Virus record (IMG/VR): IMGVR_UViG_3300027763_000029
Reading direction: 5' to 3' (one strand)
DNA: 64,000 nucleotides
From: a virus
Below the pieces are notes generated by a model, which was not told the origin of the DNA, did not search any database, and saw only the letters and a list, made by a program, of their open reading frames with translations. The position numbers and the translations under genes are program-made. Below are positions 1 through 64,000 of this stretch, piece after piece. How positions within the stretch are numbered: position 1 is the stretch's first letter; the number at the start of each line of letters is the position of its first letter.

Positions 1-187
1 CAAGCCTCTTTACAAGGCCAATTTCAGTGAAGATGATTACGAAGATGATGAGGATGATTATCTGAATGATTATGATGAGAACTATTGGGATCAGTTTGAT
101 GATGAAGATGAAGATGAGGACGATCTTGATAGTGACGAAGAAGATGAGATGGATGATGAAGATGGGAGCAACGGTTTCTATAAGTAA
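1..187 (+). CDS. 3' end of a highly acidic (Asp/Glu-rich) protein, truncated by the window edge
   Basis: Run of GAT/GAA codons reading ...EDDYEDDEDDY...DGSNGFYK, stop TAA at 185-187. Confidence 0.7.
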   Translation, partial: KPLYKANFSEDDYEDDEDDYLNDYDENYWDQFDDEDEDEDDLDSDEEDEMDDEDGSNGFYK

Positions 188-194
188 AAAGCTA

Positions 195-275
195 AGATGG
201 TGTTTGGAACTTGTAAGATAGTACCTATATAGTTTCTACTATAATACAATAACGGTTCGATTCCGTTACCATCTT
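195..275 (+). ncRNA. tRNA-like element (degenerate tRNA or tRNA mimic)
   Basis: Acceptor stem AGATGGT(195-201)/ACCATCT(268-274) and canonical T-arm AACGG-TTCGATT-CCGTT (251-267). D and anticodon arms are non-canonical: TATAG/CTATA stem with 6-nt loop TTTCTA. Confidence 0.5.
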
Positions 276-355
276 TTTTAGATATTGCTTTTGATGGTAG
301 TGTTTACTGTCCCAATATCAAAATTGTAGATAGGAAGTTGGAAAAAGGAAAACAA

Positions 356-1498
356 ATGTTTAGCGACAATATTGGTTTCAACCCGTTTGATAAAGACAAC
401 AATGTTCATGCTAATGGTTATGCTCAGAATAGACAAAGATTTTTGAATTCATTCAATCAGAACCATATCTTTATCTATAATGGTAATCCTCGTAAGAAGA
501 TTAGCAGTATGAGTCATACTAATGATATTAATGAGATGCTTGAAGCAAATATTAATAATCATTCCGATTCATATTTTTATGTGAATGGTGGTCGTAAGGT
601 TTACGCTATCAAGCAATTCACCAGTTGTTTCTGTGATATGGATGCTGGGCGAGATGATCAAGGCAGTTACTTTAAGCCTAGTATTGTAATGCAAAAGAAG
701 AAGGAATTTCTAAATAAGATCAACAGTTTTCCTGTTAAGCCAAGTTGGGTTGTCGATACTCGCAATGGCTATCAGTGCTACTGGATTTTTGATGATGCTT
801 CAAGAAACATTGTTGGTTCTAACCAGACTTTCTGGAATGGACTACAGAAGAAACTGGTAAATTACTTTGGTGGTGATCCAAGAGCTATCAAGGCTAATCA
901 AATTTATCGTGTTCCTTATACTTGGTGGCGTAAAGAGTGGGAAAAGAAAGCCCCATACTTCACAAGTCTGCTTAACGGCAGCACTGGTCAACCGATTAAT
1001 GTTGCTGATCTAAAGTCTGCTCTTACTGGTCAACCAGCTACCTTGCAGATCATTGCTGATAAGTGCAGTGATGAATGGTATAAGGGTTATGCCAAGGCAT
1101 ACAAGCAGTCTGATATTACTGGAGTTCCAGTATCAGTTAATGTTGCCACAGAAATTCTCAATAAAATGCGAGTTTCAAATTCTGAGAACTATAATAATAG
1201 TAGTCCAGATTATTGTAAGGCTGTTTATGATCATGCTAAGAGTACAGTTTTTCAAAAGGCTTATGGTGATCCAATGCCAGTTCAACCCATCCAAGATGAG
1301 GATGCTCTGGTAGACGATAGGATGCCCGTAGAGGACGAAGATATGAGTCTGGACGGTCAGCAGACCAAGCTTTTAAAAACGGTCGTGGAGTTCCTTAATC
1401 AAGTCTCAACGCCGCTCTACTTTAGCAACAATAGATTCCTATCTAACTCTGCTAAAGACCTTGCTTCTCAAATTAGTGACAAGTTTTGTATAGGGTGA
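356..1498 (+). CDS. RepB-like/AEP-superfamily primase-polymerase domain protein
   Basis: Motifs CFCDMD, PSWVVDTRNGYQCYW and D....NQIYRVP are typical of RepB-type primases. ATG at 356 after AAGGA preferred over TTG at 338. Confidence 0.65.
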   Translation: MFSDNIGFNPFDKDNNVHANGYAQNRQRFLNSFNQNHIFIYNGNPRKKISSMSHTNDINEMLEANINNHSDSYFYVNGGRKVYAIKQFTSCFCDMDAGRDDQGSYFKPSIVMQKKKEFLNKINSFPVKPSWVVDTRNGYQCYWIFDDASRNIVGSNQTFWNGLQKKLVNYFGGDPRAIKANQIYRVPYTWWRKEWEKKAPYFTSLLNGSTGQPINVADLKSALTGQPATLQIIADKCSDEWYKGYAKAYKQSDITGVPVSVNVATEILNKMRVSNSENYNNSSPDYCKAVYDHAKSTVFQKAYGDPMPVQPIQDEDALVDDRMPVEDEDMSLDGQQTKLLKTVVEFLNQVSTPLYFSNNRFLSNSAKDLASQISDKFCIG

Positions 1499-1505
1499 GG
1501 GTTTA

Positions 1506-1542
1506 GTGTCAGGGGTATTGGAGACTCCATACCCTTTGACAC
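1506..1542 (+). terminator. Long intergenic hairpin (terminator or processing site)
   Basis: GTGTCAGGGGTATTGGA-GAC-TCCATACCCTTTGACAC inverted repeat directly after the stop; no strong U-tract. Confidence 0.5.
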
Positions 1543-1563
1543 AACAACATAAGGAGAAAACAA

Positions 1564-1830
1564 ATGGGTAGACAGGGTAGACCTACTAATAAGCTTTTGC
1601 AGTTTTTGTTAGATGATGAAGAAGCCAAGAAGAAGTTTATTGAATTGATGAGTGAGCTAGGATCAGCAAGAGATCTTTACTATTATTTTCAAAAGAATAC
1701 GTTTTATGGAAATAAGTACTATCTTAGTTGGCAAACAATTTGTAATGTCATAAGAAGATTAGGATTTAAGGGTCGTAGAGGACGCAATCGTAAGAATGTA
1801 ACTTCTCAAAATAGATATAGCTATAGGTAA
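1564..1830 (+). CDS. Small basic protein, possible HTH DNA-binding protein
   Basis: SD AAGGAG; LSWQTICNVIRRLGFKGRRGR resembles a winged-HTH C-terminus. Confidence 0.55.
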   Translation: MGRQGRPTNKLLQFLLDDEEAKKKFIELMSELGSARDLYYYFQKNTFYGNKYYLSWQTICNVIRRLGFKGRRGRNRKNVTSQNRYSYR

Positions 1831-1834
1831 TTCC

Positions 1835-2254
1835 ATGCCCCAAGAAGATGAAAACTACAATTATGACGATGATGACTATGAAGATAATAGTCAGGACAAT
1901 TTAGAGAGTCAGCATAAAAACTATTTCAAGTTTGATCCCGATGCTTGGGATGCTTGGGGTAAAATGCTGTATGAAGCTCTAAATGATATAGTTGAATATC
2001 CTTCTAATGTATGGTATGTTGGGCCTGGATTTGATAAAGGTTCGTTACCTGTGAATGATTACTTCTCCAAATCAGGGAACTTCAAAAACTCTCTGTATTT
2101 GGGGAACAATCATTATAAAGAACCAGTCTATAAAACAAAATATTTTGTTCATAATAAGCTGGATACTGAGTATAGAAATCACTTAGTGTCAAATGCTGTT
2201 CACTTTTTACAACAGCCAAATTACTATGAGGGACTGTTCGATATTCTAAATTAG
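1835..2254 (+). CDS. Hypothetical protein with acidic N-terminus
   Basis: 139-aa ORF in a tightly packed operon. Confidence 0.7.
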   Translation: MPQEDENYNYDDDDYEDNSQDNLESQHKNYFKFDPDAWDAWGKMLYEALNDIVEYPSNVWYVGPGFDKGSLPVNDYFSKSGNFKNSLYLGNNHYKEPVYKTKYFVHNKLDTEYRNHLVSNAVHFLQQPNYYEGLFDILN

Positions 2255-2263
2255 GGGACAAGG

Positions 2264-2518
2264 ATGTTACCAGCAGCATTTTTATATTTAGCAATGTTTT
2301 TTAGTTCATTTACTGAAACACCATACATTGCTTACGATTTAGCTACTCATATGAGCAAAGCACGCAGAGTAGAGTGGACAAAAATGACAGATGATGAAAA
2401 TAATGTAAGATTCACAATTACATTTTATAAGATGCCAATATTAGCAGAACTTGGTTTTGAGAGAACTTTTGTAGACAAACACAACAACTGTCAAACAGAG
2501 CTTAATAAGAAAAAATGA
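2264..2518 (+). CDS. Hypothetical protein, possible signal peptide
   Basis: Hydrophobic N-terminus; ATGA overlap with the next gene. Confidence 0.6.
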   Translation: MLPAAFLYLAMFFSSFTETPYIAYDLATHMSKARRVEWTKMTDDENNVRFTITFYKMPILAELGFERTFVDKHNNCQTELNKKK

Positions 2519-2754
2519 CTACATACTTTGATATAAAATTCAATAGATCAGAATTTAACATGAGATGTGATGATATGTTTGAAGCTATTTCATACATAGA
2601 AAAAACTCTAAATGAAGATAGGGTTATAGCAGAAAAGATAATCGAAATAGACAATAAAAGCGGTAGGACAGTGACCGTTTACAAACCAGACTTTTCTGTT
2701 AAACTCAGGTGGACAGAAATTCCAAAATATGAAGGAGAAACCCTAGTGTCATGA
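2515..2754 (+). CDS. Hypothetical protein
   Basis: ATGA overlaps on both sides. Confidence 0.65.
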   Translation: MTTYFDIKFNRSEFNMRCDDMFEAISYIEKTLNEDRVIAEKIIEIDNKSGRTVTVYKPDFSVKLRWTEIPKYEGETLVS

Positions 2755-3194
2755 ATCACAATAATGAGCAGTGGTTTTTTATAAATGACTTCGATGATTT
2801 TGTTGATCATGCTAGGTCTTTGGTCTTTAAGTTTTTTGGGGTAGCTAATGAGATGGCTGATGATCCACTATCTTCTTCGTTGGCAACGCTAACAAAAGAA
2901 GAATTATCAGAGATGGATGAAACATTAACTCATGACGAATCAGTAATAATCATAAGGAATCATGCTAAGAAACAGATAAACAGAAAGACTAAACAAACTA
3001 GATACTGTCTAAATGATGAGATACTTCAATCAATTATAGAAGATCTTAATAGTAGAATGGTTAGCAATATTCTCAATACATTGGTGAACAAAGGCGTGTT
3101 GGATAGTGCGTTCGATACTGATCAAAATGATTTTATCTTTTGGGTGAAAGACGAAGATGATAGTAAGCAAAATAAAAAACCTGAGACCGACTGA
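2751..3194 (+). CDS. Hypothetical protein
   Basis: 147-aa ORF with SD GGAG; coupled overlap. Confidence 0.7.
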   Translation: MNHNNEQWFFINDFDDFVDHARSLVFKFFGVANEMADDPLSSSLATLTKEELSEMDETLTHDESVIIIRNHAKKQINRKTKQTRYCLNDEILQSIIEDLNSRMVSNILNTLVNKGVLDSAFDTDQNDFIFWVKDEDDSKQNKKPETD

Positions 3195-3555
3195 GATTGA
3201 TGGAAGTTTTAAGTATACTTGTCCGAATTGTTCTAGTGATTATTGGGTAACTTTAAAACAAACAAGATGCGAACACTTTGTCATAGTGTGTGATTGTGAA
3301 AGCGTTTTAAAACCAAAACCAGTAGAATCTATTAAGATAGTATACAAGAAGAAAAAAGAAAAGACGATATCAAAAGATAATAACGAAATAAGTCCTGAAA
3401 TTTTGAATCGCTGTTGTGAAACTTTAATTCCTTATGGATTTGATAAAGAAGAAGCTGAACAGTTAATTAGAAAAGCTTATTCTATTGATAAAAATGCAGA
3501 TTGTATAAAATTGGTTAAAATGGTAATATTTGACTTTGGAGGAAAAAATGGCTAA
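3157..3555 (+). CDS. Zn-ribbon protein with RuvA C-terminal (domain III)-like helical domain
   Basis: CPNC...CDC at the N-terminus; C-terminal ETLIPYGFDKEEAEQLIRKA resembles RuvA domain III (ALxxLGY/FxxxEAxxAV); overlaps ruvB. Confidence 0.55.
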   Translation: MIVSKIKNLRPTEIDGSFKYTCPNCSSDYWVTLKQTRCEHFVIVCDCESVLKPKPVESIKIVYKKKKEKTISKDNNEISPEILNRCCETLIPYGFDKEEAEQLIRKAYSIDKNADCIKLVKMVIFDFGGKNG

Positions 3556-4465
3556 TGCAATTCGACCTACTCGTTTTAGTGAAATTACTGGTCAGTCAGA
3601 AGTTGTGACCAGACTAGGCATCATCGTAGCGGGCTGTAAAAACTCTGCTGGTGTGATGCCTCATGTTTTAATAGACGGCCCACCGGGGCTAGGAAAGACC
3701 ACCATAGCTAGTGCTATAGCAACAGAGATGGGTGTGAACCTCTATACCGTCAACGGAGCAGCAATCCGTAGTATTAAAAATATTCTACCATATATCATGG
3801 GAATGGAACCAAGATCAGTTTTGTTTATTGATGAAATTCATAGACTTCCAAAAATAGTTGAAGAGTTTTTGTATCCTGTGATGGAAGATTTTGTTTTGAA
3901 TATCACAGTGAAGGACGAACAAGATAAGGAAAAGCCAGAAACTATTGAACTTCCTATGTTTACAATCGTAGGGGCAACAACTAGTGGTGGTTCTCTAAGT
4001 CAACCATTCTATGATAGATTCCAAATTAAAGAGCATTTATCGTTTTATAGTGAGACTGAACTAGCTAAACTAGCAAGGTTAAACGCTGAAAAGCTCGGAC
4101 TAATGATTAGTGATGATGACCTTTTGGAAATAGCTAAAAGAAGCAAAGGAACACCAAGAATTTTGAATGGTAGACTACAATGGTACAAAAATTGTGTTGC
4201 TTATTATACTGATAGAATTCTTAGTGTTAATGATATTTTTGTTAACCAAGGAATTGATAAGGATGGTCTGGACGTGTATGATAAGATGTATTTGACAGTG
4301 CTATTAAAGAATAAGGGTTCTGCTTTGGGTCTTAAAAGTATTTCATCATTGACAGGTATCGCTATAGAAACAATTGAGAATAGCATTGAGCCTTATCTTG
4401 TTAGAAAAGGTTTTGTTGTAAGAACTCAAAAGGGAAGGGTTATAGGCTCATATAAAAATGAATGA
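3548..4465 (+). CDS. ruvB: Holliday junction branch migration helicase RuvB
   Basis: IRP..F.EI.GQ, Walker A GPPGLGKTT, FIDEIHRL, GATT..G.L..P..DRF, GTPRI, EPYL...G...RT.KGR. Confidence 0.95.
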   Translation: MANAIRPTRFSEITGQSEVVTRLGIIVAGCKNSAGVMPHVLIDGPPGLGKTTIASAIATEMGVNLYTVNGAAIRSIKNILPYIMGMEPRSVLFIDEIHRLPKIVEEFLYPVMEDFVLNITVKDEQDKEKPETIELPMFTIVGATTSGGSLSQPFYDRFQIKEHLSFYSETELAKLARLNAEKLGLMISDDDLLEIAKRSKGTPRILNGRLQWYKNCVAYYTDRILSVNDIFVNQGIDKDGLDVYDKMYLTVLLKNKGSALGLKSISSLTGIAIETIENSIEPYLVRKGFVVRTQKGRVIGSYKNE

Positions 4466-4793
4466 AATATCACTAACAATAAATACTCCAACAATAATTC
4501 TCTTCTCAATCACACTCCTAGCAATAGGGGTGTGTTTATTTTTAATAGGCTATTTTCTTGGCAAGCAAAGCTCCTATGGTGTATCTAATACTGTCAGTCT
4601 GAATAAGCCTAGTAGTTTTTTTGACAATAATAAAGAAGAAATTAAAAAGAAGATAGTAATAGATGATGCAAAATTTGTAACAGAAATAAGAACGGATAAT
4701 CTAGAAAAAAAATACGATAATCTAGGGGATGTCAAAGAATCAACTGAGGATATAAGTAATTCTATAAATAAGCTTAAAAATATGAAGAGGTGA
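4458..4793 (+). CDS. Single-pass membrane protein with soluble C-terminal tail
   Basis: N-terminal TM helix IILFSITLLAIGVCLFLIGYFLG; immediately upstream of the actin-like gene. Confidence 0.7.
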   Translation: MNEISLTINTPTIILFSITLLAIGVCLFLIGYFLGKQSSYGVSNTVSLNKPSSFFDNNKEEIKKKIVIDDAKFVTEIRTDNLEKKYDNLGDVKESTEDISNSINKLKNMKR

Positions 4794-4796
4794 ATC

Positions 4797-5801
4797 ATGA
4801 GTTGTGGTCTTGACGTTGGAACAAGTTATATCGTTTTATCAAGAGATGCTGCTAAAGGTAGTGTGCTATATAAGGAATTTAGGGACGCATTTTATATTAT
4901 CAAACCAACAACTCCAGTAGCTACAAAGATGATTGAAAAAGGATTAGCGGGAAAAGTTTTCATTAAAGACACTGATGGATCATTCATACTATTAGGAAAA
5001 GACGCAATAGAAAAAGCTATCGAAAGAAATGATACTGCAAAAAGACCCATGTACAAGGGAGTCGTTTCGGCTAAAGAAAAAGATGCCAAGCGTGTACTTG
5101 CTTTTATTTTAAAAGAGGTCGCAGGGCAAGCCTCAGAGCCTAATGAGAAGCTAGTATTCTGCGTTCCTGCACAACCAGTTGATCAAGAAGATGAGGATTT
5201 TGATGTTGGATATCATGAAGATGTAGTCAAGACTATTTTGGGTGAATGTGGGTATGCCGCTAGAGCAATTAATGAAGCTGAAGCTTTATGTTATGCTGAA
5301 TTAGAGAATACTGATTATACTGGCATTGCTGTCAGTTGTGGTGCCGGGATGACTAATGTTTGCGTAATGCTAAATGGCGAACCTACTGTAGTATTTAGTA
5401 CAACAAAAAGTGGTGACTGGATTGATAGGATGAGTGCTGTTGCTACTGGAGAAGCAGATAGTGTTGTTCAAGCAGAGAAAGAAAATGGTGGTTTTACTAT
5501 CGGTGAACCAAACGATAATCCTATTCTAGGTGCAGTTTCGGCTTACTATGAGAGGCTAATAGATTATACTACCAAACAATTGAGTGCTGCTCTCACAGAT
5601 CATAAGTCACTACCAAAGTTTAAAGACCCATTAACTGTGGTTGTGGCCGGTGGTACTTCTCAGGCAAAAGGATACATAGAACTATTCGCTAAAAAACTTG
5701 AAGAAAATGGTTTTCCTCTAATTATTAAGAGTGTCAAGCACGCCGCAGACCCCTTACATGCGGTAGCAAAAGGATGCTTAATTGCAGCAAAGGTATTATG
5801 A
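4797..5801 (+). CDS. Actin-like ATPase (MreB/ParM/FtsA superfamily)
   Basis: Phosphate-1 GLDVGTS, connect-1 INEAEA, phosphate-2 SCGAGMTN, adenosine VVAGGTS, connect-2 DPLHAVAKG. Confidence 0.88.
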   Translation: MSCGLDVGTSYIVLSRDAAKGSVLYKEFRDAFYIIKPTTPVATKMIEKGLAGKVFIKDTDGSFILLGKDAIEKAIERNDTAKRPMYKGVVSAKEKDAKRVLAFILKEVAGQASEPNEKLVFCVPAQPVDQEDEDFDVGYHEDVVKTILGECGYAARAINEAEALCYAELENTDYTGIAVSCGAGMTNVCVMLNGEPTVVFSTTKSGDWIDRMSAVATGEADSVVQAEKENGGFTIGEPNDNPILGAVSAYYERLIDYTTKQLSAALTDHKSLPKFKDPLTVVVAGGTSQAKGYIELFAKKLEENGFPLIIKSVKHAADPLHAVAKGCLIAAKVL

Positions 5802-6107
5802 GTGTTTAACTTTCTGAATAAACTCAGATATGCTGTTAGATCGCCAAGATGGCAAACTGTAAGAAAAAACCATATAAAGAACAATCCATATTGTATAGCT
5901 TGCGGGAGGGACACTAAGCTGGAAGTTCATCATAAAATTCCAGTGCATATAAATCCCGAATTGGAACTAGATCCATCCAATCTTGTTACATTATGTTCTA
6001 GTCCATGTCATCTTTTATTTGGTCATTTAATGAATTTCAAAAGTTATAATAAAATGGTCATAGAAGATAGTGCGGTGTATTTAAATAAGGTTAAAAATAG
6101 ACCCTAA
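5802..6107 (+). CDS. HNH endonuclease
   Basis: CIACG...LEVHHKIP...NLVTLC...CHLLFGH. Confidence 0.85.
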   Translation: MFNFLNKLRYAVRSPRWQTVRKNHIKNNPYCIACGRDTKLEVHHKIPVHINPELELDPSNLVTLCSSPCHLLFGHLMNFKSYNKMVIEDSAVYLNKVKNRP

Positions 6108-6142
6108 TATTTATTCCTTATCTTTGCCCGAAGGAGTTATTA

Positions 6143-6907
6143 ATGAAAATACTCACTTTAATCATGGGCATTCTTCTATATTCTACTGTGTCTTTTGCTG
6201 GAACAATTGATCCAGATACTCTTGATTCTAAATACGTGGAGTATGGGGAAAAATTTAATCATGTAGTTAAATTATGTTGTCTTGATGGCAGAGGAATATC
6301 TTGTGGATCAGCTGTTGTTATTAATCCTCATTGGATTATAACCGCTGCTCATGTGGTAGAAAACTGCCACAGTTGGACGGTAAATATAAAAGATAAAAAA
6401 TACAAGATATCCAAAGTTTTTATAAATCCAAAATATGATACTAATGTTTTTGGAGAATCAGACATAGCTATAGGATATGCTCCAGACCCAATAGAAATAG
6501 GATTCTACCCTCCATTGTATGAAAAACAAGATGAGGTTGGAAAAATTTGTTCAATAGCAGGATGGGGATTAACAGGTAATTTTAATACTGGAGTTAAAAT
6601 ATCAGACGGAAAAATAAGAGGTGGATCAAATTTCATAGATAGAACAGATAAAAAAGTATTAATATGTTCTCCTTCTAGAAAAAATGAAAAAGTTACAGAA
6701 CTAGAATATTTAATATGTAGTGGAGATAGTGGTGGCGGATTATTTATAGATGGAAAATTAGCAGGAATAAATTCTTCAGTTTTAGGATATGATGGAAAAC
6801 CAGACTCTACTTATGGAGATGAAAGTTGCCATACTAGAATTAGTTTATATATTGACTGGATTAATAATACTATGGGAGAAAATGATGTTAAGAAAAAAGA
6901 AAAATGA
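6143..6907 (+). CDS. Secreted trypsin-like serine protease (S1)
   Basis: Signal peptide; catalytic motifs ITAAH, SDIAI, GDSGG. Confidence 0.9.
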   Translation: MKILTLIMGILLYSTVSFAGTIDPDTLDSKYVEYGEKFNHVVKLCCLDGRGISCGSAVVINPHWIITAAHVVENCHSWTVNIKDKKYKISKVFINPKYDTNVFGESDIAIGYAPDPIEIGFYPPLYEKQDEVGKICSIAGWGLTGNFNTGVKISDGKIRGGSNFIDRTDKKVLICSPSRKNEKVTELEYLICSGDSGGGLFIDGKLAGINSSVLGYDGKPDSTYGDESCHTRISLYIDWINNTMGENDVKKKEK

Positions 6908-7820
6908 CTGTGGATTATTACCATACATAAGAGAAGATATTCATGGTCTTGGGCCAGATATTGCACAATTTTCTGGATGGGAAATTAAAAAATTTAATAT
7001 TGAGAATCAATGGAAATTATCTAAAGGAGAAGGAGTTAAAGTTGCAGTAATAGATACTGGCTGTGATTTAAATCATCCAGACATTAAAAATAATTTATTG
7101 CAGGGTAGGAACTTCGTTGAGCCTGGAAAAGATCCTCAAGATAGAAATGGTCATGGAACACATACAGCGGGAACAATAGCAGCAGAAGATAACCAAGTTG
7201 GTATGGTTGGAGTAGCACCAAAAGCAAAAATAATTCCTATTAAAGCTCTTAATGATGATGGTCAAGGTAGATTGGAATTAATAGTAGAAGCAATAGTTTG
7301 GGCAGCAGATAATGACGCTGATTTTATCTCTATGAGTTTAGGTAGTCCACAAGCTTCGGAGCCCCTTGAGAGAGCTATAAAATATGCTTCTAATAAAGGG
7401 TCTATAATTTTTTGTGCAGCTGGGAATTCTGGAGAACAAGTGGATATAATGTATCCAGCTAAATATGATCATACTATAGCAATAGGCGCTATAGATAAAA
7501 ATCTTTGTCGTACTAATTTTACATGCAGTGGGGAGACTCTTGATTTTCTAGCACCAGGACATGAAATATTAAGTTGTGTGCCAGGAAATAAGTATGCTCT
7601 AATGAGTGGAACTAGTATGAGCACACCATTTGCTGTAGGATGTGCAGCATTACTACTAAGTCATGCTAGACAAATAGAATACTCAGCAATAGGAACTATG
7701 TTAAAAAGATCAGAAGATTATGTGAGTGTATTCAAAAAGAAAGCAAAAAATTTAGCTGATCCTAGATATGCTGGAATTAAAAAATATCAAGGATATGGAA
7801 TATTATATCCTGTTCTCTAG
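6882..7820 (+). CDS. Subtilisin-like serine protease (S8)
   Basis: VAVIDTG, HGTHTAG, AAGN, SGTSMSTP; start at 6882 after GGAG. Confidence 0.93.
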   Translation: MMLRKKKNDCGLLPYIREDIHGLGPDIAQFSGWEIKKFNIENQWKLSKGEGVKVAVIDTGCDLNHPDIKNNLLQGRNFVEPGKDPQDRNGHGTHTAGTIAAEDNQVGMVGVAPKAKIIPIKALNDDGQGRLELIVEAIVWAADNDADFISMSLGSPQASEPLERAIKYASNKGSIIFCAAGNSGEQVDIMYPAKYDHTIAIGAIDKNLCRTNFTCSGETLDFLAPGHEILSCVPGNKYALMSGTSMSTPFAVGCAALLLSHARQIEYSAIGTMLKRSEDYVSVFKKKAKNLADPRYAGIKKYQGYGILYPVL

Positions 7821-8248
7821 GGTTTAGATATACTATAGATATATTCAATAGCTTCTCTATCATACATACCAGCATTCCTAAACTCTTTACGAGTATTTTT
7901 TTGCCACTCTTCAATATCCCTATAATAACTATTGATTTGTCTATTTTCAAAAAATGTTCTTGTTTTTTTTAGCCTATTATCATAATACATTGATTCAACA
8001 GTCTGATTATTTATATTAGCTTGGGACTGATCTAGTACGTAAGATCCTTGGGCCATAGTGGCAGCGGCACTACCTAGCATCATATTTCCATTTGGAGTTC
8101 CACCACCAAAATTATTCATAAAACCACAGCCAAAAGCCATGTTTAAACCGCTCATATTACTCATAGGCTGTTGAGAAGGAAACTGAGCTTTGGTATCACT
8201 AGTATAAAAAAGAATAAAAGCAAACGTTAAAATAAATCCCAAACGCAT
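7817..8248 (-). CDS. Secreted hypothetical protein resembling a Planctomycete-type family
   Basis: Signal peptide; segment GSY.LD.SQANIN...Y.DNRLK.TRTFFE.R.IN..YR; start at 8248 after GGTGA. Confidence 0.55.
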   Translation of the reverse strand: MRLGFILTFAFILFYTSDTKAQFPSQQPMSNMSGLNMAFGCGFMNNFGGGTPNGNMMLGSAAATMAQGSYVLDQSQANINNQTVESMYYDNRLKKTRTFFENRQINSYYRDIEEWQKNTRKEFRNAGMYDREAIEYIYSISKP

Positions 8249-8284
8249 AATATTCACCATAGTTGTAAGATTAGCCACTTATTC

Positions 8285-8312
8285 ATCATAGTGTGATTTC
8301 ATTTGAAGTCAA
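8285..8312 (-). promoter_or_regulatory. Sigma70-like promoter TTGACT-N16-TATGAT
   Basis: Minus strand, ~37 nt upstream of the 8248 start. Confidence 0.55.
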
Positions 8313-8326
8313 CTAGTATTTTTAAA

Positions 8327-9106
8327 TTATCTTTCTAAATATCCAGATTTATAGAATTCATTTACGTTAGGTTCTGATATTTTTTGATGTTCTTCAGAAT
8401 TTCTAAATTCATGACATCCACCACGCTCTATTGGAGTGTGTCCAATAACAGGAAATGATTCTACTCTTGGACTAAAGTCATCATCGTGACTATGAGCTAT
8501 TACTATTTTAGGAATATTTTTAAATCCCATATATGCAGATAAAACTAGGTCGTCATTCCAGCTCTTACCAACAAAATTTAACTTTAATTCATCTAAATCA
8601 AAAAAGTGTCTCATATAAGAAACACTTTTATATCCTTCTAATATTTTAACTCTAGTGTCTTGTTTTATAGTTGTGCAAAAATGGCATGTTCCGTCTATCG
8701 CTGATAGTCCAGCAAATCCTATGGCATAATTTGGGTACCTATTTCTATGCTGTACATGAGCTGAAATCATTCCGTCCATATAGTATAGGTCATCATCTGC
8801 AGTAATAATTATTGCATTTGGATCTGTTACTCTTTCAAGAGTTGGTAGAATTTTAGTTATAGGACCATAATCATCAGTACGATAAATTTCTAAATGAGGA
8901 TATTTATTTTGGTATTCTAATAACCAGTCTGGTATTGATATAGACTCGCCAGTTACATTATATGTATTAGGGACATTTAAGTGAACAGAGTACGATTGCC
9001 ATGACTGTTCAAGTAATGTTTTTATACCATGTCTTGCCCCCATATGATCTTGCTTTTCTAAAAGTCTATTAGGAACAGTAGTTAATGTTACGATTATTTG
9101 ATTCAT
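8327..9106 (-). CDS. GT-A fold glycosyltransferase
   Basis: VTLTTVP.R, DYGPITKILP, IITADDD, DDLVLS. Confidence 0.75.
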   Translation of the reverse strand: MNQIIVTLTTVPNRLLEKQDHMGARHGIKTLLEQSWQSYSVHLNVPNTYNVTGESISIPDWLLEYQNKYPHLEIYRTDDYGPITKILPTLERVTDPNAIIITADDDLYYMDGMISAHVQHRNRYPNYAIGFAGLSAIDGTCHFCTTIKQDTRVKILEGYKSVSYMRHFFDLDELKLNFVGKSWNDDLVLSAYMGFKNIPKIVIAHSHDDDFSPRVESFPVIGHTPIERGGCHEFRNSEEHQKISEPNVNEFYKSGYLER

Positions 9107-9107
9107 A

Positions 9108-9803
9108 TTATAGCCTATTAATGAATAAAGTTTGTCTACCATTAAACAATAAAGAATATCCTTCTGATATTAGATGTGGAGATAATAATTTATCTTTACC
9201 ACCAGTATCTGTATCAAAATCAGTATCGTCAATAAGAATTAAATGGATATCTGATAGTTTATTTTTTGCCGATAGGAATGCGCTAAGATGATTTTCTGCA
9301 AAATTAGGGGTTCCTTTATCCCATCCATCAAGATACAAGATATCTATTCTACCATCAAAAGACTGTAAGAACTCTATTCCATCTTTTGGTATATTAATAT
9401 GTAAATTATCTGGAAGATTTTGAGATATGTTTGAATAACACCAATTTACTCCATTTATACAATTTGTATCAATATCGACAGTATAAACATCAAAACCAGC
9501 TCTTGCCCAAAAAAAAGTTGCATGACCATCGCAACAACATGGAGGAGATTTATATGCATCTATATTAATAGAATCAAAATAATCAATACATTTTTGACTA
9601 GAAGAAATTCTAGTAGATCCTATTTCTATTACGGTTTTAAGTCCTAAAATATTAGCTATCTCTATAGTTTTTTTTATGAATGGAGCGGGTTTGGATCTAA
9701 AGTCATCATAGTCTTGACCTGTTAGATTATCATATTTCCAATATTTTTTATCTACCTTAAAGTCTAGTAGTGCTTTATTTATTTTATTTTGCGTAGTAGT
9801 CAT
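9108..9803 (-). CDS. Class I SAM-dependent methyltransferase
   Basis: VIEIGS, VYTVDID, IDILYLDG, LILIDD. Confidence 0.7.
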   Translation of the reverse strand: MTTTQNKINKALLDFKVDKKYWKYDNLTGQDYDDFRSKPAPFIKKTIEIANILGLKTVIEIGSTRISSSQKCIDYFDSINIDAYKSPPCCCDGHATFFWARAGFDVYTVDIDTNCINGVNWCYSNISQNLPDNLHINIPKDGIEFLQSFDGRIDILYLDGWDKGTPNFAENHLSAFLSAKNKLSDIHLILIDDTDFDTDTGGKDKLLSPHLISEGYSLLFNGRQTLFINRL

Positions 9804-10657
9804 AATAATTCTTTTATCTTAATAATCTTTGTTAGTATTTCAATATTTGCAGCTCTCGAACCATTTTTATTATACCAATCTAGTCCATTTTTGGCAATGT
9901 ATAGCATGTATTCCTTATCTTTTAATATCTGATTATATTTTTCTAATATTATTTCTTCTTGTAGTTTGCTATCTTCTACCAAATCAAAAGAAACATAATG
10001 AGTATCTGGTATCAGGTCGTTATGAAATTCTGTTTGTTCTAATTTTGGCCTTAATAATACTGAACCAACACCAAGTATCTCCATATCTCTGTTACATATC
10101 TCAGCAGCACCATTTAAACTCAAACCAATTTTATGAGAGTATATTTCTTGTACATATTCATTAAATGGTATCCTTTTATCTGTCATAAAAGATAAGTTTT
10201 TTAAGAAAAATCTGTGGCCATGTAAATAGCCTCTAAATAACAATTCATTATTAGGTTTATTCAGTATTTGTTTATCTGTAAGGTCTATTTCTCTCTCAAT
10301 TGCTATATTATAGCAGCAATAAGACGATGGTGTAATTTGATCAAAAATTTTAGAATTTACTGAAGAATATATGCCAAGACAATTTTTATTATCCCATCCA
10401 TTATGATCATTAAGAAGTTCATATACCATATCCCAATATGATACTACTATATATTTTTTTGTATTTGGATTCTCTATAATTAAATGATGAGGGCCGGTCT
10501 TGCATCCTGCGTTATGATTATATTGTATAGAATTATTATCGGACTGTACTCTATTTCCATATATTGATTCATAATAATCATATAATCCTTGGAAAATACT
10601 TGTTGGCATCCAACCGCTAAATGATGGCTGAAAGTAAAATGTTAGCTTGTTTTCCAT
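9800..10657 (-). CDS. Glycosyltransferase-like protein (GT-B C-terminal domain)
   Basis: LLFRG, LSLNGAAEICNRDMEI, LIPDTHYV, IAKNG..WY. Confidence 0.6.
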   Translation of the reverse strand: MENKLTFYFQPSFSGWMPTSIFQGLYDYYESIYGNRVQSDNNSIQYNHNAGCKTGPHHLIIENPNTKKYIVVSYWDMVYELLNDHNGWDNKNCLGIYSSVNSKIFDQITPSSYCCYNIAIEREIDLTDKQILNKPNNELLFRGYLHGHRFFLKNLSFMTDKRIPFNEYVQEIYSHKIGLSLNGAAEICNRDMEILGVGSVLLRPKLEQTEFHNDLIPDTHYVSFDLVEDSKLQEEIILEKYNQILKDKEYMLYIAKNGLDWYNKNGSRAANIEILTKIIKIKELL

Positions 10658-10666
10658 TATAAACTC

Positions 10667-11482
10667 TCATTGAAACTCTGTGCCATGCTTTGGTTTACCT
10701 TCTGGGGCTTTATGTCCATTAGCTTTAATAGCTCTGGCTAAAATAGGATGATGCCATCCAATATCATATGGAGTGTACCCTGCCACAAGTGCTGAAACTC
10801 CCAGCTCAAATCCTTCTGCCCATGTTCCATGGGACCAATCTTTATTTGCTAAATGATCATGAAACCATTTTAACTGATTATAAAACTTTTTCATTTTATC
10901 TCCTGTCTCCATAAAGACTAAAAGATATTCAGCTGGCAAAGATGCTTTTTCCCATCCGTTATAAGGATTGTCTTGTAGATCATAATTGTATATTTTATGC
11001 CAAAAATTTCCATACTCTATACCGCTAGTAGTTCTACTTAGATAGTCATCTAGAAAAGCCTTCCATGTATAATCTGTTCTAGGACCTAAAAATGTTTTTC
11101 CTTCTGAGATCATTAAGTCAAAAAAATTACGAACCTCAGTTTCATCCCACCACTCTAAAGAATTATCACAATCTGTCCATATAACTATAGAGTCTTCTAG
11201 ATCTAATAATTGAGTTAAACATGTGTATCTCATATTAAAATTAAAATCACTAGCATATTTTTGTTGACCAATAGGAATTCTTACTTTAAAATTATTTCTA
11301 TCTATTGTATCTATTAAAATTTTTTTATTATTTCCGAATCTATTCTTTATAGTCTCTGGACAATCAGTGGTTACTGCAAAATAGTGATTTGTTTTGTCTA
11401 GAACATCTGCAATAAGGTTGCATGCATAATCACGAGTATAATTTTCGCCCAAACTTAATGTTGTAAAGTATATTTTTTTCAT
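10667..11482 (-). CDS. Putative GT-A glycosyltransferase
   Basis: AVTTD and IWTDCD (DxD) motifs; located in the GT cluster. Confidence 0.5.
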   Translation of the reverse strand: MKKIYFTTLSLGENYTRDYACNLIADVLDKTNHYFAVTTDCPETIKNRFGNNKKILIDTIDRNNFKVRIPIGQQKYASDFNFNMRYTCLTQLLDLEDSIVIWTDCDNSLEWWDETEVRNFFDLMISEGKTFLGPRTDYTWKAFLDDYLSRTTSGIEYGNFWHKIYNYDLQDNPYNGWEKASLPAEYLLVFMETGDKMKKFYNQLKWFHDHLANKDWSHGTWAEGFELGVSALVAGYTPYDIGWHHPILARAIKANGHKAPEGKPKHGTEFQ

Positions 11483-12156
11483 TTATAGTATTTTTCATAT
11501 AGAAGTTTTTTATCATCAGAATTACAATAGTGTAAACTAATACACTTATCTCTCATAATATCACTAATTGATGGGCAATTAAATTTATCGGGCAAAAAAG
11601 GTTTAGTATCTATTATATTTTCATTTGCATCTATAATTTCAAAATCTAATTTTTTGAACATATCGAATAAAAACTGGTCATGACCACCGTATATATCATG
11701 ATTCTGTGAATCTATATTTATTAAAGAATGTTTTAAAGACCTAATTCCATTTGAAGATATTAGTATACCTCCTCCACCACAAAATATAATATCGTTTAAT
11801 GGAGTAAATTCACAGTGTCTTGGTCCAATAGCCAATTTTTTATTATTATCAAAGTTTTTTTCATGTATATATCTTTCTAGCCTATCTGGAAATACAAAAT
11901 TATCATCGTCAATAGAAAAAATCCATTGATAGTCTTTGAAATCGTAGTTTTGTAAAAAAAATAACCATTTGTAAGCATTGGAAGTATAGTTATCTGGAGT
12001 ATTTGTTGAATATATTTTTGGTTTATCTGAGTTTGCGGTTAATATAACATAGTCGGAATTTTTATTTATTTGTTTTAGCCATGTGTTTTCACTGCTAATG
12101 CATCTTTCTTCTATATATCTATTACAACTAAGTATTGTATATAGTATTTTAAGCAT
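11479..12156 (-). CDS. Fringe-like/GT31 beta-1,3-glycosyltransferase
   Basis: NTW, WIFSIDDDNFV, FCGGGGILIS, HD, ISLHY. Confidence 0.7.
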   Translation of the reverse strand: MLKILYTILSCNRYIEERCISSENTWLKQINKNSDYVILTANSDKPKIYSTNTPDNYTSNAYKWLFFLQNYDFKDYQWIFSIDDDNFVFPDRLERYIHEKNFDNNKKLAIGPRHCEFTPLNDIIFCGGGGILISSNGIRSLKHSLINIDSQNHDIYGGHDQFLFDMFKKLDFEIIDANENIIDTKPFLPDKFNCPSISDIMRDKCISLHYCNSDDKKLLYEKYYK

Positions 12157-12158
12157 AT

Positions 12159-13025
12159 TTATTTTATTTCTACTTTACAAATATTTCTAGCATACCAAAG
12201 GAATAAACTTATCCAAGGAAGTTCTCCTTCGTAATATATTTTTTTACTCTGTCCTAAAGTATAAAGTTCGCATATAGAATAGAATGCATCATATTCTTTA
12301 GATAATGGATTATTTGAAAATCCAGAAAGATTATAAGATTGATCAAATCCCCTAATCATTTTTGTTTTTGGTATCTCTTTTGATATTTTTTCTTTTATAA
12401 TAGAAGAATTAGAACTTAAAAAATAAGATTTATTTTTATTGAGTTTATTTAATAATTGATTAATTTTATTTTCATCAAAAACATTGTTAGATCTATAACA
12501 TATCGATTCAAATCCATCTGGAAAATTATTAGAAATAAAATTGTTAACATAATCTATGATTTTTTTATTAAAGATTGGAAATTTTTTGATATGTTTATCT
12601 TCTATCTCATTAAATACAAAATAACTATAGTCCTTAGAATTTGATTCAAAAATATGAGAAACGCTTTTTTCAGCATACATATCAAATATGCCCGGCGTAT
12701 TATTTTTAACATCCTCATTTCTTCCTGAATATATTCTATTATATTGAACACCATTAAAAGTACAAAAACCAAGATTATAGAAATTTAAGAAAGATATTTT
12801 TTGTATTACAAATTCATCAAAAAAACTTTTGAAGAAATCCAAATCAAAAACTTTATCTAAAATATTTTCAATATCAAAATTTTCAATATCATTTATTATT
12901 AATGTAATATGTATATCATTATATTTTTTTCTTAAAAAATCAGTAAGATTAAGTATATCAAAGATACTAATCATCGAATCTCCCCAACCTTGTTGATGAC
13001 AGTATGAAAGAATTACTTTTTTCAT
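12159..13025 (-). CDS. Putative fucosyltransferase-like GT-B protein
   Basis: GWGD near the N-terminus, SICYR, YFLSSNS, ELYTLG. Confidence 0.45.
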   Translation of the reverse strand: MKKVILSYCHQQGWGDSMISIFDILNLTDFLRKKYNDIHITLIINDIENFDIENILDKVFDLDFFKSFFDEFVIQKISFLNFYNLGFCTFNGVQYNRIYSGRNEDVKNNTPGIFDMYAEKSVSHIFESNSKDYSYFVFNEIEDKHIKKFPIFNKKIIDYVNNFISNNFPDGFESICYRSNNVFDENKINQLLNKLNKNKSYFLSSNSSIIKEKISKEIPKTKMIRGFDQSYNLSGFSNNPLSKEYDAFYSICELYTLGQSKKIYYEGELPWISLFLWYARNICKVEIK

Positions 13026-14305
13026 TATAGGTTTCCAGTTATTGGATCTGCCCAACCCTTACTAATACTGTGAGGCCACACTAACCAACTTGATGGTTTT
13101 TGGTCTGTTTGAAATTCTCTCCAAACTTTACAATAACCATCAGGATCATTTTTCATATTTTTTATTTCATCTTTATCTGCATCTTTTCTATATAGATCAT
13201 TTCCTTCTTTATCTTTAAATGCTACAGCCCAGAAATCGTAATCGTCTTCTGGAACTTGAGCATATCCTATATCTATACAGTGTTTAAAAATGCTCATTAG
13301 TCTGCTATCAAATTCCTCATCTGATAAATTAGTAGTTTCTGGATCTGGTGGAGCATAATGATCTTGAACTCTTTTTTGTATAGCTCTTCTAGAAAAAGAT
13401 AGTCCAGAATACTTCTCATAATCTCTTAGTGAACGAACATCTCCAAATCCATATTTACCAAAATCAATATCTCTTTTTTCTCCATCCATTTCAAATAGTT
13501 TTCTATTTCTTAAATGACAATGAGTATTTCTTTGACCCCACATTGGATCGTCATCCCATTGTTTTGTTCGTCCTTTTCTAGTATATTCATGCCAGCAAAC
13601 CACTTTGTGAGGATGAAATATATCATATCCATGAGTGTAAGCTCTGACGGCTATGCTTATTTCTTCACCATGAAAATAATATTCTGGATCATGAGGAACT
13701 TCTGTGCAAAATGCTCCAACAGAGAAAGCAAAATGAGCACTATAGAACCTACCCGGAAGTGGTTTTGTCTTATCGTCCCAAGTATCAAATGATGCAGGCA
13801 AGAAAAATACAGCGCCCTCTGGAATGAACCTATCAAAATTCATTTTCCATGGTTCTTGTACTCTAGCTGTTGGATCATTATCTGGATCGAAACTTGGAAT
13901 ATATGAAGTTATAAGAGGTTTTTTATGACCATCTTTTTGTAAATCAACTAACATATCTATTAGTGTCTTATCCCAATCTTGATTGAATCTATGATGACTA
14001 TCTAATTGTAATGTATATTTTTCACCCTGATATAATGCTTGTACAGCATTTCTTGCCCAGCAAACACCTTTTGATTCCTTATATGGAATATCTAATATCC
14101 TGAATCTAGGATCATCTTTATATTTATCAACATCTTGCCAAGTATCACTACTATTATGCTGCCAGCATATTCCTATTCTTAAATTTTCAGGATTTTTTGC
14201 TTTATCTAGCATGTCCTCGATAGTTGGTAATAGTTGAGGATCTCTATATGAGGCTATCTGAATGAATATTGTGTTATCAGTTTTCTTTTCTTTCGTGCGC
14301 TTCAT
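13025..14305 (-). CDS. GT60-like (Skp1/GlcNAc-transferase family) glycosyltransferase
   Basis: TIFIQIASYRD, GVCWAR, LQLDSHHRF..DWD, VPHDP..YFHGEE...VRAYTHGYDIFHP. Confidence 0.8.
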   Translation of the reverse strand: MKRTKEKKTDNTIFIQIASYRDPQLLPTIEDMLDKAKNPENLRIGICWQHNSSDTWQDVDKYKDDPRFRILDIPYKESKGVCWARNAVQALYQGEKYTLQLDSHHRFNQDWDKTLIDMLVDLQKDGHKKPLITSYIPSFDPDNDPTARVQEPWKMNFDRFIPEGAVFFLPASFDTWDDKTKPLPGRFYSAHFAFSVGAFCTEVPHDPEYYFHGEEISIAVRAYTHGYDIFHPHKVVCWHEYTRKGRTKQWDDDPMWGQRNTHCHLRNRKLFEMDGEKRDIDFGKYGFGDVRSLRDYEKYSGLSFSRRAIQKRVQDHYAPPDPETTNLSDEEFDSRLMSIFKHCIDIGYAQVPEDDYDFWAVAFKDKEGNDLYRKDADKDEIKNMKNDPDGYCKVWREFQTDQKPSSWLVWPHSISKGWADPITGNL

Positions 14306-15923
14306 AAAAATGTACCCTGTTGTGAAAAATAGGACTCGCTAATAATAGTGCTGGTTTAATTTTATCTTCTTTTTTCAATGTATAAATATGACTCATCCAG
14401 GTCTGTTCGTATGGATAAGACCAAGTAGTATCTAAAAACATCGACTTATTACCTCTCTGACCTATAATATGAGGCCAGTTACAATAGTAAATTTCTCCTT
14501 CAACATAAGGAGTACCATTTAAACTTTTAATATTTGTGAAATTAGTTGGGGGTTTTTTATTCAAATGTCCAAAGTATTCTATTCTTTTATCTTGTGGTAC
14601 ATTGTGCCAGCTCCATTGCTCACCATTATGTCCATAGAACTCACTGAAACTAAATTTTAAAAAGTCATATTCTTCTAAATCCATTATTCTAACAACAGTA
14701 TCAAATAGATTATTTACTTTTCTCTTGAACCCAAAAGGACAGCAAGAATCAGATAAATCTATTAACATATCATCTTCAAAAAACATCATATATTTAGATT
14801 TAGATTCTGCAAAATGTTCAGCAGCAAACTGTCTTGCTCTACAAACACCAAGGTTTCCTTTTCTAACTTCTTCAAAAGAATATTTCTTTGAAATTTCATT
14901 ATATTTTTCAAATAATGATTCTTTGGTTGAATTGTTTATTAAGATTTTTCTAGTCTTGGAAAGGAAATTATTGTCATATTTTTCAAAAGAATCAAGCACC
15001 ATCTGTAATTGTTCTGGAGAATTAAAAGCATTAATGTATAGTAGAATATCATTATTTCTGTGTAGTTTTGTTTTAGCTATAGTTTGTTTTTTAGTATTAT
15101 TATTTTTTACATTTTCAAAGAATGTTGCCAGTAATCCGTCTTCATTTATATATTCGCATTCATATGTTTCTGGTTGAAGATAAGTCATTAAAGTAAAGAT
15201 ACTTTCTTCTGTACCCATATATCCTTCATTTAATGAATCTCTTAATAGAGAGTAGTAAAATTCATTAGCAGGAGATATGCAGTCAACATGACCGCCAAAA
15301 AATCCTCCACGAGCAACTCTATTCACGGTTTCTGATTTAGCAAATTTTTTCATTCCATTGATATTAAACCCATGGATTTCTGTTTGACTTTCGTATGGAA
15401 AACAAACAAACAAAAACTTTTTAGCTATGTCTTCTATTTTTTCAAGTATATTGTCGTGGCTAAAGTATCCTGGGTGAACAGTATTTGTTATTCCACCATC
15501 TATCCAAAAATAATGACTACTGTTAAATGGATTAAATATCTTGGCATTGTGCAAGAGAAACATCTTGCTCATGACCATAGGGTTGTACCATTCTAGTGAT
15601 CCTTGAGTACTATCCTTTAGCCATCCAACTTGATTTTGCCACTCAGTTTTTGATCTTATTTCTTGGATCTTATCAAAAAATGGAAAAAATCCACCACCAA
15701 ATTGTTCTTTTGTGTGATGGTAAACAACAGTATTAGACCTATCTCTTATTGACCAAACCAAATCTTCATGTTTTGGATCTATAAAAATTGCTAGATTATG
15801 ATCTTTTAAGTCCTTTAGCAGTTTAGTAAAGTTTGAAATATAATGATCAAACCCTCTATTCCAACCCTCAGATGCAGAGTCCCTGCCAAGATCCCATATG
15901 CCAGTGACTAGTGTAGAATTCAT
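14277..15923 (-). CDS. HtrL/YibB-like domain fused to a GT2-like domain
   Basis: TLVTGIWD, SKMFLL, NPFNSSHYFWIDGG, GGFFGG, TEE; second domain with FFEDD. Confidence 0.7.
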   Translation of the reverse strand: MNSTLVTGIWDLGRDSASEGWNRGFDHYISNFTKLLKDLKDHNLAIFIDPKHEDLVWSIRDRSNTVVYHHTKEQFGGGFFPFFDKIQEIRSKTEWQNQVGWLKDSTQGSLEWYNPMVMSKMFLLHNAKIFNPFNSSHYFWIDGGITNTVHPGYFSHDNILEKIEDIAKKFLFVCFPYESQTEIHGFNINGMKKFAKSETVNRVARGGFFGGHVDCISPANEFYYSLLRDSLNEGYMGTEESIFTLMTYLQPETYECEYINEDGLLATFFENVKNNNTKKQTIAKTKLHRNNDILLYINAFNSPEQLQMVLDSFEKYDNNFLSKTRKILINNSTKESLFEKYNEISKKYSFEEVRKGNLGVCRARQFAAEHFAESKSKYMMFFEDDMLIDLSDSCCPFGFKRKVNNLFDTVVRIMDLEEYDFLKFSFSEFYGHNGEQWSWHNVPQDKRIEYFGHLNKKPPTNFTNIKSLNGTPYVEGEIYYCNWPHIIGQRGNKSMFLDTTWSYPYEQTWMSHIYTLKKEDKIKPALLLASPIFHNRVHFYEAHERKEN

Positions 15924-15976
15924 AAGAATGAGTTATTTAAGTATTAGTAATAGGTTATAATCACCGGACCTGCATA

Positions 15977-16004
15977 ATATTAGAGCATTTTTGATGATAG
16001 TCAA
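15977..16004 (-). promoter_or_regulatory. Sigma70-like promoter TTGACT-N16-TAATAT for the minus-strand GT operon
   Basis: Divergent intergenic region. Confidence 0.55.
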
Positions 16005-16037
16005 GACAAGATTTTTTAGAAATAGTTAACTACCGTC

Positions 16038-16065
16038 TTGACAAATTCTGTATTTTTGATATAAG
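16038..16065 (+). promoter_or_regulatory. Sigma70-like promoter TTGACA-N16-TATAAG
   Basis: Divergent intergenic region upstream of 16120. Confidence 0.55.
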
Positions 16066-16119
16066 TTATGAGTAGGTTGGTAGCAATACACTAAATGATC
16101 AGGAGTTTTCAGATCGGCC

Positions 16120-16317
16120 ATGGCTATAGATAGAAATAAAGATGATTTCGGGGATAGGAAGGATTTTAGAAGAAAGCATCTTAAGAATAAATTTCTTGAT
16201 AAAAGAGAAAAAATTGAAGAGAATTACAATTCTCCTAGAATCAAGAAAGAAAACAAAAAAAGGATTGAGCAAATGAGAGAAGAGGAACTTTGGGAGGACT
16301 GGGAAAATAATGGCTAG
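16120..16317 (+). CDS. Small charged hypothetical protein
   Basis: SD AGGAG; overlaps the next gene. Confidence 0.65.
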   Translation: MAIDRNKDDFGDRKDFRRKHLKNKFLDKREKIEENYNSPRIKKENKKRIEQMREEELWEDWENNG

Positions 16318-16570
16318 TAAATTTATTGAAGAACTTAATTATGGTGATGCTTTTATCTGTAATGATCTTTGTTATATTTTGACTACTGATTATAAAAAGA
16401 ATAATGATAGACTTTGTTTGTCTTTGATTGATGGTGGTTTAAGGTGGTTTAAACCGAATGAAATAGTAGAAGGTACAAATTTATATACTATGGATAGAGA
16501 TAATAATATTATCGCAATCAAAGAAAGCAAAAAAGAAAATGTGGCTAATCAAACTCAAAACATTCCTTAA
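16310..16570 (+). CDS. Hypothetical protein
   Basis: SD GGAGG; small beta-rich domain. Confidence 0.65.
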   Translation: MASKFIEELNYGDAFICNDLCYILTTDYKKNNDRLCLSLIDGGLRWFKPNEIVEGTNLYTMDRDNNIIAIKESKKENVANQTQNIP

Positions 16571-16805
16571 GTCTCTTATATTTCATATTTACGCTGGTTC
16601 TCCAAAAACCACAAAAGATGAAATTCTAAGTAGACTATCTTTTTGCACATCTTGCGAACACTTTAAGATAATAAAGCAAGAATGTGGTATTTGTGGATGT
16701 TCTATAAGCGATAAAAGTATTTTCTTAAATAAGTTGGCATGGGCTGATCAAGAATGTCCTGTAGGAAAATGGGGAAAAATCATAAGAACGAAGGAGAAAC
16801 AATGA
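16539..16805 (+). CDS. Cys-rich putative Zn-binding protein
   Basis: R..FCTSC...CGICGC...K......CPVGKW. Confidence 0.65.
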   Translation: MWLIKLKTFLKSLIFHIYAGSPKTTKDEILSRLSFCTSCEHFKIIKQECGICGCSISDKSIFLNKLAWADQECPVGKWGKIIRTKEKQ

Positions 16806-17353
16806 CAACAAAAACTCATCATCCCAAATATATCTTAACAAATGATGATCTATTCGAATCTGTGCAAAAGAGAATATCTGCCGCACATATCGGCTCAACA
16901 ATATTTATTCCTCATGTTTGTAATAATATAGATCTATTTGGCGGCGGCTTTGCGGCACAAGTAGCATCAAGATTTCCAGAAGTAAAAGCTAATTATCATA
17001 TTCTTGGTAAAAGCTTCCTAAGAACAAACTTTGGGTATTCTCAAATAGTTAAGGTCAGAGAAGATAAAAAATATAAACATGGACTATATTTTGTAAATAT
17101 GATTGCTCAGAATGGAATAAGGGGACCCAATAATCCTAGACCAATAAATTATGCTGCTTTAGTTAAGAGTATGATTCAAGTATCTCAATATATTATTGGT
17201 AATACTGGATTCTCTAACAAAACAGAAAATGTTGAAATACATGCTCCAAAATTTGGTAGTGGATTAGCTGGAGGTGACTGGAATTTTATCAGTGATTTAA
17301 TTGACGATATATGGGGAAAATATACCGTATTCGTCTACAACTATAAGAAATAA
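16802..17353 (+). CDS. Macrodomain (ADP-ribose-binding/hydrolase) protein
   Basis: HVCNN...FGGGFAAQV, VNMIAQ, PKFGSGLAGGDW. Confidence 0.85.
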   Translation: MTTKTHHPKYILTNDDLFESVQKRISAAHIGSTIFIPHVCNNIDLFGGGFAAQVASRFPEVKANYHILGKSFLRTNFGYSQIVKVREDKKYKHGLYFVNMIAQNGIRGPNNPRPINYAALVKSMIQVSQYIIGNTGFSNKTENVEIHAPKFGSGLAGGDWNFISDLIDDIWGKYTVFVYNYKK

Positions 17354-17355
17354 CA

Positions 17356-18102
17356 ATGAAAACAGTAATTTTTACCAGCTATTTTTCTGTAAAAAAACAT
17401 CCAAACAATCCTAATGATACAGCCGTTATAGGAAGAGATTTTGATGGTAGGGTTTTACAAAATAGTTTCAATTATATATCTCAGTGGTACAATTCCATTG
17501 TTAATACTGGTATATCTGGTAGGATTTTTTATGATAATTTGGCAGACGATTTTATTAAAAAATACTCAACAGAAAAAATACAATTTATAAAAGTAAGTCC
17601 ATCAGATTATTCTAATAATGATTGGAGATTTTTTTGTTATAGGAACTATTTAGAGGACCATTCTTTTGATAATATCTTTTTAACAGACGGTTCTGATGTT
17701 AAAGTTGTTAAAAATCCATCCTTAATTATTTCGGAATATCCAGATATCGATTTATTTGTCTGTAAAGATAGTATAATGTTAAATAATTTTCCCTACTGTC
17801 AACTGCATGAACAAGTCGGGTGGTCAAATTTAGAATGGTTTATAAAAAACCAAAATAATCTTCCTTTAATAAATATGGGTGTTATAGGAGGATCATATAA
17901 AAACATAAAAGAATTCCTACAAGCATTCTGTACTACAAGAATAAGACTTGGAACTCCAGACTTTAATTCTGATATGTGGGTTGGTCAGTATGTATTCAGA
18001 CAAATACTATCAGATAAAAAAATTATGATAGGAGAACCATTTACAAGTAATTTTAAATCATACGAGGACGACCGAAAAGATGTCTACTTTATTCACAAAT
18101 AG
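17356..18102 (+). CDS. Putative glycosyltransferase-like protein
   Basis: IFLTDGSDV, INMGVIGG, SDM motifs. Confidence 0.55.
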   Translation: MKTVIFTSYFSVKKHPNNPNDTAVIGRDFDGRVLQNSFNYISQWYNSIVNTGISGRIFYDNLADDFIKKYSTEKIQFIKVSPSDYSNNDWRFFCYRNYLEDHSFDNIFLTDGSDVKVVKNPSLIISEYPDIDLFVCKDSIMLNNFPYCQLHEQVGWSNLEWFIKNQNNLPLINMGVIGGSYKNIKEFLQAFCTTRIRLGTPDFNSDMWVGQYVFRQILSDKKIMIGEPFTSNFKSYEDDRKDVYFIHK

Positions 18103-19060
18103 TTCTATAATAGAATACTGTATAGAAGAAGAGTTTAAAAATAATAGTATTAGATACTTTAGACATCTTGGACAAAAAGCTCACATACATGATATCGAAG
18201 CTATGATTGAGTTAGATAAAGATGGTTTACACGTTATAAAACACACAGTCCCTCAAAAAGATGAATGGAGATTTAATAGTGTCATAAATTTAATTTTATC
18301 TACTATCAAAAAATTTTCATTACAACTTAATTGTAGATTTATATTAAATCTCAACGACGGATGCCCTGTAGAAGAAAAATTCACAAGAATATCAACATTT
18401 GGTAGACATATAGATAGTAATCATATAAGCATTACAGACCCAGCATCTTGGTCTCTATTGCTATCTAATAAAATTACGAATATTCTTGAACATGATATTG
18501 ATTTTGATCTAAAAAAAGATATAGTAGTATTTAGAGGTGCTGATACTGGAAAACTCAGAAATAATTTTCTTAATCAAAGAATATCTTTTTCTAATAATTA
18601 TAAAACATCATCTTTAATAGATAGTAAAATTACTTTTTTTGCAGGACATAATACTGACTTGCTTAGTGAGTGTGGTATTGATATAAAAAATATATCATCT
18701 AATGCAATGTCATCTTCAGAACAGTTAAAAAATAAATATCTTCTTTATATGCACGGTAACTCTGTTTCGCCAGAAAGATTATTATGGACTCTGTTTTCTA
18801 ATTCATTATTATTAGAAATTGATCCTAAAAAAGAAGAAGAAGATATCATCTGGTTTTATAAATTTTTAGTAGATAATAATTTTATACCTAGACTATCAGA
18901 AAATAGTTTTCTAGAAGATTTTGATAAATTACTAAAACAAGACATTATAAGTATAAACGAAAAACAAAAAAATATTGCAAAAAAATTATTAGATCCTAAT
19001 CTACATATAGAATATACAAAAAACTTATTACTTAAATATCAAGAAATTTACTCATCATGA
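18080..19060 (+). CDS. GT90 (CAP10/POGLUT-like) glycosyltransferase
   Basis: VVFRGADTG, KYLLYMHGNSVS..RL.W.L.SNS. Confidence 0.7.
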   Translation: MSTLFTNSSIIEYCIEEEFKNNSIRYFRHLGQKAHIHDIEAMIELDKDGLHVIKHTVPQKDEWRFNSVINLILSTIKKFSLQLNCRFILNLNDGCPVEEKFTRISTFGRHIDSNHISITDPASWSLLLSNKITNILEHDIDFDLKKDIVVFRGADTGKLRNNFLNQRISFSNNYKTSSLIDSKITFFAGHNTDLLSECGIDIKNISSNAMSSSEQLKNKYLLYMHGNSVSPERLLWTLFSNSLLLEIDPKKEEEDIIWFYKFLVDNNFIPRLSENSFLEDFDKLLKQDIISINEKQKNIAKKLLDPNLHIEYTKNLLLKYQEIYSS

Positions 19061-19977
19061 AAATATGTTTTGTAGGGCCTGGTGAAATTAGCATACCGCC
19101 AAAAGGGTGGGGTGCTGTAGAGACTGTTATTTGGAATCAATATAATGAATTACTAAAATTAGGCTATGATGTTCATATTGTTAATGAGCCAACACTACAA
19201 CAATCGTATGATGGTATTAAAAAATTAAATCCAGATGTTATTCATCTACATTATGGTAGATATTTTGAATTAATGCCAGAATTTTCTTGTAAAAAAATAG
19301 TTACAAACCACGATGGAAGTTTCCTTTTTTCTAAAAAATTTCATGATGAAATATTACGACTATTTTTATATGATTGTGAATTTTTTATCTTAACATCTTG
19401 GGAATATAATTTTCTATATAATGTAGGTATAGCTCCAAGTAAGATACATATAATGCCTAATGGTGTTGATATAGAAAAAATTAATTTTGAGATATTGCCT
19501 AAATTTGAAGATAAAAGTATCTGTCTAGGCAAAATAGATTATAGAAAAAATCAAAAATTTTTACAAGATCTCAATTTAGATATAGATTTTGTTGGACAAA
19601 ATACAATTGCAGAATTTCAACCCCTTAATGCTAATTATCTCGGACCTTGGGATAGAGAAAGAGTATGTAAAAATCTAACTGATTATAATAATCTTATTTT
19701 ACTCTCACAATCAGAGCTACATCCTTTAGTATGTTTAGAGGCACTGTCTGCTGGACTCGGACTTGTAATATCCGAAGCTGCTAGTCAAAATCTTGATACA
19801 TCTTTAGATTTTATTACTGTAGTAAATCAAGAAGATATTCAAAATATTGATATAGTTTCTAAAAACATAGTTAATAATAGAAAAATTTGTAAAAATATTA
19901 ATAGAAAAATAATCAGAGATTATGCTAAAAAATTTAGTTGGTCTAATATTATTAAAAAATATATCGAATTATTATGA
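19057..19977 (+). CDS. GT4 glycosyltransferase
   Basis: IPPKGWGAVE, PNGVD, ELHPLVCLEAL. Confidence 0.85.
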   Translation: MKICFVGPGEISIPPKGWGAVETVIWNQYNELLKLGYDVHIVNEPTLQQSYDGIKKLNPDVIHLHYGRYFELMPEFSCKKIVTNHDGSFLFSKKFHDEILRLFLYDCEFFILTSWEYNFLYNVGIAPSKIHIMPNGVDIEKINFEILPKFEDKSICLGKIDYRKNQKFLQDLNLDIDFVGQNTIAEFQPLNANYLGPWDRERVCKNLTDYNNLILLSQSELHPLVCLEALSAGLGLVISEAASQNLDTSLDFITVVNQEDIQNIDIVSKNIVNNRKICKNINRKIIRDYAKKFSWSNIIKKYIELL

Positions 19978-20657
19978 AAATTCAAGCAATATTATTTATG
20001 TCTAATGATTTTTCTAGGGCTAAATTTACACTAGAAAATTTTAGTAAACATAATCCAATAATTCCGATTCGTATTATTAACTCAGGAGGAGAAGATCCAA
20101 AGCCATATTTAATTCATATACCAAATACTGAGTTTATTAATGCTCCAAATTTATGGCATAAAAAAACAAGCTGTGGGAAAGGATCATTTGGACCAGAATT
20201 TGTAGAATATTTTTTTGAATATGGTTATAATCCAAAATTTACACATACATTACTACTTGAAACAGACGTATTAACAAATAGACAAATAATTAAAGAACCC
20301 ATATATGATATTTCTGGCCCCACAAACCCATGTGGAGAAAATGAACATATATTATATGATTATCTTGGAATAATAGACAATCATCTTCATACTGGATGTG
20401 GAGGAACTATTTTTACATATAAATATTTTGATACAATTATAAATTGTAGAGATTATTTTAATCTATATCAAGAATTATTTGATAAATTTTCTGCTAATTA
20501 TTTTATGGATTTAATACTTACTTTGGTCGGAAGAAAAGCTGGATTAACTTTTGGTCATTGGGAAGAAGTATCAAATATTCCAATCCATTTTGTTAATAAT
20601 AAAATATGTTTAACAGATTATACTAAAACTTTGATACATAATTTTAAAATAACATGA
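19974..20657 (+). CDS. Putative GT-A glycosyltransferase
   Basis: LLLETDV, GCGGTIF. Confidence 0.5.
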   Translation: MKIQAILFMSNDFSRAKFTLENFSKHNPIIPIRIINSGGEDPKPYLIHIPNTEFINAPNLWHKKTSCGKGSFGPEFVEYFFEYGYNPKFTHTLLLETDVLTNRQIIKEPIYDISGPTNPCGENEHILYDYLGIIDNHLHTGCGGTIFTYKYFDTIINCRDYFNLYQELFDKFSANYFMDLILTLVGRKAGLTFGHWEEVSNIPIHFVNNKICLTDYTKTLIHNFKIT

Positions 20658-21385
20658 AAAAAAATTCTTTTGTACTCTTTTTAACACATGATTGTAAACC
20701 TAATTTCTATAAAACTTTAAATAGTTTTTTCCTTGATAGTTACAGAAAAGATACAACAATAGTATTATTTGATGCAAATTCAAATAAAAATCTTGATATT
20801 ATTAATTCAATACCAAATATTTCTGTATATAAAGCTAAAAATATAGTATCTTCTATTAATATATACGACTGTTTAGGTGGTGGTCATAATTTTGTATTGG
20901 AATATTTGTATCTAAATTCTAATATATTAAATGCTTATGATTATTTTTGGATTATTGAAAATGATGTATATTTTCATGGCAATTTGATTGACTTATTAAA
21001 AAATTATGATGATAATTATGATTGCGATCTATTAGTACCAGAGTTTGGACTAAGATCAACATCCTCTTGGATTTGGCCAAAAACAATACAAGGATTACCC
21101 GTAAATGATCAGATAGGAGTTTCTGCTCCTATAGCTCGTATATCTAGTAGACTTGCCAATCTATTGGTATATGCTATTATGAATAAAACATTTTGTGGTT
21201 TTTTTGAGTCTCTATTACCAAATCTTTGCATATATAAAAACTATGAGATAAGAACATTCAAGCCAGAAGATCTTGGTATCTTTAATACATTTAAGACAAA
21301 AACTATTTCCTTAATAGAACAAGATATACTAAATAATACTGAATTATATATAGAAAATAAACTTTATCACCCAATTAAACTATAA
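20654..21385 (+). CDS. Putative GT-A glycosyltransferase
   Basis: YDYFWIIENDV, RISSRL, LYHPIK. Confidence 0.55.
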   Translation: MKKNSFVLFLTHDCKPNFYKTLNSFFLDSYRKDTTIVLFDANSNKNLDIINSIPNISVYKAKNIVSSINIYDCLGGGHNFVLEYLYLNSNILNAYDYFWIIENDVYFHGNLIDLLKNYDDNYDCDLLVPEFGLRSTSSWIWPKTIQGLPVNDQIGVSAPIARISSRLANLLVYAIMNKTFCGFFESLLPNLCIYKNYEIRTFKPEDLGIFNTFKTKTISLIEQDILNNTELYIENKLYHPIKL

Positions 21386-22242
21386 TGATAAACAATCACA
21401 CAGTTATTTGTGCAACATTCGCGGGCAGGAAAAACAGAATGTCTTTGCAAGCAAAATACATGAATACTTTGCTAGAAGAAAATTTAGTAGATGAATGGCA
21501 CATATGGGATTTTGCAAGAACCTCGCACGATAAAGACTATATCTATAGCTTAGAGAATCATCCAAAAATTCAAGTCCTAAATAAATCTTCCCGTATTTTT
21601 AGACTAAATGAAGATTATGAAAAATTTTATTCATTTTATGGAAATAATTATTCTTCAAATATCGTTTTAATAAAACAAGATGACGATATTGTATACATAG
21701 ATTTAAAAGAGTTTAAAAATTTTATATTGTTCCGTATAGATAATCCAGAGCCATTTCTATTATCTGCTAATATAATAAATAATGGAGTTTGTGCTGGAAT
21801 TCAACAAAAGGCAATACCTCTACCATATGCTTTAAATCCACCAGAAGGATTTAAGTATGAGTGTCTAAAAGGCGAATTATGGGAAAATGCATCCCTAGCA
21901 CATAATTTACACTATTTTTTCCTAAATAATTTAGATCTTTTTAAAATAAATGGTATATTCTATCAGCCTAAAGGAGAAAGAATAAGTATAAATTACTTCG
22001 CCATACTAGCACAAGATTTTAATACTATAATTGATTGTGCTAAAGATGATGAGCACTGCCTTACTGTAGAAAAAACATTATCTCTCAATAGGCAAAATGC
22101 AATATTTCTACCTTTTGTAGTATCTCATTTATCTTTTTATCAACAAGAAAATATGGCTATCAAACAAAATGTAAATTTCAACGAGATATATGAAGATTAT
22201 GAAAGGCTGTATGACTCGCTATATGATGAGTCTAAAATTTAA
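21385..22242 (+). CDS. Putative GT-A glycosyltransferase
   Basis: FAGR, KQDDDIVYID, SANIINN, DDE, VSHLSFY.Q. Confidence 0.6.
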   Translation: MINNHTVICATFAGRKNRMSLQAKYMNTLLEENLVDEWHIWDFARTSHDKDYIYSLENHPKIQVLNKSSRIFRLNEDYEKFYSFYGNNYSSNIVLIKQDDDIVYIDLKEFKNFILFRIDNPEPFLLSANIINNGVCAGIQQKAIPLPYALNPPEGFKYECLKGELWENASLAHNLHYFFLNNLDLFKINGIFYQPKGERISINYFAILAQDFNTIIDCAKDDEHCLTVEKTLSLNRQNAIFLPFVVSHLSFYQQENMAIKQNVNFNEIYEDYERLYDSLYDESKI

Positions 22243-22245
22243 AAT

Positions 22246-23259
22246 ATGAAAAAAGCAAAGATTATAGGTTGTGGACTTAGTGGGGTTGTATCAGCTATTA
22301 TTCTTAGAGATCGTGGCTATGATGTAGAGATTTTTGATAGTAGAAATCATATAGCGGGGAATTGCTATGACCACAAAAAAGAAGGAGTAACAGTACATGA
22401 ATATGGCGCTCACATATTCCATACTAACGATGATGGCGTGTGGAATTTTTTAAATAGATATACGTCTTTTAATTCTTATCAGCATAAGGTTAGAGCTAAT
22501 ACAGAGTGTGGACTTATTTCTATCCCATATAATTTATTCACACAAAAACAAATAGGTAAAGATTTATCTCCAGAAGAAATACAAAAGTTAATTTTTGTAG
22601 ATTATTCAGAAAGACATTGGGGGATATCATGGAAAGATTTACCTAAATCAATATCTGGCAGATTGCCAAACAAAAGAGATACCTATGATGATAGATATTT
22701 TACGGATAAATATCAGGGTATTCCTTCTTTTGGTTATACTTCTATGTTTTTAAATATGCTAGATGGAATTAAAGTACAATTAAATGTACCAAAAAATTTC
22801 TATAAAAAAATAATATCAGATAATAATTATGATTTAATAATTTATACTGGCAAACCCGACGATTATTTTGATTACTGTTATGGAAAATTAGAGTATAGAT
22901 CTCTTAGATTTGAGCATACTGTAGGTGCTAAAAGTAATTTATTTTCTTGGGACTCTGGTTCTGTTATTAATGAATGTAATAAACTTCCTTATAATAGAAC
23001 TGTAGATAATTCAATCTTTTTAAATGAAAATGTTGAAAATACAGTTTATACCAAAGATTATCCAGAAGATCATAATGATACTAATGATCCAATATATCCT
23101 AAAAATTTTGGGACCAATACCACCACTTTCAGCTTGTACAACAAGCTCATGCATCAACAGAATAAAACGATATTTATTGGAAGACTAGCTACTTACAAAT
23201 ATCTCGATATGTGGATGGCTATAAAACAAACTTTTCAAAAACTAGAGTTCGATATATGA
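22246..23259 (+). CDS. glf: UDP-galactopyranose mutase
   Basis: FAD motif IIGCGLSG, RNHIAGNCYD, HEYGAHIFHT, YFTDKYQGIP, LEYRSL, GRLATYKYLDM. Confidence 0.93.
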   Translation: MKKAKIIGCGLSGVVSAIILRDRGYDVEIFDSRNHIAGNCYDHKKEGVTVHEYGAHIFHTNDDGVWNFLNRYTSFNSYQHKVRANTECGLISIPYNLFTQKQIGKDLSPEEIQKLIFVDYSERHWGISWKDLPKSISGRLPNKRDTYDDRYFTDKYQGIPSFGYTSMFLNMLDGIKVQLNVPKNFYKKIISDNNYDLIIYTGKPDDYFDYCYGKLEYRSLRFEHTVGAKSNLFSWDSGSVINECNKLPYNRTVDNSIFLNENVENTVYTKDYPEDHNDTNDPIYPKNFGTNTTTFSLYNKLMHQQNKTIFIGRLATYKYLDMWMAIKQTFQKLEFDI

Positions 23260-23954
23260 GTAATAAAAAAATAAATGTAATTTTACGCGGTCATATTAGA
23301 AATTCTTTTGAGAATAAAAATTTGTACTATTTGATGAAAAAAATTACAAAAGATTTTGATACAAATATTTATATACATACTTGGAATATAGTACAAAATA
23401 ATTTAAGCTGGAGACACATGGATTGTAATAATACAAAAGTTGACGAAGAATTTTTGAAAAACTATTTTGAAGATATTTGGTATAATGTAAAATATTGCAT
23501 GATAGAAGATGAAAAAATAATACCATTACATGGAAATACTGAAGGGCTTATAGGAAGTACGCCATGTCCGATTAAGGGTTATAAAAATATGATCTACGGC
23601 ATATATCGTATATCAGAATACTTATTTTTTAATACAGCTATAACTGAAACTGTTGTTCAAACTAGATTCGATATTCTGACTAATCCTTTTAGTCACTCTG
23701 TTCCAGAAGCAAGATATTTGGCCGATCCAAAGACTATTATGAAATTTCTTCATAATCCTACAGAAACAGAAGATAGAATTAAATTCATAGAACAACGACC
23801 CATGATGGGCATAGACAACACGTATATGGCATCAGTTAATGATTTATATGAATTTATTAAATTTTTCTATTATAATCTTGATGAGATTATTTACAAGTAT
23901 AAAGATATAAAACATCAAGAGTATCTTCCGTTCTTTGAACGTAATAATTTTTGA
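23256..23954 (+). CDS. Glycosyltransferase-associated hypothetical protein
   Basis: LRGHIR, IYIHTW, TRFD motifs common in phage GT islands. Confidence 0.55.
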   Translation: MSNKKINVILRGHIRNSFENKNLYYLMKKITKDFDTNIYIHTWNIVQNNLSWRHMDCNNTKVDEEFLKNYFEDIWYNVKYCMIEDEKIIPLHGNTEGLIGSTPCPIKGYKNMIYGIYRISEYLFFNTAITETVVQTRFDILTNPFSHSVPEARYLADPKTIMKFLHNPTETEDRIKFIEQRPMMGIDNTYMASVNDLYEFIKFFYYNLDEIIYKYKDIKHQEYLPFFERNNF

Positions 23955-24103
23955 TAAAAGACAAGATACGCCCATCTACACAAGAAGCTAGTTTAAAAAA
24001 AGTATAGCCACACAGTTGTCAAGGTTCAAGTACGACAGTATAATATATCTGTCGTTGGTGTTTTGACAGCTTTTGGATTATATCTTACATAAAAGGCAAT
24101 TAA

Positions 24104-24232
24104 ATGAATGAGTCTGTATATCTTATTTTTATTTTATCTATAATTTTTGGTGCTATACATGGACTTTATGGAAGTGATTATCTCGTCGAACCTTCTAAAA
24201 ATCTAATATCATTTATCTTTGGAGATGAATAA
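24104..24232 (+). CDS. Small membrane peptide (42 aa), not in the ORF track
   Basis: MNESVYLILFLSIIFGAIHGLYG...; SD AAGG; ends 2 nt before the next start. Confidence 0.5.
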   Translation: MNESVYLIFILSIIFGAIHGLYGSDYLVEPSKNLISFIFGDE

Positions 24233-24234
24233 AA

Positions 24235-24765
24235 GTGAATAGGCTTAAAGATCAAAGAGTGTATCTTGCAGGAGCTATGGACAGAGTTCCAGATAGAGGA
24301 ACTACATGGAGAGATAATATAACTCCATTTTTAGAAGAAATGGGTAGCATAGTTTTTAACCCAATATCAAAGCCATCTTCAACTGGATTGGAAGATAAAG
24401 ATGCTCATGCTATCAAAAGAAAGTTAAGACAAAAAGAAAATTATGACGAACTATCTGAAATGATGAAAGTTATTCGTAGAGTAGATTTAAGATTAGTAGA
24501 TATTAGCGATTTTCTAGTAGTCAATCTTAATCTAGATATTCATCCTTGTGGAACATATGAGGAAATTTTTTGGGCTAATAGGCAAAAAAAACCAATTATT
24601 GTTCATATGGAACAAGGTAAGATAAATGCTCCAGACTGGTTATTTGGAACGATACCTCACCAAACAATTTTTTCCTCATGGGATGATATAAAAGAATATC
24701 TCTACCATATTAATTTTTCAGAAAATATAGATACGTATAAAAGATGGTACTTTTTTTCATTATAA
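24235..24765 (+). CDS. Nucleoside 2-deoxyribosyltransferase-like protein (dNMP glycosidase)
   Basis: VYLAGAM, WR, FNP, DLRLVD.SDFLV, GTYEE. Confidence 0.75.
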   Translation: MNRLKDQRVYLAGAMDRVPDRGTTWRDNITPFLEEMGSIVFNPISKPSSTGLEDKDAHAIKRKLRQKENYDELSEMMKVIRRVDLRLVDISDFLVVNLNLDIHPCGTYEEIFWANRQKKPIIVHMEQGKINAPDWLFGTIPHQTIFSSWDDIKEYLYHINFSENIDTYKRWYFFSL

Positions 24766-24774
24766 GAGGTATTT

Positions 24775-25515
24775 ATGGACAATATAGCTGAATTCGTTAA
24801 CTTCATTTCCAGCATTCATCCTGCTAATCTTACTGATTTTAGTACCTTACAAGACTGCTTACTAAAAGCTGGACTTAATGACGAAGCTACTCACGAGCAG
24901 CCGCCAGAATTGAACCAATATTTTGGTTCTGGATATAAATTAAAGATTTGGCAATATCCAAACCAATTTATACCATATCTATTATTTCTCTCCAAATATA
25001 GACATAAGATAGATTCTTATCTGGAAATCGGATCTCGTTATGGAGGAACATTTATTTTTACTAATGAATATCTAAAATCCATTAAAAATGAACCGCTTAA
25101 AAGCACAGCCTGCGATATAATTCCTATACCAACAAATATATCTCAATATAATGAATTAAACATTAACTCTTCGTATTTGAATACTAGCTCACAGTCTTAT
25201 GAATTTAAAAACTTCATTAACAATAGACATTTTTCATTGATATTAGTAGATGGCGATCATTCATATGATGGTGTTAAAAAAGACTCTGAAGCATGTATTG
25301 ATAGCGGAGATATTATTGTGTTTCATGACATAGTAAATTCTGCTTGTCCTGGAACAGTATTATACTGGGAAGAATTCAAGAGATCATATAAAAATAGATT
25401 TAATTTTTATGAATTTATTGATCAATATGCCAGTGTTCGTTCTAAATATTTGGGAATAGGTTGTGGAGTAAAAAAAGAATTTGATATCTTAAATACAGCT
25501 ACCAATAATGCCTAA
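24775..25515 (+). CDS. Class I SAM methyltransferase (Methyltransf_24-like)
   Basis: YLEIGSRYGGT, ILVDGDHSYDGVKKD, VFHDI. Confidence 0.8.
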   Translation: MDNIAEFVNFISSIHPANLTDFSTLQDCLLKAGLNDEATHEQPPELNQYFGSGYKLKIWQYPNQFIPYLLFLSKYRHKIDSYLEIGSRYGGTFIFTNEYLKSIKNEPLKSTACDIIPIPTNISQYNELNINSSYLNTSSQSYEFKNFINNRHFSLILVDGDHSYDGVKKDSEACIDSGDIIVFHDIVNSACPGTVLYWEEFKRSYKNRFNFYEFIDQYASVRSKYLGIGCGVKKEFDILNTATNNA

Positions 25516-25711
25516 ATATTATGTTAAATCTGGTCAGATAAAATTTATAATAGATTCTCCTGATCATATTTCGGCTATTCTTGCTGCTCTCAAACATTAT
25601 AAGGGTAGAGGAGTAATGACAGGACTTAAGGTTTGTATTTCTGAGAATGGATTTGATGATTTCCATCAGTGGACCTGTTATGATACAGATGAATATATAA
25701 GGAAAACATAG
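25508..25711 (+). CDS. Hypothetical protein
   Basis: MPKYYVKSG; overlaps both neighbours. Confidence 0.6.
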   Translation: MPKYYVKSGQIKFIIDSPDHISAILAALKHYKGRGVMTGLKVCISENGFDDFHQWTCYDTDEYIRKT

Positions 25712-26841
25712 TGCAAAAAATTATTAATGAAATCAAATTGGATTTTGATGATGTTCTGATTAGACCAAAAAGATCAACCCTATCTAGCAGATCCGAGGTT
25801 TGCTTAGTTAGAGATTTCCATTTTAAAAACTCACCAAGAAAGTTTTCTACTATACCAATTATAGTAGCGAATATGGATACTACTGGAACATTTGATATGG
25901 CCAACATTGTTTGCCAGAATCAAGCTATGGTAGCACTTCATAAACACTATAAACCAGATCATCTAATAGAGTACTATTGTAATAATACAAATGACCACAA
26001 AGAACTAACATTCTATTCTACTGGAACATCATCTTCAGATATCGAAAAACTTACATATGTTTTCAGTGCTTTAAAAAATAGAGGTTGCTCATTACCAAAT
26101 ATTTGTGTTGACGTTGCTAATGGATATAGCGAAAAATTTGTAAAAACTGTAGCACATATACGAAAACTTTATGAAGAAATAGTGATAATGGCTGGTAATG
26201 TGGTTACTCCAGAAATGGTAGAGGAGCTTATTCTTCATGGAAAAGTTGATATTGTAAAGGTTGGTATAGGTCCAGGGTCTGTTTGTACTACAAGATTAAA
26301 AACTGGCGTAGGATATGCACAGGTGTCGGCTTGCTTAGAATGTTCTGATGCTGCTCATGGTCTTGGTGGACATATCTGTGGTGATGGCGGTTGCAAGCAC
26401 GTTGGAGACATATGTAAAGTATTTGGTAGTAATGCTGATTTTGTAATGTGTGGAAATTTCTTTGCTGGATGTGAAGAATGTGAAGGAGAATGGGAGTATG
26501 AATATCAGGCAGGATTTGGTATAGCAAATACTCAACCTTTCTGGCAACCATTCGATCCTGGTAATGGAGGACCAAAAAGAAAAACTAAACTTAAGTTTTA
26601 TGGAATGAGCAGCAAAGAAGCGATGGAAAAACATAGTAATGGTGTTGCTAACTACAGGACTAGTGAAGGAAGATGTGTAACCGTCCCATACAAAGGCCCA
26701 GTACAAGATGTTTTATTAGATATATTTGGAGGATTACGAAGTGCTTGTACATATATTGGAGCGTCAAGAATGAAGGATTTTGGCAAAAAGACCACATTCA
26801 TAATGGTCAATAATACTCATACAAAGACATATGACAAATGA
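25711..26841 (+). CDS. guaC: GMP reductase
   Basis: KLDFDDVLIRPKRSTLSSRSEV, ANMDTTGTF, DVANGYSE, KVGIGPGSVCTTR, YGMSS, SEGR, GGLRSACTYIGA. Confidence 0.95.
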   Translation: MQKIINEIKLDFDDVLIRPKRSTLSSRSEVCLVRDFHFKNSPRKFSTIPIIVANMDTTGTFDMANIVCQNQAMVALHKHYKPDHLIEYYCNNTNDHKELTFYSTGTSSSDIEKLTYVFSALKNRGCSLPNICVDVANGYSEKFVKTVAHIRKLYEEIVIMAGNVVTPEMVEELILHGKVDIVKVGIGPGSVCTTRLKTGVGYAQVSACLECSDAAHGLGGHICGDGGCKHVGDICKVFGSNADFVMCGNFFAGCEECEGEWEYEYQAGFGIANTQPFWQPFDPGNGGPKRKTKLKFYGMSSKEAMEKHSNGVANYRTSEGRCVTVPYKGPVQDVLLDIFGGLRSACTYIGASRMKDFGKKTTFIMVNNTHTKTYDK

Positions 26842-27893
26842 ATTTAAATTTTTCTTCACCTATTAATCATACTGGATATGGTATATCTTCTTTTTCTATT
26901 CTAAAAGAATTAGCTAAAAAGCATAATATAACATATTTCCCTAAAGGAACACCTTCTGTAGATAATCAAGAAGAATATGATCTTGTTAATCAGTTACTAT
27001 CAAGACAAAATGATTTTGATATCAGTGCACCTTTTGTAAAAATTTGGCATCAGTTTGATTTAGCAGATAGAATTGGTAGAGGAAAATATTATGCTTATCC
27101 TTTTTTTGAACTAGATACCTTTAACTCAAGAGAAAAAAAGCATCTTTCAGTACCAGATGAAATTTTTGTATCTAGTGAGTGGGCCAAAGATATAGTTATT
27201 AATAATGGAATCAAGAGTCCAGTATCTGTTGTTCCTCTTGGCGTTAATAGGGAAGTTTTTCATGAAAATATCCCGAATCTAAGAAATGATGGTAAATACG
27301 TATTTTTAACTATTGGTAAATGGGAAGTAAGGAAAAGTCACGATATTCTTCCAGAACTATTTAAAAAGGCTTTCGGTGACTCAAAAGACGTAGAGCTTTG
27401 GATACTGGCGGCAGAACATACAAACTCATATTCATCAGCAGAACAAATTTCAGAATGGAAAAAATTATATGAGGCAGATAATATAAAAGTCATACCGGGT
27501 GTAAAAGACCAAAAGGATGTTGCCAATGTAATAGCTCATAGCGATTGTGGACTATATGTAAGCAAAGCTGAGGGTTGGAATTTAGAACTATTGGAAACTA
27601 TGAGTATGAATAAGCCAGTGATAGCCACAAACTATTCTGCTCATACTGAATTTTGTAACAAAGATAATTCTTATCTTGTTGATATAGATGAAACAGAGAA
27701 AGCTTTTGATGGTAAAGCTTTTACTGGTCAAGGTAATTGGGCAAAAATAGGACAAAAACAAAAAAATCAGACTATAGAGTATATGAAGTATGTCTATAGC
27801 AATAATATAAAAAGTAATCCAGAAGGCGCTATTACGGCTAAAAAACTATCATGGGATAACTCGGCCAACATAATTTCTAGGTGTATATCTTAA
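26838..27893 (+). CDS. GT4 glycosyltransferase
   Basis: TGYG, IGKWEVRK, EGWNLELLE, VIATNYSAH. Confidence 0.85.
   Translation: MNLNFSSPINHTGYGISSFSILKELAKKHNITYFPKGTPSVDNQEEYDLVNQLLSRQNDFDISAPFVKIWHQFDLADRIGRGKYYAYPFFELDTFNSREKKHLSVPDEIFVSSEWAKDIVINNGIKSPVSVVPLGVNREVFHENIPNLRNDGKYVFLTIGKWEVRKSHDILPELFKKAFGDSKDVELWILAAEHTNSYSSAEQISEWKKLYEADNIKVIPGVKDQKDVANVIAHSDCGLYVSKAEGWNLELLETMSMNKPVIATNYSAHTEFCNKDNSYLVDIDETEKAFDGKAFTGQGNWAKIGQKQKNQTIEYMKYVYSNNIKSNPEGAITAKKLSWDNSANIISRCIS
27880..27893 (+). promoter_or_regulatory. GGTGTAT putative phage promoter
   Basis: Recurrent motif ~28 nt upstream of ATG 27908. Confidence 0.55.
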
Positions 27894-27907
27894 TTAAGGA
27901 GATTACT

Positions 27908-28447
27908 ATGCCAATACCAAAACCAGAAAAAAATGAAGACAAGCAGAAGTTTGTTTCTAGATGTATGGGTGATTCTGTAATGAAAAAAGATTATCCAGAT
28001 GGAAAACAAAGAGTTGCTATATGTCTAGGAGAATCTCAGCATCATCACAAGTCTTCTTTAATAGAAGAAGTACACGATAATATTCTGATGGCACAAGCTG
28101 ATTACGATGATGATTGGGATGAATGGACATTTATCTATGATCCAACAGATATACTTGATGAATATGGCCAAGTTATAGCAGAAGAAAAAGGTAAGAAAGT
28201 AACTCTAAATAAACCTTTTAGAACTCCAAGTGGCCCAAAAAAATTCTCAGTATATGTAAAAAATGATAAGGGAAATGTTGTAAAGGTCAATTTTGGTGAT
28301 CCAAATATGGAAATAAAAAGAGATGACCCAGAGCGCAGGAAGTCCTATAGAGCCAGACATAACTGTGATAATCCTGGCCCAAAATGGAAAGCAGAATATT
28401 GGTCTTGTAAAATGTGGTCAAAAACTAACGTATCAGATTTAACATAA
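27908..28447 (+). CDS. Phage two-domain hypothetical protein
   Basis: N-terminal PIPKP..NE....FVSRCM...Q..AIC; C-terminal KKF.VYV.....V.FGD......RRKSYRARH.C.....YWSC..W. Confidence 0.7.
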   Translation: MPIPKPEKNEDKQKFVSRCMGDSVMKKDYPDGKQRVAICLGESQHHHKSSLIEEVHDNILMAQADYDDDWDEWTFIYDPTDILDEYGQVIAEEKGKKVTLNKPFRTPSGPKKFSVYVKNDKGNVVKVNFGDPNMEIKRDDPERRKSYRARHNCDNPGPKWKAEYWSCKMWSKTNVSDLT

Positions 28448-28457
28448 GGAATTTATT

Positions 28458-29054
28458 ATGTCTCAAGATCACCGTACTATTTCAGAACTACTCTCGTCAC
28501 AAGAATCAAAACCAATAACAGAACAAAAAGAAATAGCTGAAACTAAACATATTGAAGAGCAAAAAGTCGAAGCACAACAAGTTGAAGGATACTCATCAAA
28601 TACTGTTATTGAACTAATTAAAAAATCTTTAAATATTCACTGGCAACAAACTACTGTTTTAACAGCCCAAGCAGAACATCTTCAAAGGTGGGGTTATAAG
28701 AAATTAGCAGCAATTATTAAAGAAGATGCAATTCAAGAACAAACACATGCTGCAATTAATATCAAAAGACTAGAATTTTTTGATGTTGATTATCAACCAT
28801 TAATACTAAATCCTCCAATTTGGAAACGTCATGATATGGTTGCAATGATCAATTATAATCTTGATTCAGTAAGAGAAGCTTCAGCTGCCGAAAGAGCAAC
28901 CATTGTTGCTGCTATGGAGATTGGAGATCAAATTACAGTACAAATGTTTATTGAATTATTACAAGGTAGTGAAGATGGTATTGAGCTATATGAAGGTTTT
29001 TTAAAGCTTATCGAACAAATGGGTATTGATAATTTCTTAACTTTACAAGTATAA
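28458..29054 (+). CDS. Bacterioferritin-like protein (divergent)
   Basis: HLQRWGYKKLA...E.AIQEQTHA...IKRLEF and C-terminal IEQMGIDNFL resemble Bfr. Confidence 0.75.
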   Translation: MSQDHRTISELLSSQESKPITEQKEIAETKHIEEQKVEAQQVEGYSSNTVIELIKKSLNIHWQQTTVLTAQAEHLQRWGYKKLAAIIKEDAIQEQTHAAINIKRLEFFDVDYQPLILNPPIWKRHDMVAMINYNLDSVREASAAERATIVAAMEIGDQITVQMFIELLQGSEDGIELYEGFLKLIEQMGIDNFLTLQV

Positions 29055-29065
29055 GGGAGAATATA

Positions 29066-29608
29066 GTGGATAAAATTTATAACATATTAAATAATATTGA
29101 GAATTATATATCAATATCTAAAGAAAAAATAGATAAAAAAAATTCAGAACTAAATGAGAAAAGTAATTCTGACAATATTTTTGATTTGGTAATGCCTCCA
29201 CTATCAGAAGAGGATAAAGAAGACTCTTCTATTGTAGAAAACGAAGAACTTAAACAAGAACTATACCAGATGTCTCTAGCTTCGCTGAAAGCTATCAAGG
29301 CTCATGTAGCTGGCATTCTTGATGCTATTGACGAAGATAAGTCAGATGTAAAAGAAAATTTGACAGAATCGTGGTTACAGGGTAAAATCGCCATTGTTGC
29401 CGATTACGTTCGACACATTCATGATTTTCTCATTTTTTCTGGTGAGGCTGACGATAGTATCAATGCTGGTTCTAGGCCAGGACTTTGGGATAATATTCGC
29501 AAAAAGAAAGAAAGAGAAGGGAAAAAGTATAAGCCCGCAAAACGTGGGGATAAAGATAGACCAGATCCTGATACGTGGAATAAGTTGACTAAGGATACTA
29601 AGAAGTAA
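29066..29608 (+). CDS. Phage hypothetical protein
   Basis: ESWLQGKIA..DY helical motif; C-terminal PGLWDNIRKKK motif. Confidence 0.65.
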   Translation: MDKIYNILNNIENYISISKEKIDKKNSELNEKSNSDNIFDLVMPPLSEEDKEDSSIVENEELKQELYQMSLASLKAIKAHVAGILDAIDEDKSDVKENLTESWLQGKIAIVADYVRHIHDFLIFSGEADDSINAGSRPGLWDNIRKKKEREGKKYKPAKRGDKDRPDPDTWNKLTKDTKK

Positions 29609-29650
29609 TTTGTTATCTAATAATTTTTAAGGAAACTCTAAGGAACTAAA

Positions 29651-30241
29651 ATGGAAAAAAGTTTTGATTCATTGTCTACGTATATATCGCTAGCTAAAAA
29701 AACCATCTCTAAATTTGGACCAAAATTTTATAATGGTCTTTCAACAGAGATGTTAAAGAATGAAGAAGCTATTTCTGATGTGGCTACTGCTTTAATGTAT
29801 GCCGATTGGAGATTTGACTCTGATAGGCCGGGAAAGTCTGGACAAAAAAAGACACTCTATTCTTATAGAAATCAATGTGCTATTTGGGCAATCAAAACTT
29901 ATGTGACTAATAAGTATAAGAGTAGGAAGCATCTTAGTCTTGATCACGATAATGATAATGATCAGAAGTTAGATAGTATGATTCCAGACTCAAAGCAGCA
30001 ATCCCCGATTGATTGTATAATCGAACAAGAATATCATACTAATCTATCTAGTGATATTGAACAACTATTCAATAGTAGCACTCTTTCATCAAAGCAGAAA
30101 GAGCAGATAGAAATGTACTACTTTCAAGATAAGACATTATCTGAAATAGGAAAAGAGTTTGGTGTTTCAAGAGAAGCTGTTAGACAGAACATCAAGCGTG
30201 GATTAGATATCATCAAGAATTTTGACATTTGCAGAGTTTAA
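29651..30241 (+). CDS. Phage RNA polymerase sigma-70-family factor
   Basis: Region 2-like RFD......LYSY...CAIWAI; region 4 HTH LSSKQKEQI.MYY....TLSEIGKEFGVSREAVRQ. Confidence 0.85.
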   Translation: MEKSFDSLSTYISLAKKTISKFGPKFYNGLSTEMLKNEEAISDVATALMYADWRFDSDRPGKSGQKKTLYSYRNQCAIWAIKTYVTNKYKSRKHLSLDHDNDNDQKLDSMIPDSKQQSPIDCIIEQEYHTNLSSDIEQLFNSSTLSSKQKEQIEMYYFQDKTLSEIGKEFGVSREAVRQNIKRGLDIIKNFDICRV

Positions 30242-30244
30242 TAA

Positions 30245-30688
30245 ATGTTTAAATCTATAATGGATTGGATTTCTTCCTTCGTAAAGAAGGAGGAATTACC
30301 AATCGTTGAAAAACAACCAGCAACTAAAGTAGAAAATAATGAAACATACATTGGAGCAATATCTTTTAAGGTAACATCCGATTTAGATATTGATGTTATG
30401 TGTGCTTTACCAGATATTAAAAATGCTACTATAGACGAAATATCTGTATTGGCCGAAAAGTATGCTGATTTTCTATTGGCCATTAATGAAGGACATTTGA
30501 AAGATGATATAATCAATATTATACAGAATAATGTTGATAAGAGCACTGAACCTAAAGATACTTTATTCTTAGAAAATATGCTATTTCATTGGGCATTAAC
30601 TCATGTTGAATATGAAAAAAAGAAAAGGAATAAAGAGAAAAAAGACCAACCTGTAATTAGACCGATTTCCGTCTTTAACCCTACCTGA
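30245..30688 (+). CDS. Hypothetical protein
   Basis: 147-aa ORF, co-oriented with neighbours. Confidence 0.7.
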   Translation: MFKSIMDWISSFVKKEELPIVEKQPATKVENNETYIGAISFKVTSDLDIDVMCALPDIKNATIDEISVLAEKYADFLLAINEGHLKDDIINIIQNNVDKSTEPKDTLFLENMLFHWALTHVEYEKKKRNKEKKDQPVIRPISVFNPT

Positions 30689-30690
30689 AA

Positions 30691-30732
30691 TTGAAACTAT
30701 CCTACAACTCATTACTATAGTGTAGGGTGTAT
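30691..30732 (+). promoter_or_regulatory. Tandem promoters: TTGAAA-N16-TACTAT and GGTGTAT
   Basis: Both motif classes in one intergenic gap upstream of 30776. Confidence 0.5.
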
Positions 30733-30775
30733 TTCTTATGGATCTCAGCCTTTTTCAAGGGATTATGGTATCAAA

Positions 30776-31228
30776 ATGAACGGAAAAGAAAATCTCATTA
30801 TATGGCAAAAATGGGCTGATCCATTTGGTGATGATGATCCTCTAGATCAATTAGTAGATGGTCTTGATTCAGATGTTCCTGATGAATATTCTAACTTTAC
30901 TGATATAGAACATCAAGATACAGAGGAAGAACCAGGAGAAAAAAGAGAGATCATCAAAAGTCGAAAAAACATTAAAGTTATGGCAACTCCTATGGGGATT
31001 ATTCCAGTAACAGAGAATACTGCTAGTGGTAGAATCTTTAATTTTTGGACTGGTCACACCAACTTTAATATCACTAGAAGAATAGTAAATCTTATAGAAG
31101 AAACTGATGGGGTTGAAACATTAGATATTTTTACTAGATATCGATTTAGAATATCTGTTGGAAAAGCATTTGACGATTCGATTGTTATGAGATGCATAAA
31201 TGAAAATGTCTATTCCTACCTAGAGTAA
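30776..31228 (+). CDS. Phage hypothetical protein
   Basis: WQKWADP, FWTGHTNFNIT, GVETL..FTRYR. Confidence 0.7.
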   Translation: MNGKENLIIWQKWADPFGDDDPLDQLVDGLDSDVPDEYSNFTDIEHQDTEEEPGEKREIIKSRKNIKVMATPMGIIPVTENTASGRIFNFWTGHTNFNITRRIVNLIEETDGVETLDIFTRYRFRISVGKAFDDSIVMRCINENVYSYLE

Positions 31229-31236
31229 ATAATCAA

Positions 31237-31908
31237 ATGAATAAAGAACCAGATATTTTATTAATTCATAGTCATGGCATAGATATACAAAATAGAGAAA
31301 TATATCTGCATTCTTATTTATCTGATTCAGAAGAAGAGGGTGGTGTTGACTATAGATCTGCTGTTACCTTTGAAAAAAATCTTCGCTATTTAAATCTCTT
31401 ATCACTAGAACCAATCTTAGTTCATATGCATTTGCCAGGAGGAGATTGGCAAGATTGTTTAGGAATGTATGATGCTATAAAATCATCGAAGGCAAAAGTA
31501 ATTATTCTGGCTTATGCAAAAGCAGAGTCCTCTAGTAGTGTTTTATTGCAAGCTGCTGATCTAAGAATATTAATGCCAAACACAAATGTTCTAATCCATT
31601 ATGGGTCATTTAGTGTTGATGCTGAACACAGTAAAGCTGCGGCAGCAGGCATACAATGGAACGAAAGAGAGTGCGATAAGATGATTGATGTATTCACTGA
31701 TAGGTGTATGAATAGTAGTATATGTAAAGAAAAAAATTGGAAAAAGATGATGGCTAAAAAACACATCATCTCTCAATTGGCTAATAAATGTGATTGGATT
31801 TTAACATCAGAAGAAGCTTTGTATTATGGTTTTGCTGATGGAGTACTTGGTAGCAAGAAATATCCCAACATAGACTATCTAAAAACTTGCATCAAAAGAA
31901 AAAATTAA
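31237..31908 (+). CDS. clpP: ClpP-like protease subunit
   Basis: NREIYL, PGGD, A.SSSS (Ser), IHY (His), DWILTSEEAL.YGFAD. Confidence 0.8.
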   Translation: MNKEPDILLIHSHGIDIQNREIYLHSYLSDSEEEGGVDYRSAVTFEKNLRYLNLLSLEPILVHMHLPGGDWQDCLGMYDAIKSSKAKVIILAYAKAESSSSVLLQAADLRILMPNTNVLIHYGSFSVDAEHSKAAAAGIQWNERECDKMIDVFTDRCMNSSICKEKNWKKMMAKKHIISQLANKCDWILTSEEALYYGFADGVLGSKKYPNIDYLKTCIKRKN

Positions 31909-32561
31909 TGTATATCGAATATGCCTGCTATGACTATTCATTATCTGATGAAGAAATAAAAACTAACGTAGCACTAGCAATCAAGCTAGGAGTAAAAAAT
32001 ATTGGTTTACATTATGTTAATATTAACTTAATCAAAAACTTGATAGAAGAGAATAATCTACAAATATCTTCTCCAATAGATTATCCCTATGGTTTATTAG
32101 ATTCAAAAAATAGGCTATTCGCTATCACTTCTGCCATCAAGGCAGGAGCAAAAACAATTGATATGGTTGTCCCAGCTAAGTTTATTACAAATAGGAAATA
32201 TGACAAACTAAGAGATGATATCAAAAATAATTTAGCTTTATGTCAAGAGAGTGGTACTGATCTTAGATACATATTAGAATATAGAGTATTTAATCATGAG
32301 ACATTGGCCAAAACTTGTCAAATCTTCAAAAGCCTTGGTATTGAATATGTTATGCCATCAACTGGGCATATGTTAGATGATATTAGCGATAATATCATAG
32401 CTTGCAAGTATTTATCGGCTAAATCTCAAATACAAACTATTTGTAATGGTAATATTTGGACAGAAAAACAGTCTGAATCCTTAAGAGGATCAAATATTTA
32501 TGGTGTGAGACTACACCACATACCTTCTATTGCTCTTTTTTTGAAAAATAATAGTCTTTGA
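31908..32561 (+). CDS. DeoC (deoxyribose-phosphate aldolase)-like TIM barrel, catalytic lysines apparently lost
   Basis: IDYPYG, GAKTIDMV, YILE and PSTG match DeoC, but KTSTG reads MPSTG and KASGG reads ICNGN. Confidence 0.7.
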   Translation: MYIEYACYDYSLSDEEIKTNVALAIKLGVKNIGLHYVNINLIKNLIEENNLQISSPIDYPYGLLDSKNRLFAITSAIKAGAKTIDMVVPAKFITNRKYDKLRDDIKNNLALCQESGTDLRYILEYRVFNHETLAKTCQIFKSLGIEYVMPSTGHMLDDISDNIIACKYLSAKSQIQTICNGNIWTEKQSESLRGSNIYGVRLHHIPSIALFLKNNSL

Positions 32562-32618
32562 CTATGTTTTGGGGTATATCTTTTAGAACCCTAACCACTT
32601 TCAATAATGGAGATTAAA

Positions 32619-33164
32619 ATGTCTCAAATTCAACAAAACGGCGATCCTAGTACTGGAAACTACTATCAGGGTACATCAACTAACAATAATAGTGGCTCAA
32701 TCATAGCTGGTGGATCAAACCCAGTTAGAAATCTTGTTAAACAAAATCCAAAGGGTAGTGATGTTGGAGTATTTGCTTCAGTCGTTGTTAAAAGCGATTT
32801 AGTTGGAAATACAAAATCTGTCACTGGTGGTACATTTGCTCATAATCATGTTAAGCCAATTAGTGCTAAAATCACAACTGAGCTAGCTGGTGTAGGCAAT
32901 ACTGCTATTCTAAAAGGAGCTGATAAGGTAACAAGAAGTATTCATAAGATTGAATCGTTTACCACCAATAGAACAGCAACTGCTTTTAGAGCTGGTTTCA
33001 ATATGTATACTGGAGCATTCAGTGGGGCTATTACAACAGCTACAGATAGTTTAGGTAATGACGTAGCTGCTAATCCAACATCCGCTGTTCCAGGTAAGTT
33101 GACATATCAGACCGGTAGTAATGTAGCAACAGTAGATTCCTACCACGCCAAGACTTCTGCCTAA
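32619..33164 (+). CDS. Gly/Ser/Thr-rich putative virion protein
   Basis: SD GGAG; preceded by GGGGTAT promoter variant; low-complexity composition. Confidence 0.6.
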   Translation: MSQIQQNGDPSTGNYYQGTSTNNNSGSIIAGGSNPVRNLVKQNPKGSDVGVFASVVVKSDLVGNTKSVTGGTFAHNHVKPISAKITTELAGVGNTAILKGADKVTRSIHKIESFTTNRTATAFRAGFNMYTGAFSGAITTATDSLGNDVAANPTSAVPGKLTYQTGSNVATVDSYHAKTSA

Positions 33165-33188
33165 TAATTTAACGTAGTATAAACGACA

Positions 33189-33228
33189 TAAATAAGCCAA
33201 TGATGCGTAAGTGTCGTTGGCTTGTTTA
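33189..33228 (+). terminator. Long hairpin with GTAA tetraloop
   Basis: TAAATAAGCCAATGATGC-GTAA-GTGTCGTTGGCTTGTTTA; several G-U pairs. Confidence 0.6.
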
Positions 33229-33248
33229 CTTTAAAGAAAGATAAACAT

Positions 33249-33569
33249 ATGTCAGAAACCATTATCCACTTCTGGGAAAACATAGCAACAACAAGTATTG
33301 GTATAATTGTTACGATGGTTGGTTTTTGGGTGGCTATAGGAAGAAATATGACCACAAAAGCAGAAGTATTAGTCATGATTGAAACTCAATCTCCATATAA
33401 TCATGATCGTCAATTTATTATGGAAAGATTAAATACTAATAAAGAGACTCAAGCTGCTTTCGCTAATGCTTTACAGAGAAATACCGAAGTAATGAACGAA
33501 TTAAAAATTCAGATTGCTATGTTAAGTAAAACCTTGGAAGCTTTAGAAGATAGAATCGAAAGACCCTAA
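33249..33569 (+). CDS. Membrane protein with coiled coil (holin-like)
   Basis: One TM helix followed by a coiled-coil C-terminus. Confidence 0.55.
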   Translation: MSETIIHFWENIATTSIGIIVTMVGFWVAIGRNMTTKAEVLVMIETQSPYNHDRQFIMERLNTNKETQAAFANALQRNTEVMNELKIQIAMLSKTLEALEDRIERP

Positions 33570-33570
33570 A

Positions 33571-33583
33571 GGTGTATCTATAA
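33571..33583 (+). promoter_or_regulatory. GGTGTAT putative phage promoter
   Basis: Intergenic GGTGTATCTATAA upstream of 33618. Confidence 0.6.
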
Positions 33584-33617
33584 CTAGTCCAACCACCAAT
33601 TCAAATTGGAGATTAAA

Positions 33618-33839
33618 ATGTCAAGACCATTCACAGATATTACTACAGCAATTGATGAAAATCCAATCAAAAACGGTAGCATGATAGTATCTTCAACATT
33701 TAGAGGTCAATATGGCCTTAATGATACGTATGTTAAAAATACTCCCATTATTTCTGATATTCAAAACAAATATGGTAATAGATTTTATAATGGTATTTTT
33801 GTTAGTGTGATTGATGGAATTAATGGAGGTAATGCATAA
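33618..33839 (+). CDS. Small hypothetical virion-associated protein
   Basis: SD GGAG; TAATG coupling to the next gene. Confidence 0.6.
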   Translation: MSRPFTDITTAIDENPIKNGSMIVSSTFRGQYGLNDTYVKNTPIISDIQNKYGNRFYNGIFVSVIDGINGGNA

Positions 33840-34966
33840 TGAGTGTTACTATTCGTCTAAGAAGAGACTCGTCAACAAACTGGACTACTATTAATCCTAT
33901 ACTCTTATTGGGCGAACCAGGATTTGAAACTGATACAAATAAGTTAAAGATAGGAAATGGAACAGATACTTGGAATAATCTTCCTTATGTTGCTAATGAC
34001 TTTTTAGGCAATAGATATTATGCTGGTCCATCGGTAACTGTTTATAAACCCAATTATGGAGATGTTGTTGACCATATTGAGGATAATCTAATTTTAACCA
34101 GAGGTCTTTGGGGACCTTTATACAACACTTTTTCTGAAACAGAAGTTAATCCGTACACATCTCCGTCTGGAGCAGAATGGAATGTTGATGGATGGGATGA
34201 TTTTAGTGATATTACTGAAAGATCATATACGACATTAAATGATGTTTTGAATAATTGGCAAATTGGTGAAGAAATTACTAATGCCAAATTAGTTATGCAT
34301 GATATTCAAAATGATAAGTATCACAAATTCGATTTTAGTTTCTGGCAACCTGGAAATCAAGAGAATAGTTTAGGTGGCGGTTTTAAATATATCAGAACAC
34401 CACTATGGGTTGATCAGCCAGAAATTACATTCGAGCACACTAGTCATGGCTCAGAAGTTGATGAAATTGATACTGGATTAGTTATAACAAGATCAAATAA
34501 TAAAGGCATCTATAATATCTTTAGCGAAACAGTTTTCAATCCATCGATCAGCCCATCAGGTACAGAATGGAATAGTGAGGGTTGGGGAGACTTAGCCGAC
34601 TTAGAAGGAAGGGAATATCAGACCTTTTATGCCGCATCAAACGGCCATCTTGGTAATCATGTATTAGATAAAGAATATGTGATGCATGATACCATCAATG
34701 ATGAGTATTACAAGATTTATTTTACTAACTGGCAAGCAGATAGCAATGGTGGAGCCGTTACTTATATCCGTCAAAAACTAAATAAGTATTATAAAGGAGA
34801 AGGTATAACTTTCTCTGATGGAACATCTCAAAAAACTGCTGGTGTAGTTAGTGATACTAATTTAGTGCCAAACTCTACACGTATAGTTAATATGGTTAGT
34901 ATTTCTCAAAGTGATTATGACTCTTTAGGAACAAAAGATCCTAGTACATTATATGTCATCCAATAA
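33839..34966 (+). CDS. Tail fibre/receptor-binding-type protein with Mtd/hyaluronidase-like N-terminus and internal duplication
   Basis: IRLRRD...W...NPILLLGEPGFETDTNKLKIGNG...WNNLPY; two ~125-aa repeats; C-terminal ISQSDYDSL..KDPSTLYVI. Confidence 0.75.
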   Translation: MSVTIRLRRDSSTNWTTINPILLLGEPGFETDTNKLKIGNGTDTWNNLPYVANDFLGNRYYAGPSVTVYKPNYGDVVDHIEDNLILTRGLWGPLYNTFSETEVNPYTSPSGAEWNVDGWDDFSDITERSYTTLNDVLNNWQIGEEITNAKLVMHDIQNDKYHKFDFSFWQPGNQENSLGGGFKYIRTPLWVDQPEITFEHTSHGSEVDEIDTGLVITRSNNKGIYNIFSETVFNPSISPSGTEWNSEGWGDLADLEGREYQTFYAASNGHLGNHVLDKEYVMHDTINDEYYKIYFTNWQADSNGGAVTYIRQKLNKYYKGEGITFSDGTSQKTAGVVSDTNLVPNSTRIVNMVSISQSDYDSLGTKDPSTLYVIQ

Positions 34967-34979
34967 TTAAGGATCTCTC

Positions 34980-37900
34980 ATGGTAGATTTTACAATAGAG
35001 TTCTGGACTAAAATCTCTGGATCGGCTCAAACTAGTTTTTTTGCTATAGGAAATGATACATCATTAACCTACACTTCTTCAATATTAACATTGAAACTAG
35101 CTGGAAGTACCAAGTCGGGAGTAAGCGCTAGTATACCGATCAATACTTGGACACATATTGCTATCACAAGATATAACAATACTGTCAAGTTATATGTTGC
35201 TGGAGTTGCCAAAAGAACATATGTATTTACATCAGATAATATAATAGATACTTCTGGATTATTGACTATTGGAAATGCAAATTCATCGTCTTCATCAAAA
35301 AATATTAGAGGATATATTTCTAATTTTCATATAGTAAAAGGACAAGCTCTATATACTGGAAATAGCTATACTCCATCAAGAGCAGTTCCAACCCCAATAC
35401 TAGGCAGTTCTGTTTTACTAATGGATTTTTATGATAATGATACAAGATATTTGGAAGATATAAGCTCTAATCCAATCTCTAAAACTATAATTAATAGCGG
35501 TTCAGTATTTTCTTCCGATAACCCAGCTGGCGCTGGAAATCCTGGAAGTGCTGATTTTACATCGAGTCCAGCTGATTATAAAATAACAGTATCAAATGAT
35601 GGAGATTTTGCTTTTGATGTTGCGGGAGTGGATCCATCTCCTACTCCAACAGCTACAATAACTCCAACAATAACAAAAAGTCCAACAGTAACACCTACAA
35701 TAACTCCTACTAATAGCCAACCATCTCATGGATATTGTACCTATGAATGGAACTCAAGTGAATCGGTATGGAATAATATTTTAACTAACTGTGATGTAGG
35801 ATATGAGTGCGGTGGTGTCCCAGGATTTAATGGAACATTTAATGGACAAAGAGTAAATGTGTCATGTGTTTATTCTGGCACTCCAGCAGTAACACCAACA
35901 CCAACGCATACTCCAGCAGTAACTACGAGTATAACTCCAACAATTACTAAAACAATAACACTAACTCCTACTATAAGTAGTCCAATAAGAGGATATTGTA
36001 CTTATGAGTGGAATTCCAGTGAATCAGTATGGAATAATATTTTAACTAATTGTGCTCAAGGATTTTATTGTGGTAATCAACCTGGCTTTAATGGAACATT
36101 CAATGGTCAAAGAGTTAATGTAGATTGCGTATCTGAACCAACCTCAACTCCTACTGTAACTCCAACCTCAACTCCAAGTAATTTTGCTCCATATCCATAT
36201 ACAATAAAATATAGAGAAGCTGATGGCTCAAATAATAAGTATGGTTGGGTTGATAATGAAACAGCTTGTACTTTAGAATCAGAGGGCTGGGGAGAAATAA
36301 CAATATATTCTCCAAGTTCAATATTTACTAATAGTATGAGTTTTTATTTGGATTCTTCAGGATCACAAATTGTTAATGTGGTTGCAAACCAATATTATTA
36401 TTATTCAAATGAAAATAAATCATTTATGTGGGTTTCGGGAAATACTATTTCAAATATAGCAGCTTGTAATACTTGTGACTCAGTTGCTTTGGTTGGTCTT
36501 AATGCTAATACGACTTCAAATTCTGCAATTAGTACCCACGGAGGAGGATGGACAGCATCAGCATATTCTACAGAAACTTATACTGGTCCAGTTTCAGTAA
36601 CATTTAAGACATCGGCAAGCGACAATTATTTAATGGGTGGATTCGCTTATACTCCAACTTCAAATTCAGAAACCTACATTAATACAACTTATGGTCTCTA
36701 TATACAGCCAGGATTTTTAGAGATATATGAATATGGTGGTCAAGTTAATGTTCCAGGATCTATTACTAGATCAGTAAATGATATCTGGAAAGTTGATTAT
36801 GATGGAACAAATGTTAAATATTACCAAAATAATACTTTAATTTATACTTCATCAAACCCAGTAAATCAACCACTCCATGTATTTTTTCCTCTTTTAACGG
36901 GTGGAGCGGGAGTTACAGATGTTTGTGTTGTTTCTCCACCATTGCCTAGTCCTACTCCTACTCCGACAGAAACAACCACGCCAACACCCACACCAACACC
37001 AGTCAATCCAAACGATCTAATATTTGATTCAAATTACTTGGGAGATTTTATCTTATTAAGTAATTATAACTGTACAGCCTCATTTACATCTGATGATAGT
37101 GAAAACGAAACATCCGTTTTAACAAACTATAGAATAAGTGATGGGCAAAAAGTAATTTTCAGCATGATAACAACTTATGGAAATTATGATGGTTATACCG
37201 GAGTTGGAATATCAAATCATGATTTTGACGTAAATGACTATATGGGAGTTGATACTAATTCTATAGGATTTTATGACAATGGAGATGTTTGGTATGATGA
37301 TAATGATATAATAAGTTTAGATTTAGAATTTAAAGGAAACAATAATATTGTAGACGTTGCTGTAGATAGACTTAATAATCTGATATGGATTAGGGTAGAT
37401 GGAGGATATTGGAATGGTGATGAAACACAAGACCCAGAGACAACATCGGGAGGAATAGATATCTCTGGTATTTCTGGAGATGTTTATCCTGGTGCTGGCC
37501 CATATGCTTACGATAATATCTTTGGTCAAATTTCTATTAATAATGTAATATCTAATCCCCCATCAGGATTTACTGTATTAAAAAGTTCACATGCTCCTAT
37601 TAATGAAACATTTTTTAGTCAAATATATTTAAGTAATTCTAATATAACTTCTATTAAGCTAGGAAATGATGACGTTTCTAAAATATTTTTAGGAGATGTT
37701 TTAGTATTCGGAGGTGGCCCTGACATCTGTCTCAATTCAACTTCTAGTGTTAAAATGACAGGGTGGGTTTCTGGTGATAGAATTCTTGCCCCTATTGGAT
37801 ATGCTCCTTGGGGACGCGAAACTTATACTTACGGAAATGAAACCGTTCGTTATGAAACTGGTTTATGGCTGTATACAAATACGACAAACGGAGAACTTGC

Positions 37901-38531
37901 TAGAGCATATAGTTACGCAAACTGGCCTTGGCTAGTAGATTGGCCTACCCCGTATGCTGCTGAAAAAATCTGTGTTTCTCCAACTCCAACCCCAACTCCA
38001 ACCCCAACTCCCACCCCAACGCCTGCGGGCTTTGGCAGTTCAGGATTCCAATGGATGAATATTAATTCTGTTACCTCAAGTACAGCATCAGGAATAGGAC
38101 AAAATAATATTACCATATCGATTACACAAAGTAATGGTGGAATGGCAACTCATCCCGGAATGGTTGGTGGATCAACTTTTCCTGAAACTTATGGTGTTCC
38201 ACTTACAGGAACTCAAATTTTAAATAGTCAATATGGTACATTTACAGCAGTTTTTAGTCAACCAGTTACAGATGCCTTAGTTGCATTTGCTAGTGTTGGT
38301 CAACCAGGATTATCAGTACCAGTACAAGTGTCTACTCCTTTTACTCCAGTTTGGAGCATTGATACTACATATCAAAATGCGGTAAATGGTACTCAATATT
38401 CTCAATTTACTGGAGAAGAAGGATATAATATAATCAGAATAGATGGTACAGTAACTACTGTTACTTTCAACTATACTGTTAGTGAATACTATTGCACAGT
38501 TTGCTTCGGATTTGTTGATCAAAATACATAA
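34980..38531 (+). CDS. Large mosaic virion/adhesin protein (LamG-like, Cys-rich repeats, Pro/Thr linkers, SPRY-like domain)
   Basis: DFTIEFW...WTHIAITR...GYISNFHIVKG (LamG); PT tracts; VDVAVD....IWIRVDGG.W (SPRY-like). Confidence 0.75.
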   Translation: MVDFTIEFWTKISGSAQTSFFAIGNDTSLTYTSSILTLKLAGSTKSGVSASIPINTWTHIAITRYNNTVKLYVAGVAKRTYVFTSDNIIDTSGLLTIGNANSSSSSKNIRGYISNFHIVKGQALYTGNSYTPSRAVPTPILGSSVLLMDFYDNDTRYLEDISSNPISKTIINSGSVFSSDNPAGAGNPGSADFTSSPADYKITVSNDGDFAFDVAGVDPSPTPTATITPTITKSPTVTPTITPTNSQPSHGYCTYEWNSSESVWNNILTNCDVGYECGGVPGFNGTFNGQRVNVSCVYSGTPAVTPTPTHTPAVTTSITPTITKTITLTPTISSPIRGYCTYEWNSSESVWNNILTNCAQGFYCGNQPGFNGTFNGQRVNVDCVSEPTSTPTVTPTSTPSNFAPYPYTIKYREADGSNNKYGWVDNETACTLESEGWGEITIYSPSSIFTNSMSFYLDSSGSQIVNVVANQYYYYSNENKSFMWVSGNTISNIAACNTCDSVALVGLNANTTSNSAISTHGGGWTASAYSTETYTGPVSVTFKTSASDNYLMGGFAYTPTSNSETYINTTYGLYIQPGFLEIYEYGGQVNVPGSITRSVNDIWKVDYDGTNVKYYQNNTLIYTSSNPVNQPLHVFFPLLTGGAGVTDVCVVSPPLPSPTPTPTETTTPTPTPTPVNPNDLIFDSNYLGDFILLSNYNCTASFTSDDSENETSVLTNYRISDGQKVIFSMITTYGNYDGYTGVGISNHDFDVNDYMGVDTNSIGFYDNGDVWYDDNDIISLDLEFKGNNNIVDVAVDRLNNLIWIRVDGGYWNGDETQDPETTSGGIDISGISGDVYPGAGPYAYDNIFGQISINNVISNPPSGFTVLKSSHAPINETFFSQIYLSNSNITSIKLGNDDVSKIFLGDVLVFGGGPDICLNSTSSVKMTGWVSGDRILAPIGYAPWGRETYTYGNETVRYETGLWLYTNTTNGELARAYSYANWPWLVDWPTPYAAEKICVSPTPTPTPTPTPTPTPAGFGSSGFQWMNINSVTSSTASGIGQNNITISITQSNGGMATHPGMVGGSTFPETYGVPLTGTQILNSQYGTFTAVFSQPVTDALVAFASVGQPGLSVPVQVSTPFTPVWSIDTTYQNAVNGTQYSQFTGEEGYNIIRIDGTVTTVTFNYTVSEYYCTVCFGFVDQNT
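35730..36131 (+). repeat. Duplicated ~47-aa Cys-rich module (35730-35870 and 35991-36131)
   Basis: GYCTYEWNSSESVWNNILTNC..G..CG..PGFNGTFNGQRVNV.CV occurs twice, with synonymous DNA divergence. Confidence 0.9.
37977..38024 (+). repeat. CCAACY hexamer tract encoding (PT)n
   Basis: ccaactccaaccccaactccaaccccaactcccacccca. Confidence 0.85.
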
Positions 38532-38539
38532 TAATAACC

Positions 38540-38552
38540 GGTGTATTATATT
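38540..38552 (+). promoter_or_regulatory. GGTGTAT putative phage promoter
   Basis: Intergenic GGTGTATTATATT upstream of 38591. Confidence 0.6.
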
Positions 38553-38590
38553 CTGATACTGATATATTTATCTTTAATTGGAGTATTAAA

Positions 38591-38929
38591 ATGGTAAAAC
38601 CTGGCTATAAAACTAGTGAATTCTGGTTCACTATGGTAAGTTTTATTTTTAGTGGTTTGTATCTAATGGGTCTTATTGGAGAAAATTCTCAAAAGGAAGA
38701 CCTTATTCAAGAAACAAGCAGAGGTCTAGAAGCTACTATACTTATTATAGGACAATTAACAGTATTATTTAAGTATGTTAAGGGACGAACAGACCTTAAG
38801 AAAACTTGGTGGAGCACAGCAACTCCAGAAGAAAGAAAAATAGCTAATAGTCGCAACTCTAAAAGTAAAAAGAAAAAAACAACTAAAAAGAAACCAACTA
38901 CTGAAATTACAGATCAGGGATTGACCTAA
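38591..38929 (+). CDS. Holin-like two-TM membrane protein
   Basis: KPGYKTSEFW N-terminus, two TM segments, basic C-terminal tail. Confidence 0.6.
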   Translation: MVKPGYKTSEFWFTMVSFIFSGLYLMGLIGENSQKEDLIQETSRGLEATILIIGQLTVLFKYVKGRTDLKKTWWSTATPEERKIANSRNSKSKKKKTTKKKPTTEITDQGLT

Positions 38930-38940
38930 TTTCTTTCTTT

Positions 38941-38953
38941 GGTGTATTATATA
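38941..38953 (+). promoter_or_regulatory. GGTGTAT putative phage promoter
   Basis: Intergenic GGTGTATTATATA upstream of 38973. Confidence 0.6.
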
Positions 38954-38972
38954 TTAACAATAAGGAGTTTTT

Positions 38973-39404
38973 ATGGATAGTACAATCTTGAGTATTGAGC
39001 TTTTTTCTAAATTAGAAGATCTCATTAATAAAGTCAAAAAGTCATTAAGTAGTAATAAGTCAGTAGCTGTAAATCAAGCATGGGGAATCTTACAACTTGC
39101 AGTAGCAGATACGGTACAAGTTATAGAAGATAACAATCCTTCTCTTAAAGGGTCAAATAAAAAAGAGATTGCTTTGAATATGATAAGCAATTTTTATGAT
39201 AAAGTTTTCTTAGTAGTGAACATCCCATATGTTCCATCTGCTTTACAGCCTATTATACAAAAGTACATCAAAGCTCTTTTGATGTTATTGGTAAGTTCAA
39301 CTATAGATTCTATGGTTGAAATTTTCAGACAAACCGGTGTGTTTTTGGATCCCAATACTGTTGATCCAAGTGTAGATAATGTACCAAAAATTTCAGATAA
39401 ATAA
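38973..39404 (+). CDS. Hypothetical protein (holin-associated-like)
   Basis: LKGSNKKEIAL motif; SD AAGGAG. Confidence 0.6.
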   Translation: MDSTILSIELFSKLEDLINKVKKSLSSNKSVAVNQAWGILQLAVADTVQVIEDNNPSLKGSNKKEIALNMISNFYDKVFLVVNIPYVPSALQPIIQKYIKALLMLLVSSTIDSMVEIFRQTGVFLDPNTVDPSVDNVPKISDK

Positions 39405-39419
39405 AACGAGGAATATAAA

Positions 39420-39815
39420 ATGAATTTTACAGAGAGCTTCCAAGAGTTTAGTAGCAAATTGAGCACAACGGATTTGGCTCTTTACGCCGGTGTAGGTTTA
39501 GTTCTATGGGTATTGTTTAAGGATAAGTTAAGTCCAGTACAGCAACTATTGGGTTCATTAGCCGATAGGGTAAAGGGATTATTCTCTAATGGTGGTGTTA
39601 AACTTCCAACAGTAGATGTTCCAAAGGTTGATCCTGTTGTGTTGCCAAAAGTAATAGCTGATAGCAAAGAAGATACGTTCTTTAAGCTAGTAGTATCGTG
39701 GAAACAAACACGAGACTTAGCAGATAAGAGTGGTTGTGCTGAAGCAGTTAAGGTTGCTGATCAAATGTTTCCATTTTTAAGTCCTAATGTTTGTGCTAAG
39801 AAAGAGGAAAAGTGA
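39420..39815 (+). CDS. Membrane protein
   Basis: TM LALYAGVGLVLWVLF; SD GAGG. Confidence 0.65.
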   Translation: MNFTESFQEFSSKLSTTDLALYAGVGLVLWVLFKDKLSPVQQLLGSLADRVKGLFSNGGVKLPTVDVPKVDPVVLPKVIADSKEDTFFKLVVSWKQTRDLADKSGCAEAVKVADQMFPFLSPNVCAKKEEK

Positions 39816-40312
39816 TTATGAAAAACAATAATCTATTACTTATAGTTGCTGGTTTATTGATTCTAGTTGGTCTGGCTAAGTTTGATCTTTCAGGATTTAA
39901 TTTTTTACCAAATAGACCAGTATCTGTTGATGTTCTGGAATTATCCGCACCAACTGATGAGACAGTTAAAAAAGAAGCCGAAGATGTTATTGCTGTTTTG
40001 AAAGAAGCAGGAGTTAAATCAGAAGCTAAAAGACTCAGAGATCTATATCTTGATTTAGCAAAGCTAGTTGAACTTGATGGTGAAGATCAGGTAATTAAAA
40101 GTACCGAAGAAATTCGTCAAGCTAATAGTCTAGCCGGTATCATGCTTAGACTAGATATTAAAGGTAAGTATCCCAATTTAGCAAAAGAAGCAAAAGAAGT
40201 GGTTGTTGCTTCAATTGGTGATGATCAAATTCTATTATCCAAAGAGCTAAGAGTTAAAGCTGTAGAAGGTCTTAATGCTTTAGCTTGGTCTTGTAACGAA
40301 GGTTCAAAATAA
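39812..40312 (+). CDS. Membrane-anchored/secreted helical protein
   Basis: N-terminal hydrophobic helix. Confidence 0.65.
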   Translation: MIMKNNNLLLIVAGLLILVGLAKFDLSGFNFLPNRPVSVDVLELSAPTDETVKKEAEDVIAVLKEAGVKSEAKRLRDLYLDLAKLVELDGEDQVIKSTEEIRQANSLAGIMLRLDIKGKYPNLAKEAKEVVVASIGDDQILLSKELRVKAVEGLNALAWSCNEGSK

Positions 40313-41238
40313 TGCCTAGACTATCTCCAAAAGAACTATACGATAATTATCGCAAGGGATTCAGCGGATGCATATGGGAGCAGCATGTCTATGATCATTT
40401 GATGGAAACTTCAAAGTATCCATTATTTGGTGATGCTAGTAAAAAAATTAGCGGTAGTGGTAAGGGTAAACTCTCAACACCATATAAGAGTGTATTAAAG
40501 TTTGATAAAAATCCTTATAATGAAAGACAAACTACTGGAGATTGTGTGAGCCATGGAACACGAAACGCTTGTGATGTTACGCGAGCAGTAGAAATAGATA
40601 TTGGTAATGAGAGAGAGGATTGGATAGCAAAAGGAGCAACAGAGGCTATCTATGGAGCAAGAGGATTTTCCGGTGAAGGTATGAGTTGCTCTAGAGCCGC
40701 AGAGTTTGTTAGTAAGATCGGTGGAATAGTAGTAAGAAAAAACTATCCAGGTGTTGCTGACTTTAGTAAATATAATGGTAGTCTAGGGGCTAGCTGGGGC
40801 GGTCGCGGATTACCTGATAAAGTAATAGACACAGCAAACGACCATCAAATAAAAACTGCTTCATTAATACGAACAGTAGAAGAAGCTAGAGATGCTCTTG
40901 CTAATGGTTATGGATTAGCAGTATGTTCTAATTATGGATTTAGTAATAGTAGAGATAAAAAGGGATTTGCCAGAACATCTGGTAGTTGGGGACATTGCAT
41001 GGCTTGGATAGCATGTGATGATACTGGTAGTGAGCCAGCCTTTTTAGTTCAAAATAGCTGGGGTAAATGGAATGATGGTGGACATCCAGAATGGGGTCCA
41101 ATTCCAGATGGTTCATTTTTAATTCATGCTGATGTGGCCGCTGGAATGTTGGCAATGAATGGATCATATGCATTTAGTGGTTTTGATGGTTTTCCTCTTC
41201 AAAAGTTACCAAGCTACGGATTTGAAGACTATCTATAA
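40312..41238 (+). CDS. Papain-like (C1 family) cysteine protease
   Basis: Q..GDCVSH (oxyanion Gln, catalytic Cys), WGHCM (His), QNSWG (Asn). Confidence 0.85.
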   Translation: MPRLSPKELYDNYRKGFSGCIWEQHVYDHLMETSKYPLFGDASKKISGSGKGKLSTPYKSVLKFDKNPYNERQTTGDCVSHGTRNACDVTRAVEIDIGNEREDWIAKGATEAIYGARGFSGEGMSCSRAAEFVSKIGGIVVRKNYPGVADFSKYNGSLGASWGGRGLPDKVIDTANDHQIKTASLIRTVEEARDALANGYGLAVCSNYGFSNSRDKKGFARTSGSWGHCMAWIACDDTGSEPAFLVQNSWGKWNDGGHPEWGPIPDGSFLIHADVAAGMLAMNGSYAFSGFDGFPLQKLPSYGFEDYL

Positions 41239-41274
41239 ATCGTAAATTGCTGGTTAACTGATCATCTCTTATTA

Positions 41275-41287
41275 GGTGTATATAATA
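41275..41287 (+). promoter_or_regulatory. GGTGTAT putative phage promoter
   Basis: Intergenic GGTGTATATAATA upstream of 41320. Confidence 0.6.
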
Positions 41288-41319
41288 ATATATCTAGATT
41301 CCTTCTGGGGAATAATTTT

Positions 41320-41544
41320 ATGAATTTAAGAGAAAGATTAGAGTTAAGAGCAGTTATCAATATGATAATTAATGTTATTGAAACCTTAGCTAGACTATTT
41401 ACTAAGGCTCAAGAAAAGTTTGGACCAAAACCCAAAGTAGATACTCCAGACTCTCCAGTTAAACCCAATAGACCACGACCACTTAAAACTGTGGTAGATA
41501 CTATTGACAATATCATTCCTCTTCCATGGAGAGATAAAAAATGA
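41320..41544 (+). CDS. Hypothetical protein
   Basis: ATGA overlap with the next gene. Confidence 0.6.
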   Translation: MNLRERLELRAVINMIINVIETLARLFTKAQEKFGPKPKVDTPDSPVKPNRPRPLKTVVDTIDNIIPLPWRDKK

Positions 41545-41891
41545 ATAAATTATTTGTTGGCTTATTTTGCATTAGTCTATTGTTTACTCAGTCTAGTTAC
41601 TATGGCTCAACAATAGCACCAGTCACCCTTGCTGGCGGTATTATTAAAGCCAAGCATATGCAGGAAACAACACAAAAGTATAAAAGAAAAGACTGCCCAG
41701 TTTGCAAGGGTAAAGGTTGGTATATGAGTGGTGATGGTATCTTAAAAATTGATTGTACATACTGCGAAGCAGATAAGGGATCAATTTCAGTAGGCCCAAT
41801 TAAATCAATTAATCCAACAGCACCTAAGAATTATTCTGCTCCGATAAATTGTCCAGATGGCCAATGCCCAGTTAAAACACCAAGGAGATAA
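41541..41891 (+). CDS. Secreted protein with DnaJ-type Zn-finger-like motif
   Basis: Signal peptide; CPVCKGKG...CTYC; C-terminal CPDGQCP. Confidence 0.65.
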   Translation: MNKLFVGLFCISLLFTQSSYYGSTIAPVTLAGGIIKAKHMQETTQKYKRKDCPVCKGKGWYMSGDGILKIDCTYCEADKGSISVGPIKSINPTAPKNYSAPINCPDGQCPVKTPRR

Positions 41892-41896
41892 ATACT

Positions 41897-42295
41897 ATGG
41901 CTGATAATGAAAAACTCAAGGCTATAGCTATTAAAATTCTAGAAAAATCTAATGTACCAAAAGATCAGATATATGGATTTGCTATTGTTACTATTTTAAT
42001 GATCATTAGCATAGTCTTAACTTGTGTAAGAATACTACAAGAGTGCAATAAAAATAAATTAACTGCTCAATCTACAGCAGAAGATAAATATGCGATGTAC
42101 AGTGAACAACTACATACTTTTAGTGAGCGTAGAGGCTGGTTTACTAAAATGAGAATTAAGAAAATCTTAAGAAGAGAAATGAAAAAAGAAGATTATGAAA
42201 AGTATTCTTTGGCAATATTGAATGCTTTATTAGAAACAGGAGAAGTTCTTACGGAGGAGGAAGTGGTAACCTTAGTGGAGGCAGCAAATGTTTAA
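41897..42295 (+). CDS. Membrane protein
   Basis: TM FAIVTILMIISIVLTCV. Confidence 0.65.
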   Translation: MADNEKLKAIAIKILEKSNVPKDQIYGFAIVTILMIISIVLTCVRILQECNKNKLTAQSTAEDKYAMYSEQLHTFSERRGWFTKMRIKKILRREMKKEDYEKYSLAILNALLETGEVLTEEEVVTLVEAANV

Positions 42296-42533
42296 TATAA
42301 TGATCTGGTGTGTTTATGGTCTTTTTGTTGGTTCAATTGCAAAGAGTATAGTGCCAGGAGAGGAGAATTTTGGCTTCTGGAAAACTATAGCTTTAGGGGT
42401 TGCAGGATCCTACTGTGGCGGTATAATAACCTATCTACTGGGTATGACACCGCTACAACCCGCAGGGGTAGTCATGGGAGTTGCAGGAGCTATTTCTTCC
42501 TTGATTTTTTACAAAAAGCTATTAGAAAAATAA
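42288..42533 (+). CDS. GlsB/YeaQ/YmgE (transglycosylase-associated) membrane protein
   Basis: W.VYGLFVGSIAK.IVPG....GFW.TI.LGVAGSY.GG. Confidence 0.85.
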   Translation: MFNIMIWCVYGLFVGSIAKSIVPGEENFGFWKTIALGVAGSYCGGIITYLLGMTPLQPAGVVMGVAGAISSLIFYKKLLEK

Positions 42534-42543
42534 TTCACCAAAA

Positions 42544-43011
42544 ATGAGACCTGTCTGGACCGATTACTTCTTGGGATTGGCTAAAGTTATTTCCCAAAGG
42601 AGTCATGATGTACACACTCAGCATGGTTGTGTTATCACGGATCAAAATAATAGGATATTAGGAGTAGGATATAATGGATATCCAAGGGGCTTAGATGATA
42701 GTAAGTTACCAAAGGATCGTCCAGATAAATATCCTTGGATGGTTCACTCTGAAAGAAACGCACTATCTAATTGTGTTGTTAGACCAGATAATGGTATAGC
42801 ATATGTTACTGGTCAATGCTGTAATGATTGTATTATGGCTTTATGGCAGGAAGGTGTTCAAACAGTTTATATGACAGATGATCATGGAACACATTTATTT
42901 GATGATAATGCTAAAAAAATATTCGATACTTTTGTAGAGATGAGTGGAATAAAAATTATGAAAGTAACACCAGACTTGTCTTGGCTAAAGAGTCTGTGCG
43001 GTGTAATATGA
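42544..43011 (+). CDS. dCMP deaminase
   Basis: WTDYF, GYNG.PRG, HSERNAL, CCNDC. Confidence 0.9.
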   Translation: MRPVWTDYFLGLAKVISQRSHDVHTQHGCVITDQNNRILGVGYNGYPRGLDDSKLPKDRPDKYPWMVHSERNALSNCVVRPDNGIAYVTGQCCNDCIMALWQEGVQTVYMTDDHGTHLFDDNAKKIFDTFVEMSGIKIMKVTPDLSWLKSLCGVI

Positions 43012-43145
43012 ATGTACAAAGTTTATTTTTTTATCTATCAGTATTTTATTTATCATATCTGGAATACGTCGGTGATCCTAATGTTAATAAACAGTTCCAT
43101 ATCACCGTTATTCTCGGCCTCATTGCATTACTAAATAGGAGATAA
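43008..43145 (+). CDS. Small hydrophobic peptide (45 aa), not in the ORF track
   Basis: ATGA overlap; MNVQSLFFYLSVFYLSYLEY...GLIALLNRR. Confidence 0.45.
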   Translation: MNVQSLFFYLSVFYLSYLEYVGDPNVNKQFHITVILGLIALLNRR

Positions 43146-43146
43146 T

Positions 43147-45339
43147 ATGTCCGCACTTCAAGAACTACAAAACTATACATTCGTCAGCAAATATGCTCGT
43201 TGGTTAGAGGACAAGAATCGTAGAGAAACCTGGAAAGAGGCTGTTGATAGAGTACGTGAAATGATGCATACTCAATATGATTCTTTCGGAATAGCAGAAG
43301 ATATCGACTGGGCATATGACATTATGTATAAGAAGAAAGTTCTTGGTAGTCAAAGAGCATTACAGTTCGGTGGAGATCCTATCTTAAAGCGTCATGCTAA
43401 AATCTATAATTGTACAGCAAGCTACTGTGATCGTCTAAGATTCTTTCAGGAATGCTTTTGGTTATTATTGTGTGGGTCTGGCACTGGATTCAGTGTTCAG
43501 AAGCACCATGTCGCAAAACTACCCTCATTAGAACATGAAATAGAAAGTGATCAAGCTACCAAATATGTCATCGATGATAGTATCGAGGGCTGGGCAAATG
43601 CTCTAGGTGTTTTACTAAGTTCTTATTTTAGTAAACCAGTTGAAGAATTCAAGCAATATAAAAATACTCACATTGTATTTGACTATTCCAATATTAGACC
43701 AAAAGGATCATCACTGGCATCTGGTGTTGGTAAGGCTCCCGGATATGAGCCATTGGCCAATGGTCTTGAAAAAATCAGAGCACTACTAGATAGATGTATT
43801 AGTAATGGACAAAAGAAGCTAAGACCAATTGATGCTTATGATATTGTTATGCATAGTAGTGACGCCGTTTTATCTGGTGGAGTTAGAAGAAGCGCATCTC
43901 TAGCACTATTTAGTCATGATGACGATGAGATGGCTAAAGCCAAGACAGGCAACTGGTATGTGGAAAATCCACAAAGAGCACGAAGTAATAACTCTGCTCT
44001 ACTACTAAAAAGCGAAACTACCTTTGAAGAATTTTCTGGCTTGATGCAATCAGTTAAGGAGTTTGGTGAGCCGGGCTTCATTTGGAGCGAATCAACAGAG
44101 ATGATTTTTAATCCTTGTGTTGAAATTGGAATGTGGCCTATTGATGAGAGCAGCGGTAAAAGCGGATGGCAGGGCTGTAATCTTTCCACAATTAATTGCT
44201 CTAGTGTTGACGATGAAGAAGATTTCTATGAAAGATGCAAGGCAGCAGCTATCATAGGAACACTACAAGCTGGCTTTACCAAGTTAGAGTATCTTGGACC
44301 AACTAGCGAAAAGATCTTTGAAAGAGAAGCTTTGCTTGGAGTCTCATTAACTGGAACCATGGAAAAACATGATCTTGTTCTTACAGAAAAGACATTAACT
44401 AAGGGTGCTAAAATTGCTGTTGAAACCAATAAGCAAATTGCTAAAAAGATCAATATAAACCAAGCGGCAAGAGTAACTTGCTTGAAGCCAGAGGGAACAT
44501 CGTCAAGCATGTTGGGTACTAGTTCCGGCATCCACCCTCACCATGCTAAACGATACATACGCCATGTACAGGCTAATATTTTAGAAGCACCATACCAACA
44601 CTTCAAGAAAGTAAACCCGCAAGCCTGCGAAAAATCATCGTGGTCTGCAAACAATACTGATGAAGTAGTTAAGTTTCCAATAGAGGTACCAGATGGTGCT
44701 AAGTTAAGAAATCAACTACCAGCAGTAGAAATGCTATCTGTTGTAAAAGATACCCAAAAGAACTGGGTTCACTCTGGCAAGAATAGATCATTATGTACAC
44801 AGGAATATTTGAGTCATAATGTTAGTAATACTGTCACAGTTAAACCAGACGAATGGGAATCTGTAACCAAATACATTTATGACAATAGGAAGTATTTTGC
44901 AGGGATATCTTTAATTCCACAAAGCGGAGATAAGGATTATCCTCAAGCTCCATTTACTACAGTATATACAAGTAGGGAAATTGTTAAAGAATACGGAGAT
45001 GCTGCTTTGTGGTGCTCTGGACTAATAGAGCTTGCTCTCAACTCTTTTAATAATAACCTGTGGGCCGCTTGTGACTATGTTGGTTTAAATCAAGGTAAAG
45101 ATAGTGATGATGAGAATAAACTTATGTTTACTACTAAGATGAAAAATTTTGCCAGTAAGTACTTTGATGGAGATATAAGAAGATTAACATATTGTATGAA
45201 AGATGTTTATAACTGGAAAATATACTGTGATCTATATAATAGTTTTGGTAAGGTAGACTATACTCAACTATTAGAAACAGAAGATAACACTGCTGGTATT
45301 GAGGAAATCAGTTGTGCTGGAGGAGCTTGCCTAATATAA
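43147..45339 (+). CDS. nrdJ: Class II (adenosylcobalamin-dependent) ribonucleotide reductase
   Basis: YNC, GGVRRSA, NPCVEI, CNL, TCLKPEGT, C-terminal CAGGAC; no small subunit nearby. Confidence 0.9.
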   Translation: MSALQELQNYTFVSKYARWLEDKNRRETWKEAVDRVREMMHTQYDSFGIAEDIDWAYDIMYKKKVLGSQRALQFGGDPILKRHAKIYNCTASYCDRLRFFQECFWLLLCGSGTGFSVQKHHVAKLPSLEHEIESDQATKYVIDDSIEGWANALGVLLSSYFSKPVEEFKQYKNTHIVFDYSNIRPKGSSLASGVGKAPGYEPLANGLEKIRALLDRCISNGQKKLRPIDAYDIVMHSSDAVLSGGVRRSASLALFSHDDDEMAKAKTGNWYVENPQRARSNNSALLLKSETTFEEFSGLMQSVKEFGEPGFIWSESTEMIFNPCVEIGMWPIDESSGKSGWQGCNLSTINCSSVDDEEDFYERCKAAAIIGTLQAGFTKLEYLGPTSEKIFEREALLGVSLTGTMEKHDLVLTEKTLTKGAKIAVETNKQIAKKININQAARVTCLKPEGTSSSMLGTSSGIHPHHAKRYIRHVQANILEAPYQHFKKVNPQACEKSSWSANNTDEVVKFPIEVPDGAKLRNQLPAVEMLSVVKDTQKNWVHSGKNRSLCTQEYLSHNVSNTVTVKPDEWESVTKYIYDNRKYFAGISLIPQSGDKDYPQAPFTTVYTSREIVKEYGDAALWCSGLIELALNSFNNNLWAACDYVGLNQGKDSDDENKLMFTTKMKNFASKYFDGDIRRLTYCMKDVYNWKIYCDLYNSFGKVDYTQLLETEDNTAGIEEISCAGGACLI

Positions 45340-45767
45340 TGCCAGTATACTTTAAAAAACTAGATCCCAAAGCTAGCCTACCATCTAGAAATAATTTATC
45401 GGATGCTGGGGCTGATTTGAGATCAATAGAAAATATTACTATTCCTCCATTGTCTCGTGCTCTTATTAATACTGGATTGGCTTTAGAGATTCCTTATGGG
45501 TTCTACGGAAGAATAGCACCCAGATCAGGACTCGCTGTTAAATATGGTATTGATGTATTGGCTGGTGTTGTAGATAGCTCTTATCGTGGTCCTCTAGGTG
45601 TTGTTCTATATAATACGGATAGAGACAAAGAGTTTATTGTCAATGTTGGAGATAGGATTGCACAGATTATATTTGAAGAACATTGGAACTTTAAGATGGA
45701 AGAAGTGTCGGATCTTTCAGATACTAGTAGGTCAAATAATGGGTTTGGTTCTAGTGGGATAAAATAA
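45339..45767 (+). CDS. dut: Trimeric dUTPase
   Basis: AGADL, PRSGLA, GVVDSSYRG, GDRIAQ, RS.NGFGSSG. Confidence 0.95.
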   Translation: MPVYFKKLDPKASLPSRNNLSDAGADLRSIENITIPPLSRALINTGLALEIPYGFYGRIAPRSGLAVKYGIDVLAGVVDSSYRGPLGVVLYNTDRDKEFIVNVGDRIAQIIFEEHWNFKMEEVSDLSDTSRSNNGFGSSGIK

Positions 45768-45783
45768 GACAACTCTTATTAAC

Positions 45784-45796
45784 GGTGTATTATACT
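45784..45796 (+). promoter_or_regulatory. GGTGTAT putative phage promoter
   Basis: Intergenic GGTGTATTATACT upstream of phoH. Confidence 0.6.
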
Positions 45797-45839
45797 TATG
45801 ATTGGAAGGTCCTATCCTCTGTAGTTAAAAGGGCATAAT

Positions 45840-46565
45840 TTGAGAAAAAAAAATAGCTCTAAGAAAAGACCCAGGGTTATCGATGCTACAAATGAGATCC
45901 AAATCCCATCCGCTTATAGAAATAGGCTTAAACCAAGAACAGAAAATCAAAAAGAATATATTAGAACAGTAGCAGAAAATACTATAACTTTTTGTCAAGG
46001 TGTTGCTGGTAGTGGTAAGACTCATATCGCCATAGGCATGGCTTTAGAATACTTACTTGATGAAAAAGTTAAAAAGATTATCATCACAAGACCAGTTGTA
46101 GAATCTGGAGAAAAGATAGGATATCTACCCGGCACAGCAGAAGAAAAATTGCATCCATATCTTCTCCCTCTATTAGACGAAGTTAACCATTTCATCCCAT
46201 CGGCACAATACAATAGCTTAAAAACAAACAATAAGATTGAGATTGTACCGTTGGGTTTGATGAGAGGACGTAATTTCCATAATGCTTTTATAGTTGCTGA
46301 TGAATGTCAGAATGCTTCATATGATCAACTAAAAATGTTATTAACCAGAATAGGTAATAACAGTAAAATGGTATTAACAGGAGACGTTAGTCAGTCTGAC
46401 CTACATAGACATATGCAGGGAGGCTTTTATGATATGTTGTCAGCACTTGCTGATGTTGAAGGTATAGGTATTTCTAAGCTTGAATTTGCAGACATAGTTA
46501 GAAATCCTATCATAGGAAAAATTATAGGTCGTTTAGACTCATACGAAAATGAAAACAGAAAATAG
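45840..46565 (+). CDS. phoH: PhoH-like ATPase
   Basis: GVAGSGKT, TRPVVE, GYLPG, MRGRNF, DECQN, GDVSQSD, DIVRNP. Confidence 0.95.
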   Translation: MRKKNSSKKRPRVIDATNEIQIPSAYRNRLKPRTENQKEYIRTVAENTITFCQGVAGSGKTHIAIGMALEYLLDEKVKKIIITRPVVESGEKIGYLPGTAEEKLHPYLLPLLDEVNHFIPSAQYNSLKTNNKIEIVPLGLMRGRNFHNAFIVADECQNASYDQLKMLLTRIGNNSKMVLTGDVSQSDLHRHMQGGFYDMLSALADVEGIGISKLEFADIVRNPIIGKIIGRLDSYENENRK

Positions 46566-47133
46566 TAAATGCTTAGTACTAAATGGAGACTATTCCCCAT
46601 TAGGTATTATAGATTGGAAAAAAGCTATAACTTGGTGTGTAAAATATGAAAATAAAAGTAATCATGGTATAGAAATACTAGATTTTTATAAAGACGATTT
46701 TATTATTGGAGTTAACAATAAAAAGCATCCTATTCCAGCAGTAGTAAAAACTAATAGATATTTTCGTATCAATAATCAAAAAGTAACTTTTTCTCGTAAA
46801 AACTTATTTATTAGAGATAGTTATACATGTCAATATTGTGGAAATATAAAAGAGCTTAATAAGCTTACTTACGATCATGTTATTCCAAAATCAGCTTGGA
46901 AGTATAAAGAGGCAAGCCCAACTACATGGACAAACATAGTGACGGCTTGTGTAGAATGTAATAGGAGAAAAGGAAATAAAACTCCAAAACAAGCTAATAT
47001 GCCATTACTAAACTTGCCAATCATACCACAAAAAAATATCCGCTACTTGCCCATATCACACCACCTATCTACTATAAGAACAGATATTCCTCAAGAATGG
47101 CATCTATATTTGCCAGAATCATATATAGGATAA
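46549..47133 (+). CDS. HNH endonuclease (McrA-like)
   Basis: RDSYTCQYCG, TYDHVIP, NIVTACVECNRRKG. Confidence 0.9.
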   Translation: MKTENSKCLVLNGDYSPLGIIDWKKAITWCVKYENKSNHGIEILDFYKDDFIIGVNNKKHPIPAVVKTNRYFRINNQKVTFSRKNLFIRDSYTCQYCGNIKELNKLTYDHVIPKSAWKYKEASPTTWTNIVTACVECNRRKGNKTPKQANMPLLNLPIIPQKNIRYLPISHHLSTIRTDIPQEWHLYLPESYIG

Positions 47134-47137
47134 TTAA

Positions 47138-47545
47138 ATGCGAGTTGATACTGAAGATTTTAGGATTAAACAAAGCCAGGAGCAGAATAAGTTCTATACC
47201 CTACTAGGACATGAATCATTTTGCGATGATGAAGGATTTCCAAGATCAGAAACTGAAAGTGATCATACGTTTGCTAAAGCTGTAAAGAGTAAGGTGGCAA
47301 AAGCTTTTGGATCAAATAATCTATCATATAGATTTTATATCAAGACTGATCCTAATAAGAATATTATTAATCCAGTAGAGACGCATTCAATAAAAACTAA
47401 AGAAAAGTCTTCATTCATAAACAAAACCTGTAAGATAGAAGCCGTATTTTCTGAAGTAACAGAAAGTGTCTTTAATCAGTATATTAACTTTCTAAAGACA
47501 AATAATACTAAATGGTTAAATAGTGCACAGAGAGAACTGAAGTAA
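47138..47545 (+). CDS. Hypothetical protein, paralog of 48171..48557
   Basis: Shared FY...G.E.F.D....PR and FN.Y..FLKT.N..WLN.A.RE. Confidence 0.75.
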   Translation: MRVDTEDFRIKQSQEQNKFYTLLGHESFCDDEGFPRSETESDHTFAKAVKSKVAKAFGSNNLSYRFYIKTDPNKNIINPVETHSIKTKEKSSFINKTCKIEAVFSEVTESVFNQYINFLKTNNTKWLNSAQRELK

Positions 47546-47549
47546 TAGT

Positions 47550-47897
47550 ATGCCAGCATATACCTTCTATTGTGAAAAATGCAAATATAAATTTGAAATT
47601 ATATGTAGCATAAAAGATTATTCAGATAAACAAAGATGCGAAAAGTGTTCTAATTCTAGGAATGTTATTAGAGCATATACTGAAGATCTACTAACTATAA
47701 ACTCATCGGTTAAGAAATCTGATTCCGAACTTAAAACTATCGGCGATCTAGCTAATAGAAATAGAGATAAATTAACGGATGATCAAAAATTAAATCTATA
47801 TCAAAAGCACAACGACTATAAGGAAGGTCCAGCACCATCGGAATTACCAAAGGGAATGACCAGAATGAAGAAAACTCCAAAGACTAAATGGGTATAA
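47550..47897 (+). CDS. FmdB-family zinc-ribbon protein
   Basis: MPAYTFYCEKC...FE.......CEKC. Confidence 0.8.
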   Translation: MPAYTFYCEKCKYKFEIICSIKDYSDKQRCEKCSNSRNVIRAYTEDLLTINSSVKKSDSELKTIGDLANRNRDKLTDDQKLNLYQKHNDYKEGPAPSELPKGMTRMKKTPKTKWV

Positions 47898-47899
47898 AA

Positions 47900-48178
47900 A
47901 TGGAAAATCAATATAGTTCTCTATTTGAAGGACAGAACAAGAAGATTAGTTGTAAGCATGAAATTATTTTCAATATTACTGCTAGTGTAATAAGTGAAAA
48001 TGAAAAGGGAGAAGATGCTGGATATGAAGAAATTTGCACTAAGCATTACCATATCCCAGTAAAAGAAGATGCTGACTATAAAGAGTTTATGAATTCATTC
48101 TTTGGTTTTTTAGAAGGATGCTTGGCTAGTTCAGCACAAAAGACATACGAAAAAGATACAGGAACAAAAAATGAATAA
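47900..48178 (+). CDS. Hypothetical protein
   Basis: ORF in operon. Confidence 0.6.
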   Translation: MENQYSSLFEGQNKKISCKHEIIFNITASVISENEKGEDAGYEEICTKHYHIPVKEDADYKEFMNSFFGFLEGCLASSAQKTYEKDTGTKNE

Positions 48179-48557
48179 TTTTATACATTCAGCAAAAAAT
48201 ACATCCTCAGACAATATTCAAAGCGGAGATGAGTTTTATTGTTTTAGAGGAAAAGAAGATTTTCTTGACTCAAATAATAATCCTAGATGCAATAGTGAGG
48301 ACAACAACAATGTACTTGCTAAAAAAATTGTAAGGGACGATGGGGCTGTTAAGTATACTATAAAACTAGATAACAACGGTAAAATTTTTAATCCAATGTC
48401 TATATATGGAGAGACAAAAATTAGTTCGTTTTTAGATAGAGTTTGTAGAGCTCAAAATAAATACAAAGAAGTAAACCTAAAAGCTTTTAATATGTATTTA
48501 AGCTTTTTGAAAACTAAGAATCTTGCATGGTTAAATAACGCAGAAAGAGAGATATGA
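48171..48557 (+). CDS. Hypothetical protein, paralog of 47138..47545
   Basis: See paralog motifs at 47138. Confidence 0.75.
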   Translation: MNNFIHSAKNTSSDNIQSGDEFYCFRGKEDFLDSNNNPRCNSEDNNNVLAKKIVRDDGAVKYTIKLDNNGKIFNPMSIYGETKISSFLDRVCRAQNKYKEVNLKAFNMYLSFLKTKNLAWLNNAEREI

Positions 48558-48560
48558 ATT

Positions 48561-48908
48561 ATGGCTAGAATTAATAAAACATTAGGGTATGCTATTAGCT
48601 GGTTAAACAGTCAGAATAAGTCACCAATAGAAATTGCTGACGAATTAAAAATAACAGAAAAGCAAGTATTGACAGTATTAGAAAAGATCAGTACAAGTAC
48701 ATCTGATAACAATTTAAAGACAGCTAAATCTTCGGTAAGTAAGTCTAAAAATTTAATGATAACTGAGACTGCTGGTAAGAAGACTAATAATGTAGCAATA
48801 ATGACAGGTGCGGCATCAGCACTTAATGATTCTCTAAAAGATAATATGGCAAATATCCCAAGAACAAGAAATGATAGTTTCATCTTTAAACCAAAAAATG
48901 GAAAATAA
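48561..48908 (+). CDS. HTH-containing protein
   Basis: SPIEIADELKITEKQV. Confidence 0.65.
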   Translation: MARINKTLGYAISWLNSQNKSPIEIADELKITEKQVLTVLEKISTSTSDNNLKTAKSSVSKSKNLMITETAGKKTNNVAIMTGAASALNDSLKDNMANIPRTRNDSFIFKPKNGK

Positions 48909-49326
48909 TAACCAGTATCTGTCCAAGTATTCTAATGGCAAGACAGTTTCAGCAGCACAGTATATCACTGAATTAATATGTGAAAATAAAGCAAGAAAAG
49001 ATAAGCTTGATTTACATTATAGGTTTTGGGTTAGTAAGAAATGGGAAGCTTACTACAGGAACCAAATAGCTTCTGCCCATAAGCTTTTAAAAACATATGG
49101 CGCTAAAGCTATTATTAATGCTATCAGGGACAAGGAAGCAGAAAAAATTTACTCTTTGCGAGCACCACATTTGCCCGCTATTATACAAAAACATTCTGAA
49201 CTCCTAGAGTCTCAAAACACAGACCTTACTATTGATATTGATCGAAAGAACGATAAGTCATATAGAAAAGATCTGGTAAAGAAAAATGTTCTATCCAAAC
49301 TTAAGGAAATAGATGATGGCACTTAA
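48898..49326 (+). CDS. Phage hypothetical protein upstream of recA
   Basis: AQYITELIC, IYSLRAP motifs. Confidence 0.65.
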   Translation: MENNNQYLSKYSNGKTVSAAQYITELICENKARKDKLDLHYRFWVSKKWEAYYRNQIASAHKLLKTYGAKAIINAIRDKEAEKIYSLRAPHLPAIIQKHSELLESQNTDLTIDIDRKNDKSYRKDLVKKNVLSKLKEIDDGT

Positions 49327-50335
49327 AGAAGACGTTAAGAAGAATTTTGGTGACAACGTAATGTTAACAGCAAATGCTGTTATTGATAAGTCTTTGATTA
49401 CTATTCCAGTTAGTCCAGCATTAGATGTCGTACTAAATGGTGGTATCCCAGAAGGAAGTTTTGTTATTTTTACCGGTCAACCAAAATGCGGTAAGACTAC
49501 AACCTCATTAGATTTCTGCGCCACTGCTCAAAGACCAGAATATGCACACGGATCATTTAAGGAAGGCAGAGAAGTATACTATCTGAATATAGAAGGACGA
49601 TTAAAGAAACGAGACCTAGAAGGTATCCCAGGATTAAATTTAGAAAAGTTTAATATTATAGGGTCTCAAGAAGGTAAGATTTTACACGCAGAAGAATATT
49701 TGCAAATTGGTGAAAGAATTATTAATGAAATTCCAGGATCGGTGGTCATCATTGACTCATATTCTGCTTTATGTACAGAAGCAGAAATCACTAGCGATAT
49801 GAATAAGATGCAAAGAGCAGATGGTGCCAAGCTATTAGCTAAGTTTTGCAGAAAGGTGGCTAATGTTATTCCTGTTAACAGAAACATTGTCATAGGTATT
49901 ACTCACCAAATGGGCAACCCCGGTATGGGACATAGTGAATGGAAAGAAAAGAGTGGTCAGGCTATTGCATATCAAACAGATATCAAAATCAAGGCTAATT
50001 ATTTTAGTCCATGGAATTTAAGTACTGATAGTCCTCAAATTGGTCAAGAAGTACATTGGCAAGTATTATGCTCTGCTCTAGGTGCTCCCGGAGGTAAGAT
50101 TACAAGCTATATTAGATATGGTCAGGGGATTGACAAACAGATGGAATTACTGACACTTGCTGTAGATTTAGGGCTTGTATCTAAGGGTGGGGCATGGTAT
50201 ACTATGTCATCTGTCGAGGACAAGCCTAAGTTCCAAGGTCTTGAAAAAACAAGACAATACTTAGTTGACCATCCAGAAGTTTATGACGATTTATGGACAA
50301 AAGTCAAGGATACTATGGGCATCAAATGCAAGTAA
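49316..50335 (+). CDS. recA: RecA/UvsX-like recombinase
   Basis: SPALDVVLNGGIPEG, Walker A GQPKCGKTT, VIIDS, YGQGID, GAWY. Confidence 0.9.
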   Translation: MALKEDVKKNFGDNVMLTANAVIDKSLITIPVSPALDVVLNGGIPEGSFVIFTGQPKCGKTTTSLDFCATAQRPEYAHGSFKEGREVYYLNIEGRLKKRDLEGIPGLNLEKFNIIGSQEGKILHAEEYLQIGERIINEIPGSVVIIDSYSALCTEAEITSDMNKMQRADGAKLLAKFCRKVANVIPVNRNIVIGITHQMGNPGMGHSEWKEKSGQAIAYQTDIKIKANYFSPWNLSTDSPQIGQEVHWQVLCSALGAPGGKITSYIRYGQGIDKQMELLTLAVDLGLVSKGGAWYTMSSVEDKPKFQGLEKTRQYLVDHPEVYDDLWTKVKDTMGIKCK

Positions 50336-50745
50336 AAGATCTAGATGGTAATTCTTATAATTGGCAGTTAGTTGGCAATATCGCTCATGGATCAATTCAA
50401 AATAAATCTAGTCTACATTTACAGGCAAGAGATTTAATACATGAGTGCTTTCCAACTCTGCAGGTATTAGAAGAAGTACCGGTTAATATTAGAAGATCAG
50501 AAACTCTATATTTAGATTTTTACTTACCTCTTATAAAAAGATGTATTGAAGTTCATGGAGAACAGCATTATAAGTTTAGTAGATTTTTTCATAATAGTCC
50601 TCTAGGTTTTATAAGACACAAGAAACGAGATCAAGAAAAAAAAGATTGGTGTGAATTGAATGGTATTGAGTATATAGAACTTCCATTTGATCAAACGGAT
50701 CAATGGACATTAAGGATCAAAAATGAACACGAAAGAACAAGTTAA
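50326..50745 (+). CDS. Vsr/DUF559-like endonuclease
   Basis: LDFYLP....IEVHGEQHY...RDQEKKDWCELNGI. Confidence 0.75.
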   Translation: MQVKDLDGNSYNWQLVGNIAHGSIQNKSSLHLQARDLIHECFPTLQVLEEVPVNIRRSETLYLDFYLPLIKRCIEVHGEQHYKFSRFFHNSPLGFIRHKKRDQEKKDWCELNGIEYIELPFDQTDQWTLRIKNEHERTS

Positions 50746-51208
50746 TGAATGGGATAAGATTCTTGACGAATATGAAAAGAATATTGGTCTTGGATCTTAT
50801 AGAGCAGACTCTTTCCCAGAAGAGGAGCTTAATAACTATTTTCAAATGAGTAGGGATGAACTAGAAAAAACAACCCCAGAGGTTTGTGGGGAAATAGCAT
50901 ACAGATTAGGTCAGTTCGCATTTCATGTGCAGAGATCAATAAATAGAGAGCTTTCTAGATTAAACTGGGCCGATGAGACTATTAAAGAAACAATTGCTGA
51001 AGAGATTAATAATTATAAGGGATATGGATATATTGAAAAGTCTTTTCAGGCCATTAAGAATAATGAGAAAGCATCAGCATTAAATAAGATTAAAAAATAT
51101 GCTAAACAAAGAAGTGATAGACTTCAATATTTAGCAAATAGTATTAAACACTTATCTGATATTATGTTATCTATTCAAAGAGCAAAGGTGAAAAATGGAC
51201 CTCAGTGA
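50723..51208 (+). CDS. Coiled-coil protein, possible UvsY-like recombination mediator
   Basis: All-helical; lies between recA and the helicase. Confidence 0.45.
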   Translation: MNTKEQVNEWDKILDEYEKNIGLGSYRADSFPEEELNNYFQMSRDELEKTTPEVCGEIAYRLGQFAFHVQRSINRELSRLNWADETIKETIAEEINNYKGYGYIEKSFQAIKNNEKASALNKIKKYAKQRSDRLQYLANSIKHLSDIMLSIQRAKVKNGPQ

Positions 51209-51572
51209 ACTAAGTAAAAATCCCGACCAGCTAAAACAGCTTATCTCCTTACTACAGAATATGCTACCGTCAGACGATTCTGATGAAAGCAGCGAGGAGA
51301 CTAGTCCCATTAAAACAAAGAGTTCGAGAAAGCCAAAAGGCCAAACACAAAACTCTAATAAGTTTTTAAATATGCCAGAAATGAATATGCATAAAGAGGA
51401 TACTGAGATAGATAAAAGACTATCGAAGCATCCTCCAGTTGCAAGAGCTAGAGAGTTTGAGCCAATAGTAGTTAGGTGTAGAATTTGCGGTAAAGAAGAA
51501 ACTCTAAGTCCTTCATTGGTCGAGTCTCCATCAAGATATAAATGTAATAAGTGTTCATCATCAGCAGGATAA
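51195..51572 (+). CDS. Zn-finger protein
   Basis: CRICG...CNKC at the C-terminus. Confidence 0.65.
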   Translation: MDLSELSKNPDQLKQLISLLQNMLPSDDSDESSEETSPIKTKSSRKPKGQTQNSNKFLNMPEMNMHKEDTEIDKRLSKHPPVARAREFEPIVVRCRICGKEETLSPSLVESPSRYKCNKCSSSAG

Positions 51573-51575
51573 ATT

Positions 51576-53045
51576 ATGATTTTGTGTGATCCATCAGCCG
51601 AAAGAGCTGTATTGAGTGGTATGCTCCAATATGGAGAAGAAGTATTTCTTGATATAGGAGATATTGTTCAAGAGGAATCTTTTACTATTGACAGTAATCA
51701 GGTTCTATTCAAGTGCTGTAAGCATATCTTTGAAAAGGGACAATCAGTATCTACTATAGACATAGCTTCTATATATTCGTCCGCTCAAGAACTAGGAATG
51801 TCTCATATTCTTAGTCAGAAAGAAGAAGCCCAACATCTAAAGGCTATTAAAGATTTTCCGGTTAATAAGGAAAATATTAGAAAATTTGCAGCCAAGATCA
51901 GAAAGCTTGAGATAGCTAGACTACTACATAAGGAACTAGGCAATACTCAGGAAAAGCTGCTAGATATATCAGGATCAGAATCAATATCATCTATTATTGG
52001 TATCGCAGAAGATTCAATATTCAACTTCTCATCCTCACTGAATAACGATAACGATAATGCTCCAACATTCATGTCTGCTGGGTTAGATGAGTATATCGAA
52101 TATCTACAAAATAATAAGATCGATCAGGTTGGTATTTCCACAGGGTTCCCTGTTTATGATCAGTCAATAGGTGGAGGACTAAGAAAAGGAACAATCAATG
52201 TTATCGGAGCAAGACCAAAAGTTGGTAAAACCCTCTTATCTGATAACATAGGTTACCATATAGCAAAACAAAATATTCCAGTATTAAATATGGATACTGA
52301 AATGAATAAAGAAGATCATATCCATAGAATTTTAGCTATGAGTACAGAAATTGAGATCAACAAGATTGAGACTGGCAAATTTACAGAGTCTCCTATTAAT
52401 GCTAAGAAAATAGAACAAGCAGTTAAGGATCTTAAAGCCGCACCGCTTTATCATAAGTCTATCGCTGGAAAACCATTCGATGAACAATTAGCCATTATGA
52501 GAAGGTGGCTAGTTAAGGACGTTGGTTTAAATGATGATGGAACAGCTAAGGATTGTGTTATTATATATGACTATCTAAAGTTAATGGATTCTGGTGGAAT
52601 ATCTCAAGACCTAAAAGAATATCAGGTTCTAGGTTTTATGATGACTGCGCTACATAATTTTGCTGTTAAATATAAGGTTCCAATACTTTCTTTTATTCAG
52701 CTTAATCGTGATGGCATATCTAAAGAGAGTACCGATTCTGCAAGTGGTTCAGATAGAATTATCTGGCTATGCAGTAACTTTTCCATATTCAAAAGAAAGT
52801 CTGACGAAGAGATTGCCGAAGATGGAGGAAAATCTGGTAATCGTAAACTAGTACCAGTAATTAGTAGGCACGGTGGAGGATTGGATGACAACGACTACAT
52901 TAATTGTCATATGAAGGGTTGGTGTGCCAAGATTACCGAAGGTCAGACCAAGCTAGAGATAATGCATAATAACAAATCAAACTCAGACGGATTTTTAATC
53001 GATGCCAATAATAATGAACAAAATCAAGAAATCCCATTCGTATGA
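51576..53045 (+). CDS. dnaB: Replicative DNA helicase DnaB
   Basis: AERAVL, GISTGF...D...GGL, GARPKVGKT, DTEM, YDYLKLM, QLNR. Confidence 0.93.
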   Translation: MILCDPSAERAVLSGMLQYGEEVFLDIGDIVQEESFTIDSNQVLFKCCKHIFEKGQSVSTIDIASIYSSAQELGMSHILSQKEEAQHLKAIKDFPVNKENIRKFAAKIRKLEIARLLHKELGNTQEKLLDISGSESISSIIGIAEDSIFNFSSSLNNDNDNAPTFMSAGLDEYIEYLQNNKIDQVGISTGFPVYDQSIGGGLRKGTINVIGARPKVGKTLLSDNIGYHIAKQNIPVLNMDTEMNKEDHIHRILAMSTEIEINKIETGKFTESPINAKKIEQAVKDLKAAPLYHKSIAGKPFDEQLAIMRRWLVKDVGLNDDGTAKDCVIIYDYLKLMDSGGISQDLKEYQVLGFMMTALHNFAVKYKVPILSFIQLNRDGISKESTDSASGSDRIIWLCSNFSIFKRKSDEEIAEDGGKSGNRKLVPVISRHGGGLDDNDYINCHMKGWCAKITEGQTKLEIMHNNKSNSDGFLIDANNNEQNQEIPFV

Positions 53046-54168
53046 TCAAGCAAAACTGAAATACGTTTCAGATGCTTTATGTGAAAATATTGAAGAACTT
53101 CTAGACACTCTAGGAATAGAGGGGTATAAGAATCTTGGTAAGCTTATTGCTATGAGTTGTCCAATTCATGGTGGAGATAATGAGTCTGCACTTAATATTT
53201 ATCATCAAGGTGACTCATATAGAGGTAACTGGAAGTGTAGAACTCATCAGTGTGAAGAAACATTTAAAGGATCAATTATAGGATTCATTAGAGGATGTTT
53301 ATCTCACAATACTTATGGTTGGGTAAAGTCTGGAGATAAGCTATGCTCATTCAAAGAAGCGCTAGATTTTGCAACAGCTTTTATACGAGAAGATTTTTCT
53401 AGCATAAAGATATCGAGAAAAGCTAAAGAAAAAACGGCCTTTGTTAATACGGTTAAATACATTAGCAACAATAATCAAGACGATAGTCCAAAGATATCAA
53501 AAGATGTAATTAGGAGAAGTCTATCTATTCCTTCTGATTATTTTCTTAACAGAGGATTTTCCGCCCTAACTCTGAACAACTATGATGTAGGAGACTGTCG
53601 GGTTCAAGGTAAAGAGATGAATGGGAGGGCCGTGGTTCCGATATACGACCCTGATTTTAAATACATGGTCGGTTGTACCGGACGAAGTATATATGAGAAA
53701 TGCCCACAATGCAAAGCATACCACGACCCAAAAACAAGCTGTCCATCTGCTGATTCTTTATGGAAATACTCAAAATGGAGACATAATACTGGATTTAAAA
53801 CCCAAGAACATTTGTATAATTTTTGGATTGCACAGCATAGAATCAAAGAAACATCATGCGTTATTCTTGTTGAAAGCCCAGGAAATGTTTGGAGATTGTC
53901 TGAAGCGGGTATACTTAATGCTGTAGCAATATTTGGCTCATCATTGAGTGATCGTCAGAAAATGATTTTGGACACTTCTGGTGCCATGACCATTATTACT
54001 ATAATGGACAATGACGATGCTGGTCAAAAGGCGGCTATTCAAATAAAGCAGAAATGCGAAAAAACATATAATATCAAAAATATCTCTCCTAGTAAAGAAG
54101 ACATAGCTTCAATGAGTATTGAAGAAATTAATAACGAAATTAAACCTCTAATTAAAGACTTTATATGA
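53014..54168 (+). CDS. dnaG: DnaG-type DNA primase
   Basis: CPIH..DN.SA Zn finger, RAVVPI, GCTGR, TOPRIM LVES...MDND.AG. Confidence 0.88.
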   Translation: MNKIKKSHSYDQAKLKYVSDALCENIEELLDTLGIEGYKNLGKLIAMSCPIHGGDNESALNIYHQGDSYRGNWKCRTHQCEETFKGSIIGFIRGCLSHNTYGWVKSGDKLCSFKEALDFATAFIREDFSSIKISRKAKEKTAFVNTVKYISNNNQDDSPKISKDVIRRSLSIPSDYFLNRGFSALTLNNYDVGDCRVQGKEMNGRAVVPIYDPDFKYMVGCTGRSIYEKCPQCKAYHDPKTSCPSADSLWKYSKWRHNTGFKTQEHLYNFWIAQHRIKETSCVILVESPGNVWRLSEAGILNAVAIFGSSLSDRQKMILDTSGAMTIITIMDNDDAGQKAAIQIKQKCEKTYNIKNISPSKEDIASMSIEEINNEIKPLIKDFI

Positions 54169-54887
54169 TCATAGGATTTTCAGGAAAAAAGCAGTCGGGC
54201 AAGAGTACATCGAGCAATTTTATAATCTCCCTATTTATTGCTCAATTAGAAATAGCTCAAAAGGTATCAATAAATCCAAATGGACAAATAGTAGTTTCGG
54301 ATCTTTTAAATGATAGAAACTATGCTGGAATATTCGATCTATCTAATATTAATAGAAATGACTTTATACTAAATAAGGTAGTTGAAAAATTAGAGAAACA
54401 CATTAAAGTATATAGTTTTGCTGATCCACTAAAAAAAGATATTTGTATGAATATCCTGGGACTAACGTATGAACAATGTTATGGATCAGATGAAGAAAAA
54501 AATACCTTAACAGACTTAACATGGGATGATAAACAGCTTTCTGGAAGAGAGGCTATGGAAATTATTGGAACCAATATTTTTCGTACTCTTAAAAATAATG
54601 TTTGGGTAGAAGCAACCATAAAAAAGATCAAAGAAGAAAAACCTTCCATAGCTATTATCGCTGACTGTAGATTCCCAAACGAAGCTGATAGTATTAAGAC
54701 AGAGGGTGGTAAGGTACTTAGATTAACCAGAAATCCTTTTAATTCATCAGCCAAAGCTGAAGTAGCATTGGATAAAGAAAACTATGATTGGTCTAATTTT
54801 GATTATATTTGCGATAATGAAAATATGAACATATATGATCAATGCATGGATATACAAAAATTTTTACAGGAGATTCTACCATTATAG
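54165..54887 (+). CDS. Deoxynucleoside monophosphate kinase
   Basis: GFSGKKQSGKST, SFADPLK, R..M...GT...R, DCRFPNE. Confidence 0.88.
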   Translation: MIIGFSGKKQSGKSTSSNFIISLFIAQLEIAQKVSINPNGQIVVSDLLNDRNYAGIFDLSNINRNDFILNKVVEKLEKHIKVYSFADPLKKDICMNILGLTYEQCYGSDEEKNTLTDLTWDDKQLSGREAMEIIGTNIFRTLKNNVWVEATIKKIKEEKPSIAIIADCRFPNEADSIKTEGGKVLRLTRNPFNSSAKAEVALDKENYDWSNFDYICDNENMNIYDQCMDIQKFLQEILPL

Positions 54888-55924
54888 TCACATACTTTAG
54901 AAGTAGTTCATATAACACACACTCAATGTGCGAGCAGCAATATTTTCTCGAATATGTTCTTGGCTATCGTGGTCCATCGGGCCAAAAAGCCGATAAAGGA
55001 ACCATAGTTCATAAAGTCTTAGAAATACTAGCAGTTATAAAAAAGGCACAGCAAGATGATGTTAAAGTTATCGATGATGATGTGGTAGGAAAAGTAAATA
55101 TCTCAAACTATAGCTTGAATGTTATTATAGAGGAAGTATATAAGCATTATTCAGAAGCTAATTCTCATCACAAGTGGGCATTGAAAGACTATAAAGATTG
55201 TCACGCATGGGTTTACAAAGCAATAGAATTTAATGATGGTATGTTCGATCCAAGGAATAGACATATACTATGTCCAGAGCAACATTTTGATATCGAGATT
55301 AAAAAACCTTGGGCAGCATATTCTTATGATACTCCAGAAGGTAAGCTAGAAGGTAATTTGGGTATTAAGGGTACTATAGACCTTATAACCTTAGTAAACG
55401 ACAATACTATTGAAATTATTGACTGGAAAACTGGTAGAAGATTAGATTGGGCGACTGGTAAGGAAAAGACCTTAGAAAAACTACAGACTGATCCACAGTT
55501 AAGAATATATCATTATGCTATTAGTCATTTGTATCCTCACATAGACCACATTATATTTTCTATCTATTTTATCAATGACGGTGGACCTTTTTCGATATGT
55601 TTTGATAAATCAGATCTTTCTAAGACAGAGGATATGTTACGTCAAAAATTTGAGGTGGTTAAGAATACAAGAAGGCCAAGACTTAATAAAACTTGGATGT
55701 GTACAAAATTATGCCATTTTGGTAAAACAACATTCGACAATACTCACATACAACCGCAAGTAGAATATAGAGAAAATCAAACTTGCAGTCTTGGTTCAAC
55801 AATGACAAAATGTGAACAAATTAAACATGATATTGATCTGAATGGTATGGATTCTGTTGTAAAAGAGTATAAGAATAAGAATCACTCATTTGCAAAGTAC
55901 AAAGCACCCGGAACCACAGAATGA
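54881..55924 (+). CDS. PD-(D/E)XK nuclease (RecB/Cas4-like); probable ATT start
   Basis: SSSYN...C, GTIVH..LE, GTIDL...IIDWKTG, QLRIY, C..LC; SD AGGAG 8 nt before ATT at 54881. Confidence 0.8.
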   Translation: MIVTYFRSSSYNTHSMCEQQYFLEYVLGYRGPSGQKADKGTIVHKVLEILAVIKKAQQDDVKVIDDDVVGKVNISNYSLNVIIEEVYKHYSEANSHHKWALKDYKDCHAWVYKAIEFNDGMFDPRNRHILCPEQHFDIEIKKPWAAYSYDTPEGKLEGNLGIKGTIDLITLVNDNTIEIIDWKTGRRLDWATGKEKTLEKLQTDPQLRIYHYAISHLYPHIDHIIFSIYFINDGGPFSICFDKSDLSKTEDMLRQKFEVVKNTRRPRLNKTWMCTKLCHFGKTTFDNTHIQPQVEYRENQTCSLGSTMTKCEQIKHDIDLNGMDSVVKEYKNKNHSFAKYKAPGTTE

Positions 55925-55936
55925 TATTTCGGTCGC

Positions 55937-55964
55937 TTGACAACACCCGTTCGTATCGTACAAT
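55937..55964 (+). promoter_or_regulatory. Sigma70-like promoter TTGACA-N16-TACAAT for dnaE-N
   Basis: Intergenic, ~60 nt upstream of ATG 56024. Confidence 0.65.
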
Positions 55965-55971
55965 ACATCGA

Positions 55972-56076
55972 GTCAGTTTCTCATTGACCCACCCCCAAAA
56001 TACCAAAAGAAGGAAAATAAAAGATGGACGTGAATAAGAGGTATATTCCTCTGCACGTCCATTCTTAAGTGGGTCA
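55972..56076 (+). promoter_or_regulatory. Structured dnaE leader/recoding element
   Basis: Nested pairings TGACCCAC(55985-92)/GTGGGTCA(56069-76), ATGGACGTG(56024-32)/CACGTCCAT(56054-62), AGAGG(56037-41)/CCTCT(56048-52). Confidence 0.65.
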
Positions 56077-57909
56077 CACTACTCACTTTTGGATGGACTA
56101 TCTAAGCCTGCACAAATTGCAAAAAGATGTAATACTCTTGGAGTAACTTCGTGTGCAATTACTGACCACGGAACAATATCTGGAACTGTGCAGTTTTACC
56201 AGTCAATGAAATCTAATGGTATCAAACCCATTTTAGGTTGTGAACTATATATCAGCGAAGATGATTCTCACATAAAGACTAAAGAAAATAGTAAGCTTGG
56301 ACATTTTATAGTTTTAGCTAAGAATAAAAAGGGATGGGCTAGTTTAATCAGAATAATATCTGAATCTAATAGTAAGCATAATTTTTATCATAAGCCAAGA
56401 TTGAGCTTTAATAGATTACAAGAATTCTTAGATGGTAATCTAATTGGTTTTTGTGGTCACTTAGGATCAGTATTAGCAAATAAGATACTAAGATCCAAAG
56501 ATGATTCCGAAAAAGAAGCTATTGAAATGATAGCTAAGATGAAGGATATGTTTGGTAAAGATAATTTCTTTCTAGAGTCTCAACTCATGGATAGAGAACA
56601 TATACCAGAACAGATTCAGTTAACAGATTTGATAAGAAAACTTGGATCAATAACTAAAACAAAAGTAATATGCACACCAGATGCTCATTATTGCGATAAA
56701 TCTGATGCTGTTGATCAAAGGATCCTTTTATGTAATAATCTAAAGACTACTCTTGTTGATATCAATAAAAAGATACTTAATAATGAAGATGTTCCTATGG
56801 GATGTTTTTTTAAGTCAGATAATTATTACATATTGTCTCCAGAAGAAATGGCTGATTTACACACTCAAGAAGAAATAGATAATACTAATCATGTAGATTC
56901 TATGATAGAGTCATATGATATTCTAAATAAACCTGCTCTTCCAAATTTTGAATGTCCAAAAGGATTTAATCCAGATGAATATCTAAGAGAATTATGCAGA
57001 AATGGTTGGAGAGATAAGATAGCCAATAATATTCCAAAGGATAAACAACAAATCTATGTTGATAGAATTAAGGAAGAATTGGATGTTTTGCAGGGCGCTG
57101 GGCTGTCCAGCTACTTTCTTATCATTCAAGACATACTTAACAATGTAAAGTCTAATAATTGGCTTCCGGGACCAGGAAGAGGATCTGCTGCTGGATGTTT
57201 AGTATCCTACTTAATAGGAATTACTGCTATAGATCCTATAAAGTATGATCTATTGTTCAGTAGATTTTATAATTCTGGTCGAAATACTGCTGACCGTATT
57301 TCCATGCCAGATATAGATGTTGATGTACCAATTAACAAAAGAGAAGAAATCATCTCATATATTAAAAATAAGTATGGAAGCAATAAGGTATCTCAAATGA
57401 TAACTTATAATACTATGAAAGGCCGTGGAGCCTTAAAGGAAGTATTAAGAGTATATGGCAACGTGGCATTTGAAGAGATGAATCGTATAACAAAATACAT
57501 CCCGGATGAAGCAAAAATTGCAGACGAATTGCAAGAAATGAAAGAAGATACTGGCGAAGCATCCATTATTCGTTGGGCATTAGAAAACAATGTTGACAAA
57601 CTCAAGGAGTGGTGCTATATTAATGAGGAAGGAGAATTAGCCGGTCCTCTGGCCAAGCGTTTTGAACAGGCTATTCGTTTGGAAGGAACTAAATCTAATC
57701 AATCAAAACACGCTGCTGGTATTGTAATTAGTATAGATGAATTGAGTAATGTTTGCCCCATGATTTATGATTCAAAAAATGATCAACTTATTGCGGGCAT
57801 GGAAATGCAGGACCTGGAATCTTTGGGTGTAATTAAATTTGATATTCTAGGCGTAGCTATGCTAGATAAGATTATGACTATTTCTGACCTATTAAAAAAT
57901 GGAGAATAA
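56024..57909 (+). CDS. dnaE: DNA polymerase III alpha, N-terminal subunit (PHP + palm), interrupted by an 11-nt insert at 56066-56076
   Basis: MDVNKRYIPLHVHS* in one frame, then HYSLLDGLSKP..TDHG..GCE..DAHY..GRGSAAG..PDIDVD..KHAAG..KFDILG in the -1 frame. Confidence 0.9.
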
Positions 57910-57911
57910 CC

Positions 57912-58088
57912 ATGGAAAAGACTTTCGGTGAAGTAGCGGTAGGAGAAAATTTTAGCGTAAATGGTTCTGAGTATACCAAGGTAAATGCTGTAAAAGTTAG
58001 TTGTTGTCAGTCTATTAATGCTCATTTGGTAGATGACGCTAACTCAAGAGTATTTTTTACCGATAACCTAATGGTGGTGGTCAATTAA
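57912..58088 (+). CDS. Small beta-rich protein (58 aa), not in the ORF track
   Basis: SD GGAG; MEKTFGEVAVGENFSVNGSEYTKV...; TAATG coupling to the exonuclease. Confidence 0.65.
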   Translation: MEKTFGEVAVGENFSVNGSEYTKVNAVKVSCCQSINAHLVDDANSRVFFTDNLMVVVN

Positions 58089-58783
58089 TGCCTAATTTTC
58101 AAAAAATTTGTGTTTTCGATCTGGAGACTGACGGTATTAATCCAGAGAAATGTAGTCCTGTTCAGATAGCTGCCATAATTATAGATCCTCTTAAACTACA
58201 AGTAGTGCCAGACTCCGAGTTTAATATTAGTATTAAGCCAGAAGCATTGATAGATAATCCAGAATATGACTATGCAGATAGTGATGTGTTGGATTTTCAT
58301 GCAAAGGTGAGAGGTTCTTCTAAAGAGGATATTCTAAAAGAATGGAAGTCTTATCAGAAGCAGGATCATGGATGGAAAATGTTTACATCATACCTGGATA
58401 TGTATCATACAAGATCCGAAAGAAAATCTTGTTTTAGTGCTCCCATTGCTGCGGGATATAACATAAATAGGTTTGATCTGAAAATTATTGAGAGACTTAG
58501 TACAAAATATGACAATCTCAATAAAGAGGGCAAGTCTAGTCTATTTTATCCTAGAGATGTTGTAGACTTGATGAATATGGTATTTTATTGGTTTGAAGGT
58601 AACAATGAGCTTAAAAATTATACTCTAGATAATCTTAGAGATTATTTAGGTATATCAAAAGAAGGTGCTCATGATGCTCTGAAAGACGTAAAAGATACTG
58701 CTGATATATTAATTAGGTTTTTAAAATTGCATAGGAATTTATCTAACAAGATAAAATTTAAGGGGTCATTTGCGAATGTCTGA
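58088..58783 (+). CDS. DEDDh 3'-5' exonuclease (DnaQ/epsilon-like)
   Basis: VFDLETDG, GYNINRFD, AHDALKDV. Confidence 0.9.
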   Translation: MPNFQKICVFDLETDGINPEKCSPVQIAAIIIDPLKLQVVPDSEFNISIKPEALIDNPEYDYADSDVLDFHAKVRGSSKEDILKEWKSYQKQDHGWKMFTSYLDMYHTRSERKSCFSAPIAAGYNINRFDLKIIERLSTKYDNLNKEGKSSLFYPRDVVDLMNMVFYWFEGNNELKNYTLDNLRDYLGISKEGAHDALKDVKDTADILIRFLKLHRNLSNKIKFKGSFANV

Positions 58784-60398
58784 TTTTTTTGCGTTTGATT
58801 GCGGTTGTAAGTTTAAAGTAATAGACAATTCTGGCGATATTCCAAAAATAGATTTCTCTGCTAATATAGAGAATCTTAATTTGGAGTGTCACAGAACTTG
58901 GGACTTGATATCCGAAGGTAATACTAAAGGATGTTTTCAGTTGGAGTCTAGGCTCGGGCAAATGATGGCTAAAAAACTTAAGCCAGAAAATATTGAACAG
59001 TTATCTGGGTTGATAGCTATTCTTAGACCAGGATGCTTAGAGTCTGTAAGAGATGGCAAGAGTATTACCAATCATTATATAGATAAGAAAAATGGATTGG
59101 AAAGTATTGACTATTTTCATATGGCATTAGAACCAGCATTAAAGACAACATATGGAGAGATGATATACCAAGAAGAGAGTATGCAGATCGCCCATGATAT
59201 TGCAGGATTTGATCTGCAGGAAGCTGATATGTTAAGAAAGGCTATTGGAAAAAAGAAGCCAGAAGAAATGGCTAAATTGAAGAAAAAATTCTTAACAGGA
59301 TCCAAAGAAAAGAATATCGTAACAGAGGATCAGGCAGAAGAAATCTTTGGCTGGATTGAAAAATCACAAAGATACTCTTTCAATAAGTCACACAGTATAA
59401 GTTATGCTATGAACGCATATCTCTCAGCTTATACAAAAGCACACTTCTCCAGGATATTCTTTGCATCATATTTAAAGTTTGCTAAAGACAAGATAGATCC
59501 TCAGCAAGAGATAAAAGAATTGGCAAGAAATGCTAATGAGATGGGTATTGATGTTAGATTACCAGATCTACGCAATCTTAATAAGAATTTCTTCATTAAA
59601 GATAAGAATATATATTTTGGATTAACAGATATCAAAGGTGTTGGAGATTCTGTATTTAAAAAGTTGCTAGAACTTAATGAGCAAAAAGATATTAGTTCAT
59701 TAGGATATATTCAAAGCATCTGTCACATATTACTGAATATTAACTCAACAGCTGCAAAAGCTCTTGTTGGTAGTGGCGCTCTGGATTATTTTAGAAAAAA
59801 TAGAACTGAAATACTTTTTCATTACGAAATATTGTCATCTCTAACCAAGAAAGAGTTAGAACTATTTGCGGGCCTTATAAGTGATAAGCCTACATCAGAT
59901 ATAAAGGTCGTACTACAAGCATTGCTTAATGAAAAGATAACAAAAAAGAGAATAGAGCCAATTTCTAACTTAATAAGATCACTGGAGCATCCTCCTTATT
60001 CATTAACAGATAAGATAGAATGGTTATCTGATTCAGAAAACTCTTTTCTGGGTGTAGCCATATCTTGCTCTAAATTAGACTCTTATGATATTAGTATGAC
60101 CAATACTAATTGTAAAGAATTTAAAACTACGCTACTATCAGAAAAAATAATCTTAGCCGGTGAAGTTAGCAATGTAAATATTATTAAGACAAAAAAGGGA
60201 AAAAATCCAGGACAAGAAATGGCATTTGTTAGTGTTGAAGATGCTTATGGTCTATTGGATTCTGTTATCTTTTTCCCGGAACAATTAGAGACATATAAGC
60301 ACCATCTATTCCAAGGTAATGTGCTAATTTTTATTGGCAACAAAACAAAAACAAAGGATGGTTTGGTTGTCGATAAGTGTTTTACGCCGAGATCTTGA
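58776..60398 (+). CDS. dnaE: DNA polymerase III alpha, C-terminal subunit (fingers, HhH, OB-fold)
   Basis: GCFQLES, RPG, TYG.MIYQE, ADMLRKAIGKK, YSFNKSH, GLTDIKGVG, MAFVSVED. Confidence 0.92.
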   Translation: MSDFFAFDCGCKFKVIDNSGDIPKIDFSANIENLNLECHRTWDLISEGNTKGCFQLESRLGQMMAKKLKPENIEQLSGLIAILRPGCLESVRDGKSITNHYIDKKNGLESIDYFHMALEPALKTTYGEMIYQEESMQIAHDIAGFDLQEADMLRKAIGKKKPEEMAKLKKKFLTGSKEKNIVTEDQAEEIFGWIEKSQRYSFNKSHSISYAMNAYLSAYTKAHFSRIFFASYLKFAKDKIDPQQEIKELARNANEMGIDVRLPDLRNLNKNFFIKDKNIYFGLTDIKGVGDSVFKKLLELNEQKDISSLGYIQSICHILLNINSTAAKALVGSGALDYFRKNRTEILFHYEILSSLTKKELELFAGLISDKPTSDIKVVLQALLNEKITKKRIEPISNLIRSLEHPPYSLTDKIEWLSDSENSFLGVAISCSKLDSYDISMTNTNCKEFKTTLLSEKIILAGEVSNVNIIKTKKGKNPGQEMAFVSVEDAYGLLDSVIFFPEQLETYKHHLFQGNVLIFIGNKTKTKDGLVVDKCFTPRS

Positions 60399-60422
60399 CA
60401 ATCACATGCCATCGATTATCAT
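60395..60422 (+). promoter_or_regulatory. Sigma70-like promoter TTGACA-N16-TATCAT for ssb
   Basis: Overlaps the dnaE-C stop; ~50 nt upstream of ssb. Confidence 0.6.
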
Positions 60423-60473
60423 ATGTTATCGTGTTCGTTTGGTTTGGTTTAAATTTTTAATTAAGGAGATGAT

Positions 60474-60854
60474 ATGAATATCACGATTTTGAGAGGTAAT
60501 TTAGCAAGAGATCCTGAGCTAAGAGTCGTTAATACTGGCGGCAAGCAGACTTCTGTTGTTAATTTTACCGTAGCTGTCTCTAGGGAATATACTAAGGCTA
60601 GTGGTGAAAAGGATAAGGTAACTTCATTTATTAATTGCGAAGCATGGGACAGTGGTGCTGAGATCATAGGATCTTCATTTAAGAAGGGTGATCTGGTTCT
60701 AGTAGAAGGATCTCTACGCAATGATACGTGGGAAAAGGATGGCGTTAAGCATAGTAGTCTAAAGGTTAGAGTTAATAATTTCTCTAAGATTACTAAGTTG
60801 TCAAAGCAGGGCAAGGGCGAACAAGCGGAACCTGCTGAGTCCGTTGCTTTCTGA
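60474..60854 (+). CDS. ssb: Single-stranded DNA-binding protein
   Basis: GNLARDPELR, FTVAVSR, CEAW...AE, KGD.V.VEGSL...W. Confidence 0.95.
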   Translation: MNITILRGNLARDPELRVVNTGGKQTSVVNFTVAVSREYTKASGEKDKVTSFINCEAWDSGAEIIGSSFKKGDLVLVEGSLRNDTWEKDGVKHSSLKVRVNNFSKITKLSKQGKGEQAEPAESVAF

Positions 60855-60882
60855 TTAGGATATTTAGAATATAATTTCATAA

Positions 60883-60913
60883 AGATGGGGGCGGTAAAAC
60901 GCCCCTATTTTTA
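60883..60913 (+). terminator. Rho-independent terminator
   Basis: ATGGGGGCG-GTAAAA-CGCCCCTAT followed by a T-run. Confidence 0.8.
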
Positions 60914-60931
60914 TCTTCCCTCTTTATTATT

Positions 60932-62596
60932 ATGAATAAATCAAAACTTAAAATACTCATGGTTTCTGAAGCCAGCTTTCTTAGCTCTGGCTTTTCAATT
61001 TATACTAGAGAAATCCTATCTCGACTGTATAAGACTAACAAGTATGACATAGCAGAATTTGCTTCTTATGGCATGGTAAATGATGCAAGAGATAAGAATA
61101 TACCTTGGAGATACTATGCTAATGCAGTCAAGGAAGATGATCCAAGACACAAAGAGTATACTTCGAGGGGAGATAATCAATTTGGTAGATGGAGATTTGA
61201 AAAAGTCTTATTAGATTTTAAGCCAGATGTTGTGATAGATATTAGGGATTATTGGATGAGTTCGTACCAAGCACTATCGCCTTTAAGAAAATTCTTTCAT
61301 TGGATACTTATGCCAACAGTTGACTCCGCTCCACAGCAGGAAGAGTGGATAGACACATTTCTCTCTGCCGACAGTATTTTTACTTATTCTGATTGGGGTG
61401 CCAATGTTCTAAAAGATCAAAGCTCAGGCAAGATAAATTATATAGATACCGCATCCCCTGGGGTTGATCTCTTTACGTTTCATCCAGTAAAAGACAAAAA
61501 ATCTCTAAAAGAAGAGTATGACATACCTAATGACAGCATAGTCATAGGATCAGTTATGAGAAATCAAAAAAGAAAATTGATACCAGAACTTATGGTTTCT
61601 TTTAGAAAAGCTATGGATATCTTGAAAGAAGAAAATAATCCGCTGGGTAAAAAAATATATTTGTATATTCATACAAGTTATCCTGATGCTGGTTGGGATC
61701 TGCCAGAACTTTTAAAAGAACACAGACTAGCTAACAGAGTACTATTTACATATCTATGTAGACGTTGTGGTAATATGAGTTCAAGTGTCTTTGTAGGACC
61801 ACAAAAAGTATGTTCAAGATGTTTGGAAAAAAGCATGACATTCTCCTCTGTAACAAATGGAATATCAACTGAACAGCTAGCTAAGGTCTATAATCTATTC
61901 GATGCTTATGTACAATATTCCATATGCGAAGGTTTTGGATGCCCACAAACAGAAGCAGGAGCTTGCGGATTACCAATATTTACAGTTGATTATAGTGCAA
62001 TGTGCGATATTGTAAAAAAGCTAGATGCTGTTCCTATTAGTCCAAAATCATACTTTAAAGAACTTGAAACAAAAGCAATAAGAGTTTATCCAGATAATGA
62101 ACAATTAGCAAATGAAATAGTTAAATTATGCAATATGTCAGACTCAGAGAGATCGGCTATAGGCCAAAAGACTAGACAGCTTACAGAAAAATACTATAAT
62201 TGGGATGACATAGCAAAAAAATGGGAAAATCATTTGGATCATATAGACAGTACCTATAGATCAGACTGGCACAGTTCAGCAACATTTATGAATAAAATTG
62301 AAAAAGAAATAGACACAAATAGCAGTCAGCATTTTGATAATACAGCAAAATTATGCTTTAGTCATCTAAAAGATATAGACAAGATATCATCTATGAGCAT
62401 ACTAACTTTGTTACAATATGTAGATTATGGCTTTTCTATGCATGGGTCTAATATTACTAAGCATGAATATGATGATATAGTAACATATATAAATACATAC
62501 ATAGACAATATAAATCATTCAGATAAGGTTAGATCTGAAAATATTAAATTCAATGACGACTTCATACAATATGCATCAATCAAGGCAAACACATAA
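60932..62596 (+). CDS. GT4-like glycosyltransferase with CxxC...CxxC insertion
   Basis: SGF..Y, RNQKRK, CRRC...CSRC, EGFGCPQTEA.ACG. Confidence 0.82.
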   Translation: MNKSKLKILMVSEASFLSSGFSIYTREILSRLYKTNKYDIAEFASYGMVNDARDKNIPWRYYANAVKEDDPRHKEYTSRGDNQFGRWRFEKVLLDFKPDVVIDIRDYWMSSYQALSPLRKFFHWILMPTVDSAPQQEEWIDTFLSADSIFTYSDWGANVLKDQSSGKINYIDTASPGVDLFTFHPVKDKKSLKEEYDIPNDSIVIGSVMRNQKRKLIPELMVSFRKAMDILKEENNPLGKKIYLYIHTSYPDAGWDLPELLKEHRLANRVLFTYLCRRCGNMSSSVFVGPQKVCSRCLEKSMTFSSVTNGISTEQLAKVYNLFDAYVQYSICEGFGCPQTEAGACGLPIFTVDYSAMCDIVKKLDAVPISPKSYFKELETKAIRVYPDNEQLANEIVKLCNMSDSERSAIGQKTRQLTEKYYNWDDIAKKWENHLDHIDSTYRSDWHSSATFMNKIEKEIDTNSSQHFDNTAKLCFSHLKDIDKISSMSILTLLQYVDYGFSMHGSNITKHEYDDIVTYINTYIDNINHSDKVRSENIKFNDDFIQYASIKANT

Positions 62597-62604
62597 GAAC
62601 TATT

Positions 62605-63651
62605 ATGACAACAATATTCATTGGTCCATATAGACAATATGATTATATGGGGCAACTATCAAAAATTTATTTAGAGTCTATCCATAGAGCCTTTATCATA
62701 AAAAAAATGTCTATTATAGGTAGACCATTATATATAGATGATCTGTCTGTAACTCAAGATGATACTGGTATACTTAATTTTATAGAGAATATTCCAGAAA
62801 AATTTCAATTAAATTCACTAATACAACATGCACCAGTAGAATACCTCTCAATACAAAAATCTGTTAAAAATATAGCAATACCCATTATCGATAATAGAAT
62901 ATCAAAAGTCTCCTATAATCAAAATTATCAGAAGCTTAATTCATTCGACTACGTATTAGTTGACAACGATCATGATAAAACAATATTAATTAGATCAAAT
63001 ATAACATCTCCTATAGTTGTTTTTGATGAATCATTTTCAGATAAAGAAATATCGCAGCATTCTAATAAAAGATATAATCTTGGAGAAAAAATTGGAGACA
63101 ATTTTATTTTTGGTTTTATAGGAACCTATAAACAGAATATTTCGATTATTCAGAAAATCATTAATTCTTTTCTTATATCATTTCGTTCTTATGCTAATGT
63201 TAATCTTTTAATATGCTGTAAAGGTACAGAGCAAGATAAAAAAGATTTAGAAAATTATTATAAAGAAACAAAACAAAAACTTAAAATTATAGACTATGAT
63301 AATATTGTATTTATTTTTAATGGACTAGAGACAGAATCAGTTATAGCATCATTAAATACTTTTGATTGTTTCCTATCTCTGAACGATGATTATTCACAGT
63401 ATCTTTATGAGAAATATTTTGTTAAATCAGAAAAAAATATTATAAACAAACATAATACTACTAGTATACAAATACCGGCAATAAGTATAGATACATCAAA
63501 TGATCTTGAAGATTTAATGACCTCAATACCGACAGCGGACCTCTGTAAAAAAATGATAGATATAAAAAATCAACAAAATAATAAAAATAATAGAATGAAA
63601 AAAAATAATAATAAAAATTTAGGAGAAACAATATGTCATATTCTACAATAA
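62605..63651 (+). CDS. Divergent GT-B glycosyltransferase-like protein
   Basis: FIGPYRQ N-terminus, FIFGFIG, DCFLSL; adjacent to the GT4 gene. Confidence 0.5.
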   Translation: MTTIFIGPYRQYDYMGQLSKIYLESIHRAFIIKKMSIIGRPLYIDDLSVTQDDTGILNFIENIPEKFQLNSLIQHAPVEYLSIQKSVKNIAIPIIDNRISKVSYNQNYQKLNSFDYVLVDNDHDKTILIRSNITSPIVVFDESFSDKEISQHSNKRYNLGEKIGDNFIFGFIGTYKQNISIIQKIINSFLISFRSYANVNLLICCKGTEQDKKDLENYYKETKQKLKIIDYDNIVFIFNGLETESVIASLNTFDCFLSLNDDYSQYLYEKYFVKSEKNIINKHNTTSIQIPAISIDTSNDLEDLMTSIPTADLCKKMIDIKNQQNNKNNRMKKNNNKNLGETICHILQ

Positions 63652-64000
63652 TGCAGAATATTTTGAGTCCTATACTCTACTTATCTGGTGATCCTAAAAG
63701 AAAAGATATAAAGATATTATATGATTATAGTAATAGTATTTTTGATAAATTTTTAATAAAACATTTAGATATGTCATTTATGTATGAATCTGAGTATATC
63801 CGTACTCGTGGAATGTTTTGTTATGACATATATTGGAACAACGATCCGGTACAGTATACGTCTAACGCTAGTTTTTATAAAAGCGAACACATCCTGGATA
63901 TGATATTTTTCCACGAATCACCAGACCCAGCACTTAAAAAAGAAGATAAATTCTTATTACAGAACAGATTGGGCGATTCATTTAAAATATATACTAATGA
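63633..64000 (+). CDS. 5' part of a hypothetical protein, truncated by the window edge
   Basis: SD AGGAG; ATG at 63633 (MSYSTIMQNILSP...), open to the window end. Confidence 0.55.
   Translation, partial: MSYSTIMQNILSPILYLSGDPKRKDIKILYDYSNSIFDKFLIKHLDMSFMYESEYIRTRGMFCYDIYWNNDPVQYTSNASFYKSEHILDMIFFHESPDPALKKEDKFLLQNRLGDSFKIYTN

Follow-up and report, generated by a model that had tools for sequence, protein, structure and literature searches.

The dnaE gene of an uncultured large phage (IMG/VR record IMGVR_UViG_3300027763_000029) is interrupted past codon 14 by a stop codon and a few bases. The window is the whole stretch of DNA that was analysed, 64,000 nt in length. The features at the locus, all on the + strand, are as follows:

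55937..55964, +: sigma-70-like promoter, TTGACA-16 nt-TACAAT, with 11 of 12 consensus positions
56008..56014, +: SD-like AGAAGGA, 9 nt 5' of the ATG, found by inspection of the sequence
56024..56068, +: first coding segment MDVNKRYIPLHVHS, 14 codons (ATG at 56024-26) plus TAA
56063..56065, +: candidate take-off codon TCT (Ser14), with TAA directly 3'
56066..56073, +: non-coding gap, made up of the stop TAA (56066-68) and GTGGG (56069-73)
56074..56076, +: candidate landing codon TCA (Ser), with resumption of decoding proposed at CAC 56077-79
56074..57909, +: second coding segment, the N-terminal half of DnaE, containing the remaining PHP domain and then the palm/thumb 'NTPase' domain
57912..60398, +: 58-aa ORF, DnaQ-like exonuclease (58088-58783) and C-terminal half of DnaE (58770-60398)

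The first segment is the source of the PHP-domain HxH metal-ligand strand. The second segment lies in the -1 frame relative to the first, is open through 57909 and begins with TCA at 56074-76, followed by CAC TAC TCA CTT TTG GAT GGA (SHYSLLDG). Deletion of 11 nt (56066-56076) yields PLHVHSHYSLLDG, the canonical PHP motif. An initial annotation of this DNA had described this Ser-stop-gap-Ser layout and the effect of removing the 11 nt, and its coordinates and frames are all as described. In profile searches, the PHP profile is shared out over both coding segments. The second segment matches PF02811 (6e-33, only from profile position 6) and PF07733 (4e-72), and the PHP alignment that begins at position 6 in the window begins at position 2 in an uninterrupted relative. 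The initial annotation was also correct that the other PHP ligands are retained, as TDHG, GCE, GHF, CGH and DAHY are all present in the translation, and that there is no slippery heptamer. The window junction is without an X XXY YYZ or CUU-U-type slippery site, and re-pairing of tRNA-Ser at -1 or +1 is impossible. The first ATG, GTG or TTG in the dnaE frame of the window is TTG 56089, located 20 nt downstream and without an SD.

The promoter sits in the 100-nt spacer that separates dnaE from an upstream PD-(D/E)XK nuclease gene, whose stop is at 55924. L001 and L003, the closest relatives, keep it; in other relatives with the insert, the spacer is short and has no such promoter. The neighbours of dnaE are a primase, a dNMP kinase, the PD-(D/E)XK nuclease, the DnaQ-like exonuclease and SSB. 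The polymerase is split at a second site, into N- and C-terminal halves, in the window and in all relatives, and the gene order of the 57912-60398 block is the same in the uninterrupted relative L004. No HNH or GIY-YIG homing endonuclease gene lies beside the cassette, and genomes with the insert share their gene order with those lacking it. A phage tRNA-Ser for UCN, which could have been a dedicated hopping tRNA, is absent from the complete relatives. Their only tRNA-Ser is tRNA-Ser(ACT), found in insert-bearing and insert-free genomes alike.

Distribution and variation of the insert

The Ser-stop-gap architecture is found in 44 distinct cores from IMG/VR and JGI metagenomes, representing dozens of independent assemblies, and at least 43 sequence-distinct relatives of the window dnaE share the break. 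Protein matching in IMG/VR gave 20 insert-bearing loci out of 58, and pattern scans raised the total to 44 distinct cores. Approximately 30 relatives have an uninterrupted HVHSHYSLLDG. The assembly error that had been a concern in the initial annotation is thereby excluded, and its refuting case, in which all relatives would have a continuous HVHSHYS, is not what the relatives look like. The architecture is kept across about 70% protein identity, complete genomes of 180-238 kb are among its carriers, and the downstream ORF of ~600 codons is intact in every locus of sufficient length. A megablast of the region against GenBank phages gave no match and the best tblastn hit was ~33% identical, which indicates that there are no cultured close relatives.

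Alignment of the dnaE 5' ends, which had been suggested alongside the original claim, revealed a conserved Ser-stop-gap-Ser arrangement with an insert that varies in sequence and length. The first segment has 14 codons, rarely 13, and an AAGGAG-like element is in the equivalent place upstream in 46 of 46 aligned relatives. The codon before the stop is TCT, TCC or TCA in 44/44 cores, and in all 44 a stop (TAA, TAG or TGA) is directly 3' of it. The insert is 7 nt in one core, 9 nt in nine, 10 nt in 16, 11 nt in 16 and 12 nt in two, so 0, +1 and -1 frame relations all occur. In L125, TGA occurs in the old frame as well as in the new one. The non-coding gap in the relatives is 4-9 nt, purine/U-rich, and covaries with the downstream codons that it pairs with.

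The flanks of the insert vary as coding sequence does. Y-x-P-L-H-V-H-S is invariant as protein across the 44 cores with synonymous codon changes (Leu as CTG, CTA, TTA, CTT or TTG; Pro as CCT or CCG; His as CAC or CAT), and variation in S-H-Y-S-L is almost confined to third positions. With the insert excised, HLHQHTQFSLLDG aligns to IPLHVHSHFSLLDG of Taq DnaE (2HPI) with equal spacing and no indel, and the uninterrupted relatives have the same spacing.

The cores differ in whether they have an in-frame start. A start codon in the downstream frame near the upstream stop is absent from the window but present in 15/44 cores (the ATG/GTG sub-types), either as an in-frame GTG right after the stop or as an ATG where decoding would resume, preceded by an SD-like AGGTGG. 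Of the 29 cores that lack such a start, 26 have TCN as the landing codon, two have GCT and one has TGA. The start-bearing cores often have a non-Ser landing codon (ACT, GCT or GCC), in 11/15 compared to 3/29 of those without a start. In the ACT type, a perfect UCA is present but lies out of frame, 2 nt beyond the landing position. The initial annotation stated that a single tRNA-Ser(UGA) can read both codons. This fits the TCT/TCA pair of the window; it does not extend to relatives that go from TCC to TCA or that have ACT, GCT, GCC or TGA landings.

Predicted RNA helices

In the window, RNA folding gave an MFE of -33.9 kcal/mol (z = -4.5). Folding energy per nt is -0.096 kcal/mol in the uninterrupted relatives, which are without this structure, as against -0.330 kcal/mol where the dnaE start is interrupted. 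Three helices are predicted:

56023..56063, +: hairpin H1, from predicted fold and covariation
56067..56088, +: hairpin H3, from predicted fold and covariation
56057..56098, +: alternative helix H2, from synonymous-site conservation

The lower stem of H1 pairs GAUGGACGUG (56023-32, AUG included) with CACGUCCAUU (56054-63), and the upper stem pairs AGAGG (56037-41) with CCUCU (56048-52). It folds in every variant, at -13 to -22 kcal/mol. Of the stem, 96% is paired, with one pair being GC in 27 sequences, AU in 18, GU in one and a mismatch in none, and the upper stem covaries as AGAGG/CCUCU, AAAGG/CCUUU, AAGGA/UCCUU and AGGAA/UUCCU. A pattern scan for the H1 plus HVHS arrangement without a stop returned none.

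H3 pairs AAGUGGGU (56067-74) with ACUCACUU (56081-88) around the loop CACACU. It begins with the second stop-codon base and reaches the Tyr-Ser-Leu codons, the landing codon lies at the top, and H3 is predicted in 30/30 distinct gap variants. Compensatory sets include GUGGGU/ACUCAC, GUGAGU/ACUCGC, GUGAAU/AUUCAC, GGGAAU/AUUCUC, AGCGAAU/AUUCGCU and AAGGAAAA/UUUUCUU. H3 is 93% paired, and one pair is GC in 20 sequences and AU in 15. None of 500 shuffles equals the covariation score of H1 and H3, and slid registers are 39-55% paired; the covariation counts for both hairpins are inflated by shared ancestry. An SD-like sequence in the gap was also considered as the conserved signal and was rejected, since its strength differs between variants, from strong (AGGUGA) to weak (AGAGAA, GCGAA). 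What is conserved in the gap is H3 pairing and not SD identity.

H2 pairs GUCCAUUC (56057-64, which includes the first two take-off bases) with GGAUGGAC (56091-98). It encloses H3 and is mutually exclusive with H1. The synonymous sites of its downstream partner, GGATGGAC, are frozen only in insert-bearing genes, with TTG GAT GGA conserved at 92-100% of synonymous sites in these genes compared to 47-69% in uninterrupted ones. H2 is 99.7% paired, with wobble-compatible changes only and no covariation. When the 5' arm was blocked in silico, H2 (as H2+H3) became the MFE structure in 13/13 variants. Thus, a predicted stem-loop with the take-off codon on its 5' side (H2+H3) and a 5' stem-loop (H1) are both present. 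The codons for the start, for HVH and for LDG make up the three arms, in which ATGGAC occurs twice and GTCCAT once. A relaxed pattern tolerating arm changes matched only by chance in unrelated ORFs (L118-124, L126), meaning that neither central-arm variants nor copies in other genes nor any H2 covariation were found.

Pairing of the leader with the insert (GACCCAC 55986-92 with GUGGGUC 56069-75) is in the window MFE but absent from L001 and L003 although these two have an identical gap, and is therefore regarded as incidental. A generic script for other stop plus matched-codon junctions in the window returned 152 hits, mostly trivial and off-frame, and was uninformative.

A candidate translational bypass

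With moderate confidence, the comparisons suggest that the 5' end of the replicative polymerase gene of the phage is translated by a programmed short bypass, analogous but not homologous to that of T4 gene 60. Apparently, the intact enzyme can be made only by a ribosome that skips 7-12 bases. Skipping, and not frameshifting or readthrough, is suggested by the three frame relations, L125, the coding-type flanks and the exact HxH-S-x-Y-S-L-L-D-G spacing. In the window itself, skipping the gap would restore the normal protein, the stop is 3' of the take-off codon, the take-off and landing codons match as Ser/Ser (TCT to TCA) and the stem-loops are predicted. The initial annotation had left a choice between a ribosomal hop and a micro-intron. 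The hop is favoured by the frame-independent inserts, L125, the coding flanks and the exact spacing; the micro-intron is disfavoured by the 7-12 nt length and the lack of an Rfam family.

In the proposed route, the ribosome would initiate at AUG 56024 and synthesize MDVNKRYIPLHVHS. Peptidyl-tRNA-Ser would then be on UCU (56063-65) with UAA in the A site, and would release its codon without termination. After an 11-nt slide of the mRNA, the tRNA would re-pair at UCA (56074-76) and decoding would continue from CAC, giving a single polypeptide with the canonical ...PLHVHSHYSLLDG... PHP motif. The expected tryptic or Lys-C junction peptide of this product is YIPLHVHSHYSLLDGLSK. While the start region is covered by the ribosome, the take-off codon, stop and gap would form the 5' side of the long composite hairpin H2+H3, whose tip would carry the landing codon. 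This arrangement is similar to the take-off stem-loop of gene 60. At take-off, the codons behind the P site (CACGUCCAU) would be the 3' arm of H1 (about -20 kcal/mol), and its 5' arm, the start-codon region, would already be outside of the ribosome. H1 re-forming from the exiting mRNA could pull the message forward by approximately the gap length and block backsliding. Precedents are the T4 gene 60 signals and the model in which pairing of exiting mRNA acts as the driver. In free mRNA, H1 would bury the AUG, and for this reason the cassette probably also holds polymerase synthesis low or ties it to upstream translation. That the hop itself gates polymerase synthesis, as first proposed, is speculation.

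More tentatively, the helices may form a three-arm RNA toggle that is a minimal self-contained bypass element. The take-off hairpin ahead would free the AUG, and the ~-20 kcal/mol hairpin behind would then drag the message 7-12 nt past the stop. Under this doubtful but possible scheme, the ATG/GTG sub-types would be an evolutionary escape into a two-piece enzyme.

Several observations weigh against a bypass. At just 14 residues, the nascent chain is shorter than the nascent-peptide signal that gene 60 relies on. With H1 (about -20 kcal/mol) over the AUG, initiation should be strongly reduced, so the helices could serve initiation control and not bypassing; H2 is without covariation. Landing codons are imperfect in three start-less cores (GCT twice, TGA once), and the perfect UCA of the ACT type is off-frame. 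Moreover, the 15/44 cores with an in-frame GTG or ATG look like classical termination-reinitiation, and the protein might function in two pieces. In these relatives, termination-reinitiation may occur instead of, or alongside, hopping. As a general explanation it would have the 14-residue peptide released at the TAA and the same ribosome restarting to make a DnaE without the HxH strand, with the peptide either complementing the PHP barrel non-covalently or serving as a leader ORF that opens the hairpins. The AGGTGG(G)-N3-ATG at the resume position of the ATG-type groups (L061, L070, L080), the in-frame TAA-GTG of the GTG type and the enrichment of non-Ser landings in both argue for it, as does the existing split of dnaE at the second site, and H1 and H2 may act like a coupling switch. 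Nevertheless, this explanation is unlikely for the locus as a whole. Ahead of the second Leu codon, a canonical start in the dnaE frame is missing from the window and from 28 further cores. That Leu codon, TTG 56089 in the window, is CTG in three lineages (L003, L060, L070). S-H-Y-S-L upstream of it evolves as coding sequence, and U83 is never C although C would pair better. The resume position can also be GAA or CAT following a GCT landing (L184, L180), so the ATG found there may be merely one tolerated residue. Finally, a 14-residue strand given in trans would be unprecedented for PHP domains.

Conventional recoding that retains the insert as residues is improbable. It would take a -1 (or +2) frameshift in the window to give HVHS-LSGS-HYS, a +1 shift in the 10-nt relatives and readthrough in those with 9 or 12 nt, such that close relatives would need three different mechanisms. 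Frameshifting is known to be stimulated by an A-site stop codon, as in prfB, and with the -1 frame of the window open from 56038, a shift anywhere before the TAA is mechanically workable. However, re-pairing of the tRNA-Ser is impossible at both -1 and +1, each of the two frames of L125 contains a stop, and the would-be residues (LSGS, LSES, LGES, RES) follow RNA pairing and not protein constraint. The motif spacing is also fixed in the ~30 uninterrupted relatives and Taq DnaE. Programmed -1/+1 frameshifting was rejected on the missing slippery site, the inserts of 7, 9, 10, 11 and 12 nt, and L125. Stop readthrough or code reassignment was rejected since the window is out of frame and TAA, TAG and TGA are all used among relatives. 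Removal of the insert from the RNA before translation, by a micro-intron or by an endonuclease plus ligase, would be as independent of frame as a hop, and the location of the insert inside the conserved hairpin H3 could provide a recognition element. This reading is still less probable than recoding. A length of 7-12 nt is far under that of any self-splicing intron, and no Rfam family matched at E <= 1, barring a sub-threshold chance U7 match on the opposite strand. We know of no bacterial or phage system that excises a 7-12 nt segment from mRNA. In addition, ribosomes would account for the invariant stop that follows the take-off codon and for the Ser/Ser match, and splicing would not. An 11-nt interruption in one lone genome would normally point to an assembly or sequencing error, or to a dnaE pseudogene. 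With 44 distinct versions from many independent assemblies, complete genomes among them, an intact downstream ORF and an architecture kept at about 70% identity, this is hardly credible and appears, for practical purposes, refuted by the comparative data.

Relation to known bypass systems

Like T4 gene 60 and its T4-like homologues, the dnaE cassette has a take-off codon with a stop directly 3' of it and located on the 5' side of a stem-loop, a gap that ends in a matched landing codon, an additional 5' stem-loop of mRNA outside of the ribosome and a purine-rich, SD-like stretch in the gap. Both are in essential phage replication genes and are patchy among relatives, as if by cassette exchange. 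The differences are considerable. The dnaE gap is 7-12 nt compared to 50 nt in gene 60 (20 in one Aeromonas clade), the landing codon is within the stem-loop and not beyond it, and the 5' hairpin takes in the start codon and abuts the take-off codon. With 14 nascent residues, a KKYK-type signal is absent, and a Ser codon and dnaE stand in place of a Gly codon and a topoisomerase gene. There is no adjacent homing endonuclease and no apparent sequence homology. A homologue of the gene 60/MobA mobile cassette was thus rejected, based on the gene, which is not that of the topoisomerase II large subunit, the lack of an HNH/GIY-YIG neighbour and the gap length.

In the gene that encodes the terminase in Streptomyces phage Hau3, two 10-nt frame-disrupting inserts are a candidate regulatory bypass, for which the junction peptide was seen by mass spectrometry in E. 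coli (PMC10732093). Similar to dnaE, these are inserts of ~10 nt in an essential phage gene that are missing in relatives, the joined flanks give a normal protein, and local RNA structure and an SD-like element accompany a landing codon drawn near the take-off site. The A-site trigger in Hau3 is the rare UUA, whereas in dnaE it is a stop (TAA, TAG or TGA). The Hau3 inserts are known from only a few (pro)phages, while the dnaE cassette, placed at codon 14, is conserved together with its covarying helices across dozens of diverged phages. Synthetic 'stop-hops' in E. coli (Weiss et al. 1987; PMC5009743) are formally the same event as the proposed dnaE hop, though they are low-efficiency events in artificial constructs without stimulators, and the dnaE site is natural, conserved and has candidate stimulators. 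No natural in-frame stop-hop is known, according to a review (PMC5009743). The byps of Magnusiomyces capitatus mitochondria (27-55 nt) are likewise inserts in any frame that are skipped by ribosomes, and their take-off and landing codons often match imperfectly, at two out of three positions. Unlike the dnaE cassette, byps are mitochondrial, mobile and GC-rich, occur in many copies and genes, and have an unassigned A-site codon. The dnaE cassette is a single site in one gene, and pattern scans found no copies elsewhere.

No published report of a dnaE hop cassette was found. To our knowledge, programmed translational bypassing is among the rarest decoding events, and the well-supported natural cases are T4 gene 60 with its homologues and the yeast mitochondrial byps, with the Hau3 terminase as a partly tested candidate. 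If true, the dnaE cassette would be a rare new natural case and would supply the missing class of natural stop-hops. If the toggle is also true, efficient hopping would be possible without a long nascent-peptide signal or a long gap, and short stop-hops, long predicted, would serve a whole lineage of large phages for their replicative polymerase. The relatives form a natural mutagenesis series of 44 variants, with five gap lengths, three stop codons, several landing codons and covarying helices. With this series, exiting-mRNA pairing, A-site structure and codon matching are directly testable in a 100-nt construct. Gene callers cut the replicative polymerase of these phages short. An essential replication gene might tolerate or exploit such a device for dosage control or to couple its expression to upstream translation, or the cassette might be a selfish one that is swapped by recombination.

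Organization of the interrupted dnaE gene

The dnaE gene of the window encodes Pol III alpha and is broken near its 5' end. Re-reading of the sequence agrees with the layout that the initial annotation had placed at 56024-56100: a 14-codon ORF ends on a Ser codon (the take-off codon) and is followed by a stop, a short gap, a second Ser codon (the landing codon), and the rest of the gene, beginning at the resume position.

56024, + strand: start codon ATG, 9 nt 3' of AGAAGGA
From 56024, + strand: first segment, 14 codons, MDVNKRYIPLHVHS, the last being TCT at 56063-65
56066-68, + strand: stop codon TAA, directly 3' of TCT
From 56069, + strand: gap GTGGG, then TCA at 56074-76 and CAC TAC TCA CTT TTG GAT GGA

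The second segment is in the -1 frame relative to the first, is open as far as 57909, and encodes the remainder of the PHP domain and the Pol III alpha 'NTPase' domain. Its PHP profile match starts at profile position 6, compared with position 2 in the uninterrupted relative L004. As initially proposed, the other PHP ligand motifs (TDHG, GCE, GHF, CGH, and DAHY) are all retained, and removal of the 11-nt insert (56066-56076: stop, gap, and landing codon) restores a DnaE start, PLHVHSHYSLLDG.

The window is phage-like, with ~33% GC and tightly packed, co-oriented ORFs. Upstream of dnaE are, in order, genes for a Toprim primase, a dNMP kinase, and a PD-(D/E)XK nuclease; an SSB gene lies downstream (60474-60854, + strand; PF00436, 4e-25). 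A 139-aa antisense ORF without a Pfam match (60461-60880, - strand) covers the SSB gene fully and is probably spurious. The polymerase is split a second time, into DnaE-N (PHP and palm/thumb), a 58-aa ORF, a DnaQ-like exonuclease of the RNase_T type, and DnaE-C (fingers, HhH, and OB), spanning 56024-60398 in the window and 3971-8324 in L004. The ORF between DnaE-N and the exonuclease is 58-60 aa long without a Pfam match, and the DnaE-C start falls within the last codons of the exonuclease gene. This order is the same whether or not a relative carries the 5' insert, so the second split is a trait of the whole family that does not depend on the 5' cassette.

Two alleles in related phages

Among GenBank phages, nothing is nearer than ~33% protein identity; in IMG/VR, 58 loci match at 65-98% identity. 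Several of these lie in complete genomes, which are 180-238 kb long and have terminal repeats. The complete relatives bear clusters of 9-11 tRNA genes, in which no tRNA-Ser for UCN is encoded. A tRNA-Ser with the unusual anticodon ACT (A34) is present in insert-bearing and insert-free complete genomes alike (L129, 1575-1661; L135, 1578-1664; L134, 1734-1823; L150, 1577-1662; L146, 1344-1432).

The sequence upstream of the protein match divides the 58 loci into two classes. Class A (38 loci) has an unbroken M-x-x-Y-x-P-L-H-x-H-S-H-Y-S-L-L-D-G, with an ATG that in most cases overlaps the stop of the nuclease gene (ATGA). The Ser-stop-gap architecture marks class B (20 loci and the window). Pattern scans of IMG/VR and JGI metagenomes enlarged class B to 44 distinct cassette sequences (cores), so the variable inserts that the initial annotation suggested looking for in relatives exist. 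All 44 have a Shine-Dalgarno sequence (SD), a 14-codon ORF (13 in one group) ending Y-x-P-L-H-V-H-S, a stop right after the Ser codon (TAA, TAG, or, once, TGA), and a short gap before x-Y/F-S-L-L-D-G. Relative to class A, the insert is 7 nt (1 core), 9 nt (9), 10 nt (16), 11 nt (16), or 12 nt (2) long, so that, according to lineage, the second segment continues the frame of the first or is shifted by +1 or -1. The scans of IMG/VR revealed no cassette without a stop and none in genes other than dnaE. These comparative data exclude sequencing error or gene decay as the origin of the interruption.

The insert-bearing lineages are not monophyletic in a maximum-likelihood tree of DnaE-N, and class A and class B are paired with good support in three places (the window clade with L004, L014 with L009, and L036 with L048). 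The classes differ in the entire 5' segment rather than by a simple indel, and the class B start ATGGRCRTG is found in no class A gene; the alleles have therefore probably been exchanged through recombination among co-occurring phages. Both classes occur in one metagenome (3300010885). The genes neighbouring the cassette include no homing endonuclease.

Conserved RNA helices

A 107-nt segment of the window folds at -33.9 kcal/mol (z = -4.5), with 0 of 200 shuffles equally stable; class A is much less structured than class B (-0.096 vs -0.330 kcal/mol per nt). No Rfam family matches. Three helices are predicted.

56023-56063, H1: lower stem GAUGGACGUG (start-codon region) with CACGUCCAUU (His-Val-His codons and first base of the take-off codon); upper stem AGAGG with CCUCU
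56057-56098, H2: GGAUGGAC (TTG GAT GGA bases) can pair with GUCCAUUC (56057-64, including the first two take-off codon bases)
56067-56088, H3: gap with the Tyr-Ser-Leu codons, beginning at the second base of the stop codon; landing and resume codons in the loop

In H1, the bases coding for M-D-V are the reverse complement of those coding for H-V-H. This helix is 96% paired across 46 sequences; one pair is GC in 27, AU in 18, a GU intermediate in 1, and mismatched in none, and the upper stem covaries among four sequence versions. H3 is predicted for 30 of 30 distinct gap variants, with compensatory sets including GUGGGU/ACUCAC, GUGAAU/AUUCAC, AGCGAAU/AUUCGCU, and AAGGAAAA/UUUUCUU, and is 93% paired in a fixed-column count vs 39-55% in slid registers. 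The covariation score of the whole structure exceeds 500 of 500 shuffles, though shared ancestry inflates such counts.

H2 and H1 are mutually exclusive. Changes in H2 are wobble-compatible only, without covariation. Synonymous sites of TTG GAT GGA (56089-97) are 92-100% conserved in class B vs 47-69% in class A, and conservation in class B returns to background one codon further on. With the 5' arm blocked, as it would be by an initiating ribosome, H2 and H3 form the minimum free energy (MFE) structure in each of 13 variants tested. This composite hairpin spans 42 nt; its 5' side comprises the take-off codon, the stop, and the gap, and its tip carries the landing codon. A pairing of the leader (GACCCAC, 55986-55992) with the gap and the first landing-codon bases (GUGGGUC, 56069-56075) in the MFE fold of the putative transcript is probably incidental, as L001 and L003 have the same gap without the complement.

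Proposed decoding across the gap

Substitution patterns indicate that both flanks of the gap are translated. Pro-Leu-His-Val-His-Ser is unchanged throughout the first segments while its synonymous codons vary (five for Leu, two for Pro, two for His), and the Tyr codon is unpaired in the hairpin loop, yet invariant. From the landing codon to the second Leu, nearly all changes are third-position (TCN; CAY; TAY/TTY; TCA/TCT/TCG; CTN), and changes that would strengthen RNA pairing but swap an amino acid are never seen. In the window, no ATG, GTG, or TTG precedes TTG 56089 in the dnaE frame, and three separate lineages (L003, L060, and L070) have CTG in its place. With no usable start ahead of this coding-type sequence, translation in the dnaE frame would have to be continued from the first segment.

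How it continues is, in our judgment, somewhat better explained by a ribosome hop (translational bypass) than otherwise. Frameshifting or readthrough, which would keep the insert as residues, is disfavoured: three mechanisms would be needed, and 2-4 residues would be added to a motif that aligns without an indel between class A and Taq DnaE of solved structure (2HPI). It also fails for L125 (3693-3812, - strand), the most divergent cassette, whose stop is TGA, whose insert is 7 nt long (TGAGTGA), and which lacks a Ser landing codon. L125 reads TCA TGA G TGA GAA TAT, with one stop in each of the two relevant frames, old and new; of all variants, it is the hardest to reconcile with any explanation other than a hop or a downstream restart. 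Excision of the insert from the RNA has no known machinery.

Termination-reinitiation draws support from the 15 of 44 cores with an in-frame start, either a GTG directly after the stop (TAA GTG ACT CAT) or an ATG at the resume position behind AGGTGG(G). These cores frequently have ACT, GCT, or GCC as the landing codon, compared with TCN in 26 of 29 cores without a start. In the ATG-type sub-family (L061, 2237-2310, and equivalents in L070, L080, L089, and L090), the ATG is in the H3 loop and the landing codon has drifted to GCT/GCC, which may mark a switch to reinitiation, whereby the 14-residue HxH peptide would be free and DnaE would have its own start. The in-frame starts and the altered landing codons suggest that reinitiation is in use in some lineages, or that they escaped to it, giving an enzyme in two pieces; at the protein level, the 14-mer of these lineages remains conserved. 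As a general explanation, however, reinitiation is opposed by the window type, which lacks any start codon, by L180 and L184, where a GCT landing codon is followed by CAT or GAA without a start, and by the tolerance of H, M, and E at the resume position.

For the hop, H1 must open for initiation, whereupon its central arm would pair forward as H2 and H3. The ribosome would melt these helices and arrive at UCU with UAA in the A site. At take-off, the H1 3' arm would occupy positions -9 to -1 inside the ribosome, with its partner arm already outside. If the peptidyl-tRNA-Ser uncouples, re-formation of H1 (~-20 kcal/mol) could pull the mRNA forward by about the length that expels the 3' arm, which approximates the gap length. 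The tRNA would re-pair at the first UCN, and decoding would restart at CAC. Whereas the sequences document the architecture, its conservation, and the helices, we infer this order of events, the efficiency, and any role of the nascent 14-residue chain.

The cassette is analogous, not homologous, to T4 gene 60, with which it shares a stop after the take-off codon, a matching landing codon, a stem-loop with the take-off codon on its 5' side, and a second, 5' stem-loop, which is proposed to push the message forward as it forms from mRNA leaving the ribosome. Among the closest precedents are the 10-nt inserts of the Streptomyces phage Hau3 terminase (PMC10732093) and synthetic stop-hops. A 2016 review expected short natural counterparts of stop-hops but knew of none (PMC5009743). 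The literature searched contained nothing on bypassing in dnaE or in phages of this type.

Burial of the AUG in the predicted H1 suggests that the cassette may also limit dnaE translation or couple it to upstream translation. The distance between the end of the nuclease gene and the dnaE SD is ~0-25 nt in most class B relatives. The window's clade has a unique 100-nt spacer containing a putative promoter, conserved in L001 and L003.

55937-55964: near-consensus sigma-70-type promoter, TTGACA-16-TACAAT, 11/12 matches

The natural variant series makes the proposed mechanism readily testable.

Follow-up and report, generated by a model that had tools for sequence, protein, structure and literature searches.

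Natural, utilised translational bypassing is known from very few cases, those found in the literature comprising T4 gene 60 and its homologues (gaps of 20–50 nt, in topoisomerase genes only), the byps of yeast mitochondria and, probably, the Streptomyces phage phiHau3. In T4 gene 60 the take-off codon is placed in the 5' side of a stem-loop and is followed by a stop codon, a separate 5' stem-loop acts as driver, and the interruption belongs to a MobA cassette (bioRxiv 10.1101/2022.08.31.505936; 10.1101/2024.12.09.627546). Pairing of the mRNA as it leaves the ribosome has been proposed to drive the forward movement (bioRxiv 10.1101/2024.12.09.627546), and following ribosomes lower bypassing by blocking the 5' stem-loop (bioRxiv 10.1101/2022.08.31.505936; 10.1101/2024.12.09.627546). 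The T4 mobA/gene 60 arrangement combines an endonuclease gene, a new gene start encoded by the cassette, the bypass and frequent loss of the nuclease (bioRxiv 10.1101/2022.08.31.505936). Low-level hops over stop codons, in which 9 nt give one amino acid, were recorded in E. coli test constructs (Weiss et al. 1987, reviewed in PMC5009743), and natural in-frame stop hops were not known according to a 2016 review by Atkins and colleagues, in which shorter counterparts of bypassing are said to have long been presumed (PMC5009743). Our searches of PubMed Central and bioRxiv returned no hop in dnaE and no natural family of short stop hops. The stop hops in the E. coli constructs were reportedly unstimulated, at roughly the percent level and in synthetic contexts. 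Leaders of the attenuator type, such as trp and erm, form mutually exclusive 1:2 and 2:3 helices, and translation of a short ORF remodels their fold.

The locus described here lies at the 5' end of a phage dnaE gene, where, judging from the comparison of natural alleles, two ORFs are probably joined into one protein by a short programmed bypass of translation that switching hairpins drive. The window, by which we mean the whole 64,000-nt stretch of viral DNA that was analysed (IMG/VR record IMGVR_UViG_3300027763_000029), carries the parts of the element on its + strand. A first ORF at 56024–56068, preceded by a Shine-Dalgarno sequence read straight from the sequence (GAAGGA, 56009–56014), starts with ATG 56024, runs for 14 codons (MDVNKRYIPLHVHS) and ends with TAA at 56066–56068; its translation and the conservation of YxPLHVHS identify it as the HxH strand of the DnaE PHP domain. 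Beyond 11 untranslated bases (56066–56076), which consist of TAAGTGGG and the proposed landing codon TCA, the DnaE frame reads HYSLLDGLSKP... from the resume codon CAC 56077 and extends to 57909, homology and ORF translation assigning it to the N-terminal half of Pol III alpha; an ORF finder calls it only from TTG 56089. The 11 bases split the PHP-domain motif HxHS-HYSLLDG, and their removal restores HVHS-HYSLLDG, which is unbroken in gap-less relatives and in Taq Pol III alpha (aligned through the gap-less homologue L004). A hop from the proposed take-off codon TCT (Ser, 56063–56065, with TAA directly 3') would yield the junction peptide ...PLHVHSHYSLLDGLSK, and its product would have the same spacing as gap-less DnaE and solved Pol III alpha structures. 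By-eye reading of the ORF finds the later PHP ligand motifs TDHG, CELY, GHFIVL and PDAH intact in the window's DnaE. A DNA-level similarity search against known phages gave no match to the window, the nearest protein-level matches of its DnaE being Bacillus phage and gut-virome DnaE at ~33% identity, and no tRNA genes were found in the window.

A protein-based search of IMG/VR recovered 58 loci with DnaE N-terminal halves 64–98% identical, which fall into two classes. Class A (39 loci) has no gap, and its ATG overlaps the stop codon of an upstream PD-(D/E)XK nuclease gene (ATGA), whilst class B (19 loci) has a Shine-Dalgarno sequence of its own, an extended N-terminus and, at one common codon, a gap led by a stop. 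In the relatives the Shine-Dalgarno sequence is AAGGAG, 8–10 nt ahead of the ATG. Pattern scans brought class B to 53 distinct variants, of which several counts below use 49; a relaxed-pattern scan of metagenomes gained one variant, and a scan with the hairpin pattern only gained three with TGA stops and none with the hairpin but without the gap. Some variants were collected by DNA patterns that fix GTCCATTC and TGGATGG, and at those positions only the 15 distinct alleles found by protein are unbiased. Both classes share one gene order: primase, dNMP kinase, nuclease, dnaE-N, a 58-aa ORF, DEDDh exonuclease, dnaE-C and SSB. One locus (L048), despite a long N-terminus like that of the cassette and a Shine-Dalgarno sequence of its own, has neither gap nor hairpins.

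All 53 variants carry a Ser codon followed at once by a stop, which is TAA in 26, TAG in 24 and TGA in three, the take-off codon being TCY in 52 and TCA in one. The hop would measure 7, 8, 9, 10, 11 or 12 nt in 1, 3, 11, 18, 19 and 1 variants, respectively, so that the gaps span all three frame relations, and a stop is present even in those that are in frame. Immediately ahead of the resume codon stands TCN in 33 variants, ACT in ten, GCY in nine and TGA in one; take-off and landing are both Ser codons in the 33, window included (TCT to TCA), and the other landings match at two of three positions at best. His is the resume codon in 38, Met in 14 and Glu in one. In the first ORF, YxPLHVHS is kept in all variants although its Leu is written with five synonymous codons and its Pro with two, and 3' of the gap the Ser has three codons and the Leu four, changes that would alter the amino acids in either of the other two frames and are silent in that of DnaE. 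These Ser and Leu codons, which lie upstream of the first possible start (TTG 56089), vary only synonymously. The substitution patterns argue that both flanks of the gap are under purifying selection for their amino acids.

Several simpler accounts of the gap were tried and rejected. Frameshifting (−1, +1 or +2) and stop readthrough are contradicted by gaps that lie in three frames, always start with a stop and offer no slippery site; because the hops are of 7–12 nt, in all three frames and always at a Ser codon plus stop, no single mechanism of this type fits. Reassignment of a stop codon does not accord with the use of all three stops and with gaps that are mostly not multiples of three, and gene decay is out of line with the constancy of Ser plus stop and the amino-acid selection on both flanks. 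A gap that resembles a Shine-Dalgarno sequence is not a general feature, as variants such as TAACGACT and TAGCGATCT are without the motif and the gap sequence follows the Ser-Leu codons.

Folding and covariation define a hairpin at the start codon (H1, 56024–56062), in which a 9-bp lower stem is formed by ATGGACGTG (56024–56032) and CACGTCCAT (56054–56062) and an upper stem by AGAGG (56037–56041) and CCTCT (56048–56052). The start codon is thereby paired with the codons for His-Val-His, next to the take-off codon. Folded alone, H1 has an energy of −18.9 kcal/mol. The lower stem is 99% paired across 49 variants, one of its positions being G-C in 28, A-U in 18 and G-U in three; at this covarying position the peptide has Val or Met in step with a synonymous His change. 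The upper stem is found in most variants, in a shifting register, and is 63% paired. Eight or nine of the nine lower pairs can form in all 41 gap alleles compared (three MMDV alleles among them being scored at their second ATG), as against two to six in 30 gap-less alleles. The sequence-only reading of the window had held that the start codon is buried in a structure linked to the insert, and this is borne out: the hairpin is present in every gap allele and in no gap-less one, over at least eight independent phylogenetic contrasts, and H1 is far beyond chance. The same difference is seen in the stability of the segment from the start codon to the Leu, with medians of −23.6 kcal/mol (z = −5.0) in class B vs. 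−1.05 kcal/mol (z = 0.6) in class A.

The gap itself forms a second hairpin (H2, 56067–56088), recognised by folding and compensatory changes, in which stop and gap (56067–56074) pair with the Tyr-Ser-Leu codons (56081–56088). In its loop (56075–56080) the resume codon CAC is flanked by the final two bases of the landing codon and by the first Tyr base; folded alone, the hairpin has −7.7 kcal/mol. H2 has 5–8 bp in 46 of 49 variants and one interrupting mismatch in the other three. Its compensatory types include GTG/CAC, GAG/CTC, GCG/CGC and ACG/CGT, the non-coding 5' arm following synonymous changes in the coding 3' arm, and in the variants with a TGA stop GAGTG pairs with CACTC. H2 was counted separately, by a register-aware script, because RNAalifold on the 49 rows returned a third helix, H3, only: H1 and H3 are mutually exclusive, and indels blur the columns of H2.

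The consensus helix found by RNAalifold, H3, has as its 5' strand GTCCATTC (56057–56064), which is common to H1 and includes two nucleotides of the take-off codon, and as its 3' strand GGATGGAC (56091–56098), recognised by allele comparison, which covers the third Leu base, Asp, Gly and the first base of the next Leu. All eight pairs are possible in 41 of 41 gap alleles, the 15 distinct protein-found ones included, vs. three to seven pairs in 30 gap-less alleles. By closing H2, H3 gives a 16-bp extended stem-loop (56057–56098, −22.7 kcal/mol), and the take-off codon is computed to lie on the 5' side of this H3 plus H2 structure, whose top begins at the stop codon. Third-position entropy of the Leu, Asp and Gly codons is 0, 0 and 0.4 in gap alleles vs. 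1.4, 0.9 and 1.6 in gap-less ones, and the codons that flank Leu-Asp-Gly are equally diverse in both classes. A co-conversion tract was for this reason rejected as the source of the invariant codons, and the constraint on Leu-Asp-Gly is therefore attributed to local selection. G-U wobbles are frequent in all three helices (19 cells for H1, over 30 for H2 and an invariant U-G for H3), which argues that selection acts on the + strand RNA and not on DNA repeats.

H1 and H3 both use the strand GTCCAT and cannot coexist. When each state was enforced in 49 variants, the medians were −28.0 kcal/mol for H1 plus H2 and −27.1 kcal/mol for H3 plus H2, and the difference between the H1 and H3 states had a median of −0.8 kcal/mol and a range from −5.0 to +3.9. 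Given the shared strand and the near-equal stability, two states of the mRNA are expected, one with the start codon open (H3 plus H2) and one with it closed (H1 plus H2). The element is thus predicted to be bistable, the exclusive helices, their similar stability and the conservation of both being drawn from the energies and from the specificity for gap alleles. On the DnaE tree classes A and B are interspersed, well-supported branches forcing at least nine changes, and gap and hairpins are gained or lost jointly in 8–9 independent contrasts (p = 0.008 for H1 and ~0.004 for H3). No Rfam family matches the hairpins and the search returned nothing else of relevance; a scan of the entire window for other twin hairpins around stop codons gave weaker matches only, probably owing to chance.

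In the bypass that we favour, ribosomes would load at ATG 56024 while the RNA is open (H3 state) and unfold both H3 and H2 as they read the 14 codons. They would then pause, TCT 56063 occupying the P site and TAA the A site, the peptidyl-tRNA-Ser would detach, the mRNA would slide by 11 nt and the tRNA would re-pair at TCA 56074 (in general an NCN triplet), decoding resuming at CAC 56077 to give an uninterrupted HVHS-HYSLLDG. H1 occupies the place of the 5' stem-loop that lies upstream of gene 60's take-off codon, and by analogy its 9-bp stem may re-zip behind the paused ribosome, pull some 9–11 nt of mRNA through and so drive the hop. Once re-formed, H1 would close the start codon until the RNA re-equilibrates, which would space the ribosomes and keep the 5' arm free. 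The driver and spacing roles of H1 and H3 are inferred, and that the toggle amounts to a ribosome-reset ratchet, with a hop of ~9–11 nt measured out by the structure and one ribosome per mRNA at a time, we propose as a tentative idea, more doubtful than the bypass as such.

The similarities to gene 60/MobA (see also PMC5462505) are extensive. In both, one protein is encoded by two ORFs with a stop codon directly 3' of the take-off codon, an extended stem-loop has the take-off codon in its 5' side and a top hairpin that starts from the stop codon, and there is a separate 5' stem-loop. In both the cassette supplies a new start to the gene, an HNH-type gene overlaps it out of frame and is often lost, and the spread among related phages is patchy. 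There are differences too: the host motif is the dnaE PHP motif here, as against the large subunit of topoisomerase II in gene 60, and the gap is 7–12 nt of unrelated sequence, compared with 50 nt in gene 60 (20 nt in the Aeromonas clade). The landing codon lies in the apical loop in dnaE and beyond the hairpin in gene 60, and unlike in gene 60 it is often matched at two of three positions only. The nascent chain in dnaE has 14 residues with no KKYK-type signal seen, unlike that of gene 60. The 5' hairpin in dnaE abuts the take-off codon (0 nt, vs. 9 nt upstream in gene 60), includes the start codon and has one strand in common with the extended stem-loop. On these comparisons the dnaE element would be a counterpart that works like T4 MobA/gene 60 and not a member of that family, the topoisomerase insertion and any homologous bypass sequence being absent.

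The other known systems each share part of this design. As in the E. coli stop hops, a peptidyl-tRNA would hop over a stop to a similar codon a few bases on; unlike those, the dnaE site is natural and conserved, is flanked by covarying structures and lies in an essential replication gene. The phiHau3 terminase bypass and the byps of Magnusiomyces capitatus mitochondria likewise pass over short coding gaps, and in byps too the take-off and landing codons are sometimes imperfectly matched (PMC10732093; PMC5009743). However, the bypass in phiHau3 relies on a rare A-site UUA codon and byps seem independent of mRNA context (PMC10732093; PMC5009743), and neither has twin or switching hairpins or involvement of the start codon. 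As in attenuator leaders, a shared middle strand in the dnaE element would toggle between an upstream and a downstream partner, but there is no terminator and no downstream start codon to be unmasked, and the proposed output is a hop within one gene.

The main competitor to the bypass is a split gene without a hop, in which the 14-residue peptide is released, DnaE is re-initiated or independently initiated (at ATG or GTG, or here at TTG 56089) and the hairpins couple or throttle the two. In 14 of 49 variants the resume codon is itself an ATG, lying open in the loop of H2, and ten have an in-frame GTG, so that independent initiation is possible there, against a hop; since three bases must change to turn His into Met, selection for a start codon may be at work. 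After termination, 70S ribosomes are able to slide and initiate again (PMC11194080), and the window's dnaE is already split a second time further downstream. The hop has further points against it, namely that the landing codon is a full Ser match in only 33 of 53 variants, that landing within the apical loop of a hairpin is without precedent, and that the nascent chain is just 14 residues long at take-off, its positions 2–6 varying as dictated by the RNA pairing. We nevertheless regard the split gene as unlikely, for in 21 of 49 variants, window included, there is no ATG, GTG or TTG in the DnaE frame between the gap and the Tyr-Ser-Leu codons, yet these codons vary only synonymously; moreover YxPLHVHS is under amino-acid selection even in the ATG variants, and a PHP barrel that lacks its first strand and two metal ligands whilst the later ligands are kept (by-eye reading) is hard to reconcile with it. 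That the inverted repeats act as DNA, as an endonuclease immunity or recognition site or as a cruciform, with the RNA folds incidental, is suggested by the linkage of the cassette to an HNH endonuclease gene and, by the MobA analogy, by a gap that interrupts very conserved DNA, which would be a good homing target; we think this very improbable, since the tolerated G-U wobbles would turn into A-C mismatches in a cruciform or on the opposite strand, and immunity needs the interruption alone, not three covarying helices. DNA-level and RNA roles of the repeats are not mutually exclusive. Removal of the 11 nt from the RNA, by a micro-intron or an editing-type deletion for which the hairpins mark the cut sites, accounts for hairpins that bracket the gap and has almost no credibility otherwise: no mechanism is known that excises 7–12 nt in bacteria or phages, the hairpins match no Rfam family, gap length and sequence are free to vary so long as pairing with the Ser-Leu codons is kept, and a Ser codon always directly before the stop is a signature of translation, not of splicing.

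A different layer was put forward by the sequence-only reading, in which the insert pairs with the dnaE leader as a switch that couples initiation with a hop or splice, and a promoter-proximal hairpin competes with that pairing. Every complementary string and the promoter are where it placed them: a sigma-70-like promoter, TTGACA-N16-TACAAT, at 55937–55964 (11 of 12 consensus positions matched), the leader segment TGACCCAC at 55985–55992, which as the 5' arm of this outer stem is the exact complement of GTGGGTCA at 56069–56076, and GTCAG (55972–55976) opposite TTGAC (55984–55988), a match of four Watson-Crick pairs and one G-U. RNAfold reproduced the nested fold on 55965–56100 (−39.7 kcal/mol, z = −3.97), the outer stem having a pair probability of 0.71 on this segment and 0.87 on a longer one. 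Taken as a functional, lineage-specific extra that holds both gap and closed state locked and has the promoter-proximal hairpin competing with it, the layer has in its favour an exact, GC-rich 8-bp complement in a genome of 33% GC (41% in the region), for which chance alone gives 8 nt or more in 1.5% of leaders after shuffling and at 3.3% of window positions taken at random with the same geometry. It is also the minimum-free-energy partner of the gap in the window, where it outcompetes H2 (−40.1 kcal/mol for H1 plus outer stem, −38.2 for H1 plus H2 and −36.3 for H3 plus H2). Against this, three close relatives (L001–L003, 95–98% protein identity), which have the promoter and leader in common and an identical gap, read TGAGCCTC, with two uncompensated mismatches, and fold into H2, the conserved partner of the gap with which the outer stem competes. 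No complement of at least 8 nt between leader and gap occurs in the other 48 of 49 variants, and most relatives are without any such leader; the promoter, whose two hexamers are kept with a different spacer in L001–L003, is missing in all other relatives. A functional layer of this kind is thus quite unlikely, and on the comparison of relatives we read the leader-insert stem as a probable coincidence or a very recent add-on of one genome, outside the device. The hairpin at 55972–55988 matters only if that stem does and is equally window-specific, the actual competitor of H1 being GGATGGAC at 56091–56098. What survives of the earlier proposal is the inner hairpin, which is conserved, covarying and far beyond chance, and a cis-acting RNA device for which coupling to a hop is plausible; the outer stem, only marginally unusual (1.5–3.3%) and absent from relatives 95–98% identical, drops out together with the role of the leader, and the splice is unsupported, a hop being what accords with gaps of 7–12 nt in all three frames. 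Complementarity within a single genome had misled that reading, and comparative data relocated the switch, the conserved partner of the insert being the Tyr-Ser-Leu codons; neither H2 nor H3 figures in that reading.

If the bypass is real, the dnaE element would supply a natural short stop hop together with dozens of natural 'mutants', with gaps of 7–12 nt in every frame and three compensating helices. The element spans ~75 nt from the start codon to H3, and the driver of unidirectional ribosome sliding is therefore testable in a small reporter. Should the ratchet also prove true, it would be a minimal natural system for what drives ribosome sliding, and a self-contained, portable RNA module that lets a homing cassette interrupt an essential motif without killing the gene. 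The locus further suggests how the metal-binding motif of a replicative polymerase can accommodate a selfish endonuclease cassette.

The best account of the region is that it forms the RNA component of a mobile 'hop cassette' located at the 5' end of phage dnaE, and a cassette arrangement like that of mobA/gene 60 would explain the patchy distribution of the gap alleles on the tree. A free-standing HNH-type endonuclease gene adjoins the recoded start of dnaE in six relatives and is absent from the window. In these six class B loci (L013, L063, L073, L084, L093 and L096) an ORF of ~240 aa lies between the nuclease gene and the first ORF, with matches to phrog_3322 (1e-22), the HNH family phrog_374 and the endonuclease VII family phrog_1035, and with an N-terminal helix-turn-helix region. 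It ends 10–17 nt past the ATG of the first ORF, out of frame, so that its last codons (...NKENIKYGRE and stop) contain the Shine-Dalgarno sequence as well as H1's 5' arm. Truncated remnants of the endonuclease are found in three other loci (L095, L067 and L132), and in the window a 38-aa ORF (55921–56037) ends in ...IKDGRE and a stop, in the same frame and position as in the relatives.

Upstream of dnaE, the window carries a dNMP kinase gene (PF21448; 54165-54887) followed by a PD-(D/E)XK nuclease gene (PF12705; 54842-55924), and in the relatives whose dnaE has no gap, the stop-led break after the Ser codon of HVHS, the dnaE ATG overlaps the stop codon of this nuclease. In six relatives an ORF of ~240 aa lies between the nuclease gene and the first ORF of dnaE, the short reading frame that precedes the gap (L013:2227-2949, L063:795-1523, L073:2539-3258, L084:4134-4850 on the minus strand, L093:1316-2053 and L096:1582-2343). 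Its product combines a helix-turn-helix region with an HNH/endonuclease VII-like domain. The ORF runs over the ATG of the first ORF in a different frame, with an overlap of 10-17 nt, and L095, L067 and L132 retain truncated remnants of it. This ORF probably encodes a homing endonuclease belonging to the cassette.

The window itself encodes a 38-aa ORF (55921-56037), which starts at the ATG used as the dnaE start by gap-less relatives, and terminates with IKDGRE and a stop codon 14 nt past the new ATG, the start of the first ORF. Because its frame and end match the endonuclease C-terminus of the relatives (NIKYGRE, then stop), the 38-aa ORF looks like a deletion remnant.

The gap-less allele L048 (2947-3012) has its own Shine-Dalgarno sequence and an N-terminus of cassette length (MTTGGKYTPLHVHSHFS), and the start-codon hairpin H1, the gap hairpin H2 and H3, the helix that excludes H1, are all absent from it. 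Its sister, L036, is gap-bearing. L048 appears to have lost the gap naturally and precisely, with the hairpins decaying afterwards. A divergent variant, L157 (match 3752-3792, minus strand), reads TCA-TGA-GTGA-GAA; here the proposed ribosome hop is 7 nt, the triplet preceding the resume codon is itself a TGA, and resumption at Glu would give HVHS-EYSLLDG. The resume codon is ATG rather than His in 14 variants (L062, L066-L068, L073, L074, L084, L085, L091, L095, L096, L106, L110 and L114), exposed in the H2 loop, and most of these branch deeply in the DnaE tree, which was rooted at its midpoint; in these 14, translation could start independently downstream of the gap.

In the window, dnaE (56024-60398) is split a second time, after the KFDILG motif region and before that of CFQLES. 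The two halves are separated by an ORF of 58 aa (57912-58088) and by a gene for a DEDDh exonuclease (58088-58783). The same arrangement was found in all 14 loci examined, gap-bearing and gap-less, and no intein was seen. In two relatives, LAGLIDADG endonuclease-like ORFs (L013:6639-7556 and L048:6621-7517) interrupt the dnaE C-terminal half, a second type of mobile element within this gene.
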